From Asterias rubens (Eukaryota), in contig NC_047074.1 in assembly GCF_902459465.1 (NCBI RefSeq), positions 1,488,001 through 1,552,000 on the forward strand: a stretch of 64,000 bases of DNA, in the 5' to 3' direction. A program made the translations under genes and the position numbers. The notes under the pieces are model-generated. The model had not been told where the DNA came from. It searched no databases and worked only from the letters and a program-made list of their open reading frames with translations. This document shows, one piece after another, positions 1 through 64,000 of the stretch. Position 1 is the first letter of the stretch. Every line of letters begins with the position of its first letter.

Positions 1-122
1 TTCCACAAGCGGCCAACAATGCTCGGAGAATATCCCTTGCGAAAGCAAAAGCTCTTTTAGACACTTGGTGGCTGGAGGAGGCTTAGGGGGGATTATTGTT
101 GAACAGTAAAGAGCGCCCTCTA

Positions 123-3100
123 TCATCCATCCAAGGGTTCGCCGAGGTAAACCATGGTTACTTCCGTGTTTCCGTACACAGCCGATATTGCCGGGAAAAG
201 CTGCTCGTCCGGAAGACCACGGAAGGCCACCCCTAGGTATTCATATCCCCGCTCAAAGGCCAAATAGTTGTCCTCCATGTCTAGAATAACCCGTATTTTA
301 TCACCGACCTGAGGACGAAAAAAATAAATAAAATAAAATAAAAACTGGAATGTTTTTAATTTTTTTAAACCCTGATTTGTAAATACGTATTTGATGTGGT
401 TCTACCCACTCACTGTGACTAAGTGCTTTCCCGAGTGCTGTGTAAAAAATCCTCAGGCATAGGCCTATCTTAAAGTCAAACTTTTGAACAGGCACCCGGG
501 CCAAAACCAAGAGTAGGGGCAAGGGAGGCCCCTGGTGTAATTTCAGGCCTGTATTATTCTGCTGGGAATCAACATCACAGGCTTTGCCATTCTATAGCTG
601 TCCTACAATGTATCATACCACTGACAGTTCGACTCCCATATTTTAGCAGTGGGTACTGCAACAATTTTGTTTACACAAAGCAGTGTATGGCTTTTAAAAC
701 CAAATTCTCCATCCCAGTCCCGATATAAATTTTAAACATGTAAATAGCTAAAAATTGGTTGAACAAAACACTGAAAAAAAGGGGAAGTTTCAATTGACCG
801 ATTAAGATGTGAGTGAATGTCGCTCTCGGACTCTTAAGAAATGAAAGGCATCAATGCAATTGTGCTGCTGGAATTGAGATTATAAATTAGAAGAAGAAGA
901 AAACCAACAGCCTGCAGTTAAATTCATCTGATCTTTTAAAATAAAATAAATTTATCACAAGAAAAAAAAAACATCTCCCTGTTTTTCCCATTTCACGCCT
1001 CTGGGGCAAACGCAAAACAGTTTTATTATGCCTTCAATTTTTAATATGGTAATTTCTTATAACACGCTTATGGTCGGGGTCAGACTGCCTGTCTGGAGCC
1101 AGTAGGCTGGTCCCTCAGGCAAAGTGGAAAGTGAATGAAAGAGGGTTGGCACGACTCAGCCTCACAAGCATGTGCTAAAAATGCTTCATTAATTACTGGT
1201 GTGTGCCAAATCGAACAAACGCCTGAGAGTTAAAGTATAATTGGGTCCCCTGTCTACAAGTTAAATAAGAAAAGGCACCTCAGATGGGTCATCGCACATT
1301 AAAAACTCCGTGGAAAGTCAAAAGAAGTAAACATGACCCCAAATATTTGAATACTGGAAACAATATTCAGATGTATCAGAAATATGTTTTGCTCTGGTAC
1401 ACACAGCCACATAGGTACACTGTAGTGTACTATGAGGTTTGTTCTTCCTCCATGGTTATAGGCACTGGGGTCGCCTAGGAGATATACTCGTCCTAAGTTG
1501 GGACGAGTAACTGGTCCTAACTCGAAATAAGACTACATGTAAGTCCTAACTCCTTGTGAAATCCACCCCTGGGGTGGGGTGGATCTCACAAGGAGTTAAG
1601 ACTAGTCTTACATCTTGACTTAGGATGAGTTACTCGTCCTGACTTGGGACTACCCATGCAATTTGTATCTCCTAGGCTAGTCCTAACTCTTTGTGAAATC
1701 GACCCCTGGACACTTTTGGTGTCAAAGACCAGTATCCTCACTTGGTACATGTATCCCACACATACATGTACTGCTGGGGCTGAAACAGGGTTTATAATAT
1801 ATATACACCCTTTCTAGCTTTTACAGCACAAAATAAGCTTTTAAAGCACAACAAAATTATGTTGACCAGAACATAAGATCAGCCAAAACAGCATGTCACA
1901 AGTACCATTTGTGGCTGGTTTCCTGCTCAACTCTGCTAAGCAGGAAGTTCTTAAGCAATATTTTCTTCTTAAGCAGCTCCAAAAAATTGGGACCATGATG
2001 TACAAATTGACTCAACCACTATTGATTTTTCCTGTGCTACATAGTGTGCATGATCTACAATGTATATATGCAACGGGATTCAACCTCACACATGAACCTA
2101 TTTTTATATTGGCATAAAAAATGAGTAATGCCGTTTTGACTCCTTCCCTTCCCTCCATAATCAATACCAAGCATGCAAGCAAGTTATTTAGGGTCTACGA
2201 CCTACACACACAATGTATATCAGTGTGTAGTAGACGCCTAACACCATTGCAGTTCATGCAGGGTTCAGCTCCGTGCCTGCAAATATGGATTGCAAATCCC
2301 CATGGCAACGCTCATTGTGCTTCTCCGGAGATGCCGTTCATTACAGACAACAATGGTACGCACTTAGAGAGAATAAATCGAGAGAACGCGGTGGGTATTG
2401 TTTGCCCGATGCATACAGCGTAAGAGTGGACGTGGGCTTGCCTTACAAGGAGCGATGCATAAATATTACTTGTTCTTGTTTAAAGTATTTTATCAAATTC
2501 ACTGAAAGGGGCTAAGCTTAGGGGGTCATTCACGGTTATCAACATTTTCACAAGTACCGTACACTTTAATACCCCCTCCCCCCTAAAATTGTAGACAACA
2601 TGTAGCTCTTGTATAAACTCCGCCTGGCCGGGCACTGTACTCTCAACTAACACATTCAAACCCTTTGACGCCAAACACAAATTACTCGTAAACAGAAGCT
2701 GCTTTCAATATTCATGAGAACAGCCAGACTCTAAAGAAGGTTCACGTATACTTTGTACCCCGAAGGCACTTTCTAGAAGGTAAACAACATTCATGACATA
2801 TTTTTGCCAAACAATACAAAAATAACCCAAAACAAAAGGCAAGAAAGGGGAACAAAAGGGAAGACCAGGGTAACATAAAAGGAAGTACCCAAAAATTACT
2901 TTCTTTGTACATTGAAGGCACTTTTCTAAAAGGTACTTGTACAAATATTTATTTTACATCATTTTGCCAAACATAACCAAAGGGAAAAAACCTCACATCT
3001 TCAGCTTGTAAAAAAGGGGGTGAAAAGGGCCTATTCTTGCCTCGAAATTGCGTGGTTTTCATTTTACCTTGCGAACTATGACAGTCGGCCATTTGTAGGA

Positions 3101-6100
3101 GTAAAAAATGTTACTCCCATAAATGGCCGACCAAGTTAGTCGACGAGGTAAAAGGAAAACTGTTTGTGTGGATCATTGTTCTCTACTTTTACAACATCTT
3201 TCCAACCAATGCATTTTATAACAAACGGTTGTAAACGCTTTTTATAGACCAACTCGACCGATCCAAGGCAACGTGTTCCTTTAATGCTCTTTTGCTAAAG
3301 ATTTCTTTGCTAAGCAAAAATTGAGTGGGGCACCAGTCACAACAATGTAAACTAAAAATAATTTTGGCTGGTAACCTGTTTCTGTTACAAAAGCCATAAT
3401 TGTCTGTGCTCAGCAAGTTTTTCTGCTTACAGGCTTATGAAATTGGGCCCTGGTTGAAACAACAGTCAACAATGCCTCAATGTGTGAACAATGTACACAA
3501 ACCTGGTCCCAATTTCATAAAGCCTGTAAGCACAAAAAATTGCTTAACAGAAACAGATTACATTAAGTCTCCATTGCTGTGACTGGTGCCCAACTCAATT
3601 TTTGCTTAGCAAAGAAATTTGTCAAGCACAATTTTCTGCTTTTAAAACAGCTCTATGAAATTGGGTACAGTCGAATGATTGTTGTAGACTCATCATCAAC
3701 TCACCATTCTAACCTCTTTGCTCACACCTAATTAACAATCAAGTCGTTAAATCAATAGATTGGCACAGAGTAACTCCACTAATCTGAACTGACAGTGTGC
3801 ACTTGCACTTAATGGTACCCCCCAAAAAATCAATGGTTACACTGTTAAGATAATTGGTTTCTCAGGTGCTCCACTTATCAATATAACGCCATTAGATTTA
3901 CATAAACCTAGTACATAACTTTCACTCCACGGTTTTCTGAGATTTACGAAAACAAATGGGTTTAGAGTATATAATAATAATAATAATATTTTGTTTTTAT
4001 GTACATATAGCGCTTTATACAATGTGTCTCAATGTGCTAACCAACATTATTACCCCTTCATCACTTGGCCTTTTCATTCCTTAAACCATCACAGCTCCCC
4101 TGGGGAGTATACAAGCTTTGCTGCCAAACATGTACATCGCACTAAACTAAATCAATCACAAGAACCATCTCTACCTTCACAGGTACCCATTTGCATGTAC
4201 CCCTGGGTGGAGAGAAGCAATTATAGTCAAGTGTCTTTCTCAGGGGCAAAGGTACATTCACGACTGGGATTCGAACCCACAATCTGCATGCTGAACAGAA
4301 ACACCAGAGCTTGAGTTCGGTGCTCTTATCTGCTCGGCCACGACAATGGAAACATCAGGGAAATCTCCAGAGTGTTTTGAATGATTACGTCTTTATAAAT
4401 CACTTTGTTGGAAATGATGCCATTGTGGCCGCAGCCTCGAGGACCGTGAATTTCCAGGGCACATCCTCAAAACTAGACCAAACAGCGAGAAGTCTCTGTG
4501 GAGTATCTTTCAGAATTAATGATTGTTATAAATCACTCATACCCTCGTTACGCTCGGCACTGATTATTAATCGGCTACAGCTGAGCCATGCACCCGTACT
4601 TCCTCCGGAATTTCACGATGCGTAATTGAGAGGGCAGGATACATGTACAATCAAATATCGTTTATTACTGTATCACACCCTTATGGGAGCTCCTGCTGTG
4701 GTCTTTAAAGGGCTTATAAATGGAAAATGGAACCTTCTAGAAGCAATCAATATCAACCATCCACATTGTAAGGAAAGGTACACACACAAAATTAATACTT
4801 CACAGAGGCAACAGATGGTGAATGTTTCGCATGTATTCTACATGTTTGTCCATTGAGTAGGGCGCCCTCAGAGATCAAAAGAAGGTTGCTTATTGGTCCA
4901 TCCTATGCGCCACGCATATTTACATGTGCAGAAATTAGCTTTTGCTTATAAACTCTGTTACATGTACATGTAGCCTACTCCAGAGGGAGTCCTTTCCCAG
5001 TGTTTTATACTATCAACAGCTCTCCTTTGCTCATTACAGAAGCCAGTTTTTATGCTAATTAGTATATTTTGAGTAACTACCAAATCTGTCCAGTACCTTC
5101 AACGGAAGTCGTGTAAAAGTGCATTGGCCTTATTAACTGCATCATAGGATTACTATCCAGGCCTAGTACATGTATCAGGCATCATGTATCAAACCTGCAT
5201 GATGTACATGGGTGCTTCCGAGGATCATCAAGAGGTTAAGGGTTGAAATAAATCCCTCCATCTTCCACCTGACTAATGTCTCATCTTATTCATTATTCAC
5301 TTCCCTTCATGTAAATAAGAGGATGCTCCAAATTTCCTGTGGAAGTGGAACATTTGCGCACATTCTGTTTGTCATGGGTATGAGTTCGGGAAGAGCCAAA
5401 ATTGTTCCCACATACATATACACTGTACACATGTGTACAACCTTGTTCTCAAAGAACACACTATTATCATCAACACCTAGCCCTTGAATTTCGTTCTTGA
5501 AGGGCCACAGCAATTTTACTATGGTATGTACATGTAGATGATAGACTAAAACATTAAGGAATCCCCCCACAATGTATACAACATCGCCAAGGGCATCGTG
5601 AGCAGGTAAACAAACACTGATTGATAAAACCATGCTTCTTTAATTTAGACACAAATTCTCTTTTTTAGTTTTGAGTGATCTGAATCTAAATGAGTAAGGA
5701 TAAAACCATGATACTGCAGGGCAGACTACATCCATACTCACATGCTAGGCAACGACATGAACGATGCGATCTTGCATTGTAACATATTCGCGTGCCTCAC
5801 CAGTAACTAATCTAATTTATAAAAATCTTTGTTGACTCACTTGGTCAACAAGGAGCAGAGAATGTCTTCTGATCTTGGAGGCAAGCCAGCTGATGCCCGC
5901 GGGCACCTGGGTAGCTTGCCTCATAACCCGAGGCCAGGGGTTCACCAGTGAACTGGCCTGCACTTGAATCTTACGCTAAACCACTTAAAGGTGCACTCAG
6001 TGCCGATTTCATAAAGCTGCTTAAGCACAAAAAGTAGCTTAGCACGACAAAATTATGCTTACCAGAGTTAAGGTTACATGTCCAATTTATGACTGACCTG

Positions 6101-9100
6101 CTCATATCTGCTTAGCAGACAATTTTTAACACTACACACTTAAGGTGCACTCAGGTGAGCGATTACAGAGTGGCTATGTCCAGGCCTGGAATTACAGGTA
6201 GGCCATGGAGGCCATGGGCTCTGTAGCCCATGGTCTTGGCCTTGGTGCCCTCCAAAAAATATTTCCCCCGTTTAGAAAAAAGATGCCTGAAACAAAATTT
6301 TAATTTGCCTTTTTTGTAAAGAAAGCATTTAATGGTAGATGTGTATACTTTCTAGTTTGAATAGTCTGGCCCAAGGCTTTAAAACATTTCTTTACTGAAA
6401 CACTAAACTCTTGCCAGCGGTCCGGTGAGCATTTCGTGTCCCGGCCCATATTCAGTCCCTTTAATCACACTCAGCTCCAATATTTAATTTAAGAGATGAA
6501 ATCATATATTTTTCTCTGATTCATAAAATCTAGGATTACTAATCCGTCCCTTGTGTAAAGGACCAGACATGCCATGAACGCAACCTTCAGAATTACTCAA
6601 AAAAATTGAATCGCCATTTCAGGCTGTAAGTGGTAACTTAATCCAAGCATTTCCCTAGGGTATCATCATTTTAATTTTTTTTTTTAGATTGCAGATTTTA
6701 AGTTGCAGAATTTGTAGGGATCAATGACCAAATCAAGGGGAAAAAATTTGCATATTCAGGGAGAGATTTCGTCTAATGCACAGCAAAATTTTAAACACTG
6801 CAAATATTGAGTGGCAAAGTTGTGATTTTGTTGTTTACTTAGCATCAAACCACACTTTGTAGCTCAATATACAGTGCCAACATGTAGGAAGATAATATTT
6901 ACAAAAGCAAAAAAAAATAAATTACATTATTGAAAATTAAAAGGTGTGCCTTTCTAAAACAAGCTGATGACAATCAAATATTTCCCAACCCGGGCAATTT
7001 CTAGTTTGCAGAAATTGCAGGAATATTGAAAACTGCATGATAAAAATGATGCTGAAAGAGGCATGGTCCTTGGGAAAAAGTAGTCCAATTTGTTTGAGTA
7101 CAAGGGCTGACCTAGATTTTTTACTTGAAGTTGCGAGATATTAATGAAAGAAAAAAACACCCTTGTTGCACCATGGTCACACAAAGTTGTATGCTTTCAG
7201 ATGCTTTCTAATTCTAATCTGAGGTCTCAAAATCAAATTCGCGGAAAATTACTTCTTCTCTCGAAAAACTACGTCACTTCAGAGGGAGCTGTTTCTCACA
7301 TTGTTTTATACTATCAACCTCTCCCCATTACTCGTCACCAAGTAAGGTTTTATTGCTAATAATTATTTTGAGTAATTACCAATCGTGTCCACTGCCTTTT
7401 ATCAACAAATTTCTTACTTTGCCCTTTCAGACTGAAGTAGGAAGAATATCATGCCTGTTGAAAGAATGCATTTAAAGCTAATAGTTAGCAGTAAATTCGA
7501 AATTTATATTGGAAAATAATTAAAGCGACAGTAGAACAATCATTCCATTACTCAGCTGACAGTAACGATATCCGCAGAGTACATACACGTACTGTACATT
7601 GCTCACGAAATGTCAACATGAATAATTAAAGGAACTGTTCCGACAACACAACATGGTGGGGTCAATTAACGAGCTAACACACGCCTTCTAACGGCCCCCC
7701 ATACGGCACACTGCATAGCACCCATGTAAGTCATAGCGCAAGTCTCACTAATTAGGGACAGTGGGACTGTGTCGTTAATTAGTTGTCGCAATTAATGTAC
7801 CCTCATTCCGGTTCTTAATGCCCCGGGAAAATATGGCTGTGGAATGAATAAATTTGGTCTCCGCTCGGCTAGGAGCAAGACTGTATAAGGCACAAGCGTG
7901 GGCGTTAATACAATGTTTATGTACAGTCAGGCCTGATACTTCACGGATGCAAAGAAGGCGATTACCTCAATGCCCCCTAGTCTTTGCCTTGGTGCCCTTG
8001 AAATGCTCCAATAGAAATTTAGAGTTTCCTCATAGGGTGCCCTTTACCAAGGAGAAAATGCCTTGGTGCCCTTGCCTCTTTAAAAACGAAGCATACATGT
8101 ACAGGCCTGTACAGTGAATTAACACGTGCGATACACACGATGTACATTGTACATGTACATACTGTACATCCCACACGTCATGCATACAATGAACCTGTAC
8201 TTGTACTAATTTTCAAAAAATTTATACAGCTTTTTTCCAGGGTTCTCCCCATACACAAGCCAGCGTATCGAACCAATACATGTAAACTGCCTGCCGATAC
8301 GCGCACATTTCAGCCGCTACACCAAATAACGTGTCAGGCCACAGAATTGGCGCTTACGGAAGCAGGGAATTCTGCGCTAGCGTCAAGCGTATTTCATGGG
8401 TTAGCTAGGCATGCTTGCTTGTGCTCCTTCTAACTCCACGCAACATGTAGGCGCATTCTTCGCTTACACAGCTAGCGCAGAAATTTGACTGTTACACAGT
8501 AAGCAATACATGCAGGTACAGAGCACAAAGAATGCTAAGCATAAGCGCATAATTCATGGTACATTTTGTAAGCAGAGCCATGGAAGACAGCTGTTATATA
8601 CATGTACACAAATGACAAGAAGGTTATCCCAAGCAAAATCAACTTGGATGAACCAACTTTGACCTGAGGCAATAAGCCAATATATCACCACAGAGCCTTC
8701 GGTCATGGTAAACTAGGCTAGTCAAGAGTAAAGTCGTTGTCAGGTGAGTGGGTTACCGATTCTCCCGAAGGAAGGACCGACGAGAGAGAGGTTCTGGTGG
8801 AGAGACGCCATGACCCGGTAGGAGCTGTCGGGTGTAAATTGAGATTGCGATGGAGATAGAAGCAAGATTGGATTTCATCGCTCCTTGTCTCGGACAATGT
8901 TTGTCAGAAGGTAGAGGTCACTGTGGCCTTTGAAGATTTTAGAGATAAAAGATGAAGGGAAAGATGCTGTAACAGGGTTATTTTTAGAAGAAGCTTAACT
9001 GGTAAACAACTAGTGTTTTTTTAAGAATGTAATATGCAGGGGGTGTTTTTTTAAGAATGTAATATGCAGGGGCTAAGCAACAGCTGCTCTTTAAAAAGGG

Positions 9101-12100
9101 TTTGGGTACTTTTTGTACAGCATAAAACAAAAACGTCAACAGATTGATACTAAACTTATCACTGTTTTATGTTGATCAATGATAGAAAGCTACCCTTTAA
9201 AAAATATTTGTTGATGAGGTGCTGTAGTTTTTGAGATATTCACAAAAATAATTTTCATCTCAGTGAGATGAAAATTATTTTAGCAAGTTCATTGGATTGG
9301 GCGACTCTCCTGAAGACATTGTGATTGTTTTCAAAAACTTGAAGATACGTGAAGCTGCAACTTCTACAGGTACACATGTATAGGCCTAAATGTAAGTTAC
9401 ATTAACTTCTTAAAGTTCAAAGTCATTGGGGATTCATGTCATGGCCATAAACTTTATCTACAAAAGGTGTCTATTAAACCCTTTAAAACATGCATCGGAA
9501 GTACAGATAAGTGTACACGTACAGATTGACCAACCTCCCTACATACATGTACCAGTGTACGTAATGTACGAACTTTACTTTTTTCAATGTCTTTAGTGTT
9601 TATGGCGTAAATGCACTTGCTGCATACGCACACGAGTTCAGACTGCAACATCATCAATGATTCATGTTACCAGGGTTCAATGATAAATGTTCCTACTTCA
9701 AGTCCAGACATGTTCCTTCTCGATGCTCTGAGCAGCTCAGTATCTAATCGGAGATGGGGCAATCTTCAAGACAAGACATTGTCTCAGGAAATAAAAAGGT
9801 TTTATAGGGCGTGTAATATAAAGTCAACAGTCCATCTCATCCTCCAATCTTGGACAGCTAAGTATTTAGGCTAAGCATGTTTGTACAACACTGTACGCCG
9901 AGTTGATTTTTAGCAACTGACGTTTTTTTAGCAGCAACCATGGCAACCAATTGAAGGCCTTTAAAGCATTTAAATTTGACTAAAATAGGAAGATCTGAGG
10001 TTCAGAGCATATTGTAAACACGTAGACACATGATCACGCAAATGAACAGATACAATGTTTGATACACTGCGACATCATCACTTACTGTAATGCACCGACT
10101 GACAAAGCGCGCAAAAGCACTCAACGAAACTCTAGCTGTGAAAACAGTCAGTGTAACATTCCACTATAAATTCTTGACATTTTTTTATACAAGTTTAATG
10201 TACTGATAACACAGGACACCCATCTATTTTTAGTTCATGTAATTCACTGTATACTACCCAGTGTACTGTATTCATAATTTTGGGAGACTGTGTGTACTAA
10301 TACAGTTCAAGTACATACATGTAATACACTGTACACATGTGTAGTGGGGCACAGCAAATTTCCTCTGATCAGAGGTACTTCTAAGAAAAAAAAATGTTGT
10401 ATTGGAACTTTGCAAAGAGCACCACAACTACATGTTTTTAAAGCACGTAGGGCACCATGGCAATTGTTGTGGGTGCCTTGGGTTTTGTACATGATTACAC
10501 TTCCAGTATCTACACCCACACCAATTGCCTCTGTTGCCCCTGTTCATTGCCTTGGTGCCCCTTCAAATGCTCAAATAGAAACTTGGAAGTTCATCTTACG
10601 TAGAGGTGCCCTTTACCAAATAGAAAATGCCTTGGTGTCCTTGACCTTTCAAAAAACTCAGCAATAAACATGTATGCCTACATGGTATACTGATGGTTGT
10701 TTTCCACTTTTCTACGGCGAGTGCCCCTGGCAATGTAATTGCAAGGCTCAGGCTCCCCAAATCATATGCCTGGGGTAGCAGTTACTTACGTTGGCGCTGG
10801 CGGAACTACGATTTATTTATTCATAGATGTAATTGTACCATATGATTGCTTCATTGCTTGAGTCTATTGCTTATTACAATGTACTATCATCCTTGAGATC
10901 TCCAGGATGTATTCTTATACATTTGTAATATGTATCCTGAATAATTCGAGAGTAAAAAAGCAGTACAACCTGGCTTGACACTACATGTATTGGTTTACTC
11001 AAAATATTGTTTAGCATTTTAACTCACTTGGTTACAAGCAGTGGGGAGCTGTTGATAGTATTTAAAGGCAGTGGACACTATTGGTAACTACTCAAAATAA
11101 TTATCAGCATAAAACTTCACTTGGTAACGAGTAATGGGGAGAGGTTGATAGTATAAAACATTGCGAGAAACGGCTCCCTCTGAAGTAATGTAGTTTTCGA
11201 GAAAGAAGTAATTTTCGACGAATTTGATTTTGAGACCTCAAGTTTAGAATTTGAGGTCTCGAAATCAAGCATTTGAAAGCACACAACTTTGTGTGACAAG
11301 GGTGTTTTTTTCTTTCATAGTTATCTCGCAACTCCGACGACCAATCAAGCTCAAATTTTCACAGGTTTGTTGTATGCATATGGTGAGATACACCAAGTGA
11401 GAAGACTGGTCTTTGACAATTACCAATAGTGTCCAGAGTATTTAAACAAAAGAAAAACATACAGGCCTGCAGAGAAGTGTCTGGGTGCCTTTTGGACACC
11501 CTGTTTTATTTGTCACGTTTGTTTACATGCATATGTTCAGACAAGATGTATGTAAAATGTGTTGCAAGTGAACAATATGGAACCCCATTTCTTTCAAGTT
11601 TCCAGCAAATTTGGACACCATTTACCAAATTCTGTTTTCCCTGTCTAACATGGCCTCCTACAATACATGTAGTATACATTAGGCCCAAATGCAATTCATT
11701 GCCAGGATCGGAAAATATCCCAGTACACCTCCTGCACAAGACACAGCACATGTTTCCCCATCCAAGTGTGAGTTAATTGATGCGTGTGCTAATTGCTCCA
11801 CAGTAACAAACAAACTCTACGTCATACACGTAGTCTTGAGTCATCCTGGGCAGACTGTTAGACCGTGCTACGCGTTCTCCAAGTAATGAATGATGAAGTC
11901 GACATTTATTTGTATCCCTGTGCTGTATCAAGTGATGCGTACCCTGACAATGTGTGCCAATGGATAGTACAGTAGTACACCTATAGCCATGGTAAAGTCA
12001 TCTGCATTTCTAGATGCCACAATTATTTATCATTGCTAACAATAACCTAAAAGTTTGACAAACACGTTTTGCCTTGACACAAAATGAGGGTATTGTCAGC

Positions 12101-15100
12101 CAAAGGTTTGTCAGTTTGGGAGTCAAGTTGCGTAACGATAAGGTCAGCGTTCTCCCTTGGCCACTGGCGAAATACTAGAAAACACCAGAGTTCACCAGTC
12201 AGAATCCGCTCCAAGTGTTGATTGGTTTTTTTTCTTTTCATTATTTTCTTGCAATTTTGATGACCAACAGAGCCCAATTTTTCACAGGTTTGCTATAATT
12301 TCTTTTTGCATGGATTCGTTGGGACACACCAAGGATACTGGTCTTTTACAAAAGTACTCTACCAAAAGTACATTACCATGGCATTAGACCTCAATTTAAC
12401 ACACAGCCTCAAACAGCAACTGCCTTGGTGCCCTGAGCTTTTGCTGTGGTGCCCTTTGCAAGGTTTTAAAACAAATTTACATTTTCCTCGTAGAGAAGTG
12501 CCCCTTTACCATAAAGGATAATTGTCGTGCCCCTCCAAGAACGAAGTTCAAAGCCTGTATCTTTTTCCTTTTTTTCTTCTCTTTTTTTGTGTGTATATTT
12601 TTTTCTTTCCGTTCCTAGAACTAGACGGAAAGCTGGGGATAGCTCATTCTCCATAGCTGCCCCTCGCCTATGGAATGAGCTCCCCACAGGTCTGAGAGAG
12701 GCGACCTCGTTGCCTGTATTCAAAAGCCTCCTCAAGACATTTTGTTTGTTTGTTTTTCTTTTGTTGTCATAGTCTCATGTAAAGTGCTCTGTTCTCCATA
12801 GAGCGCTATATAAATGCTTCATATTATTATTATTATTTAAAATATATAATATAAATTCAAAGAAACAAAACAAGGGATATTGCTTCCCATGTTTTGACAG
12901 CGGAATGAATGTAGATTGACTCCTGTGAGGCTTCAGGCATTACAACCATTAGAAGATGAATGGCATATAAGTACACAGATCGAAATACTAGCGAGGTTTC
13001 GTAAAGGAGTTTAAGAAATACACAATTCTGTCAGCGGTTAATATAAGTTGGAATCATGATTGATGACAGATTTACACTTGGGGATAAGAGATAAAGAGGA
13101 TAGAATGGGAAGAGCACTCCATGCATCTTGGGAATAGAGGAAAAGATCTACCAAGACATGTTGTAAGAAGGGAATTCAACAAAGTGGAAAATCTTTACAA
13201 GAGTAGATGTAGTTAAAGAAGGGGTGGGGGGGGGGGTACAAGGTTTTACAAAGTCCACTACATCACGTTACAGACATTGAGAAAGAGCTCAACACCACTG
13301 GCCCTTTACATGTATACTTTTTGGCTAGTAAGAATCTAAAGCAGAGTGAAGTGTATGTTTTATAATTACAATTATTTTGAGTAATTACCAATAGTGTCCA
13401 GTCCAGTGCCTTCAAGTGTTACACCTTGAAAAAAAGGGAGTTCCCTTTCATCTACATGTAAAGCAATGCATTTGTGGGAAGGCAAGTTGGTGGGAAGGCA
13501 AGTTGAGCACTCATCGAGCCACCTTCCCCTGCATGTTGAAGTCTTGAAGAGTGATTGTGCGGTTTATGGGTTTTGACAAGTGCATACATGTACATCTAAT
13601 GTTGTATCAATTGTTTTTTTGTGAGCGCGTTATTGTGGGATTTGTGGTTTGTTTTAGCCTGGAGCAAAACTGTGCCATGTTCTGTTCTGTTAGTCCACAA
13701 AACTGGAATACCTAGTGGCTATACACTTGGTATAATGGGATGGTTGTGTTAAAGGAATGCAATTGCTACAACAGAGCACTGTAGAGAATGCAATGCATTT
13801 GATGGCCAACAGTTCAGTGCAGTGCTCTTCAACTTCAAGGGCTGGGAAGGGCCTTGGTGTCAAGTACAGAGTGCTTTTATTCTCATACAGTAACTTATGG
13901 AGACCGAGGACAATTTTTAAAAAAAAGAAGGGGGGTCTCAATTAGGGGAATTCTAAAGACTGGGATGCTCAACAGGGAATTTTGTGTACTTGTGAGAAAA
14001 TCACAGAATTGATCTGCATTAAAGGATTTGGGTACTTTTTCAAAATGTCCATAGATTTACATTAAACTTACATGTACAGGGTTTGACGATAATGATAGTG
14101 GAAAGCTTCCCTTCAAATATTACTTACTGAGGTGCTGTAGTTTTTGAGAAATGAGTAAAACAATGTCATTAAAATACGTTTGTAAATGCTTAAAATAATT
14201 TTGGTCTCATGAGACAAAAATTATTTTCATGACATTGTTTTACTCATTTCCCCAAAACTACAGCACCTCAGCACGTAATATTTTCAGGGAAGCTTTCTAC
14301 TATCATTATCTTCAAACTGTGTAAGTTTAGTGTAAATCTGTGGATATTGTGCTTTTTTGTCCTACATAAAGTATACACCCTTTAAGATAATTTAATAAAA
14401 TAAATCAATAAATTCAAATTTTGTTCAATAAATAAAGTCAATTAACGAGATAAACAGAAAAGAGTCTTTAACGAGTTCATGTGATAATTAAATACAAAAA
14501 AAATAAAAAAATAAGCAAAACATATTTGTTTGTTATTTTTTTAACAAACATAAATATTATATTTTTCAATTAATAAAAGAATAATAAATAAAATAATAAA
14601 CAGCAAAAAGTTTTTAATGGTATTATTATTTTACTAAAATAAAGTGAAAAAAAAAAACCGCTATAATATTATTTTCAATGAATAAATAGATGAAAAAAAA
14701 AAAAAAAAAACAGCAAAACGTTTTTACACGTAGTGAGCTAAAATAAATAAATTGAACAAAAAAATATTTTCAAATAATAAACATTAGCTAAGGCCTTCAG
14801 GTGGTTCATTTGTAATCATAGTTGATGTACCAACAGCTCAGAAATTTGTAACCATTGACTACACATGTAAACCCATTAATTGTTCAAATACAGACCATCC
14901 TTTAAAAAAATTACCACATACATGGGTCAGTGCCCCAAGAATTCTAATTAACTATTGAGTAATCAATGCCTATGGATGCACCACCCTCTTATAACAAAAA
15001 TCTTGCTCATAATCATAATCGGGTTCCGAGTAAAATATTTTACAATGAGTCAGAAGAAAACGACGAGAACGAAACGAGTCACTGACAGGTCAAGGTAGTG

Positions 15101-17872
15101 CCTCTGGGGTGACTATTTACAGGAGATTTAATTCCAAATACCCCCCCCCCTCACACACACACTGCGTCATCGTCATCAAAAAAATTAATAGTACAAAAAG
15201 ATGATGATGGTGAATTGTAGTAAGGAAGGGCGTTGGCTAGAATGAGGAGATGGTGGATTGAGGGGATATTGTGTGTGGTTAAAAATAGAAAGGGAATAAA
15301 TAAATTTTGTACACAAAATTCAAATCTCGAATCATAGTTTTCTGTTTAGTAAAGAATCTAGACTAAATCAACTTGATTGACCTTACCCAAAAATGTATGA
15401 TGGTGAAATATATACTAAGAAAGGGCGTTGGCTAGGATGAGGAGATGGTGGATTGAGGGGATAGTGTGTGTGGATTTAAAAATAGAAAGGGAATAAATAA
15501 ATTTTGTACACAAATTCAAATCTTGAATTGGGGTTTTCTGTTCAATGGGGAATCTGGACCAAAACAACTTGCGGGCCTCATCATCATCAAAAGTGTATGG
15601 TGGTTTTTCCAACCGTAAATTATTTAATGATGATTTGAAATTTACATTCTGTATAAATCAATTTAGTTTTTTTTTTTATTCAAATTGATATTCCTGAAGA
15701 TTTTGACATTTTTGACAACATCCAAAATTGTTGTGGGTGTGTTAAACAGTTTTGTTGTATTAATTGGTTTTCCTTTCTTTTTTGTCAATTTTACACACAG
15801 TGGAATCAGGCAATAGCATCATGCTACCTACCTATATTAAACTTAGATGATGTGATATGAACACCACATCCCATCTCCAAATGAACACCACAGACCATCT
15901 CCGAATACAATGATATATTATAGGCTAAAACAGTGTATTTAGTACATGTCTACATGTACATGTACCACAGAGGATCACACTTCTGTTTTATCATAAAAAG
16001 CTAGAGTTTTTAGACAGTTGTTTTGTTTAAAGTGTGCTTTAATTACTGTAATACACCTGTTCTGTATAACATCACACAAAAATGATGTTAAGTACATGTT
16101 TCCTCTTTGGTGACCCAGCAATGAACTTTGCTTCATGACATTACACAACACTTAATAATAGGGAACACTTTTCTGTAACCTTGTATTGCACCAACAATTC
16201 CTTTTGATATCTTTTTGATCAAAAATAAGTGAAGACAATTTTCACTTCAAAAGGTTATTGAAGGTAGACAGTTAAAAATGGGTTTTAAGTAAGGGAATAA
16301 AGGGGTAGCGACGAGTTCTTCAACGGCCGTGTAAAAGAAGGTAGAAATACCCCCATGGCTCGCTCATACTCATGTCAAAATTAACTCAATAAACTTTAAA
16401 ATAAATCAGTTTTGTTTATAGTTTAAACAAGGCTTTACAACAGACTTTCCCTATTGCTCCAGTGTCACAACCAAGTCGTGTTTCACAGAGGCTTACATGT
16501 TAATATTTCACATGCAAAGAACTTTTCAATTTGACGTTTCTTAGTAGGTGCAATGATAGTTGCGATAACGTAACCCTCCTGCCGACGGCATAGCTCCGCC
16601 CCCCTCAGGTTCGAATTTTCAACCTGGGTTTTTCGCTAGAGAATCTGGTAAGTTTTTGTGCCTTTTCTTCAAATTATTTCCTCAATGGTGTTTTGAGTGA
16701 TATTGTAGGATTCATTAGACATTGAGGATCAAGTTCGTGTTCCTAGAATTTGTGTCATGGTTTTCAAAAGTGGTAAAAATGGAGCAAATCTGCTGACTAG
16801 CTGTCGAAATTGTACGTTTTTAACCATTTCGCCCTGCTCATATTGCGTGTGCTTCGTAACCCTCCGGCTACGCCGTCGGCAGGAGGGTTACGTTATCGCA
16901 ACTAGTGCAATGAATGATTGCCCATTCAATGATCGTCACACTATTTTCAAGGTCACAATCACAAGGACAAAAACATCATAACTTCCATTTTCAAACACGC
17001 TCCTTTTTGAGAAAAACATTGGGGTAAAAAACATGGGAAAAGTTTCTGTATGGCGCCACCACTTTTTCATTTGATATGAAATAATATAGTTAGTATCTAA
17101 TCAATAAGATATCCCTTTTTGTAAAAGGGTGAAAAAGTGGTGGCGCCATACGGAAAGTTATCCAAAACATCTGCGAAGGTAAGTTGTTAATGTTATTTGA
17201 ATAAAACTGCGAGTATTATTCTGAAGGAAAACACTTTAAAATGAATTATGTGCACTGAAGAAAACAAATTCAAATTGGTAAAAAACTCACCTCATACTTC
17301 GGCGCATTATTGCATTGTGGGAAGTTTCCCTGGTGGTCGCCATTATGCGAGAGGTAATTGTCTACTAAATTCCATCCCCAACTCTGGTCATTACTCCCAA
17401 GAAGTGCCACATATCCCTGGCACTGCAAGGGTGCGTTCTTGGTAGCAATCCCAACAACTGCTACCGTTCCAAGCGGCCCCTCCCACCACACTTCCCAGGC
17501 GTGTCTGCCGTTACGAAAGCCCCTTCGACCCCGGGCAGCGTCCGTACTCTGCGCCACCGGGTTTCGGTGCAGTGTGAACCCATTTTGTTTAACATAAACA
17601 TTCCTTGAGCAATCTCCGGGGTTAAAAGAATGGTAGTAAGCCCGTAGTTTTGCCTTGTAACTCGGGACCTCAGATAAAAGGTCTCCTTTTCTGGCCTCGC
17701 CAGCAAGTTTACGGGTGCACTGGACTCGCCAAACCAGGGAGTTCTCATCGTTGAGGCAGTTGTGCCACGATTTGCAGACGGTCGCACAGTTTAGCACATC
17801 AGTCAGATCCAAACATGAGAAAATCAACTCCAAAATTTTTGCTGGCAGGCTGGCGGCGGACGCCGCTGCCAT
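123..17872 (-). CDS. FBXO45: F-box/SPRY domain protein 1 (FBXO45/Fsn), 2 coding exons, 255 aa
   Basis: Exon 1 is 17291-17872 (F-box [41 protein letters not shown], ends APKYE|GTGAGT). Exon 2 is 123-308 (cag|[61 protein letters not shown]). The join is phase 0. The sequence closely resembles vertebrate FBXO45 as I recall it. Confidence 0.97.
1466..1710. mobile_element. Nested or inverted copies of a CAGGGGTCGATTTCACAAAG-type MITE
   Basis: Repeated gtcctaa/ttaggac motifs and terminus tgtgaaatcgacccctgg. A related copy is at about 32101-32220. Confidence 0.6.
3390..3670. repeat. Dispersed MITE-like family (ccaatttcata...tatgaaattggg)
   Basis: Related pieces at about 1925-1995, 6003-6120, 43900-44110, 45000-45180 and 30065. 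Confidence 0.6.
7960..8110. repeat. Dispersed repeat family (ggtgcccttgaaatgctcca...)
   Basis: Copies at about 6180-6310, 10330-10660, 12415-12540, 28940-29125, 35700-35830 and 38660-38810. Confidence 0.75.
11066..11441. mobile_element. Non-autonomous TTAA-targeting DNA transposon, family A (Kolobok-like)
   Basis: TTAA|AGGCAGTGGACAC...GTGTCCAGAGTAT|TTAA. Purine-purine start inside a TTAA duplication; many copies in the window. Confidence 0.8.
12595..12837 (+). mobile_element. 3' end of an L2/CR1-group LINE
   Basis: [45 protein letters not shown] is a typical ORF2 C-terminus, followed by a gcgctatataaat...(TTA)n tail. Similar remnants are at about 41040-41240 (+) and 28195-28350 (-, [14 protein letters not shown]). 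Confidence 0.85.
14023..14381. mobile_element. Family B TTAA-targeting MITE (Kolobok-like)
   Basis: TTAA|AGGATTTGGGTACT...AGTATACACCCT|TTAA. Partial copies at about 9090-9360 and 21737-21810. Confidence 0.8.
15226..15530. repeat. Direct repeat of about 105 bp
   Basis: aagggcgttggctag...ttcaaatct at about 15226 and 15421. Confidence 0.8.
16557..16904. mobile_element. MULE/Mutator-like MITE
   Basis: 38-bp TIR TAGTTGCGATAACGTAACCCTCCTGCCGACGGCRTAGC with a perfect 9-bp TSD GTGCAATGA (16548-16556 and 16905-16913). Confidence 0.88.
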
Positions 17873-17949
17873 CGCGGGGTGGTCGGTGGCAAGCCTTCAT
17901 AAAGCCTCCCGGAGTCTAGTCGACATGTCAGCGCAACATTTGAGCTGCA

Positions 17950-18340
17950 AATTCGGTGTAAATCCATAGAATTTCAAGATGGAAAACCGCCGGCCGGCGA
18001 AGTCATACACTGATGTACTGGCACATTGACCATGCATAAAAATGTACGCGAAATGGATATGGCGGTAAAGTCGGTCAATGGGTCAAGGGCGTATTTGTTT
18101 CGAACTTGTAGTTCATGTTAGAATCGTCAACAGCAATTTTTGAAAACAATTTTAATATTAGCTTCGGAAAAGAAGTACCTTGCAAGCAGCTTGAATATAT
18201 TGTTATCCAAATTAACTAGAATATCATAAGCAAACGTGAAAAGGATGCATTTTGTTATCTTGAACTGTAAGTTTTGCTTGATTTTATTTATAAAAGTTTT
18301 TGCACGACAGAGGGCGCTTTCACTAGATTGGTGACGCGTT
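17950..18340 (-). promoter_or_regulatory. FBXO45 proximal promoter region
   Basis: CpG-richer segment just 5' of exon 1, with YY1-like ATGGCGG (about 18059), CTCF-like CAGAGGGCGC (18308-18317) and ATTGG. Confidence 0.5.
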
Positions 18341-18791
18341 TTTGCAAATTAAAGGCCCTTAATTTCTGCACACAATAACTGAAAACAAACCGCATAAGTT
18401 GTATTTACATTTTGTGTACTTTATTTACTTAATAACATTTTAAGAAGTTTAATACAATAGCCCAGCCATTTCTTCACAAAATGTTTAGCACTCACTTTTG
18501 GTGTTGTAAACAATTAGTGTTATCAAAATAAGTTTGAAGGGAAAACAATTATTTACTCTTTAAAACCAGTTTACTTTAAAGCAAACAAAACCAGTTAATG
18601 AAGGGTCAGATAATAAGTTATATATATTAATAAGTTATAGCAGTGTTTACAAACAATATGCATAAAATATTGAACATCTTATTCCCTTGTCAAAAAATAC
18701 ACAAAAGACAAAGATAGGAGAAATTCAATATAATTATCACCACCACATAACTAAGAAATAACATTGTGCCTAACTCTGTGTACCAAATCAA

Positions 18792-19150
18792 TGCCAATCA
18801 TTTTCCGCCTCAGCCAATCAGAATGGAGAAGGGAATTGTTCTAGCCCACTGGTGGAGTGACTTTAAAACAAAACCCATAACTGTCAATCATATCGCAGGA
18901 GCCAATCAGAAAGCTGTACAAATTTCTCATTCCACATGTTAGTTGGGGCAATTTGCCAATCATTTCCTGCCTCAGCCAATCAGAAAGGAGAAAGAAATTG
19001 GTCCCGCCCACTGATGGAGTGACTTTAAAACAAAACCCATCTTGTGTATAGATTACCGGCTGGCAACATAACTGTCAATCATATCGCAGGAGCCAATCAG
19101 AAAACTGTACAAATTTCTCATTCATACATGTAGGTTAGTTAGGGCAGTTT
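18792..19150. repeat. Tandem duplication of a ~165-bp CCAAT-rich unit
   Basis: Two copies starting tgccaatcatt. Each has three GCCAATCA plus a GTCAATCA. Copy 2 has a 29-bp insertion. Confidence 0.85.
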
Positions 19151-20572
19151 AAAAATTGATTAAGAGCAACTTGCTTTTTAAAGGTAGGGTCTGTACTCCA
19201 AAAAAAACCTGCTGCTGTTGAAACAATGTAGTATAAACTATTTTGAGAAAGATACCTTTTGAAGTAATTATGGTTTGGATAATTTTTCACCCCAACAAAT
19301 TTGAATCTGAGAAACGATTGATGAATCGATTCTCATATTTCACAGGGTTGGTGTCTGTTAGCAAATGCTGCGGCTGGACGGATGCGATTGGTACTTGCTG
19401 TCACCTCGCTAAACAGGGATTATTTCGCAAACTGCAGTGTTGTTTTTTTTGCTGTTTAGTTTACCCAGCAAGTTAGCACTGTATTCAGCAGAAACTTTCA
19501 CATACTTTTATTGTATCTTTTGGGAAACATCTTAAACTAAAGTGAAAGTTTTTGCTGTTTTCCCAGCAAGTTAACACCAGCAGAAACTTTCACATGTAAC
19601 TTTTATTGTATCTTTCTTTTAAATTTTGCCTATAAATCACAATTATGTTGACATAAAAACAATCTATAACCCTACCCTTAATGTTCTTGTCATATAAGGT
19701 CAACTATAAAAACAAGTGTTCTGGTTTGGGCATCTTTTAAGTTAAATAAGCACTTTGGCATGATGGTATACATGGTGCATTGTTAATAATTACATGTGTC
19801 AACTCAACTTTACTCATGCAAAAACAAAACAGGTCACGTATAAGAATAAAAGATGCTGGATCTAGTCACATTGGAAATTCAGTTTTCAGTTTACAAAAAA
19901 GTCTTCAAAACCAAAAGAAATAACTCAAATTACCCGGGAAAGGCATCCAACACTTTTATTCTTGCACTTTCTCTTGTTCATATCGGATTTCTTTTTATAT
20001 GAAACCCCTACCCCCAAAAAAAAAAAAAAAAAAAATTAACAAAACAACAACAAACACACACAATAAACAACAAAAATCACTTATAACTGCTGTGCTGGAT
20101 TTTGACAATAGCTGCTTCATTGAAAAAAGGAACACAAAACAAGCAGGCTGATTTTGGATACTAGCATTGTGCACTTCATTTACAACACAAATTTTATGTG
20201 TAGTCTCCGCTCATGTGTCTCAGTCCTTATCGATGGGCCACCCTCTCCAAAATGAAGCACCGCAGGCTGAATTGGAGACTAGTCTTTGCAGTTACACAAT
20301 CCTTACACCTTCTTATCCATGTAGTCTCCACACACCAGAAGTCAAATCGACTAAGCTGATATCTTTCATACACAAAGCATTTGTACACTTGCTGACTGGT
20401 GATGGTGACAGTGTAAGACCCAAAACCTCCCAAAAGAACGACTGTGGTGGAGTCTAGCACATTATAGAGTTAGTCTTCTCAACAAGACACAACCATGGAA
20501 TCCTGCACAGAATAAGTTCATTGCAATAGCAGTCTGCATGACAGGTGCTATGGAACAGCTTGAGGGGTGAGT

Positions 20573-23500
20573 CTAGGCCACATAGTGGTATTGGTTTTGA
20601 TTGTCCTTGTCTCTTTCCATGTAGTCGCGATCGATCAGACTCTCGATCCTCTTCTTTAAATCTGACGGCTGCAAAAGATACACACAGAAAAACAGAGGTA
20701 GAGTTAATAAAAATGGACTTATGACCAGAGCAAGCTAGTCAAAACATTGAGATCAATTAAGAACTCACTCCACAGTAGTGATGTTAATAACGAGAATCCC
20801 CTCAATCCACTAAAGGTTAAATAGTAGTCTCAGCCAATTTCCTACCTTCCACCCAGGTAGTGGTTAATAAGCAGGACAGTTCTTTTCAGAACTGAGAAAT
20901 CTACGAATTCTGAAACTCTATGCTGCGGGAGTAGAGAAGTCTCGAAATATCTACTCAGCGATAGTAGAATTTTAACCAAGACAAGTTCTCAAAAGAACAT
21001 AATCTACCCAGCAAGTAGCAAATCACAGAGCAATCTTTTCAGGCCTGAATCTTTACTTTACCTTGACGGGGAACTTGAGCTGGTTGTAGAGCTCCGATAC
21101 CAGTAGCGTGTGGTTGAGAGCCTTGCGCATCTTCATGATCCGGACAATGGCAGCGTCGATCTGGTACTGCCGGTCCTGGAAAACCCTCTCTTGTGTGTTG
21201 GATTGCTCCTCCGCCTTGTTGTATGGGGGGGGGGGGGAAGGAAAACAAGATAATTATTATATAGAAAGGTTTGCGGTAATACCATGTAATGACTATCTCT
21301 AATGAGTTGGGGTAGTTCTGAAAAGAACCGTTGGTTTCAATTCAACGTTTCGATCAGTATGCTTTGACCGTCTTCTGGAGAAAGCTGGACTCTGATGCTG
21401 CATGCTGCTTAAGTACTGTGGAGGCGGATTAGCTTGATGCACGAAGGCGGGAAATGGAGGCGGGAAATGGAGCTTGGTGATGCGTGGTAAAACTGGATCC
21501 TGCTCTGGAGCAACTTACCGTTTCTTTCATCTGGACTTGGTTGATCTTGATCCTGCAGAGCCTGTGTCTGAAGTCATTATTGAAGAAAAACTTATCCCCA
21601 TCATCGACGTCTCTCCCCTAACAACAGAAGAAGACAGAAATGATGAAAAAGCTACAACAGATCTATCATCCAGCACACGTTACTCTCATTAAAGGAGAAG
21701 TGCTCATCCTAAACAGTGCCCTTATAGAGCTGCTTAAAGGGGTAGGATACTTTTTGTACGACACAAAACAGAACGAGAATGAAGATGAATGAAATGTGAT
21801 TTACCTTTAAAAGTTTCAGTTTCATAAGTCATGCAAAAAGAATCAAAATCCTTAGATTAGCACACGTACCTTTGGTGTTTTCGTGATTACTCTAGCTTTA
21901 CCGCAAGCAAGGGACTGTAGAGTTCTCCTTAATTCTGTATCTTCTGCAAATAAAAACACAGAACCATTGAAGCAAACAATAAAAAAGGGAAGTATTAACA
22001 TAAATCTAGTGCTTTACGAGGTTGCAAGGACTTCCACAATTTAGAGTAAACTTGTTTGCAGTTTTAACTGTCTATTTCCATCGTATTTTTAATTACATTT
22101 TTAATGATTGAACATTGAAAATTATCCCCGAAGTGACATTAATAAACAAAGCTTTATTATTATACACTATGAACGAACCAATGCCGGTAGCCTGGGCGAT
22201 GTCTTCTAGTGTGTAGTCATTCCCTTCATTGAACAAGAGAAGAACCAGGCTTTGAAACAGTGACACGTGTAGTTCTTTAACCTACAAGAAGGAAATTATA
22301 TAATTGAATAATAGACCCATTTTATTGGCCGTCATCGCTGATTTCAAACAATGGAAACGTGAGAGTTACAAATGTGTCAAATGTGTATAAAACAAATACT
22401 GAATGGCATTTTGTTTGTGCAATGTCACAGAATATTATCACTCAGTGATTTTAGGTCAGTACGGAAATTCTACAACTGTTTACCTCTTTGAACTGTGCCT
22501 TCACAACGCAGTGTCCTAGGTTGGGTTGCCATTGAAGCTTACGACCGCTGTGTTTACTCAGATAGAAGTGCTTGAATATCTCCTGCAGCTTCACCATCTT
22601 CAAAACAAAAAATGGAAAATATTCTCACAAGTTTCTCTTTAAGACGGTTTAAGAATAGACCCCTTGCCTAAGTTTTCTTGTTTATATCTTCCCCATGAGC
22701 ACATAAATGCGACAACAATAATGAAGAAACAGTGGAGAACAAATGGTGAATAACTGGTTATGCGGAGCGGCTTGCTGCCTGGAAACCTACACACCATGAC
22801 AAAAGAAAAAAAATTCTCTTACCTCTGCGGGTAAATGCACCTCCATAGGTGTGTACGTCGGCCAGTAGCCCATCGTGAGTATGTTGACTGTTAGATCCAC
22901 ATTACCGGGAATATTTTGGTGCTGAATATGCTGAAATAATAAAATAAAAACGCCAACTTATTTCAATTGTCATCAGATAAGACCATGTGTAAAAAAAAAT
23001 TGTTTAGCGTTCCGGTTCCTGAAAATAGGAAGCTTTTACACACATTTTTAATGTATATTTGTTTTGTTTTGTTTTCAAAGAGAAAATTGGCAGCTCTGCT
23101 GTTGGAACCATGGCACTGGACATGTTTGGTAATTGTCAAAGACCAGCATTCTCAATTGGTGTACTCACTTGGTAAATCCCAACATACATGTATGCATAAA
23201 ATAAAAAAAATCTGTGAAAATTTTGACTCAATTGGTCACCAAAGAAAAAAACACCCTTGTTTGTGTGATTTCAGATGCTTACTAAAAGGTTTCAGCTGAA
23301 GTCTTTTATTATTTGAGTGAAAAATTACCCTTTTATCAAAAACCATGCTACTTCAGAGGGAGCTGTTTCTCACATTGTGTTTTATACTATCAACAGCTCT
23401 CCATTGCCCGTTACAATCATTTTGAGTAAATACCAATAGTGTCCAGTGTCTTGGAACAAACAATTTGTCTTGCATACCTGCTTGAATGCAATCATAATGT

Positions 23501-26500
23501 CCTTTGATAGTTCCATATCCTTGAACATTCCTTCTAGCTTACTTGTGAAAGCGCCACCACATTCTGTAGAAAAATAAAATTTGAAAAATGATTAAATCTG
23601 ACAAAAATCAGATTCCACAAATTGAATAAACTCTTCGATAGTTATTTCATTAACTCCCAATAACCGTAACGGAGCAGGCTTGTATGTTTTGTAACAACGG
23701 TTTCAAACACTTTCAATAGACCAACTCACCCATTCCAAGGCAACGTGTCCCTTTAAATCAGCAGAGTAGTTTTCATTATGAGTTTAGTAAGAAAAACAAA
23801 AATGAAAAACTAGACATAGTTTGTATTATAACACCAGCGTGTCCCTTTAAATCAGCAGAGTAGTTTTCATTATGAGTTTAGTAAGAAAAACAAAAATGAA
23901 AAACTAGACATAGTGTGTATTATAACACCCCTTACCAATATTCTGCCTTTTCATTGGTTTAGAGCGCGTCACATGATATATCTTAGTTTTACTATACGGC
24001 GGTCGTGTGATAGTGCATCGGTTTGCCGTGCGCTAGTCCGGAGACTAGCACACCGCGTGCAGCACCCAGACGTCCGTTGCGTGTACGAGGATGATAAATT
24101 AATAGTCTGTAACCATTTCGGATTACATGACACTACATGCAGCACAGTAAAAGTTTTCGCAGTCTGTATTCGCGTCGTCCGTGGATTGTAGCAATCAGGT
24201 CTTTACTTAATAGTACAGTATTTAGAAATGTTTGGGGTGTTATAAAACAAATATTGACTGCTTTAACTCTTGCAATGGTTAAAAACTATGACTACCTCGG
24301 TGCTAGTTTTAACCATAGCACTCGAAGCAGTCAATATTTGTATAATAGCTAACCTTGTTTGAGCTTAGACAGCATTGATTTCTCAGCATCTACTGATGCA
24401 CTCTTGCCCACCAATAACCTCTTGGCCAAATCTTTCTTGTAGAAAGCTTCAAACACGTCTTTACCTGTTGGTACGAGGAAACAAATTCATGTACTTGCTG
24501 TTGCTTTGGTCTATGTAAATATGATAGCCACAAGTGTGAATAAATGCTTTAAAGGCACTGGACACTGTTGGTTATTACTCAAAATATTTATTTGCATAAA
24601 ATCTTACTTGGTAACGAGCAACAGAGAGCTGTTGATAGTAAAAAACATTGTGAGAAACGACTCCCTCTGAAGTAACATGGTTTTGAGAAAGAGGTAATTT
24701 CTCACTCAAAAAATAAAAGACTATTATTCCTATTATTCTAATAGCCTAATTCTAATTATCCTAATATGCCTTTTATTCCTATCTGAAAGCACACTATTTT
24801 GTACAACAAGGGTGTTTTTTCTTTCATCATTTTCTTGCAACTTCAACGATCAATTGAGTCCAAATTTTCACAGGCTTGTTATTTTATGCATATGTTGGGA
24901 TACACCAAGTGAAGAATACTGGTCTTTGACAATTACCAAACGTGTTCAGTGCCTTGAATAAAAGAATGATTTTGAATTGTCCATACCGTGTATGAACCTG
25001 AAGATGACCATTATCTTGTCCAGTAGTCTCTCAAGTTCTTCCTCAGTGGCTTCTTTGTTTCCAGCTCTTAGCTTGTTATCCACGTACTTAGCTAGATGGG
25101 AATTGTACACAAAATTATTTCAGTCAAACTCCTTACAAAGAGTACTGTCAAGAAGAGGATCTGCTTATAAAAAGTACATTCTGAAGTCCTCCATCTCATT
25201 TCTGCACTGTGTTTCTTTGTTTTGCTGTCCTCTTATAAAGAGGTAATTTGGCCAGTCCCAGCAACCTTGTTATAACGAGAGTTGATTGTAAAGTGTTATA
25301 AAAGAGGATCATCAGAGTGAAAAGGATCTAAAACTTTGCACGGTGATCATTACAGGAAAGCTTCATTAAAGAATTTTAATCCTTACAGATACCCTTATTA
25401 CCACTAGGCGACGAGAAGCAATATAGTAAAGCATCTTGCTACTATTGCCAGCCATGACCGTGATTCTAACCCACACTTCGATGACTTAAAACACCAGAAC
25501 TTGAATACGATTTGATGCTCCTAACCACTTGCCATGACACCCCAACAACTGTCTATGCGGTAGAGTGAGTGAGTCAGTGATACCGATTAAGTTTCCTTTT
25601 CTGCGAATCCTTGGCTTCACGACTGAAATAAATAAATAAACAAAAAATAAACAAGAAATGGTTTCTCCGTCTTACCGACTAACTCGGCAGGCTTGTTGAG
25701 CCTCTTGTTGATGAAGCCCTCAAAGGATTCCTTGAGGGTATTGAAGAACTTTTCATTCTCTGTGAAGCATTCCGTCATGACGTTATCCATCCTGTCCTTG
25801 AAGTCTAACAGTTCCTGTACCATTGTCTTGTCCTTCTCAGGGTTGATGATAATTGTCGTGCCGGTTTTCTGAAAATGCAAAACTAGCATGTTACAAAATT
25901 AGTAACTGTGGCTTGACCGTCGCAGAGCATCGGAATTTACACTGGACCATAGGCCTGAGGCCAGTAATTTTTAGCATCAGGCCAGTAAATGCATGACCAA
26001 ACAAGTCAAGAAGCATTCGCAAAAAGTATGAACAGGGCTGAGTTGTGTACTTTAGATCTTTTCTAGCCCTGCACTGTAAATACACAGTGGCCAGTGGTCT
26101 TCGGTTTTTTGTTCAAATGTTGACCTTCGGTCTGATAAATCTTCGTTTTGTTGAGTACTGAAGTATTCTAACCCAAAATCAAATGAGACAAATCTGCTCT
26201 TAGTGCTTATCCAAATTTAAACAATTCAAGTGTTTTTAACTGTGCAGGCATTTATCCTCATTTAAATTCTAGTCTTGAACAAAAATTGTAAGTCTGGTCA
26301 ATTTTGTTGAGCTACAACCAGAACTGACAGTAATGCTTCTAAGATGCAAACTTTGGGGCATAAAAAACTGATATCGTTTCTAGAGGGAGGGGCCTGAGTG
26401 GAAGGGAGGGGTCACTTCACATACCTTTATGTAGGCACTGAAATATTGACACAGTTCTATTAGGCCAGTCTTGGTGCGTTGAAACAAACTGTAAAGCAAC

Positions 26501-29500
26501 GACAGATCCTGAGTTCTGTCCAAGTTCAGCAGCTCATCCAGACCTGAAGAAATGACAACAAAAACAAATCCAATTAGGCAAGATCCTCAATTCCAAAACA
26601 AAAAGAGCAAGCTAAATGAGGCAGAGGTTTTAAAGAGAATGCCTGCATCAATCTGAAACCATACGCCTTTTTAAAGTACATGGCGAAACACAATGCTACA
26701 ACACTTTAAGACTTGGGTAACTGTGTGTGTATTAACCCAAACCAAACAGTACACTCCAATTCTGTCCTCCATACCTCAAAAAGGCTTATTCAAGGGTTCT
26801 ACCCATACATAACATAGCATTTTGAGAATCACGCAAATTGGGTGGGGATATGCGCAAATTTCAGTTGATATGGAAAATCATTATTTTTTTTTTTCCCCAT
26901 TATTTTTTTAATAAAAATTTCACAAAAAAATCATCAAGATAAAATCCTTCATAATACTCAAGAAAGCACGTTAGGGCATTTATATTCAAGATAAACAACA
27001 AGAAGTTAATATTCTGAAGACCTTGTTTAAACTTTTGAAGAGGAACTATCATCACGATCATAGGAGTCCTGTGGCCATACATGTAATAATGACCTGTGAG
27101 GCGAATTTGACGTCAGTCAAACAAGGGGTCCGGCAAGCTAGACCCCTTTGGTAATGACACAACACAAGCTCAACTCTCCATGCGCAGATTGTTTAAACTG
27201 AGCTCAGAGAACCAAAGATCAAGATCAACTCACCTTTCTGGAGAATCATCGAGATGTGCGTCTCCATTAGCTGCTTTTCAACACAGGCTATTAGCGATTT
27301 TCTTGTGGTGTGGTCTAGGTAGTACATTATTCGTTGAGATTCTTCCTCTAGTCTACGGTCGACATGGGCCAAGTACTCCGGAACCTTGACAAATAAAAAC
27401 AGAGAAGGATGTTTGATAATCCGTCAAAACAAAATGTTTGGAATTTAAAACACTATAAACATGTACATTTATACAGGGCCTCAAAATTTGCTGCCGACGG
27501 TACACAGCTCCCTTTGTAGGAAAACCACTATTCAAACATTTATATTAACACCACCTTACCGTTTAAGGAAAAAGAACTTACTGAACTGTCCCATCCAAGA
27601 ATTTATTCTCAAATGCCTCTAGTCTTCATAAAAACAAACAATTTCTTTTCCTTTACCAATCATGTATAACACCCTTAGCTATTATAAGGAAATGATCCCA
27701 AGTGATGTTAAGAACCCAATTGAGAACTTACATCTCTCTCGTGCATAAGTTGCTTTCCCTCAGCAGCGTAGAGCCTTTCTGTCGCATCCAAGAACTTCTT
27801 CTCAAACGCCTCTTCATAGATCTGAAGATCAGACAACATCCTGAGGAGGCTCTTTAGAAGGCTGTGGTCGACGACATCGCCGCCTCGCTCGCTCTCAATC
27901 AGTTGAAGGAGGCCCTCTACTGTTCGCATTTGCACAGTCTTGTTGCTGATGATGTGGGAGCGGAACAGATCCAATCCCATATCCCTATAACGAAAAAATG
28001 AGGGAGTTAGGTGCCTATCAAAAGCTGATTTTGCCCAAGTTTGATTGATTCAAAATACATAATACTTTTATTTGGTTGATAACTTAGTTTTTAGCAACTC
28101 GATGGGTTTATTTTTGTAACAACCCCTGGTAGTGTATTTTGAATGGCAATTATTTGCGGAGTATTTATCAATCTATGACCCTACACATGTACCTTTAATA
28201 ATACTAAGAAGAATAATAAACAGCACTTATAAAGCACAGAGTATTTGACCAAAAATGCTATTCAAGGCTATTGGCAAAGTCAAAGTCAAAAGTCCAGGAT
28301 TAAAATGCCTGCTTGAAGAGATGAATTTTGAGCTGTCGTTTAAGATTGTTCTGTGTTCTGAGGTTAAACAGCAGTGAACTTGGATAGACGAATTTCAAGA
28401 CACTTACCAGAGTGAAGAAACAAAGGAGTTTTGAAGGACATAAGTTCTATCGAGGAAGAGAAATATACTTCTGATCATGATCTGTGGAAAAAAAGATTAA
28501 CAATTTTATTTTAAACAAATCAGAATATAATTTAGGGTTGTACAAAGAAAAATTCACTTAGGACTTGAGCATGCGACCTCCAGATTAACATGTCAGCGCT
28601 ATATCAACTAACCCAGGTAACCTTTCTAACCCTATGTTGGCGGTCTCCCTATTTTGTCTGATCTTCGGTCAATATCTTAGTTCAGGTGTGCAAGTCAGAA
28701 GCCATTCAACATATAATAGCGATGCGTCGGAACTTTAGTCTTCAAATCCTCACAATCCCAATTGCGCCTTGTGCTTAAAAGCTTTTTGTAAAGTAGCCCA
28801 CCAGGCTAGTTACATGGAGCTGTGCATTCCAGTGTACTTGCCGGGCCTAGGTACTTCCACCAAGGAAGTTTTAGTAGCCTAGACTTTGAACATGTGGGCC
28901 TATTGTTTAGAAGTGGTGTTTATTAGCCCATGGTAGTTTTTGTACGGCCAGCTAGTGTTAAGAGCGAGCCCTCGAAAACCATAACAGGGGCACAGCAATT
29001 TTTCTCTGACGGGGGCACCTCTATGAGGGAAATGTCAATTTGTACAGGAACCTCGCAAAGGGCACCACAGCAAAAGCTCAGGGCACCATGGCAATTGCTG
29101 TGGGTGCTGTGGGTTATTTCCAGGCCTGCTATAAGTTTATGAAATTCGAAACTTTCCTGAATTTTAAAAACATAGTAAGATCCTGCAAAAAAGAGAAAGA
29201 CTCACCATCTGTCTGCAGTGATCCAACCAACATGTGTTTAGCTGTTTGAGATATGAGAGGCTATCCAGGATTTCAGTAAGTTGACAGTTAAGGAAAGAGC
29301 AACAATCAATTAAAACCCCCCCAACAAAAACTTGTACACTTGACATAAAAACATTCAGATTTTCAGACGGATACTTTAAATTGGGCAGTACAAACCATTT
29401 GAATGTAAACAAATCCAGAATTTGTTGGTGTTATTTGCGACGTGTCATGGCATGTCATTTAATGCATCAGACTCCCAAGTTCTGGTGGCTGATTTAAAAA

Positions 29501-30904
29501 AAATTCTATGGGGGGAGGGGGGAAAACAAAACGGATTTCCTGTTAAAGATTGAGAAATCACATGCCTGATTTAGAGGCAAGTTGACAGCTGCAAGAAAGT
29601 TTAAAATCAAAGATAATATTTGAAAACTAATTTGACATCAGGAGGGGGGGGGGAACAACTTGATAAAAAATCAGTTTCGATTAAAAAGGATATCCCGTAT
29701 ACAGCCCAATCTGCGATCGGACATGCGACTCGCAGACTATCTTCAACTTGTCGTAGAGGGCAGCAGACATCTTATGGGAGCACATATTCTCCACAGCCTG
29801 GTAGAGCTCTTCCAAGCTGTATTTGATGGGTCTGCTGGTGTGGATTGCCTCCACGGCTTCCTTCAATCGTTGCCATGTCTGTTCCTGGTAGTTCTCTGGC
29901 AACTCTGGCCTCACTTTTTGAAAAAAATGCAATGGGAACAGTCAAATATTTAGTAATTTTTCAAGTCAGCATACATTATAGGCCTACGTATGTACACATG
30001 CTTTCTTACCGACTTACTCTACAGTGCTTAAAGGTGTTCGACCAGTATTTGATCAGCAGACAAGGACCCAATTTCATACAGCTGTTTTTTTTTTGCCAAA
30101 AATGGCTATTGATATTGTCCTGTTGATATTATTAGTGTGATAAAAATTACAGACAAAGAATAACAGTAAATTGATTGTGTATTGAACATGTTGAAGTATT
30201 TCATTACTATTACTATGTGTATACAACTTGAGCATTAAAAACTCTCTCTTTTCTTTTTTTGTATTTCATGAAAATTATGTTGATAGCACTACCACTTGAC
30301 TAGGGACTAGGCACAGCATCAAAACGTCAACTCCCTTTATTTATGAATAAGTTTACAAAAACTGAATTAAAACTTTAAAAGGAAAAGCAAAATTAAATAT
30401 TATGTAACAATCCTGACATCCCTGGGACAACAATAATTAATAATAATTATTGTTAATTAACTACATATGTAAGTGCAAATGATACCCCATTTCAACCGTC
30501 AAAATTACAAACAAAAATGCAATAATAAACTGATAAATAAAGTTTCCTTTGATTTTGGAGACCATCACATGACATTTGCCCTTTTTTTAGACAACATTTT
30601 TCACCCAGCAAAACCTACCTTTGAAATTCTTGATTACAAGCTTCTTAGAGCTGCCGGGTTTATTGTTCACTAGAGGGGAAGCTCTACTTGTGAACCCATT
30701 ATTTGAGGTGCTTAAGGCTGAAAAGTTCGCCCGTTTTGGAGCTTCTCCCATGATGAGGTTTTCGTCGTCTTCGCACAAATCGTCCCTTGTTCTTTTTCTG
30801 TCGTGACCGTGATGGTGGTTGTTTCCCGAAGTCTTCCTTTTTCTTTGCCCAATCTCCAAATCCGATTTCAGGGATGAATTCTGCTCATTGCGTGTGAGAG
30901 GCAT
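20573..30904 (-). CDS. CUL4: Cullin-4, 18 coding exons, 804 aa
   Basis: Exons: 30619-30904, 29694-29913, 29206-29275, 28408-28481, 27732-27984, 27234-27384, 26425-26543, 25676-25868, 24987-25091, 24354-24464, 23478-23563, 22823-22930, 22484-22597, 22179-22281, 21870-21943, 21519-21617, 21062-21214, 20573-20668. All phases are consistent (2415 nt). Motifs: [44 protein letters not shown], neddylation region [10 protein letters not shown]-terminus YHYVA*. Confidence 0.97.
23743..23930. repeat. Tandem duplication of about 93 bp
   Basis: cgtgtccc...tataacacc occurs twice in the CUL4 intron. Confidence 0.85.
24553..24954. mobile_element. Family A Kolobok-like MITE (CUL4 intron)
   Basis: TTAA|AGGCACTGGACAC...GTGTTCAGTGCCT|TGAA. 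A further copy is at about 23105-23452. Confidence 0.8.
29276..29693 (-). other. U12-type (minor spliceosome) AT-AC intron, CUL4 intron 2
   Basis: 5' end is ACGGG|ATATCCTTTT. Branch site TTTCCTTAAC is at about 29287-29296 and the 3' end is TTAC|TGAAATC. Splicing here restores [27 protein letters not shown] in frame. Confidence 0.93.
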
Positions 30905-30999
30905 TCATGACCCAGGGTGAGGCCACCAAAATGGCCCAATTTTGGTGAGAAACGGATAGGGAAAACGTAGAAATTCTCGTCCGGAGTGCAAAAAGTTTG

Positions 31000-31190
31000 G
31001 TCGAATTGAACAAAATGGCAGCGCGCAGTACATCATGGACGCACGGAACTATGGGAGATTGGGTCAAAGTTCATTTAAATGCCATAATCAAAACATGTTG
31101 TCTGATAGTGCCGTTATATGACTACCCCTTTTAGGGGCGTTTCTGTTCAACTACCCGCGGGGAGGTGCCACTCTGACTCAATACGAAATA
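31000..31190 (-). promoter_or_regulatory. CUL4 promoter/5'UTR region
   Basis: CpG-containing segment with a YY1-like AAAATGGCAGC just upstream of the ATG. Confidence 0.45.
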
Positions 31191-33593
31191 ATATTAACAA
31201 ACACATTTTATTGCACATAATCAACAGATAATTGTGTTCGCGTTTGCTTTCGTGTTGGGTTTTCTTTAATCAGCACATTGATTTGGTTTGACTTACAAAA
31301 AAATTACATCAAAAAAACGTTTTAAAATAGGCACAGTGCCAACCCGGACATATTAGAAGAGTTCATAAACTTCAAGGAAATTTGGGTTAATTCATGAGTT
31401 GGTTGAATGCCAATTTCGTGGCAAAGAATGCTATTATTTATGGACAATTCTTTGTTGAGTTGCATACAATTTTGAGGATGATGCAATGGTTGAAAAGTGA
31501 AACATTTTAAAGCCTTTTAACAAAAATGCAAACACAATCTGGGGGGGGGGGGGATCAATTCTTGATACCATGACAAACATAGAAGCAAAAAGATTCAACT
31601 TGCCATTTGTCAAATATATATATATTGTTTCTTTTGGCTAATAAACCCAAACACAAGAAACAAACTCCAAAACACAACATTTGACGAAAGTAAAAACACC
31701 AACTTTATTCATCCATAACACCCTCCAAACATTAAATCATATATAAATATATATTTTTTGAATCAAAGAAATAAATCCACCATGCAGTTTCCTCAAAAAT
31801 AAATTTTTATAAAACTAATAAATATCAGGTAGCCAAAAGCACACGATATATCCACACATTTTTGTACATCACAAACAATTTAAAATCACACATGACATAA
31901 TAAAGGGAAGGCTTAAAGTTCCCAATCGGGTATATATTCCCAATTGGGTAAGTTCAGTAACAATAATCCAGAAGAGAGAGTGCCAGAACTGGGCCAGTGA
32001 TTTACTTTTGTTTTTGTACTAACAAATATCCATGGTTGCTTCGCTATACCTTGGTGTACAAATGGGAATGTTAACTCCCACAGCTACTTGAATACAATAC
32101 CAGGGGTCGATTTCACAAAGAGTCGGGACCAGTTTTACTTGTCCTAACTTAGGATTAATCTTAAGGTCTGCATGCTACAGTGCAGGGTTAGGACTCGTCC
32201 TAAGTCCTAAGATAAGTTAGGAAGAAACTTGTAAAACCGATGGCTGGAGTTTAAGTTAATGATAGAAGTGTCAATAAACAACTATGATTGCTTCTCTTCA
32301 TCTAGGTGTAAAAATGGAGAATTTAGCTCCCACAAAACCTTGTCGTTACCAAGTTGGTGAACAGATAGTGATATTCACATAAAAATACATCAGTCAAATT
32401 GCTTAAATTGTAACTCAAACTTCATTATTAATAAAAAAACAAAAAATGGAAAGTGTTCAGACATAATTTTCTCATTTTTGGGTCTGACAGAAGGAATTGC
32501 GTAATACGGCAGCCCATCATGTTCATCAAGCAGCGAAATATTAGCGAATTCAAAGTCCGAAATCAGTTTCACACAATATGCAAATGCAATTTACTTTACA
32601 GCTAGTAAACTCATTTTGCTCGTTTAAGGTTCAAAAAGGTTAGGCAGTTTGATAAATTCCAGATCAAAAGTTGCAGCATTTTGTTGGAAAAAGTGATGAT
32701 AAAACTCATCAATATGCAAGATCATAAAAAATATTTTCATAATTGTATCCTTGATATATGGGAGGAACAACACTTTTTTATACACTGGCCTTGTTAGGTA
32801 TGTGAGTTTTATGTAACAATTTGGTAATCACAACCCACTGTTTGCTTATTTATACCATACAACCAACTAACCATTGTTGAAAATTTCCTTTCAAAAGGTT
32901 GTAACGTTTTTTGAGAAAATGGCTGAAAAATATGGAGCAGTTATGTCCTCGCAAAAAAAATAATCTGCAAGTTGAGAACCTAATCTGAGAAATACCACCA
33001 GCAGAAATGCTTCTCATAGTCAAATTTTGGTGGATAAAAAGTGATTTATTCTTTTGTCATGACAGGATCTGAATTGTTCACACTTTCCAAAACTCAAAGC
33101 TCTAACCAAAATAGAAAGAAATCTTCAAAAAAAAATAACAATGGTTTGACAAAAGATTTGTGAATATACCAAGAATCAATATAAGAGTATGGAAAACTCA
33201 GAATTTTTTGTTTTTCTTTGATTAAGGACCCTGGACTTTCAATTGGATGTAAAATCATAAAGAGGCATCAAAATGGGTGCATTTGATTAGCTTCTGCCCC
33301 TTTTGCCATTTGATCTGCCCCTGGTACGTTCGAATAGCTTTGACGTCATTACAGGGGCTCACCCTGGTCAGCCCCAAATGCCCTGCTTGTGGAGTGGGTC
33401 ACGCAACCAATAAAATAATGATGGGGTGTTTTAGTTATCACGTCACAAAAACTAACACTAACATTTGACTTACGTTATCTTTATAATTTTAGCTTTTAAA
33501 AAGAACTTCAAGATGAGGACTCTTCATAAATATTTTCAATATGTTATAAAAAATCTGTTTTAATTTACTAATTTTGTTTAATTTCAGCAACCA

Positions 33594-36500
33594 TTACGTC
33601 TTCAAATGTGAATTTTGGTTTGTTTCTTTAGCTATTAGTTCTTGAATTTCAGTTTGTAGAAGACCTGGCTCCATGAGTATTGAAGTGTCTCGACTCAGAT
33701 CGGTTAAAGCTGACGTTACCACTGTACAAAGGAAAAAAGAAATGATAAACAATTTAAGAAACGACAATCAAAACTTAAAAGTGAAAAATGGAACAGGCTA
33801 GGGGTCCTAGGTATGATTAAAGTTAGCCACTTTGTTTCCTTCACCAAAACACATTGGGAAAGCGCAACTCCCAAAAATGTTTGTGTATAGCGCAATGAGC
33901 ACTTTTAATGGATTTTTGCGCTTGATAAGTTTTCCTTATTATTATTATTTATATCATTATTAAGACGTGATACTCACACTTCCGAAGTGGTTTAAGCCGA
34001 CAGCATTCCTCAGACCAATCATGAACTACACGGTCAAAATCACTGACTTGAGACGAACTTACAGCCATCATGTAGGTGTCAAACAACGGCCGCACTATCA
34101 GGCTGAACTGTTATCATATAGACAGTAAAGGAAACTAAAATCTCATAGTTTTGTGGAGTTGAACAAGAAACAATTGACTAGAGCGAGACTTGAATCTGCC
34201 ACTTCTGTATTATTGGAATAATCAACTTACCACAAGGGATCCAATTTTGGGCTGAACAAAGAAAACTTGACAAGAGCGGGGCATGAACCAATGGCCTCCA
34301 GATTAGCGTGCTGGCACTCCACCAACTAGCCCTATGTTGGCGGTCTCTCTATTTTGTCAATATATTTTTGGGGGTGTCAGTTACACAGTGTTTTACATGG
34401 GTCTCATAGCTCGAAAAACCTTTCTGGAAATAAACAATAATATAAGGGCTTTGAGATGCCTGTAGATAAAGCGCTGTATAGACGATGTGACCTCATAACA
34501 TGATTCCGCCGAGCAAAACCTTTGTGTTTTGGCAGCCGGCTAGAAAATGTATGCAATGTTACCATACTACACATCTTTTTGCCCAACGAAACATGATGTA
34601 TACAGTGTTTTGTCAACAGAGGGTGATTTGAATGTAAACATAGGTCACATCGTCTAGTCTAAACAATGTAAGAACCAGGTTTTCAATTATCTTCATGACA
34701 CAACAGTAAGAAAACTCATACGAGATTTTATTTAATTTAAGGCAAAAAGTGCATGCTAAAGGATACAATCCAAAACCTCCAGTTTTTCTTCATTCTTTTG
34801 TGGAGGTATGTCTCCATCATATTCTTTAACTGCCTGTCACTCTGAGTGTTCACTGGTGCCCCGCTGTCTGGTAACTCATCTTGATACGTGCTGCAACAAG
34901 AGAAAGGTATATAGATCAAAGGTCCGCTTGCCTTGCTGCCTTTCCAGCAGTGAATTGCTGGACACTATTGGTAATTGTCAAAAACCAAGTCTTCTCACTT
35001 GGTGTATTCCCAACATATGTACAAAATAACAAACCTTTGAAAACTTGAACTCAATTGGTCATCTAAGTTGCGAGATAATAATGGAAAAGAAAAAAACCCT
35101 TGTCACACAAAGTTTTGTGCTTTCAGATGCTTGATTTTGGGAACTCAAAATCTAATTCCGAGGTCTCAAAATAAAATTCTGAGGTCTCAAAATAAAATTT
35201 GTGGACGATTACTTCTTTCTCGAAAACTATGTTACTTCAGAGGGAGCCATTTCTCACAATGTTTTATACCATCCACAGCTCTCCGTTGCTTGTTACCAAG
35301 TAAGTTTTTGTGCGAACAATTACTTTGATTAACTAGCAAAAGTGTCCACTGCCTTTAAAACACCCGAAAATCAGTCCCAAGTCATTCTGGCTAGTTCAGT
35401 GTTGAAAGCATAAAAAATGAGTTTCTTATGTACTCACTCAATTTCTTTCTTCAGCAACAGAACTTCTCCTTTAAGTTTGTCGCTGGTGTTCCTCAGATCT
35501 TCAACTTCATGTTTCATCGTGACGATGTGCTCATGGGCTGAAAAAGAACACACAAATTTGTTGCACATAATGATGGTAATAATAAGTATAAAATACATTT
35601 AAAAAAAAATACTTTATCAATCATATTATCATCAATCAAATAAAACTTGTGCTTTGATTTGGCCCAATCATCCCATGAATCACATGTAGACTACCGAGGG
35701 CATGGATTTCACTGCCCCTGGTCTTGGCGCCCCTTCAAAAGTTTCACATTGACTTTCAGATTTTTCAATGGAAGTGCCCTTTGCAAAATGGAAATGGCCT
35801 TGCCCAAATTAAAGATGAAATTCCAGGTCTGCGGCATGTCACACTCAACGTCACCCACCTTTCTGCAGCATGCCTGCCGTGCTACTTTTGTTTGATTCAG
35901 TGGCATTCCTCAAGCTTGGGACCACTCTTTGGATTTCATCGAGACCGGATTGGATGTTGAACCTACGCTTGTGTTCCGACTGAAGGTGTTTGTATCGACG
36001 TCGTGTTTCCTGAGAATGAACAGAACAATCTCTTGTTGAAATAGCATTTATTTTGCAAGTTAAAATTGTAATGACATGTCTTACACATCTTTATGACCAC
36101 TTGTTCGATACCTTTAAAGGAATGATGCATTCTTGAATTTATTCCAGTCCTCTATTATCATAGACTTGTGGACAAGTCAATAACTGTTTTCTGGTGATAG
36201 TGTTCTGACTCTCTCCGCGATCCCGCGACCCGGGCAGCTTTGACCGAATGCAGTGATCTCGCAAGAGCGGTATTCGGTCGTGGAAACCCGAAACCCGAAA
36301 CCCGAAACACTCACCACCACCACGACTCGACTATCACCGATACAAACCATTGCAAGTCTTCTATTTTCAATCAAACACAACTTAACAATTAATCTGCATT
36401 AAAGTCAGCGAATAACTTACCTTTTCGCCACTACTGTCTGGGGTTTTCCTCCGCTTTGCTTGTGGTGTTGGAAACTATAAAGAGGAGCAGAAAGAGACTT

Positions 36501-39500
36501 ATCGACACAGGGTTAAAGTTTAGGTTGGGGTCGCCGTTTTTTCCCAGTTTTTACAAGTTTCCATTTGCCTTTTCCTTAAAATTCTTGTGAGAATGTAAAC
36601 TAATACACAGTGTGAATGTTAATGAAAAATATTTTCAAAACATTGAAAGTATCACAAGAGTATATTAATTGTATTATTTTACTCTGGAAATGTCATTATC
36701 CCTTAAGTCCAGATTTCAAACGGGGCGGGGTGGGGGTCACTGACATTAAATGTGGGGGGGGGGGGGGTATTTGAAAAGTGTAGTGATGTTTTTTAGAAAA
36801 TGGTTGATCCAGCCAGACCACGCTTAAAAAAATTGACTGTTGTTCAGGCGTTTTAACTGGACTTTGACCAGCGGAACACTGTTAAGGAAAAACATTGTGA
36901 CCGCTTAAGTGCGAGGGGAGTGTACTCACATCAAACTCTGTGCCTTCTGTCATGCTCCCAGGAGATGAGGCAGCACCTATGGTTACACACGGTCACAGAA
37001 AGGGAATAGGGTCACAGAATGGGGTGGGAATAGAGCGACAGATGAGGAGTGGAATAAGATGACAGAGGGGTGGGGAATATGGTCACAGATGGGGGTGGGG
37101 AATAGATTGACAGACATGGTGAGAAATAATGGTCACGAACACGGTGGGGAATAGGGTAAGAAGAGGTCAGAAATTTGTTTCGAGGCAAGATAGTTGGAAG
37201 ATCAGCACGGAGAGAGATGGAGACAAATGGTGACAAAAAATGGTGTGGGGGTTGCAGAGAAATGGCGGTAGGGATAACAAGGGGTAAAGATTGTGATGAT
37301 TGGGAGAGAGAGAAAATACAAAATTGAGGATTAGAGTATCTGCAATAACATTTCAATTCTGCTGTAAAATCGGGTTAAAAAGGGTTATTTGGGGTTTTAA
37401 ATAATTGCACAAAAAGTTTTTTTCATTTCAAAGTACTCATTTTCAATTTAAATATGAAAAGTTCTTGATATCTTGCATAATAAACTTTAATGAGTTTTCC
37501 TACAAAAATACTTAAATTTCTATGGGGAAAAAAAGGGTATTTTGATTAATTCACACAAAAAACAAATGCATTCATGAAAACAAGTGCATGTTTCGTCAAC
37601 AATTGCAAGAGCATGATAAAAGGCAAGTAGAAACTGAAAATAAAGACGTTACTAAAATTTTGAATCTCTTTTTTTTTTTGCCTGAAAAGAATTTTTTTTC
37701 CCATCTGAAATTGAAATAAAGATTGTAATTAGCATAATATTGAATTTCATCAACAAAACCTTCAAAAGATTTTGGGGGATTGGCTGTTTTTTGGGTAAAT
37801 GAAAATGAAGAATAAGTGTAGTGTTAATTTCCCCCTGCAGAGAAAAACAAAAAACAAAATGGGAATTCACATGTTGGCTGCAAAGAAAGGGGGAAAAAAA
37901 ATCAAATTTGAAAATGTTTTGTTGATACAAAATAAATGGAGTCCTGTCAAAAAAACAAAAAACACATTTTTAGATTGTCTACCATTCACAAGTTAGTGAT
38001 AACTGCAGAAAAGCAATTTTAAGTGATTGACATTTTCAACATCAAACTGCTAAGAAAGGGGTTAAAAATTTGAATTGTGAATTTTATTTTAGTTCTTATT
38101 CATGGCAGGGCGGGCAATTCTCTGGCGAGGTTGTCTCAAACTTTGAGCGGGCAACTCGCCCTCCCAAAATCCACGTGTTAAAAACACTGCCAAGAAGTAT
38201 CTAAATGATATACATTTACAACTAAACTTAAAATGGTAGACAGTCTTGTAAAGTCTAGGGTAATGTAAGCAGCCAATCACAATTAGCCACATGTCAGACA
38301 TTATTGAACCCTAGCAGAACCAGCCAAAATATCATATCACATGTACAATTTGTGCCTGGTATCCCGCTCATTTCTGCTAACCAGAAAATTTGGAAGCAGT
38401 TCTTGAGATTGGCTACACATTAACGACTGCAATCATTTTGTGCTTAAAAAATTCACACAGAAAAAAAGAAAACTAAAACAAGAAAAGCATTTTAAAATCT
38501 GTTCTGCCACGACTTTTGCTACAAATTTGTTGGACTATTTCACAAACAATGTGTGAAAGTACTTTTTCAAAGCAAGAGTGCAATTTAAACACTCATAATT
38601 CGAGTAAAAGTGAATTGAGAAGGAAATGTCAGTTCCTGATTGTTCATGGATGCAACGAAGGCGATTGCCTCCATGCCCCATGGTCATTGCCTTGGTGCCC
38701 TTGAAATGCTCCAGTTGAATTTTACAATTTCCTCATAGGGTGCCCTTTACCCTGGAGAAAAATGCCTTGGTGCCCTTACAAAACGAGGCATACATGCCTG
38801 AAACGTCGTGGCAGAACCCAACAGCAATAAAACAAACATAAACACCACGGGGCCGACACTTCGCAACCATGGCTATACTTGCCGCAAACCGAACGCAGTA
38901 TGCGAATGGTCATCAACAATGTTGTTTTCAATTTTGCGACAGTTAAGCATTTTTTACGAAAGCCCCTTCGATTATATTTCCAAAAGTCCTGCGACGGCTA
39001 CCCTGTTTTTTTTTCCTCCAGAAAAAAACTGAGGCGGAGGGGTTTACTCACTGGAAGCCGTGGAAGGGTGGTGGCTGGTTAACAGGAGGGGGCTCAAATT
39101 CGTCTCCGTACGAGCCTCAGGTTTGCCAAGGTCTTTAGTCTCGGACTATGGAAATATATATTGTGTAAAAAAAGGGGAATGATAGCTTGATTAGAAGAAT
39201 AGATATTGAAGAAAAAAAAGTTAAACTTATCAATAACATTTGGTTTGCCGTAATACCAAGTGTCAAACTTCTTTAATTTTTAAAAAGTTTCTACACTCCT
39301 TCCCTTTAATTGACAGTTTTGTACAGGAATTCTGTGTATTATTATAAACTTGTTCACCTTCAAAAATATCTTATCTCACTAAATGTTCTTAAAGAACATC
39401 TTACAAAAATAGTTAATGGCCTGACATTTTCGACACCAGCAGAGTGTTTCTCAAAGGCTAACAGGACATATTGTCATGTCTTAACAGGTTTAGAAATTTA

Positions 39501-42500
39501 AAAAAAAGTGTGGAAACTTTCCAGAATTGTTCTAATATTGTGAGTTTTTTTTTCAATTGTTTCCATAAATACCTACCTTTCCCATGTATGCAGCGTACGA
39601 TGCAGAGTCTGCAAACACAACAGTTTGACTAACTCTGGGACTTCTCTCGTTGGAATTCTTCCTACTGTGGGAGCGTTCTGCTCAGAAGAAAATAGAACAA
39701 AATTAATCCAGAACAGGCAAGTAATATGTCTTCTTAAGTCTTAAGAATGCCATGCTTGTGCTTTTTTAAGTCCAGAAACTAAAACTAGCTGTTGCCAACT
39801 AAAAAGCAATGTATTCGAAAAATAGTTAATAGCCTAATGTTTTGACCCTGGCAGAGTCTTTCATGAAGGCTCAGAGAAAGACTCTGCTTGAGCCTAAATG
39901 TGTAGTTATTGTAATACGTTTCCTAATGCGCTAAGGTATTAAACAAACTTTTCAGTTTACATTTTCCAGTTGCATTAACACCAAATAATCAATATTGTTT
40001 ATCCCCAAACCTCTTTTGATCTTATATGACGATGACGTGCTTGCAGTCGTCTTTGGAATTTGATGGTAGGAATACTGCTCAAACTCCATGGACTCTGCCA
40101 AGTAGGGTGTCATGTGACCAGGCGTCACATGACCTGGTGTCACATGGCCTGGAGTGACATACCCTGGTGTCACATGACCAGGTGTCACATGACCGGGTGT
40201 CACATGACCGGGTGTCACATGACCGGGTGTCACATGACCAGGTGTCACATGACCGGGTGTCCCATAACCAGGTGTCACATGACCAGGTGTCACATGACCA
40301 GGCGTCCCATGACCAGGCGTCCCATGACCAGGGGTTCTATAACCAGGGGTCACATGGACGGGGGTCACCTGACCCGGTGTCCTTCGGCCTGATGTCACGT
40401 GACCAGGTGTGGTGTTGCCGGGAGAAGGCGTGTTATGTGGTGTGGCATACATTGCGCCGAAAACCACATTCTGGTCCATTGGTGCCATGGTGTCCAAAAC
40501 GATCCCGTGAGGGAGCCCTCCAGCGTTCTTGATGAAAGCTGCGTTGGTGCTCGACAGGCCTCCTTGAGACATGATCCCCTGCGGGAATACGCCGTTGGTG
40601 ACGGACACATCGGAAGAGCCACCTGCGAAGGACCAGTTAACTCCTGTTGAGGGAACAGACTGTGGGAGGTTTGAATATGGCTCGCTGACTTGCACGTCTG
40701 GGTTCCCTTGCATTGCCCCATCCCTCCAGAATGTCTCATTGCTGCCGACGCCAGCTGCGGGTTGAGCTTCAGATGGAAGATTCCAATTATAGCCTACCTC
40801 TTGTTGCTTAGCACTTTGCTGCTGTTGTTGTTGTAACTGAGCTGCTAGCATGTAGATGGCGTCGTTTATATCTACCCCAGAATTCAAACACTGTTGGTTC
40901 TTGACCATTGTTGGACTCGGAGGTTCCTGCTTCAATGGTTGTGATGTGTGATAAACCTGCAAAATAATTTACAATTCAAATATAAGAATCTACGAACATC
41001 TTCAATTAATGAAGGCTCCCCTCTATATCTCAGAACTACTTAAAGTTTACACGTCAAGGAATCTTCAATCCAGACCATGCTTCTCCTCAATGAACTTGAG
41101 TCTCGACACTCCTGGGGTGACAGGCCTTTTTCTTTAGCCACGCCATGCATCTGGAACTCTCTAACACTTTATTAGATCTTGTCTTTGTACCACCAATTTC
41201 AAATCTCTTCTCAAAACTTATCTTATGTCAAAGGTTTTTAAGAACTAATTTTGTTTGGTAACCAATAGACTAACTAACTTTAGGGGGCACCTTGCTCACG
41301 TTAAGGCACATCCCACTTGAGTCAAGATAACTTGACTATTATTATTGTCAGTTTTTATGGAATATATTTTGGTCAGACTTACAGTTGACCCAGTTGTCAT
41401 TGCGGACACTTCATACATTGCAGATGAATCCACTTGCATTGCGGTGACTCCAGGCCCCGACGCCACTGCCTCGAATATGGGCGGCATCTGCCCGTAGCTG
41501 CTGGACGTTGTAGAGGGGTAGTTACTGGTCTTGGTTTGATTGGAGCTTCCTTGGTAGCTGACTTGAGGCCAGTGTTGGGTCGACGACGACGTCAAGGTGG
41601 GGAAGGAAAGACTTCGGGAGGCAGTGGCAGGGTTCGGGGCGCCCGTGACAAAATAGGGACAGGTCGATGGATTAGAAGACACTGGCCTTTCCTCGTTGAC
41701 GGTCTGAGAAAAAGGTATATTATAATAATATATTTGATATATATAGCACCTAATATAAAAATATCTCTCAGCGCTTTACAAAAAATATCAAATAAATAAC
41801 ATTTGAAAGATATCCAATGGTCAGATAGTAGGAGGGTTAAAGTAGTCACCCCATAGTTTACATCTCTTTGTTAAGCAAAGTGCGAACTTGACGACTGCAA
41901 CTTACCGTGAAAGTTCCAAGGGACATAGAGTCGTTGAAGGCACTCATACTGTTGTCTGAGTTTATAATACTATCTGGAAACTCTATCAGACTACGCAAGT
42001 CAAACTTGGTTGGGGTTTTACTGAGAGTGTCTGAGATAAAAGGAAAACAAGTTGTTACATTTCACTTAAAGGCAGTGGACACTTTTGGTAATTCCTCAAA
42101 ATAATTATTAGCATAAAACCCTACTTGCTAACGAGTAATGGGTAAAACATTGTGAGCAACAACTTTCTCTGAGTTTTCGAGACAGAAGTAACTTTCCATG
42201 AATTTGATTTTGAGACCTCAGATTTAGAATTTGAGGTCTCGAAATCAAGCATCTGAAAGCATACAACTTCGTGTGACAAGGGTGTTTTTTCTTTCATTAT
42301 TATCCCACAACTTCGATCACCAATTGAGCTCAAATTTTCACAGGTTTGTTATTTTATGCATATTTTGAGATAGAGACTGGTCTTTGACAATTACCAATAG
42401 TGTCCAGTGTCTTTAATTAGTACAGGCATGGAAGTCAGGAGTTCTATTTAAATGCTTAGAAAACTAAACTTAGATGCACAACTCGTCATTAACAGACCTA

Positions 42501-45500
42501 ATTTACATGAAAACAAGCTTTAAAGTTCCTGCTTTTTTTTTTACCTTGAATTGAGTCCAAAGTGTCCATAAAATCGTCGTCAAAGTCTGGCTCCAACTGC
42601 ATCAATCCGGGTTGGATGACGTCGGCATTGTATACATGACGAGCTGCTCAAAAAGAAAGAAAAATATCAGAAAAATAGCACTCACACCTATGGCATCTAA
42701 AGCCCCATCACACCAAACTTGTTCTCACTACGTACTGAAAAACATTGTAGCTGAACAGGCTTAAACTATGCAAACAGCTCGAACGGGTTTGATCGGAAAT
42801 GGGGCTCCAGAATCTTGGGCCTGCTAAAAAATTGTAATAATAATAATAATAATAACCGTATTTATAACGCGCCTTTTGCCAAAGGATACAAAGCGCCAGG
42901 TATTACTACTGCAAGGAGTGGGCGAATTTTTGAGATATAAGACCTAATCCTTAAGCACCATGTAATGGCTTACAAGGTGCTGTGGCGCACTATGCTGCCA
43001 ATCCAGCAAGGAACACCGGGGCGAACCCCTTCTCTTTTTGAAAAGTGCACTGGGTCCTTTACATGCGTTTAAACAACACATGGGACCAAGGGCTTTAAGT
43101 CCCATCCGAAGGACAAAGCAATGGTTATGTGTCTTGCTTAAGGACACAAGTGTCACGGCTGGGGAATCGAACCCACACTCTGCTGATCAGAAACACCAGA
43201 GTTTGACTTCGGTGCTCTTAACCGCTCGGCCACGAAACTCCCAGATCATTCCCTCCTGCAATCAGACGGAGTGGCAACATACTTTAAACTGGAAGGACGT
43301 ACTCTGAGCGAAATTGACGTACTTGGGTCACGTTATAGACATAGTCCGGCAAAGCTATAAATTCTGGCCAGGCCCAAACGTTCGGACATTTTGAGAACTA
43401 GTTTGGTGTGACCTAGCCTTGCCAACTGTTTTTTTTAAGACTCAACACAATTCTGTTTCACTCACTGATTTTCTTGGGGTGTGGAACAGAGAAATGTTTC
43501 TTCTTGCTGATGAAGAGAGTGTCAGAGAAATCCTTTAGGGTGTCCTCGTTGGCTAGGGTGCAGGCAGACATTGGGGACAACGGAGGGTGTGACATATTCA
43601 AGTCTATCGCATTCTCTTCTGCATTGTCTACTGGCGGTGAACTTGAAGCTACGGGCGGCTTAAACGAACAATGAAAAAGGTGGAATACTTTTAACCCTCA
43701 GAGTGCTTACTTAAAGGCAAATTATACCTCTGTTTTGAGGGGAACTGTTGATTGTTTTAATTCACTTTAAATGTAATTGTAATTAAACAAACCTGTGATA
43801 TTTCATTTGAAGAGGTGGTAGCATTTTTTGAGATATTGGTGAAAATCTCAAGCAGTTATGTCCAAACAGTAATAGTACAAACTTTGCTTTTACCATTTCC
43901 TGCTTAGCAGGGATAAGCAGGACACCAGCCACAAATTGTACATGTTATGTGTTAGATTGGCTGGTAACCTTATTCTGGTAAGCATAATGTTATTGTGCTT
44001 AGCTGCAGTTGAGCATAATAGCCGCTATGAAATCAAGCCCTGTTGTCAAGTGGGGATTTCTGTAAAGGATACTGTTGCTGTGCTCAAGCAGTTATAAGAA
44101 GTTGGGCCCTGGACTAAGGCTAACCTTTATTGTTGTTGTTGTTGATAAATCCAGGTGATAGAGGCGCCATTTTCTGTAGTCTCTGAGGACGGAACCAACT
44201 TGTGATTGGTTGTACTGTATGCTGCCAGTCGTTCCACGTCCACTCTGAATTGCGTCAGCCTTTTGAAAGAACAAAATAATGACTCAAACTTATTCTCTTA
44301 AATTTCACTCACTGGCTTTAGTGAGTTTCATTCACTGGCTTAGCGAGTCTTACTCACCAGCTTAGCAAGTTTTCCTCACTGGCTTAAGAGCTTCACTCAA
44401 TAGCTTAGAGGTTCCACTCACCAGCTTAGCGAGTGTTACTCACCAGGTAAGCGAGGTTTACTCACTGGCTTAACAAGTTTCCCTCAAGTTTTATTTACCA
44501 ACTTTGCAAGTTTTTTGCATTGACTTAGCCACTAACCAGCTGAGGGGGATTTCACTCAACAGCTTAGAGAGATTCATTCACTGGCTTAGCGAGCTTCATT
44601 CACCAGCTTAGCGAGTTTCACTCACCAGCTAGGCGAGTTTCACTCACCAGCTGAGCGAATATCACTCATGGGAAATGACAGAAGCTGAAAAGAATGTACT
44701 TACCTGAAGGGTGGGGCGCCGTGTTTCCGGAAGCTGGGGATCAAAATGGCAGCCAATGGGCTTCTTGTTCTTCACGACTTAAAAAAAAAATTTGAGTATC
44801 AAGAGTTAAAATATCATATTGGGTATTATTATTTAAAAGCAACCCTTCAAACAAGTATCAAAGGAACTTAAAACTATTACTACCCCAAAAATATGGGGCA
44901 CTGCTTCAAGTCACATTTGTGGGCTTAACTATTCCAATGTGGGCTTAACTACACGTATATGGGCAAAACTATTCCAGAAACCTAAGCACTAAGCAGTATT
45001 TACTGCATCGGCTTTATGAAATTGATTTACTTAAGCTGTTATTGTTGAGCAGAAAATACTGCTTAGCGAAAGTCATTGGGGGCACAAGTTGCAAAAAATG
45101 TATGTTAACTTTATGGAATTTTTGCTGATAACGTACATGAGCTAACAAGAACAAGTTGTGATGCTTACAAGCTTTACAAAATTTACATTTGACAACCCCA
45201 AATCAGGGACTTACATTGGATATGCCAGCTCCTCCAGATGGCACTGTTGATGCGTAGTTTGTCCGCCCATGACCAGCGAGGTTGGGACAGAAGTCTGGGT
45301 TTGGGATACTTCAGATGGATTCCTTTTCCTTCATGTCTGTTTTAAAAAAAACATTAATATAAAAATTCAAGATCAATCTTAATTCTTTGCCAAATGGGTG
45401 GAGAGAAGCAATTATGGATTAAGTAACTTGTAAAGTTTCTTGCTCAGGTCATGGACACTGTCACGACCGGTGTCGCATGCAATTATGTCCTCTTTGCAAT

Positions 45501-47785
45501 ACTATCCGGAGGACATTATTGCATGTCGCCGGACAGTTTTGCATTATGCAATCGTGTCCACCCGTACGCTGCTGCAAAATGCAATTGAGTCCGCCCGGAC
45601 ACATTTGCATATATACATGTATGCAGTTGTGTCCGCCCCCGAGCAAAACCATCCTTGCAGTAAATAAAACGCCCTTAGTCGACGAAAAACATTCGTCTTT
45701 TTACAACCCAAGTGCATGTCATGAATGACAAGAGAAATTTTCGGCCGTTGGGTATTCGCTGCAATCATAAAATACGTGAATATTCTCCATTTAAAATACG
45801 TAGGTTCAGTGCATGCACGCTTGCTTACGCGCACACAACATACGTGTACAGTCATGTACATGTCCACCGGACGGTATTTGCATAGCCCCGGACACGATTG
45901 CATATGCAAAAGTGTCCGGAGCGGACAGTATTGCATGGCGGACACATTGCATCTGACATCGGGACTCGACACAACAACAAAATTTCAATTTTTTCTTTTG
46001 ACAAAAAGACCTTACATTAAAAATAACATAAACTTTTCAAATCAATTCAATCGGTACAGGTTATTAATATTATTCTCAACTAAAATTACTAATTTATACA
46101 ACGTTTTCATCAACTACCAGCTGCCACTCACTAAACATGCTAAACTTAGTCAGAGCAGAGAGATCTTGCATTATTATATTGATTATACATTTATTAATTA
46201 TTTCGTGGGAGGTCCTGTTTTTCGAGGTGTCCCTAAAATCGTGGCAAATCTTTTACCTCTCCGTGCACGATGTAAAACAGTCCCTAGATAACAAATTTGT
46301 GGTTTTATTTGCCAAGCAAAGAGTCTCCTCTCCCTTGACCAAAACTTAGAAACACGTAAGGCTCCACTGGTTATTTGCAGTTGTAAATGCAAAAAGATTT
46401 GGTATTTTAGGCATTTCTACAAGGTACAAAAAATGTCATAATGTTGAGGCCATATAAAAACATTTGCCCACCGACAAAGTTTCATCAAACACTATTTCAA
46501 TTCACAATTCATGATTCATCAAATCATGTGACTGAATATTTTGCTGAGCATTCTGGAAAAAAAAATACAGAGGCCTAAAGAAGCCATGCGCCTTATATAA
46601 TTTTCTAATATTTTTGGAGATTTTTTTTTAACCCTCATATCAATATTAATATTAATTTTAAAATTTAAACATCAGCTTGTTGATTCAATTATCACTGTTT
46701 ATTTATACGCTTTATTATAAATATTAATATGACAAAATTATTAAACATTTAGATTTGAAAGCCAGTATTTATTCATACTTTTTATTATTATTATTATTAT
46801 TATTTTTTTTTTTGCAAGTTATCATGGTAATTTTTAAAATTTAATAAAAAAATATTGTGAACAAAATGAAGGTACAACTGCTGGCTATATAGAGTCATAC
46901 ACAGAGTTACAAAGAACACTAGTAGTAGTCACTGCAGATGTTTCTTTCATGTATGGCTTCACCGGGAAACCATACTTTCTCGTTTGCCGTGAAAACAGGA
47001 AAAACTCAAAACAAATGGGGCCAGTTGATTTTTACCTCCATGGTTGAAGTCATCGAAGGTGTGTGGTGTGAACATCTCAATGTCCATCGATCAAGTTTTA
47101 ACGTATGTTTGCATACTTCATAATAAACAAATGAAGATAATTAGGGCACCGGTTGATATATGGCATCATTATTTTTTTCCCAATTCAAAGAAAAAGGCAT
47201 AATTAATACCGTGAAAACTGGTAAGAGGAGGGTATATTTTATGAATATGATTATGTGTGACTAGACTTAGGCCGTGTCCGAATTGGCGACTTCGGCTACA
47301 GCTATGGCTAGGGCGCGCGCGTCTGCTATTCTTCAACACTGACAGACGCGCTGATCTAGCCGTAGCTGTAGCCAAAGTCGCCAATTCGGACACGGACTTG
47401 GTGTTATTAGTTAGAGTCCTAGACTAGAGTATTGCAAAACATGTTGAATAAAACAATTTTAAAACAATGTCATTATTTCAAATTTGACCTCTTACCCATT
47501 TTGCCCGAGAGCAAGTGTCATACAATCAAACAGGTCGATGATGGATTCCTGGCTATTCGCCCGAGACGTCATCTGCGAACCAGGCCGTGAAGAGGCTCTG
47601 GAGCCCGGCAGGGAGTTCGAGGCCGACCGCGGTCGGGACGATATTGAGTCCGTAACCGGATGTTTCGCCGTGGACGATTTCGAATCACTCCCATTTTCAC
47701 CCCCAATAGAATACTTCGTCGGGACTGAATCGGAACGATCTGATCTCGTCATCTTTATAATTGCATCTCCGTCCCGACGAGTCAT
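33594..47785 (-). CDS. MLXIP: Mondo/ChREBP-family (MLXIP-like) bHLH-ZIP transcription factor, divergent, 18 coding exons, 1077 aa
   Basis: Exons: 47496-47785, 45215-45336, 44704-44777, 44125-44259, 43466-43658, 42545-42643, 41906-42030, 41383-41703, 40011-40956, 39577-39677, 39052-39145, 36930-36976, 36421-36474, 35859-36009, 35438-35537, 34767-34890, 33978-34107, 33594-33721. Phases are consistent (3234 nt). Mondo motifs: DLFDCMTLA (MCR2), WADKLRINSAIWRSWHIQ (MCR3), RDYRKWRLY (MCR4), DFSDTLF (MCR6), NADVIQPGLMQLEP (MCR5), bHLH HLQSEHKRRFNI, and NWRFWIFSLIVRPLFDTY. The symbol is family-level; orthology is untested. Confidence 0.88.
34108..34766 (-). other. U12-type GT-AG intron in the Mondo-like gene
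   Basis: Donor is TGGATT|GTATCCTTT. Branch-like TTTCCTTTAC at 34125-34134 lies 17 nt from the AG. The join NWRFWI|FSLIVRPLF is in frame. Confidence 0.85.
34955..35354. mobile_element. Family A Kolobok-like MITE (Mondo intron)
   Basis: Ends GTGTCCACTGCCT|TTAA, with the same internal sequence. Confidence 0.8.
36990..37270. repeat. Degenerate purine-rich ~25-bp repeat
   Basis: Units like ggtcacagatgggggtggggaatag. Confidence 0.75.
40105..40419 (-). repeat. Coding 15-bp minisatellite, 21 units, encoding (GHVTP)n
   Basis: Consensus GGTCATGTGACACCT/C lies inside Mondo exon 40011-40956. There are 21 pentapeptide units from GNTTP to GHMTP. Confidence 0.97.
42070..42412. mobile_element. Family A Kolobok-like MITE, 40 nt from a Mondo acceptor
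   Basis: TTAA|AGGCAGTGGACAC...GTGTCCAGTGTCT|TTAA. Confidence 0.85.
42835..43235 (-). mobile_element. tRNA-derived SINE (other copies about 3971-4343, 62850-63200, fragment 25380-25540)
   Basis: The minus strand has A box TGGCCGAGCGG and B box GGTTCGATTCC, and a tail gcgttataaata...(TTA)n. Confidence 0.8.
44305..44670. repeat. 21-22 bp minisatellite in Mondo intron 3
   Basis: Degenerate tandem unit cactcaccagcttagcgagttt, about 16 copies. Confidence 0.9.
45459..45971. mobile_element. TGT...ACA TIR element with internal GGAC sub-repeats
   Basis: Imperfect TIR of about 35 bp and inverted subterminal repeat blocks; TSD not clear. Confidence 0.45.
47270..47397. mobile_element. PIF/Harbinger-like palindromic MITE (Mondo intron 1)
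   Basis: TTA|GGCCGTGTCCGAATTGGCGAC...GTCGCCAATTCGGACACGGAC. Confidence 0.7.
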
Positions 47786-47859
47786 GTTGTGTTGACGTGC
47801 TTGGTGGGAATTTTGTCAAAACTTGCCGGCATGTTTTCGGGACATTATTAACAGATTTC

Positions 47860-48010
47860 GTCCGCCATACTCATGTAACGACGACGGTGCCAACTTGTAC
47901 CTGTCACACGAGAGGGCGCGCGCGCGCCACTTCACACTCGTCCCCAGCGCCTTGCATGTAGACTGCCTGGCCGCTGGGCCACCACAATTGATCTCCAATG
48001 AGGGCGCTAT
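47860..48010 (-). promoter_or_regulatory. Proximal promoter of the Mondo-like gene
   Basis: GC-rich segment with CCGCCAT (YY1-like), AGAGGGCGC at 47911-47919 and a GCGCGCGC run. Confidence 0.5.
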
Positions 48011-49022
48011 GCTGGTTTAACGGTGGTATTTTGTTTTCAGGTGAAAAATTTACGGTTGTGTTAAATACCGCCCTCTTACGTGTGGACAACTGCTGCTTTA
48101 TGAATTATGTAGCATTTTAAGACGGTACAAACATTAGAAGTTCGTTGAGAGGATCAGTCGGCCGTCACATGGCAAAACAATGCAACTCGAAAATGAGCAT
48201 TTTAAGAAAAAGTGCTTCAAAGATTCATCGTCTGCCATTTTTTAATGTATTTCTCTATTCAACTAAAACTGTTACAGAATATTTGTGAGTTGTTGACATA
48301 TCAGCCAGAAAAAAATCGTTTGAAAAGAACAAATGGTTTTGTTGTTATTAATATTAATTAAGCGAAGTTACATTGTTTTACCAAACAAATTGTCTAATTT
48401 GCCACTTTTGTTATTTCATTGACAATAATGCAACTTATGTTACTAATATTAAATAATGTATTTTTATGGCAAAACAATGCATCAAACATTAATTTAAAAA
48501 TCATTAGTAATGTTCTTCCCGAAATTTCATGGCAAAACAAAGTATCTTATCTTACTTCCCATAAATTGTCCGCTTTCCCAAAATATTTCCTACCAAAACA
48601 ATGTAAACGATTTTAAAGGTTTAACACAAACGTCAATTTATGGCAGAACAACGTATCTAATTGTACGATCCTATTAAACTGTGTAAAACAATTTATTTTA
48701 AACAATTGTATCACAAGTATTTATCAACCAAAAACGTTGATTGTCAAAATATGAATATCCCTTTTAGGAAGAAACATGCGGCGAAGAAGTAATTTTCGAT
48801 TGATTCAAATGTAATTTTTGTTTATTATGACTTTACAAATTTGGTCAACATTATTCACATTTATGAACTTTATCGAACAACAACACATCAATAAATACAA
48901 CTCAACTTCCAATATGTAAGTATGAAAACATCACTAAGGCAGTTTTGATCTCATTAATCAACCGAAACAAGAAATCTTGTTTTCGAACTGGTTTGAATCT
49001 ACTATTTTTTTTTTTTTTTTTG

Positions 49023-51657
49023 TTTAGCTGTTCCGACCTACCGTCGGAACAGGTGTTGTTTTCGTCGAGATTTTTATTATTTTTATTATTATTATTATTC
49101 TTTGTTTCTGCCTAAAACCCCATAGCGTTTGTACAGCGTTTTTGTTCAGGCCCCTACTCCTAAAGTATGAGGATAAAATAGTTAAATCATATATCAAATT
49201 GAAGCTTAGAACATAAGCTTTACTCTAACAAAAAAGTGTTAAAATTCTTAATTAATTAACCACGTGGTCTTCATTTGAATTTTTAATTTGTAAACTTGAT
49301 GCAGTCACTTTCATGTTATTGTGAAACATTCTCTTTGGTAATACAACACAGTATGTACCTCAATGAGTTGTTGACTTCTTGAGAGGAGTCTATACTATTT
49401 TGTTTCCTACCCGCGTTCTGGACACATTACTCTGTACACGCACAAAGTACGGAGGTTTGGGATTTTCGTTAGAACGTGCGTTAAATTTGTCCTTGTTTTT
49501 CTAACCGCGTTCTGGACCAATTACTCTGTGCATGGGTTTTCGTTAAAACGAACGTGCGTAATTAGATAGGGGTTTTTGACGACATCGACGTCGTCGTCAA
49601 AAACCCCCTTAAGGCATCTAATACTACATTTCAACCCTACTTAATAGTTATAGGCGTTAGCAGTTCATATTTAGTGACAATGGTAGCAAAATCATGAAAC
49701 GAGAATTATTTCGCCGGATCATAATCCCCTCTGTTGATGCACATAATGTAAAAACCCACCATTTTTACATCGTGCCCTTCTAGCCTAGTGGTCATCAGTC
49801 GCGACTACACATCTGACAGTTGCGAGGTCGAATCTCCGTCCGATATCAATATTTTTTTATCCCCCAAAGCTAAAAATATATTTCTTTTTGTAATATTTAA
49901 GTTTGATTCTTATCTTTATATCGATAGTGTTGCCTTTTCTTTTTCTCAAATGTTAGCCCAACAAAACCTGTGTGCATGAATGACACGATGATGTTTAAAA
50001 ACACAGTAAGCGAAAAATGGTGACCATAAGCGCAGAGTTTAGTGGTTAAGAGTTCTGTGAAATCAACTTTTACTAGATCAAACATCAAACCACCGACCCC
50101 CCAAAAAATTAAAAATCGTAATTAATTAACCACGTGACCCATATTTGCATATTTAATTGTACAAGGGGACAAAGTTGTTGGAACTTCCTGTTGATGCTGA
50201 CATCATGAGAACATCAGCATAAGTATTGGAATTGCACTACCTATTGAACCACTTGGAGTGTTCAAGGAGTCCAACACGTCAGTCTAGAGTCCAACTCTGA
50301 TTGTAAAAATCAATTCAGGCATCATCTTCAATTTAATTTTATGCAACAAGCAAACTTATAAATTTTCTGGTTTTATTTCAAAGGGTAACATAAATGGCTG
50401 TTAGCGAACGGTTTCCAACAAAAACTTCACGGTGTACGTGCACAATACTCTTACTGGCCTCAAGCATTTACCTCTAGATAATAAATCAAGCATTCAGTTC
50501 AAAATGATAAAAGTTTGTTATTGCCACATTATTCAGCGAACCATGAATCATACACAGCTACTATTCACAAGAAAATCTATGTGTGGAGGGTAACAGACAG
50601 TACACAATGGAACCGGAGTTTAACAATGACAATACCAAAAGTGCAATCGTCAGCCCTTGAAGTTTATTATACATGGGGCTGATGGTGATCAAAAGGATAA
50701 AAGTCTGCTGTCGATACAACCGCCCACTTGTATTCAACGTACCATGAATTACGGACCATTATGCACAAAATAAAATATTCACAAGAATATCCATAAAATA
50801 GATTTCTCTGGTGTATAAACTGATGTCCCAGCCATGGGATTTTCGTGTGTTTTTGCTGGATTCCTCGCTCCCCAACCAAAGTGACTACAAAACGTCTCTA
50901 ATGGATAACAATGGTATATTTCGACATGTTTTTTCCCAGCAAGAGTTGTGGGGCCCATTTTCTCTAGTATTTATTTTAATCACACAACTAGTGTTCCCTT
51001 TTATGTTTTATTATGATGTTGGGTATTTTGTTTATCTGTTTCATTTAAATATATGGTTAAGTTTTATTTTACGCTAACTGTTTTTGTGTTTGTTCTTCCT
51101 GTAATTTTGAATTGTTTTGCCGCTACATAAGATTACACCCACTAAATAGAATTGCTTACATTGCTTTCTTCGTTAGAAAAAAAAGGGGGGGGGTCCGTAC
51201 TCGTTAAGGTTTGCTTTTTATGGGCCCCTACATGTGATTTGCATTGATTTTTTGTTTTTGTTTTCTATTATTGTACGATTGCATTTGCTTGTAATAAATT
51301 ATTTATTACCTTCTGTGTAGACTAAGCAAGTCTCGCGCGTATTTAAACTTGCGAGACCATTATGTTCCAAACCCATGACCCCAAGTTGACCTCTACTTCC
51401 GGGTCAACCAGAAGTGGCACCATATCTCAAGAACTACACAACCGATTTTCTAATTTTTTTCAGTTACAGACTCCTTGGGCGTTAGAGATTAGCCTTAGGT
51501 TACCGTGACCCCATGAAGTGGCACCGTAACTCAAGACACTGTACAGTATTTTTCAAACCTTTTTTCAGTTATAGACTCCTTGGTAATTTTAACACATAAT
51601 CAAAGCAAAAGAACACGGAACAGCTTTGTGTTTGTTCACAAACACCTAATGTCTAGT
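49023..51657 (+). mobile_element. Helentron-associated (HINE/DINE-like) element nested in the 4.5-kb element
   Basis: 5' end: poly-T, then AGCTGTTCCGAC-CTACC-GTCGGAACAG hairpin and an (ATT)n microsatellite. 3' end: inverted CGGAACAGCT, hairpin GTGTTTG-TTCA-CAAACAC and CTAGTT. Confidence 0.6.
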
Positions 51658-51688
51658 TATTTTGATTAGTGTATTGAACTTGCACCAT

Positions 51689-51850
51689 ACAAAACAATAA
51701 ACTTACACCTACAAAACAGTAAACTTACACCTACAAAACAGTAAACTTACACCTACAAAACAGTAAACTTACACCTACACAACAGTAAACTTACAGTACC
51801 TACAAAACAGTAAACTTACACCTACAAAACAGTAAACTTACACCTACAAA
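51689..51850. repeat. 22-bp minisatellite, 7 copies
   Basis: Unit acaaaacagtaaacttacacct. Confidence 0.92.
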
Positions 51851-53263
51851 AAATGTGTACATGTAGATGTATGGCAATTCACAGCTTGAGTTAATGACAT
51901 TACAATTCATAACATTAGTGACTGGGTTCGAAGGATGCCTATGTCTAGTACAGCATGAGCAGTTCATGCTCATTAAAACTTACTGTTTTTGTAATGGTTT
52001 CTATTTTCTCATTCATTTTAGTTGAACTAAAAGGCTACATGTTGTTGCAGTTGGTGCTGTAGCATTGCGCATAGCATGCTGTTAGATGGTCTAGATCTAG
52101 CCATGAGATCATACTGTCATGCACATACCACCATATCTGGCAAAACAAAACACTGCTTCACATGTATTACATTGTACGAGTCCTTTACACATTAAAAGAT
52201 AGGGAGTAATGAAGCATCTTGTAGATACATTGTTTTGCCATGTAAATAGTCTAACATAGAATGAAACATTTCTGAATTTCTTTGTTGGCAAAAACGGTGT
52301 ATCATACAGATAGGCGTTCTGCCATGTGAACACTACCGTAGTGGTAAAAATTTACTAAACCCAAAACACTACATCATAATGAAAGCCTCTTCTACCAGAT
52401 AAACACTGACGTGTTGAACACATAGCTACAGTCAAGCAGAAGACTGCTTCTTATAAATGGACCGTTTTGCCATAAAATAAAGTGCAGAACAAAGTATCTA
52501 AGTCAACATAATGCGTTTTGCCATACCAAAACACACAAAAAGGCAAAAAGACCACAATTTGTATAGATCTTGATAATGGAGCCACGTGCGAAAACGAGAC
52601 CGGGCAATACGAAAAGAGCGCCCCCGACTTACCCAGACAACTGTTTTTCTCAAAAACACCACAAAATTAGTTGCACTGTTTTGCCATAAGACGGCCGCAG
52701 TCGTCTCAGAAATAGCCGGCTTCGTTATTTGACCGAAATAAAAGTATTTAAGTTTTGCTGTTGGGATTGTCTTTCAATGCTTAACAATACAAAGTTTAAA
52801 TTCGTTAATGGAGGCAACTCTCAATTATCACATTGTATTTTGTTTTTATCTTTCTTGTCCTTTTCCCTCGATTTTTAACGAGTATGTAGTTCTCACTCTA
52901 GTCTTAGTTTGCATATCGATCTACTCGAATTTTAAATTATAGGAGCGACTCTTGTTTTGTCTTTAAAGTTTATATGGTTTATTTTGTCAATTTCTCAATG
53001 AATTGAAAGAATTAAAAAAACGTACCTGAATCCCAATACCGTTTCTCGTCCTAGTTTTTGTTTAAAAATAATGTCATTATCATAAAAATTAATATGGAAT
53101 TTGATAGACAAAAATGTAAATTATTATTAGTGTGCTTTATTTGCATTTCGATCAGAAACTTTTTCATACTTATCAATTTATCGATCGTCATGATTTCCCC
53201 TCATTTTCTATTCTCAATTCACCATGACAGACTCAAACCCGACCAGGTGCAAATTAATATTAC

Positions 53264-53340
53264 CCGTTTGCAGTAATTGCGCCGCCATTGTTCGGCCGGG
53301 TGTGCACAGCGCATGCAGTGCAATGTCCAATTCAGTCAGA
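53264..53340 (-). promoter_or_regulatory. Candidate distal promoter and first exon (possible alternative Mondo start)
   Basis: AACAATGGCGGCG (YY1-like, contains an ATG) is followed by CGG|GTAATA. GCGCATGC (NRF1-like) is adjacent. Confidence 0.3.
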
Positions 53341-53483
53341 GTGGGTGCGTTTGTTTAGCTTCCCTGGGTCGACCCCGGTCTGCCACCGGTGCGTTCGAAT
53401 AGTTTCATTTTATCAAAAAGCAAATCAGTAAAAAGAAGTCATTTTAACAATTCCACAAGCGGCTGTTCACAACGTAGGTTTGA

Positions 53484-54211
53484 CACTGGACACTATCGGT
53501 AATTGTCAAAGACTAGTCTTCACAGTTTGTGTGTCTCAACATATGCATAAAATAACAAACCTGTGAACATTTGAGCTAAATCGGTCATCAAACTTGCGAG
53601 ATAATAATGAAAGAAAAAACACCCTTGTCACACGAAGTTGTATGCGTTTAGATGGTTGATTTCGAGACCTCAAGTTCAAACTTGAGGTCTCGAAATCAAA
53701 TTCGTGGAAAATTACTTCTTTCTCGAAAACTACGTCACTTCAGAGGGAGCTGTTTCTTACAATGTTTTATATTATCAACCTCTCCCCATTACTCGTTACA
53801 AAGTGAGGTTTTATGCTGATAATTATTTTGAGTAATTACCAATAGTGTCCACTGCATGCCTTTAAAGGATCTGGGTACTTTTTCAAAATGTCCATAGATT
53901 TACATTAAACTTACAGGGTTTGAAGATAATGCTAGTGGAAAGCTTCCCTTCAAATCTTACTTAATGAGGTGCTGTAGTTTTTGAGAAATGAGTAAAACAA
54001 TGTCATGAAAATACGTTTGTTAATGATTAAAATAATGTTCGTCTCATGAGACCAAAATTATTTTCATGACATTGTTTAACTCATTTCCCAAAAAATACAG
54101 CACCTCAGCACGTAGTATTTTCAGGGAAGCTTTCTACTATCATTATCTTCCAACTGTGTAAGTTTAGTGTAAATCTGTGAACATTGTGTTTTTTGTCCAA
54201 CAAAAGTTACA
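53484..54211. mobile_element. Adjacent family A and family B MITEs sharing one TTAA
   Basis: A is 53484-53861, TTAA 53862-53865, B 53866-54211. Both are absent from duplicate unit B. Confidence 0.8.
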
Positions 54212-54772
54212 TAGAGAAAATCAAAGTGAAAAAAAGTGAAAAAAATGAAAAAAGGTGACAAAAAGTGACATGTGACAACATTTACATAAGTGACAATGTG
54301 ATAGAGGGATTCATATCAGAAGCACAGCTTATCACTTTTAAGTTAATTTCAAATCAATAAAAATTATAATTAACACAGTAATAGGCCATTCAAAGTGAAA
54401 GTTAATTTCTTATCCCAGACGAAAAACATTCCCATTCCAATCTGACCATAGTATTCATTACAACACACAATCAAAATACAAGCCCCAATTTTTATTTCAC
54501 ACACACAGAGTAATGTTGTGAATAGTGAATTGTTACGCAATTATTAAACTTTGCAAAACAAAGTTACCCGAATTCGAACGTTGTGTGAAGTACATCCTCA
54601 ACAGAGGATTTGTGGCCTTCGGAGAACAAGGAGAATGAATGCAAAGAGAGAAGGGATGAGTTGGGTTCTGAGTTTGTACTATTAAAGCAATAAACTGGGT
54701 TTCTACGATTTAGCCTAATCCAAGTGTTATCACTCAGACACGGTCCACCACACGCGGATCTATATTAGTCAA

Positions 54773-55657
54773 TCACTCTGGAAAATGGCGCTGCTGGTAA
54801 AGTTTTTCATAAAACGGCATGCAGCGCTGAATAAGTGCAGCTTCTTTTGGACTCTGAGTCGATTTGATCTTCGACTCTACATCTTTTGAGAAGCGAGCGG
54901 TGGTGACAGCTTTTTTGCAATGGAGTTCAAATGATGTCAGATTAGGGGTGCACATGATCCATTTGGCTTGGGCGGGTTTTCCGTTATCTTCTCCCCATTC
55001 CACCATCTTGTTGCTGAACGGTATCCCTGTTGCCTGACAGTACGCTGGTACCATTATTTCTGGATGGGCCAGAAGATCATCAGCATCCATGACAAAGGGG
55101 TTGGGGTCGAGGTTTTCTTTGACGTATTCGTAGAGTTCAAGCAAGCTTTGAAACCCTCCTGCGAGACTGCCCATCTGGAGATCCTGCCACGCCTCCATCT
55201 CGTCTTCGACCATTGTCCTAGAAGATGGTCTAAACTCCAAGTTGAGTTTCCTCCAGGATGGGATTGTTTTCTTGGGGTTACGAATCAGGAAAGTGTGCTG
55301 ATATCCAGATGGGATTACATCCCAACTTTTCCCTGCTATCTTCAGACTGTATGCGTGATCCTTAACGAACACTAGTCTGGCCCCTTCATGTGCTTCTTCT
55401 AAAGTCTGCTTAACCCATGAAAATGTATTCGCTGATGTATCGTAGGCGAGGTCCGAACCAGGAAGGTCACTGGTAATCTTGTCAAGGATACTGTTAACTT
55501 TCGGAAACACCCTTTCTGGGCCATGCCAGGCAGCATTGGTGTAGGGCTCGTAGAAGTATTTTCCTCCTTCGATGGCGCTTATGGCTCGTAGGGTTGCCGT
55601 CGAGCAAGAGCGGTAAACCGCCCACAATATAACACGAGTTTGTTTGCTGTCTGCCAT
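54773..55657 (-). CDS. Sulfotransferase-fold P-loop protein (type often labelled BCAT-like N-terminal domain), copy A, 294 aa, intronless CDS
   Basis: RVILWAVYRSCSTAT resembles the 5'-PSB loop and FLIRNPKKTIPSW the 3'-PB motif; DADDLLAHPE is also present. The first ATG is 55657 (MADSKQ); the ORF-track start is a GTG. Confidence 0.8.
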   Translation of the reverse strand: MADSKQTRVILWAVYRSCSTATLRAISAIEGGKYFYEPYTNAAWHGPERVFPKVNSILDKITSDLPGSDLAYDTSANTFSWVKQTLEEAHEGARLVFVKDHAYSLKIAGKSWDVIPSGYQHTFLIRNPKKTIPSWRKLNLEFRPSSRTMVEDEMEAWQDLQMGSLAGGFQSLLELYEYVKENLDPNPFVMDADDLLAHPEIMVPAYCQATGIPFSNKMVEWGEDNGKPAQAKWIMCTPNLTSFELHCKKAVTTARFSKDVESKIKSTQSPKEAALIQRCMPFYEKLYQQRHFPE

Positions 55658-56060
55658 GACGATGATTATTGTCTCTCTGTGCTGCAGAATGCTGTATCCC
55701 ACCACAAGATTTGCTATTTATTTTGTTGTATAGAGCCAGTCCTGCCGATGTCTATGCTAAAATTATTTTATTATGGAGAACTTCATGCAGATAACCTTCA
55801 CTTGTGATGTGTATGGGTCCGTAGGTTAAGAGGGTGCATTCATGCATGGGTATACCCACACAGACATAAAGGTATTATAAAAAATTATGTCTGTGTGATG
55901 GGTACACCCCAAACCCCCACAATTCAGTGTCAAAGCACTCGTGGCTTAACACAACTTCGTGATCCAAGGCTCTACAAAACTGTCTCAGCCACGAAGGCCT
56001 TTACAAAAGGCTACTCCTCATTTGGTCATACACTTGCAAACCACCACTGAACAAAATTTA

Positions 56061-56307
56061 GGGTGCGTTCGTTTAGCTTCCCTGGGTCGACCCCGCAGTG
56101 CTCACTCGGGGTGAGCCCCTGACAAGACCCAATCGAGCGATCACACTCGCCCTCTCGTGGTGACGGCATGCACACCAGGTCACCCCCAAGTGACCCACTC
56201 CACACTAAACAGGGCACTGGGGGCTGACCCGGGTGAGCCCCGTCAAAGCTATTCGAACGTACCGGGGCAGACCGGGGTCGACCCAGGGAAGCTAAACGAA
56301 CGCACCC
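56061..56307. mobile_element. PIF/Harbinger-like MITE (copies at 59031-59285, truncated 53343-53403, fragment about 33273-33400)
   Basis: TTA|GGGTGCGTTCGTTTAGCTTCCCTGGGTCGACCCC...GGGGTCGACCCAGGGAAGCTAAACGAACGCACCC|ATA. Confidence 0.75.
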
Positions 56308-56520
56308 ATAATTCACCGAAACACCGCACACTGGCGCCCTCTTTCTTCAGAATAATTACGGCTGATAAAAGAGGCTAGTTTCTAAAGTTCTACCTAAGGT
56401 GCTACCCCAGACACTCCATCCATCCATACAGGACGTTCCTTTATTTCAGTAAACAATACCACAACATAATTATTTCATAGTTATTTTCAATGCCACCCAG
56501 GCATAGTATCGAACTATTAA

Positions 56521-56911
56521 AGGCAGTGGACACTATTGGTAATTACTTAAAATAATTATTATCATTAAACCTTTCTTGATTACGAGTAACGGGGAGAGGT
56601 TGACTGAGTATAAAACATTGTGAGAAACAGATCCCTTTGAAATGAAGTGACGTAGCTTAGTTTTCGAGAAAGAAGTAATTTTCCACGAATTTTGATTTCG
56701 AGACCTCAAGTTTAGAATTTGAGGTCTCGAAATCAAGCATCTGAAAGCACACAACTTTGTGTGACCAGGGTGTTATTTTCTTTCATTATATCTCGCAACT
56801 TCGACAACCGATTGAGCTCAAATTTTCACAGGTTTGTCATTGTATACATATAATGTTGAGATACACCAAGTGAGGAGACTGGTTGACAGTTACCAATTGT
56901 GTCCACTGTCT
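56521..56911. mobile_element. Family A MITE in duplicate unit A (counterpart 59499-59888)
   Basis: Both copies share a private internal variant (gacgtagcttagtttt), so insertion predates the duplication. Confidence 0.85.
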
Positions 56912-57740
56912 TTAGTTAACGCAGACCGATTTGTTGAATACTTCAAACAGCTGACGGGTTTTAATTAAGAGAATTTGCGGACACAATCATGGGAATGCAC
57001 AGTTTGAGGTTTGGGTGTATACAAAAACGATAGAGAGACAACTGTACTGAACCAGAGATATTTGCACTAATCTCCTTGGCTGTCTGTCTTTATTCAAGGT
57101 TCAAGTTTCATTTTATCAAAAAGCAAATCAGTAAAAAGAAGTCATTTTAATAATTCCACAAGCGGCTGTTTCACAACGTAGGTTTGAAGGGCATTAAGCA
57201 GGAGAAAATTTAAGTGACAAAAGACAAAAATGTGACAAAAAGTGACATAAAGTGACAACATTTACAAAAGTGACAATGTGATGGAGGGATTCATATCAGA
57301 AGCACAGCTTGTCACTTTTAAGTTTATTTCAAATCAATAAAATAATCAACACAGTTGTAGGCCATTCAAAGTGAAAGTTAATTTCTTACCCCAGACGAAG
57401 AACATTCCAATTCAAATCTGACCATAACAAGCACCATGTGTGTTCATTACAAGTTACACACAATCTAAATACTATAACCCAACATTTTATTTCACACAGA
57501 GTAATTTTTGTGAATAGCGAAACACATTTTTTGTTACGCAAGTAAACTTTTTGCAAAACAAAGTTACCCGCACGTTGTGTGAAGTACAGCCTCAACAGAG
57601 GTTCGTGGCTTTCGGAGAACAGAAGGAGAATGGATGAAAGAGAGGAGGAATGAATAAACTGGTTTTCTACGATTATGCCTTCCCCAAGTGTTAATCACTC
57701 AAACACGGTCCACCACACGCGGATCTAAAATGTTAGTCAA

Positions 57741-58625
57741 TCACTTTGGAAAATGGCGCTGCTGGTAAAGTTGTTCATAAAACGGCATGCAGCGCTGAAT
57801 AAGTGCAGCTTCTTTTGGACTCTGAGTCGATTTGATCTTCGACTCTACATCTTTTGAGAAGCGAGCGGTGGTGACAGCTTTTTTGCAATAGAGTTCAAAT
57901 GATGGCAGATTAGGGGTGCACATGATCCATTTGGCTTGGGCGGGTTTTCCGTTATCTTCTCCCCATTCCACCATCTTGTTGCTGAACGGTATCCCTGTTG
58001 CCTGACAGTACGCTGGTACCATTATTTCTGGATGGGCCAGAAGATCATCAGCATCCATGACAAAGGGGTTGGGGTCGAGGTTTTCTTTGACGTATTCGTA
58101 GAGTTCAAGCAAGCTTTGAAACCCTCCTGCGAGACTGCCCATCTGGAGATCCTGCCACGCCTCCATCTCGTCTTCGACCATTGTCCCAGAAGATGGTCTA
58201 AACTCCATGTTGAGTTTCCTCCAGGATGGGATTGTTTTCTTGGGGTTACGAATCAGGAAAGTATGCTGATATCCAGATGGGATTACATCCCAACTTTTCC
58301 CTGCTATCTTCAGACTGTATGCGTGATCCTTAACGAACACTAGTCTGGCCCCTTCATGTGCTTCTTCTAAAGTCTGCTTAACCCATGAAAATGTATTCGC
58401 TGATGTATCGTAGGCGAGGTCCGAACCAGGAAGGTCACTGGTAACCTTGTCAAGCATACTGCTAACTTTCGGAAACACCTTTTCTGGGCCATGCCAGGCA
58501 GCATTGCTGTAGGGCTCGTAGAAGTATTTTCCCCCTTCGATGGTGCTTATGGCTCGTAGGGTTGCCGTCGAGCAAGAGCGGTAAACCGCCCACAATATAA
58601 CACGAGGTTGTTTGCTGTCTGCCAT
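57741..58625 (-). CDS. Sulfotransferase-fold P-loop protein, copy B, 294 aa, intronless CDS
   Basis: 15 nt differences from copy A in 885 nt, with the same motifs. Confidence 0.8.
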   Translation of the reverse strand: MADSKQPRVILWAVYRSCSTATLRAISTIEGGKYFYEPYSNAAWHGPEKVFPKVSSMLDKVTSDLPGSDLAYDTSANTFSWVKQTLEEAHEGARLVFVKDHAYSLKIAGKSWDVIPSGYQHTFLIRNPKKTIPSWRKLNMEFRPSSGTMVEDEMEAWQDLQMGSLAGGFQSLLELYEYVKENLDPNPFVMDADDLLAHPEIMVPAYCQATGIPFSNKMVEWGEDNGKPAQAKWIMCTPNLPSFELYCKKAVTTARFSKDVESKIKSTQSPKEAALIQRCMPFYEQLYQQRHFPK

Positions 58626-60232
58626 GACGATGATTATTGTCTCTCTGTGCTGCAGAATGCTGTATCCCACCACAAGATTTGCTATTTATTTTTTTGTAGA
58701 GCCAGTCCTGCCGATGTCTATGCTAAAATTATTTTATTATGGAGAACTTCATGCAGATGACCTCCACTTGTGACGTGTATGGGATGGGTCCATAGGTTAA
58801 GAGGGTGCATCATGCATGGGTACACCCACACAGAAATAAAGGTATTATAAAAAATTATGTCTGTGTGATGGGTACACCCCAAACCCCCATAATTCAGTGT
58901 CAAAGCACTCGTGGCTTAAGACAACTTCGTGATCCAAGGCTCTACAAAACTGTCTCAGCCACGAAGGCCTTTACAAAAGGCTACTCCTCATTTGGCCATA
59001 CACTTGCAAACCACCACTGAACAAAATTTAGGGTGCGTTCGTTTAGCTTCCCTGTGTCGACCCCGCAGTGCTCACTCGGGGTGAGCCCCTGACAAGACCT
59101 AATCGAGCGATCACACTCGTCCTCTCGTGGTGACGGCATGCACATCAGGTCACCCCCAAGTGACCCACTCCACACTAAACAGGGCACTGGGGGGGGGGGG
59201 GCTGACCCGGGTGAGCCCCGTCAAAGCTATTCGAACGTACCGGGGCAGACCGGGGTCGACCCAGGGAAGCTAAACGAACGCACCCATAATTCACCGAAAC
59301 ACCGCACACTGGCGCCCTCTTTCTTCAGAATAATTACGGCTGATAAAAGAGGCTAGTTTCTAAAGTTCTACCTAAGGTGCTACCCCAGAATCTCCATCTA
59401 TCCATACAGGACGTTCCTTTATTTCAGTAAACAATACCACAACATAATTATTTCATAGTTATTTTCAATGCCACCCAGGCATAGTATCGAACTATTAAAG
59501 GCAGTGGACACTATTGGTATTACTCAAAATAATTATTATCATTAAACCTTTCTTGATTACGAGTAACGGGGAGAGGTTGACTGAGTATAAAACATCGTGA
59601 GAAACAGATCCCTTTGAAATGAAGTGACGTAGCTTAGTTTTCGAGAAAGAAGTAATTTTCCACGAATTTTGATTTCGAGACCTCAAGTTTAGAATTTGAG
59701 GTCTCGAAATCAAGCATCTGAAAGCACACAACTTTGTGTGACCAGGGTGTTATTTTCTTTCATTATATCTCGCAACTTCGACAACCGATTGAGCTCAAAT
59801 TTTCACAGGTTTGTCATTGTATGCATATAATGTTGAGATACACCAAGTGAGGAGACTGGTTGACAGTTACCAATTGTGTCCACTGTCTTTAGTTAACGCA
59901 GACCAATTTGTTGAATTATTCAAACAGCTGACGGGTTTTAATTAAGAGAATTTGCGGACACAATCATGGGAATGCACAGTTTGAGGTTTGGGTGTATACA
60001 AAAACGGTTGACAATCAAGGGTGTCGAAGTTGAGTATAATATGGGGCTATACTTTGAATTATTATTTGCAATTCAGACAGGTTCGCAAAGAATTACAACT
60101 TGACTTTTGCTCTACGCACTATAGACAGTCACGGCATTATCTCCGTTCTGCACGTGCAATCGGTTGGGTGTCGGATTGTTTTCAAAACACTTTGTGGCGG
60201 TTGTTATTTTCCGTCCGACCCGTACTTTTACA

Positions 60233-60417
60233 ATAGACCTTATGCATTGACGTCATCCAGCGGCCATCTTAGTGGAAAAACGGTGACGAAAAAATCGAAA
60301 CGCACAGATTTGTACGCGCGGTGCACAGGATTGGCCAATGAACAACCTCCTTTTGACCTCTAGGTGAGGGCGGGGTGCCGGCCCTACTGAAATGACGTCA
60401 TGTGCATAAGGTCTATA
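60233..60417. mobile_element. MITE with ATAGACC...GGTCTAT termini carrying TF-site motifs
   Basis: TIR ATAGACCTTATGCA-TGACGTCAT. Internal GCCATCTT, GATTGGCCAAT and GGGCGGGG. Confidence 0.65.
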
Positions 60418-60990
60418 GTGCGCGGCCAACGAATAATTAATTTACATTGTTCTGGTTCCTTTATAATAAAACAAATATGACAGGTATCAGCTAGGGGACG
60501 TGAGTGAACTAACAAATTTTTGTTGTTTGCAGAACGAAGTTGATCTTACGACTTGCAGTCCAAGCTACACGTACAAAGTGCGCGTGGCCATCCAATTGTG
60601 TAAAAAATGTTGTTTGCAGAATAAAGTTGATCGTACGGACGACGACAGCCCAACCAATTAATCACATTCATGTCCAATCGGATTGGAGCAGATTGCGTGT
60701 TTGTTGTTTATTTGTGGTGATAAACCACAAGGGAAACTGACAGAGTATCAGTTTTTTTTAAATAGTTATACTTATAGGTTTGACCAAAGACTGAGGGCCC
60801 GGGGACTTTAAAAATAATTTTTTTTAAAGGAGGCCCTCTGTTGACACACTTTAGTTGGACGCAGTGTTGCTGAACCGATTTAAGAATTACACAACTCAAC
60901 AGCCACTGTTTAAAAATAAAACAAAATAAGACAAATTTCACAACAAATATCCCACAAAAGATCTCGAAATACCGTTATCACACACGCAAT

Positions 60991-61039
60991 AATAATTATC
61001 GCGTTCCACTCAATTATTGAGTGGAACGCGATAATTATT
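60991..61039. repeat. Perfect 24-bp-arm palindrome with a 1-nt spacer
   Basis: AATAATTATCGCGTTCCACTCAAT-T-ATTGAGTGGAACGCGATAATTATT. Confidence 0.95.
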
Positions 61040-61116
61040 GCGACACTTGCCCAAGCCCCCCCTCCCTGCTTTCCCCGCCCCCTTGGAATACAAGTTGGGC
61101 ATAATCACAAGTTGGG

Positions 61117-61307
61117 TTAGTCTTTATTCAAGGCGCACGCGGCACACCGGATAGCACGCACAACCCCAAAAATGTAACGCACGAAAAAAGACTATCACTG
61201 CGAGCGGCGAGCCGCGCCGCACGCGGTAATAGTCTTTTTTCGTGCGTTACTTTTTGGGGGTTGTGCGTGCTATCCGGTGTGCCGCGTGCGCCTTGACTAA
61301 AGGCTAA
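61117..61307. mobile_element. Fold-back MITE
   Basis: Near-perfect inverted arms of about 79 bp around a 33-bp spacer, with flanking direct repeat AGTTGGG. Confidence 0.8.
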
Positions 61308-61638
61308 AGTTGGGTTGGATCATAGAGCTATATCAATATATATACAGCTCTATGGTTGGATCGCAGCATTAAAATAGACTTAATTTCAAGTCTGAGATTG
61401 TGGTTGTTCGTCTGCTGCATCAGCCACGAACAACGCATAAGCCACGAACAGATTAGTCTACAAGGAGGGCGCCAGTAGACTAAAACCCACGATTGCAGAC
61501 TTGGAACCAAGTCTACAGTAAAAACGAAAACAAACTTTGCAATTTATTTGCGTCATGTAATTAATGTTCCGACTTTTGACAGCAGATAGACGGACTTGAC
61601 CCAGTTCGCGGTCATGGAGATAGAAATCGTCTATTTAG

Positions 61639-61646
61639 TATAAATA
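61639..61646 (+). promoter_or_regulatory. TATA box candidate for the secreted-protein gene
   Basis: TATAAATA lies about 150 nt upstream of the ATG at 61795. Confidence 0.5.
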
Positions 61647-61794
61647 CCCCAGACAAATCAATAGTGTTCATAGTATTGTCGTGGGGACAGGGGCAACAAC
61701 AACAACTAAACAACAAAGTCTTCCAATATATTTTATTTTCCACTTCGAATTCTGCTAGTCACGACGGGATTTTTGTACAACACACACCGTGACC

Positions 61795-63513
61795 ATGCAG
61801 CAAGCAAACTACGCAAATCTTTTGTTGACTGCTGTCGTTGTGTTGGGGTTTTGCAGTACGGCAGTGCAATGTTTTTCAAAGAAGGTAATACAATTCTTTA
61901 TAGTTACATTTTTAGGAATTATTTAATGTTGGGCATCAGAAAGGATGATAATATTTATCATTCAAAGCTTTGTACGATACGGAGCACTGCATGAAGATGG
62001 AGCTTTCCTATCTATTATTATATATAGCTCCATGGTTGGTGGTTACTTCTAGAAATAAGGCTCCCCTACAAACAAACTAGGGAGCCTTATTATTATAAAC
62101 ATTTATAGTTTCTAGAAGTAGTTGGTGGTATGGCCATTACTTCTAGAAACTAAGTATGACCATCATCATCCAACTTACTTGTGGTCCGGCCTTTTATTTG
62201 TAATGTAAGTTGTATTGTATATAGTATGGCACATCACATTATAATAAAGTTTTCAGAGATAAGTAGGAAAGAAAAAAAACATCGTCCTCAGTCCTGAGGA
62301 TATTATTCACTCATCATGATAATAAAGACATCTTGAAAGTAGAATCTTCCAGGTATATTTCTTCTCAGTTCAAGATGACGACAGCATTTGGTATCCTGCC
62401 ACTTTGTCTTTTGTTTACACAAATTTTTACCGAACAGAATATCTCATTTTGGTAGTAATGGATACTAATTTTTTCAAAACGAATGCAAAAGTGGTAGCAG
62501 GATAGGGAAAGTTTTCCGTTTGTCATGAAATAAAATTTACTCAAATGAGATGTTCCTTTTTGTAAAAATTAGTGAACTAGTGGTCACAGGATACGAAAAG
62601 TTGTTGTATTTATTTATTTATTTATTTGTTTGTTTGTTGTTTACAGGATAAGTATCCACCACCGCCACCGATAGAGCAAAGAGCCGAGATGGCTCGTTAT
62701 GTTGTACACAGGGTAAGCTTGTCTGTCTGTTTGTTTGTTTGTTTATTTCCATTTGTGCAACAGCAATAGTGCAAATTAAGTACATCAGTTTATCTGTATT
62801 TGGATTTTCGTTGTTCAGTCAGCGCTTTTTGATAATATAATAATAATTATAATAATAATAATAATACCAAAGTCTTATATAGCGCACGTATCTACCAAAC
62901 AAGGTACTCAAGGCGCTGAGTATATACAAACTTTCAGAAAGATAGTTTATTGCAGTGATGAATTCTGAGACCCAATTATATAGCACCTTAAAAGGGCTTA
63001 CAAGGTGCTACGGCGCATTAAGCAGCCACAACCAGGAACACAGGGGCGAACCCCTTCTCTTTTCGATAAGTGCACTGGGTTCTTTTACATGCGTTACACA
63101 ACACATGGGACCAATGTCTTTACGTCCCATCCGAAGGACGAAGCAATGGTTAAGTGTCTTGCTCAGGACACAGTGTCACGGCTGGGGATTCGAACCCACA
63201 TGATGTCTATGTGACATGAAAATCATTTGTTAATAATAAATATCATTATTGTAACAGGCACATCCATCACAAACCTCGGCTTTTATGATGATTTTGAAAT
63301 GAGGAAATAAATGTGCTATTGTTTAATATTTATTATTTTCAGGCTGACTGGTGTACTCTGACGACCATCTCGAGCAATTCTGACCTCCTTGGTCTGGCGT
63401 TTTCTGAGCCGACGTCAGTGAGTGACGGCACCGTTGCAAACAGCACTGGAGTACCAGTGATGTACCACGCCATACAGAGCTACGTGATGCAGGACATTAT
63501 GAAAAACAGCAAG
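61795..63513 (+). CDS. Unidentified secreted or membrane protein, first two coding exons (continues beyond the window)
   Basis: Exon 61795-61884 (gaccATG; MQQANYANLLLTAVVVLGFCSTAVQCFSKK|GTAATA) looks like a signal peptide. It joins in phase 0 to exon 63343-63513 (ttttcag|ADWCTLTT...DIMKNSK|GTGGGT), whose only open frame this is. There is an N-S-T sequon. Confidence 0.7.
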
Positions 63514-64000
63514 GTGGGTAGTTGAGACCCCTCTCTTATATTCATGCATGGCGTCACAATTCTAACCCAAAATGAGGCCATCGGCGCACGTCACGCCACT
63601 ACCAGTGCAGTGGCTGCGTCGATGGCCTCGTTTTGGGTTAGAATGGTGAAGTCAGGAATGAACATTAAAAGAGGCGTATAGACCGTTCCATTTTAGCCTG
63701 CACGCGCACGTGTTGTACGCTGCCGTTGGCTGCGCCGCCATTGCTCTGGATTGCAGCAGCCAATGTTTGACTGCGCACAGTGTAGATGCATTCACCACAT
63801 TACAGACTCCAGTTTATCTATCGTTCAAATCCAGAGTAGATTATATTGAACAGACAAGCGGTAGAAGGGCTGACTATGTATAATATAGTTGTCGTTTAGT
63901 TACTGAATCACAATTCACAGACGTTAACCAATGTTTGTATGAGAGAGATTGGTTGTTGCCAGCTTGGTGTTTATATCCCCTTGTGGGAGTTTGCCGAGTT

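What the first reader, a model, noticed from the sequence alone, without database searches (positions are those of the whole stretch)
43466..47785. Mondo/ChREBP-like factor with a rebuilt glucose-sensing module
Seen: the N-terminus is a 77-aa Ser/Arg-rich stretch with no IHSGHFMVS-type MCR1, and there is an in-frame stop upstream of the ATG. MCR2 and the helical core of MCR3 (DKLRINSAIWRSW) are kept. The KWKNFKG part of MCR3 and the EGxYWKRR part of MCR4 are replaced, and the basic tail after KWRLY becomes HLDL. Known: MCR1-4 form the low-glucose inhibitory, NES/NLS and 14-3-3 module of MondoA/ChREBP, and deleting them gives deregulated activators. Inference: this is a derived paralog or lineage form that no longer senses glucose-6-phosphate in the canonical way.
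Basis: partly seen in the sequence, partly recalled or inferred. Interest (0 to 1): 0.7.

Follow-up and report, generated by a model that had tools for sequence, protein, structure and literature searches.

The report
Second, rewired Mondo gene of echinoderms
This starfish gene is a real, expressed second copy of the sugar-sensing transcription factor Mondo. All echinoderm classes sampled keep it beside the normal copy, and its sugar-sensing front end has been rebuilt in one conserved way, although invertebrates were thought to have only one Mondo.

Summary
Window 47785-43466 (minus strand) holds exons 1-5 of an 18-exon gene. Its product is the RefSeq protein "uncharacterized protein LOC117298436 [Asterias rubens]" (1077 aa). 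Spliced transcript contigs from two starfish species confirm every N-terminal exon join. The 5' end runs colinear with the genome past an in-frame TGA, so no MCRI exon was missed.

The protein keeps these parts:
- the MCRII export helix and the 14-3-3 helix of MCRIII
- the Y..KWR core of MCRIV
- MCR6, MCRV, the bHLH-zipper and the DCD

It lacks these parts:
- MCRI (HSGxFMxS)
- SPKWKxFKG
- LEGKYWKR, including the otherwise invariant Trp170
- the basic tail (NLS)

The same genome has a fully canonical Mondo on another contig (C5). The window gene is therefore a derived paralog, not the lineage's Mondo.

Orthologs with the same rebuild occur in sea stars, sea urchins, sea cucumbers and crinoids, and canonical Mondo co-occurs in four of these species. 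They form one 100/100 clade that mirrors echinoderm phylogeny, so the duplication predates crown echinoderms. The clade has its own invariant motifs (RxxSxPGS, HPPLSP, KTPxK, and a basic cluster before the bHLH).

Loss of canonical glucose-6-phosphate control is a reasonable inference but was not tested. No paper describing this paralog was found.

The parts
47816..47887 (-). 5' UTR seen in transcripts, with an in-frame TGA at 47818-47816
   Evidence: Contigs run colinear with the genome to 47887 (X1 record 4) and to 47849 (X2 record 7, X5 record 20). The stop codon was read.
47496..47785 (-). Exon 1: ATG, then a Ser/Arg-rich N-terminus that replaces MCRI. It holds RASSRPGS (47599-47576) and the MCRII/NES helix SQESIIDLFDCMTLAL (47554-47507).
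   Evidence: The alignment shows RxxSxPGS and SRxNSQESIIDLFD conserved in all W-type proteins that have an N-terminus.
45215..45336 (-). Exon 2 (MCRIII): a rebuilt N-half, YPKPRLLSQPRWSWA (45308-45264), and the retained 14-3-3 helix DKLRINSAIWRSWHIQ (45263-45216)
   Evidence: PDB ChREBP peptide match. Paralog comparison. Exon join confirmed.
44704..44777 (-). Exon 3: extension of MCRIII (FVKNKKPIGCHFDPQLP). The F145 equivalent is kept. The P148 equivalent is displaced by one residue in the two sea stars.
   Evidence: Motif definition from PMC3323566.
44125..44259 (-). Exon 4 (MCRIV): rebuilt N-half ADAIQSG...YNQSQVGS (44259-44191, no LEGKYWKR, Trp170 replaced by Asn); retained core VLRDYRKWRLY (44190-44158); non-basic tail HLDL (44157-44146)
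43466..43658 (-). Exon 5: clade-specific HPPLSP (43589-43572) and MCR6 KDFSDTLFISK (43535-43503, with Ile where canonical proteins have Ser/Thr after DTLF)
   Evidence: MCR6 definition.
42545..42643 (-). Exon 6: MCRV (YNADVIQPGLMQLEPDFDDDFMDTLDSIQ, 42632-42546). The Pro291 equivalent is kept.
41906..42030 (-). Exon 7: clade-specific KTPTK motif (42019-42005)
39052..41703 (-). Exons 8-11 (41703-41383, 40956-40011, 39677-39577, 39145-39052): poorly conserved Ser/Thr/Pro-rich centre, including the (GHVTP)n repeat. No LxQLLT nuclear-receptor box.
36421..36976 (-). Exons 12-13 (36976-36930, 36474-36421): linker with the conserved basic cluster KRRK (36456-36445) just before the bHLH. It is a candidate relocated NLS.
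   Evidence: a basic cluster sits at this place in 9/9 W-type proteins and in none of the canonical set. Exons.
35859..36009 (-). Exon 14: basic region plus helix-loop-helix (HLQSEHKRRFNIQSGLDEIQ...). The H-x3-E-x3-R contacts are kept. Gln is replaced by His in the whole clade.
   Evidence: Pfam HLH, E=1.3e-5..
33593..35537 (-). Exons 15-18 (35537-35438 zipper; 34890-34767, 34107-33978 and 33721-33593 DCD/WMC plus stop)
   Evidence: The DCD exon matches the canonical paralog and one further locus on C3, which looks like Mlx.

Best explanation
SHOWN: The window encodes an intact, transcribed 18-exon Mondo-family bHLH-zipper/DCD transcription factor. It is one of two Mondo genes in Asterias rubens.
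- The other copy, on contig C5, is canonical.
- The window gene belongs to an ancient paralog clade, here called 'W-type'. Sea stars, sea urchins, sea cucumbers and crinoids all have it, and canonical Mondo was found beside it in one species of each of these four classes.
- All members share the same rebuild of the low-glucose inhibitory domain.

Lost in the clade:
- MCRI
- the SPKWKxFKG segment
- LEGKYWKR, including the otherwise invariant Trp170
- the basic NLS tail
- the LxQLLT box

Kept in the clade:
- the NES pattern of MCRII
- the 14-3-3 helix residues I/W/R/W
- the Y..KWR core
- MCR6 and MCRV
- the DNA-contact residues H/E/R and the DCD tryptophans

Gained in the clade:
- RxxSxPGS and SRxNSQES just before the NES
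- HPPLSP and KTPxK
- a K/R cluster before the bHLH

INFERRED:
- The protein still pairs with the single Mlx, binds CACGTG-type carbohydrate-response elements and activates through its GRACE part.
- Its nuclear entry and activity are no longer set by the canonical MCRI/MCRIV-dependent glucose-6-phosphate switch.
- Instead, phosphorylation of the new Arg-directed and Pro-directed Ser/Thr sites is proposed to control it. RxxSxP fits the mode-1 14-3-3 consensus, so these sites may act together with the retained 14-3-3 helix and NES. Import would go through the relocated basic cluster.
For: - Gene and transcript.
- Canonical second gene in the same genome. Its exons match ChREBP 5f74_B at E=2.7e-8 and E=3.8e-5.
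- Shared intron positions between the two genes.
- Orthologs in four echinoderm classes, with canonical Mondo co-occurring in A. rubens, Lytechinus pictus, Holothuria leucospilota and Antedon mediterranea.
- Tree: the W clade has 100/100 support and an internal order of crinoids, then asteroids, then (holothuroids + echinoids).
- Constraint: only 65 of 156 canonical near-invariant columns are kept, but many changed columns are fixed in a new state across the clade.
- All 7 exonic differences listed between the two Asterias-like species (exons 2, 5 and 6) are synonymous.
- Clade-specific motifs occur in 8/8 or 9/9 members.
- Published mutational background (YWK mutants are nuclear and active; MCRI is needed for the glucose response; I/W/R and W are needed for 14-3-3 binding): PMC3323566.
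- One Mlx-like DCD locus only.
Against: - No functional data exist. Mlx binding, DNA binding, 14-3-3 binding and glucose response were not tested.
- The phospho-switch idea rests on short motifs only.
- AlphaFold2 models of both N-termini were poor (mean pLDDT 54). They show the same three helices but no tertiary picture.
- MCR6, MCRV, the 14-3-3 helix and the NES are retained, so some glucose control may persist.
- Expression evidence comes from assembled contigs, so tissue and level are unknown.
- The tree does not settle when the duplication happened.
Confidence: 0.6

Rival explanations
1. The W-type protein is still a canonical glucose-6-phosphate-responsive Mondo. The replaced segments are dispensable or functionally equivalent, and the two paralogs differ mainly in where and when they are expressed (subfunctionalisation).
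For: MCRII, the 14-3-3 helix, the KWR core, MCR6 (DTLF) and MCRV are kept. PMC3323566 notes that the first half of the NLS is already variable in non-vertebrate Mondo.
Against: MCRI and Trp170 are reported as invariant or necessary across Mondo proteins, and every W-type protein lacks them. The DTLF[ST] position is Ile in all nine. 91 of 156 canonical near-invariant columns are changed.
Confidence: 0.25
2. The oddities are a gene-model artefact: a missed upstream exon encodes MCRI, or exons are wrongly joined.
For: Before testing, the first intron is long (2.2 kb) and 16 kb of the window lie upstream.
Against: Spliced contigs from four runs reproduce the joins and run unspliced through the in-frame stop. 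No MCRI-like peptide occurs in the window. Independent RefSeq models in seven other species have the same N-terminus, starting MT[RKS]R.
Confidence: 0.02
3. This is the lineage's only Mondo, simply fast-evolving in starfish or echinoderms.
For: The literature states that invertebrates have one Mondo (PMC3323566).
Against: A canonical Mondo with MCRI-V, bHLHZ and DCD lies at G000:C5. Both types co-occur in species of four classes.
Confidence: 0.01
4. It is a decaying duplicate under relaxed selection, on its way to being a pseudogene or a dominant-negative remnant.
For: The stem branch is long, 1.4-2.1 substitutions per site, and many invariant residues are lost.
Against: The 1077-codon frame is open with 17 GT-AG introns. 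The gene has been retained since before the crinoid split, and its changed positions are fixed in new states. All 7 listed differences (exons 2, 5 and 6) are synonymous. It is transcribed and correctly spliced.
Confidence: 0.03

Closest known systems
Canonical non-vertebrate Mondo (Drosophila Mondo/Mio, C. elegans MML-1; here the A. rubens C5 gene, Antedon P0008, Lytechinus P0033)
   Same: It has the same order of parts: MCRII, MCRIII, MCRIV core, MCR6, MCRV, a long low-complexity centre, bHLH-zipper and DCD. It shares intron positions with the C5 gene, and the N-terminal start is similar (MARDD vs MTRRD).
   Different: It has no MCRI, SPKWKxFKG, LEGKYWKR/Trp170, basic tail or LxQLLT box. Changes fixed across the clade are Gln to His in the basic region, GFD to GLD, LPASG to LPD(S/T)G, and CSL to CRL. 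It has new conserved motifs. The bHLH sits in one exon instead of two.
Vertebrate MondoA (MLXIP) and ChREBP (MLXIPL)
   Same: It is also one of a pair of Mondo paralogs in one genome that presumably share a single Mlx. The 14-3-3 helix is near-identical to the crystallised ChREBP peptide.
   Different: The duplication is independent. The vertebrate pair groups with amphioxus, while the W clade is made of echinoderm sequences only. Both vertebrate paralogs keep MCRI-V intact and the W-type does not.
ChREBP-beta, the LID-less isoform made from an alternative promoter (from general knowledge, not tested here)
   Same: It is a Mondo form in which the inhibitory module is not canonical.
   Different: ChREBP-beta removes MCRI-IV entirely by alternative start. 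The W-type is a separate gene that keeps MCRII, the MCRIII helix and the MCRIV core and replaces the rest with new conserved sequence.

Membership tests
Mondo family (MLXIP/MLXIPL/Mondo) | bHLH-zipper with class-B DNA contacts (H-x3-E-x3-R) | tested here: met
   Pfam PF00010, E=1.3e-5. H875/E879/R883 are kept in 7/7 W-type proteins.
Mondo family (MLXIP/MLXIPL/Mondo) | C-terminal DCD/WMC domain shared with Mlx | tested here: met
   The exons align to the canonical paralog (E=2.7e-11 and 1.9e-10). The LP, NWxFW, LF, W and C..L..LR columns are kept. The R812 and P832 equivalents vary.
Mondo family (MLXIP/MLXIPL/Mondo) | MCRII nuclear-export helix (L-x-x-L-F-x-x-L-x-L pattern) | tested here: met
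   IIDLFDCMTL keeps the hydrophobic pattern. Export itself was not assayed.
Mondo family (MLXIP/MLXIPL/Mondo) | MCRIII 14-3-3-binding helix (I/W/R and W) | tested here: met
   It matches PDB ChREBP peptides 9gcp_B and 4gnt_B. R, N, W, R, W and Q are invariant in the clade.
Mondo family (MLXIP/MLXIPL/Mondo) | MCRI HSGxFMxS | tested here: not met
   It is absent from the protein, from all six frames of the window and from all W-type orthologs.
Mondo family (MLXIP/MLXIPL/Mondo) | MCRIV invariant residues W170, Y181, W184, R185 and the basic NLS | tested here: not met
   Y181, W184 and R185 are kept. W170 is replaced by N, K or H in 7/7. KYWKR and the basic tail are absent.
Mondo family (MLXIP/MLXIPL/Mondo) | MCR6 [ST]DTLF[ST] and MCRV ...LQP | tested here: inconclusive
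   DTLF and the final Pro are kept. The residue after DTLF is Ile in 9/9, and Gln290 is replaced by Glu in most.
Mondo family (MLXIP/MLXIPL/Mondo) | Heterodimerisation with Mlx and glucose-dependent nuclear activity | not testable with these tools
   Only one Mlx-like DCD locus was found in the genome. No binding or activity test was possible.
Echinoderm W-type Mondo clade (defined here) | RxxSxPGS, QESIIDLFD, SPKP[KR], ADxIQ(G/S), HPPLSP, DTLFIS, KTPxK, a pre-bHLH K/R cluster and SEHKRR | tested here: met
   The window protein carries all of them, and they are conserved across four classes. Clade support is 100/100.

The most novel reading that the evidence does not exclude
Echinoderms have kept, for roughly half a billion years, a kinase-gated, glucose-6-phosphate-independent Mondo. 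It would compete or cooperate with canonical Mondo for the single Mlx and for carbohydrate-response elements. That would make it a natural 'LID-swap' experiment showing which MCR pieces carry the sugar signal. The paralog may even predate the echinoderm-hemichordate split and have been lost elsewhere: the AU test disfavours an echinoderm-only duplication at p=0.025.
Probability: 0.3. Interest if true: 0.75.

Novelty: new variant of a known kind. Interest (0 to 1): 0.55.

Why it matters
How MondoA and ChREBP read glucose-6-phosphate is still unsettled, and the roles of MCRI and MCRIV rest mostly on artificial deletions. This finding offers a natural, long-conserved Mondo in which those pieces were replaced while the export helix, 14-3-3 helix, activation region, DNA-binding domain and Mlx-pairing domain were kept. 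A canonical copy sits beside it in the same cell lineage. Paired assays and chimeras between the two echinoderm paralogs could therefore test directly which segments carry the sugar signal. The finding also corrects the textbook statement that invertebrates have a single Mondo. It gives a proper name to a RefSeq protein now labelled 'uncharacterized' in A. rubens and labelled indistinguishably from the canonical gene in other echinoderms.

Tried and rejected
- AlphaFold2 on the canonical N-terminus (42-row alignment) and on the W-type N-terminus (51 rows) was meant to test whether the three lost segments form one structural unit. Both models were poor (mean pLDDT 54, pTM 0.25-0.28). They show only the three shared helices, so no conclusion was drawn and no fold search was run.
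- Synteny: the look-up of encoding contigs had no record for P0014 or P0006. The Diadema locus is a 62-kb gene with no called neighbour within 10 kb. Conserved linkage to CUL4 could not be checked.
- Pfam finds nothing on the N-terminal exons. There is no Pfam model for the MCRs.
- The search of the 50%-identity representatives with the bHLH exon found W-type clusters only among echinoderm or unnamed sequences. The N-terminal search found no hemichordate or ophiuroid W-type. Absence there is not proven.
- No complex prediction was run, because no Mlx or 14-3-3 protein of this species was available as an unaltered session sequence.
- The strict Sx[ST]xx[ST] 'G6P motif' of PMC3323566 is not met by several canonical echinoderm proteins either. 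Only the DTLF[ST]-to-DTLFI change is claimed.
- Three paper searches found no description of an echinoderm second Mondo.
Full report
**What is at the coordinates**

The window is G000:C14:1488001-1552000 of a 417.6-Mb starfish assembly. On the minus strand, 47785-43466 holds the first five coding exons of a gene. I mapped the gene completely: 18 exons, 47785 to 33593, with every intron GT...AG. Its translation is identical to database protein P0001, 1077 aa, "uncharacterized protein LOC117298436 [Asterias rubens]". An in-frame TGA lies 33 nt upstream of the ATG. Pfam recognises the HLH in exon 14. The gene ends about 2.7 kb upstream of a cullin-4-like gene on the same strand.

**Transcript check**

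Logan contigs of four public runs, from two closely related organisms, were laid on 42400-48399.
- One 908-nt contig (X1 record 1, no mismatches) covers 47632-47496, 45336-45215, a 75-nt block that fits exon 3, 44258-44125 and 43658-43466, and continues beyond.
- Contigs of the second organism (X2 record 7, X5 record 20) show the same joins.
- At the 5' end the contigs stay colinear with the genome to 47849-47887, through the in-frame stop, with no joint to an upstream exon.
- No HSGHFMVS-like peptide exists in any frame of the window.

The N-terminal model is therefore real, and a missed MCRI exon is excluded as far as these data go. All seven exonic differences listed between the two organisms (exons 2, 5 and 6) are synonymous.

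**What is kept and what is replaced**

I used the crystallised ChREBP chains as a tool-derived reference.
- The exon-2 core DKLRINSAIWRSWHIQ aligns to the 14-3-3-binding peptide (9gcp_B, 4gnt_B; E=7e-4).
- Exon 4 aligns to ChREBP 169-188 only weakly (E=1.4), as YNQSQVGSVLRDYRKWRLYH against YWKRRIEVVMREYHKWRIYY.

McFerrin and Atchley (PMC3323566) list features that are invariant across Mondo proteins:
- HSGxFMxS in MCRI
- F145 and P148
- W170, Y181, W184 and R185
- P291
- the signature VxxEY[KH]KWRx[FY][FY][KR]
- MCR6 [ST]DTLF[ST]

How the window protein compares:
- Absent: MCRI.
- Replaced or changed: W170 is Asn, the basic tail is HLDL, and Ile follows DTLF.
- Kept: F145, Y181, W184, R185 and P291.
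- Also kept: the NES hydrophobic pattern, and the I/W/R/W residues whose mutation abolishes 14-3-3 binding.

**The genome has a canonical Mondo too**

Searching the whole assembly with exon 2 found a second locus at G000:C5:10575556-10575654. Its neighbouring open frames carry VIHSGHFMVS, FSKLFDCMSLAY and RLVSPKWKTFKGMKLSWKDKIRLNNAIWREWHQQ.

I fetched 60 kb around it. The locus encodes a full canonical Mondo: MCRI-V, AIVLEGKYWKRTLSTVVREYQKWRIFHRKLR, HISAEQKRR, a zipper and a DCD. Its exons match ChREBP 5f74_B at E=2.7e-8 and 3.8e-5.

Exon-by-exon comparison pairs the MCRIII, post-MCRIII, MCRIV, MCR6, MCRV and DCD exons of the two genes. This points to a DNA-level duplication, not a retrocopy.

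A DCD search of the genome found only three loci: C5, the window gene, and one on C3 whose open frame looks like Mlx.

**The paralog is echinoderm-wide**

A full HMMER pass over 1.84 billion cluster representatives with the bHLH exon returned 11 proteins at E up to 0.001. An N-terminal search with P0001 returned high-scoring relatives (42-68% identity) from these species:
- Acanthaster planci
- Diadema setosum
- Lytechinus pictus
- Holothuria leucospilota
- Apostichopus japonicus
- Anneissia japonica
- Antedon mediterranea

Strongylocentrotus purpuratus XP_030837856.1 sits in the same cluster as P0003. All other hits are canonical Mondo at about 30% identity.

Every one of these W-type proteins lacks HSGxFMxS. 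Each has SPKP[KR] where canonical proteins have SPKWKxFKG, has (A/S)D.IQ(G/S) followed by a variable insert where they have LEGKYWKR, and has no basic tail.

Canonical Mondo is also present in Antedon (P0008), Lytechinus (P0033), Holothuria (P0150), the brittle star Amphiura (P0034) and the hemichordate Glandiceps (P0100). Both genes therefore co-occur in one species of each of four classes. No W-type was found for ophiuroids or hemichordates, but absence is not proven.

**Phylogeny**

I built a maximum-likelihood tree (LG+C20 PMSF) of 28-30 proteins, which included a partial C5 model that I assembled from exons.
- The W clade has 100/100 support. Its stem is 1.4-2.1 substitutions per site. 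Inside it, crinoids branch first, then asteroids, then holothuroids plus echinoids.
- Canonical echinoderm Mondo forms its own 100/99 clade, sister to the hemichordate.
- Forcing W plus canonical echinoderm Mondo into one clade costs 6.8 log-likelihood units (AU p=0.025). Forcing W into Ambulacraria costs 0.8 (p=0.26).
- With such a long stem I treat this only as follows: the duplication is at least as old as crown echinoderms and may be older.
- I left out unk_P0010 in the second run because of its very long branch.

**Constraint and new motifs**

Of 156 columns that are near-invariant in 15 canonical bilaterian Mondos, only 65 are kept in at least 6 of 7 W-type proteins. Many changed columns are fixed in a new state across the clade.

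Examples of fixed changes:
- Trp to Pro in KWK
- Glu to Gln in LEG
- Gln to His in AEQKRR
- GFD to GLD
- LPA to LPD
- CSL to CRL

Clade-specific conserved motifs:
- RxxSxPGS and SRxNSQES directly before the export helix
- HPPLSP
- DTLFIS
- KTP[TV]K
- a K/R cluster about 15 residues before the basic region

None of the nine W-type proteins has the LxQLL[TN] box found in most canonical invertebrate proteins.

**How it probably works**

Shown: this is an intact, spliced, conserved Mondo paralog with DNA-contact residues, zipper, DCD, activation-region motifs, export helix and 14-3-3 helix.

Inferred:
- It pairs with Mlx and binds CACGTG-type elements.
- It has lost MCRI, which is needed for glucose-induced activation.
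- It has lost the YWK element, whose mutation makes MondoA nuclear and active at any glucose level.
- It has lost the MCRIV NLS.
- All three roles are as summarised in PMC3323566.
- Its gating is therefore unlikely to follow the canonical glucose-6-phosphate switch.
- The new Arg-directed and Pro-directed Ser/Thr motifs beside the NES suggest control by phosphorylation. RxxSxP is the general mode-1 14-3-3 consensus (from general knowledge).
- The basic cluster before the bHLH is a candidate replacement NLS.
- I put about 0.6 on the overall statement. The phospho-switch part alone deserves less, about 0.35.

**Structure attempts**

AlphaFold2 gave low-confidence models for both N-termini (pLDDT 54). 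The same three helices (MCRII, MCRIII, MCRIV core) appear in both. Nothing further can be drawn from them.

**Novelty**

The proteins are in RefSeq under generic names, and the A. rubens one is "uncharacterized". [quoted passage not shown] The 2011 network survey places echinoderms in its 'Core' network group. Three full-text searches found no description of this paralog. I class it as a new variant of a known kind.

Noticed in passing
window 40105-40419 (exon 9): The (GHVTP)n repeat lies inside the coding exon of the same gene and is part of RefSeq protein P0001. The sea-urchin ortholog (P0003) has a different short repeat (HHQVASPG-like) at about the same place, so this segment seems repeat-prone.
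   Followed up: partly
window 30904-20576, minus strand: A multi-exon cullin-4-like gene lies directly downstream of the Mondo paralog. This was read from the open frames only (e.g. ...[21 protein letters not shown]...).
   Followed up: no
window 17896-17273, minus strand: A 208-aa open frame has an F-box-like start and a SPRY-like body (FBXO45-like by eye).
   Followed up: no
window 42800-43400, 43800-44050, 45400-46000, 47200-47400: Intronic interspersed repeats have summed contig depths in the thousands in the four runs laid, which are labelled RNA only by guess, and many chimeric joints. Copies of the 42124-42348 element also lie in introns of the C5 Mondo gene.
   Followed up: partly
window 44300-44660: Intron 3 holds an array of about 20-30-nt units (gctaagccagtgagtgaaac-like).
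   Followed up: no
G000:C5:10539000-10576800 (L004-L009), minus strand: The canonical A. rubens Mondo gene spans about 38 kb. It has a 471-codon open exon with a run of about 90 Gln, and its basic region and HLH are split over two exons, unlike the window gene.
   Followed up: partly
G000:C3:14102516-14102620 (L012 1459-1599, minus strand): This is the only other DCD-like exon in the genome (FQSFNESISVANFAELSKCVFSWLEEYCKPQ), presumably Mlx.
   Followed up: partly
P0002 / P0147 (ENA contigs of 531 and 2887 nt): Short W-type bHLH fragments (SEHKRRFNIQTGLDE) of unknown organism. They may be an unsampled echinoderm class.
   Followed up: no
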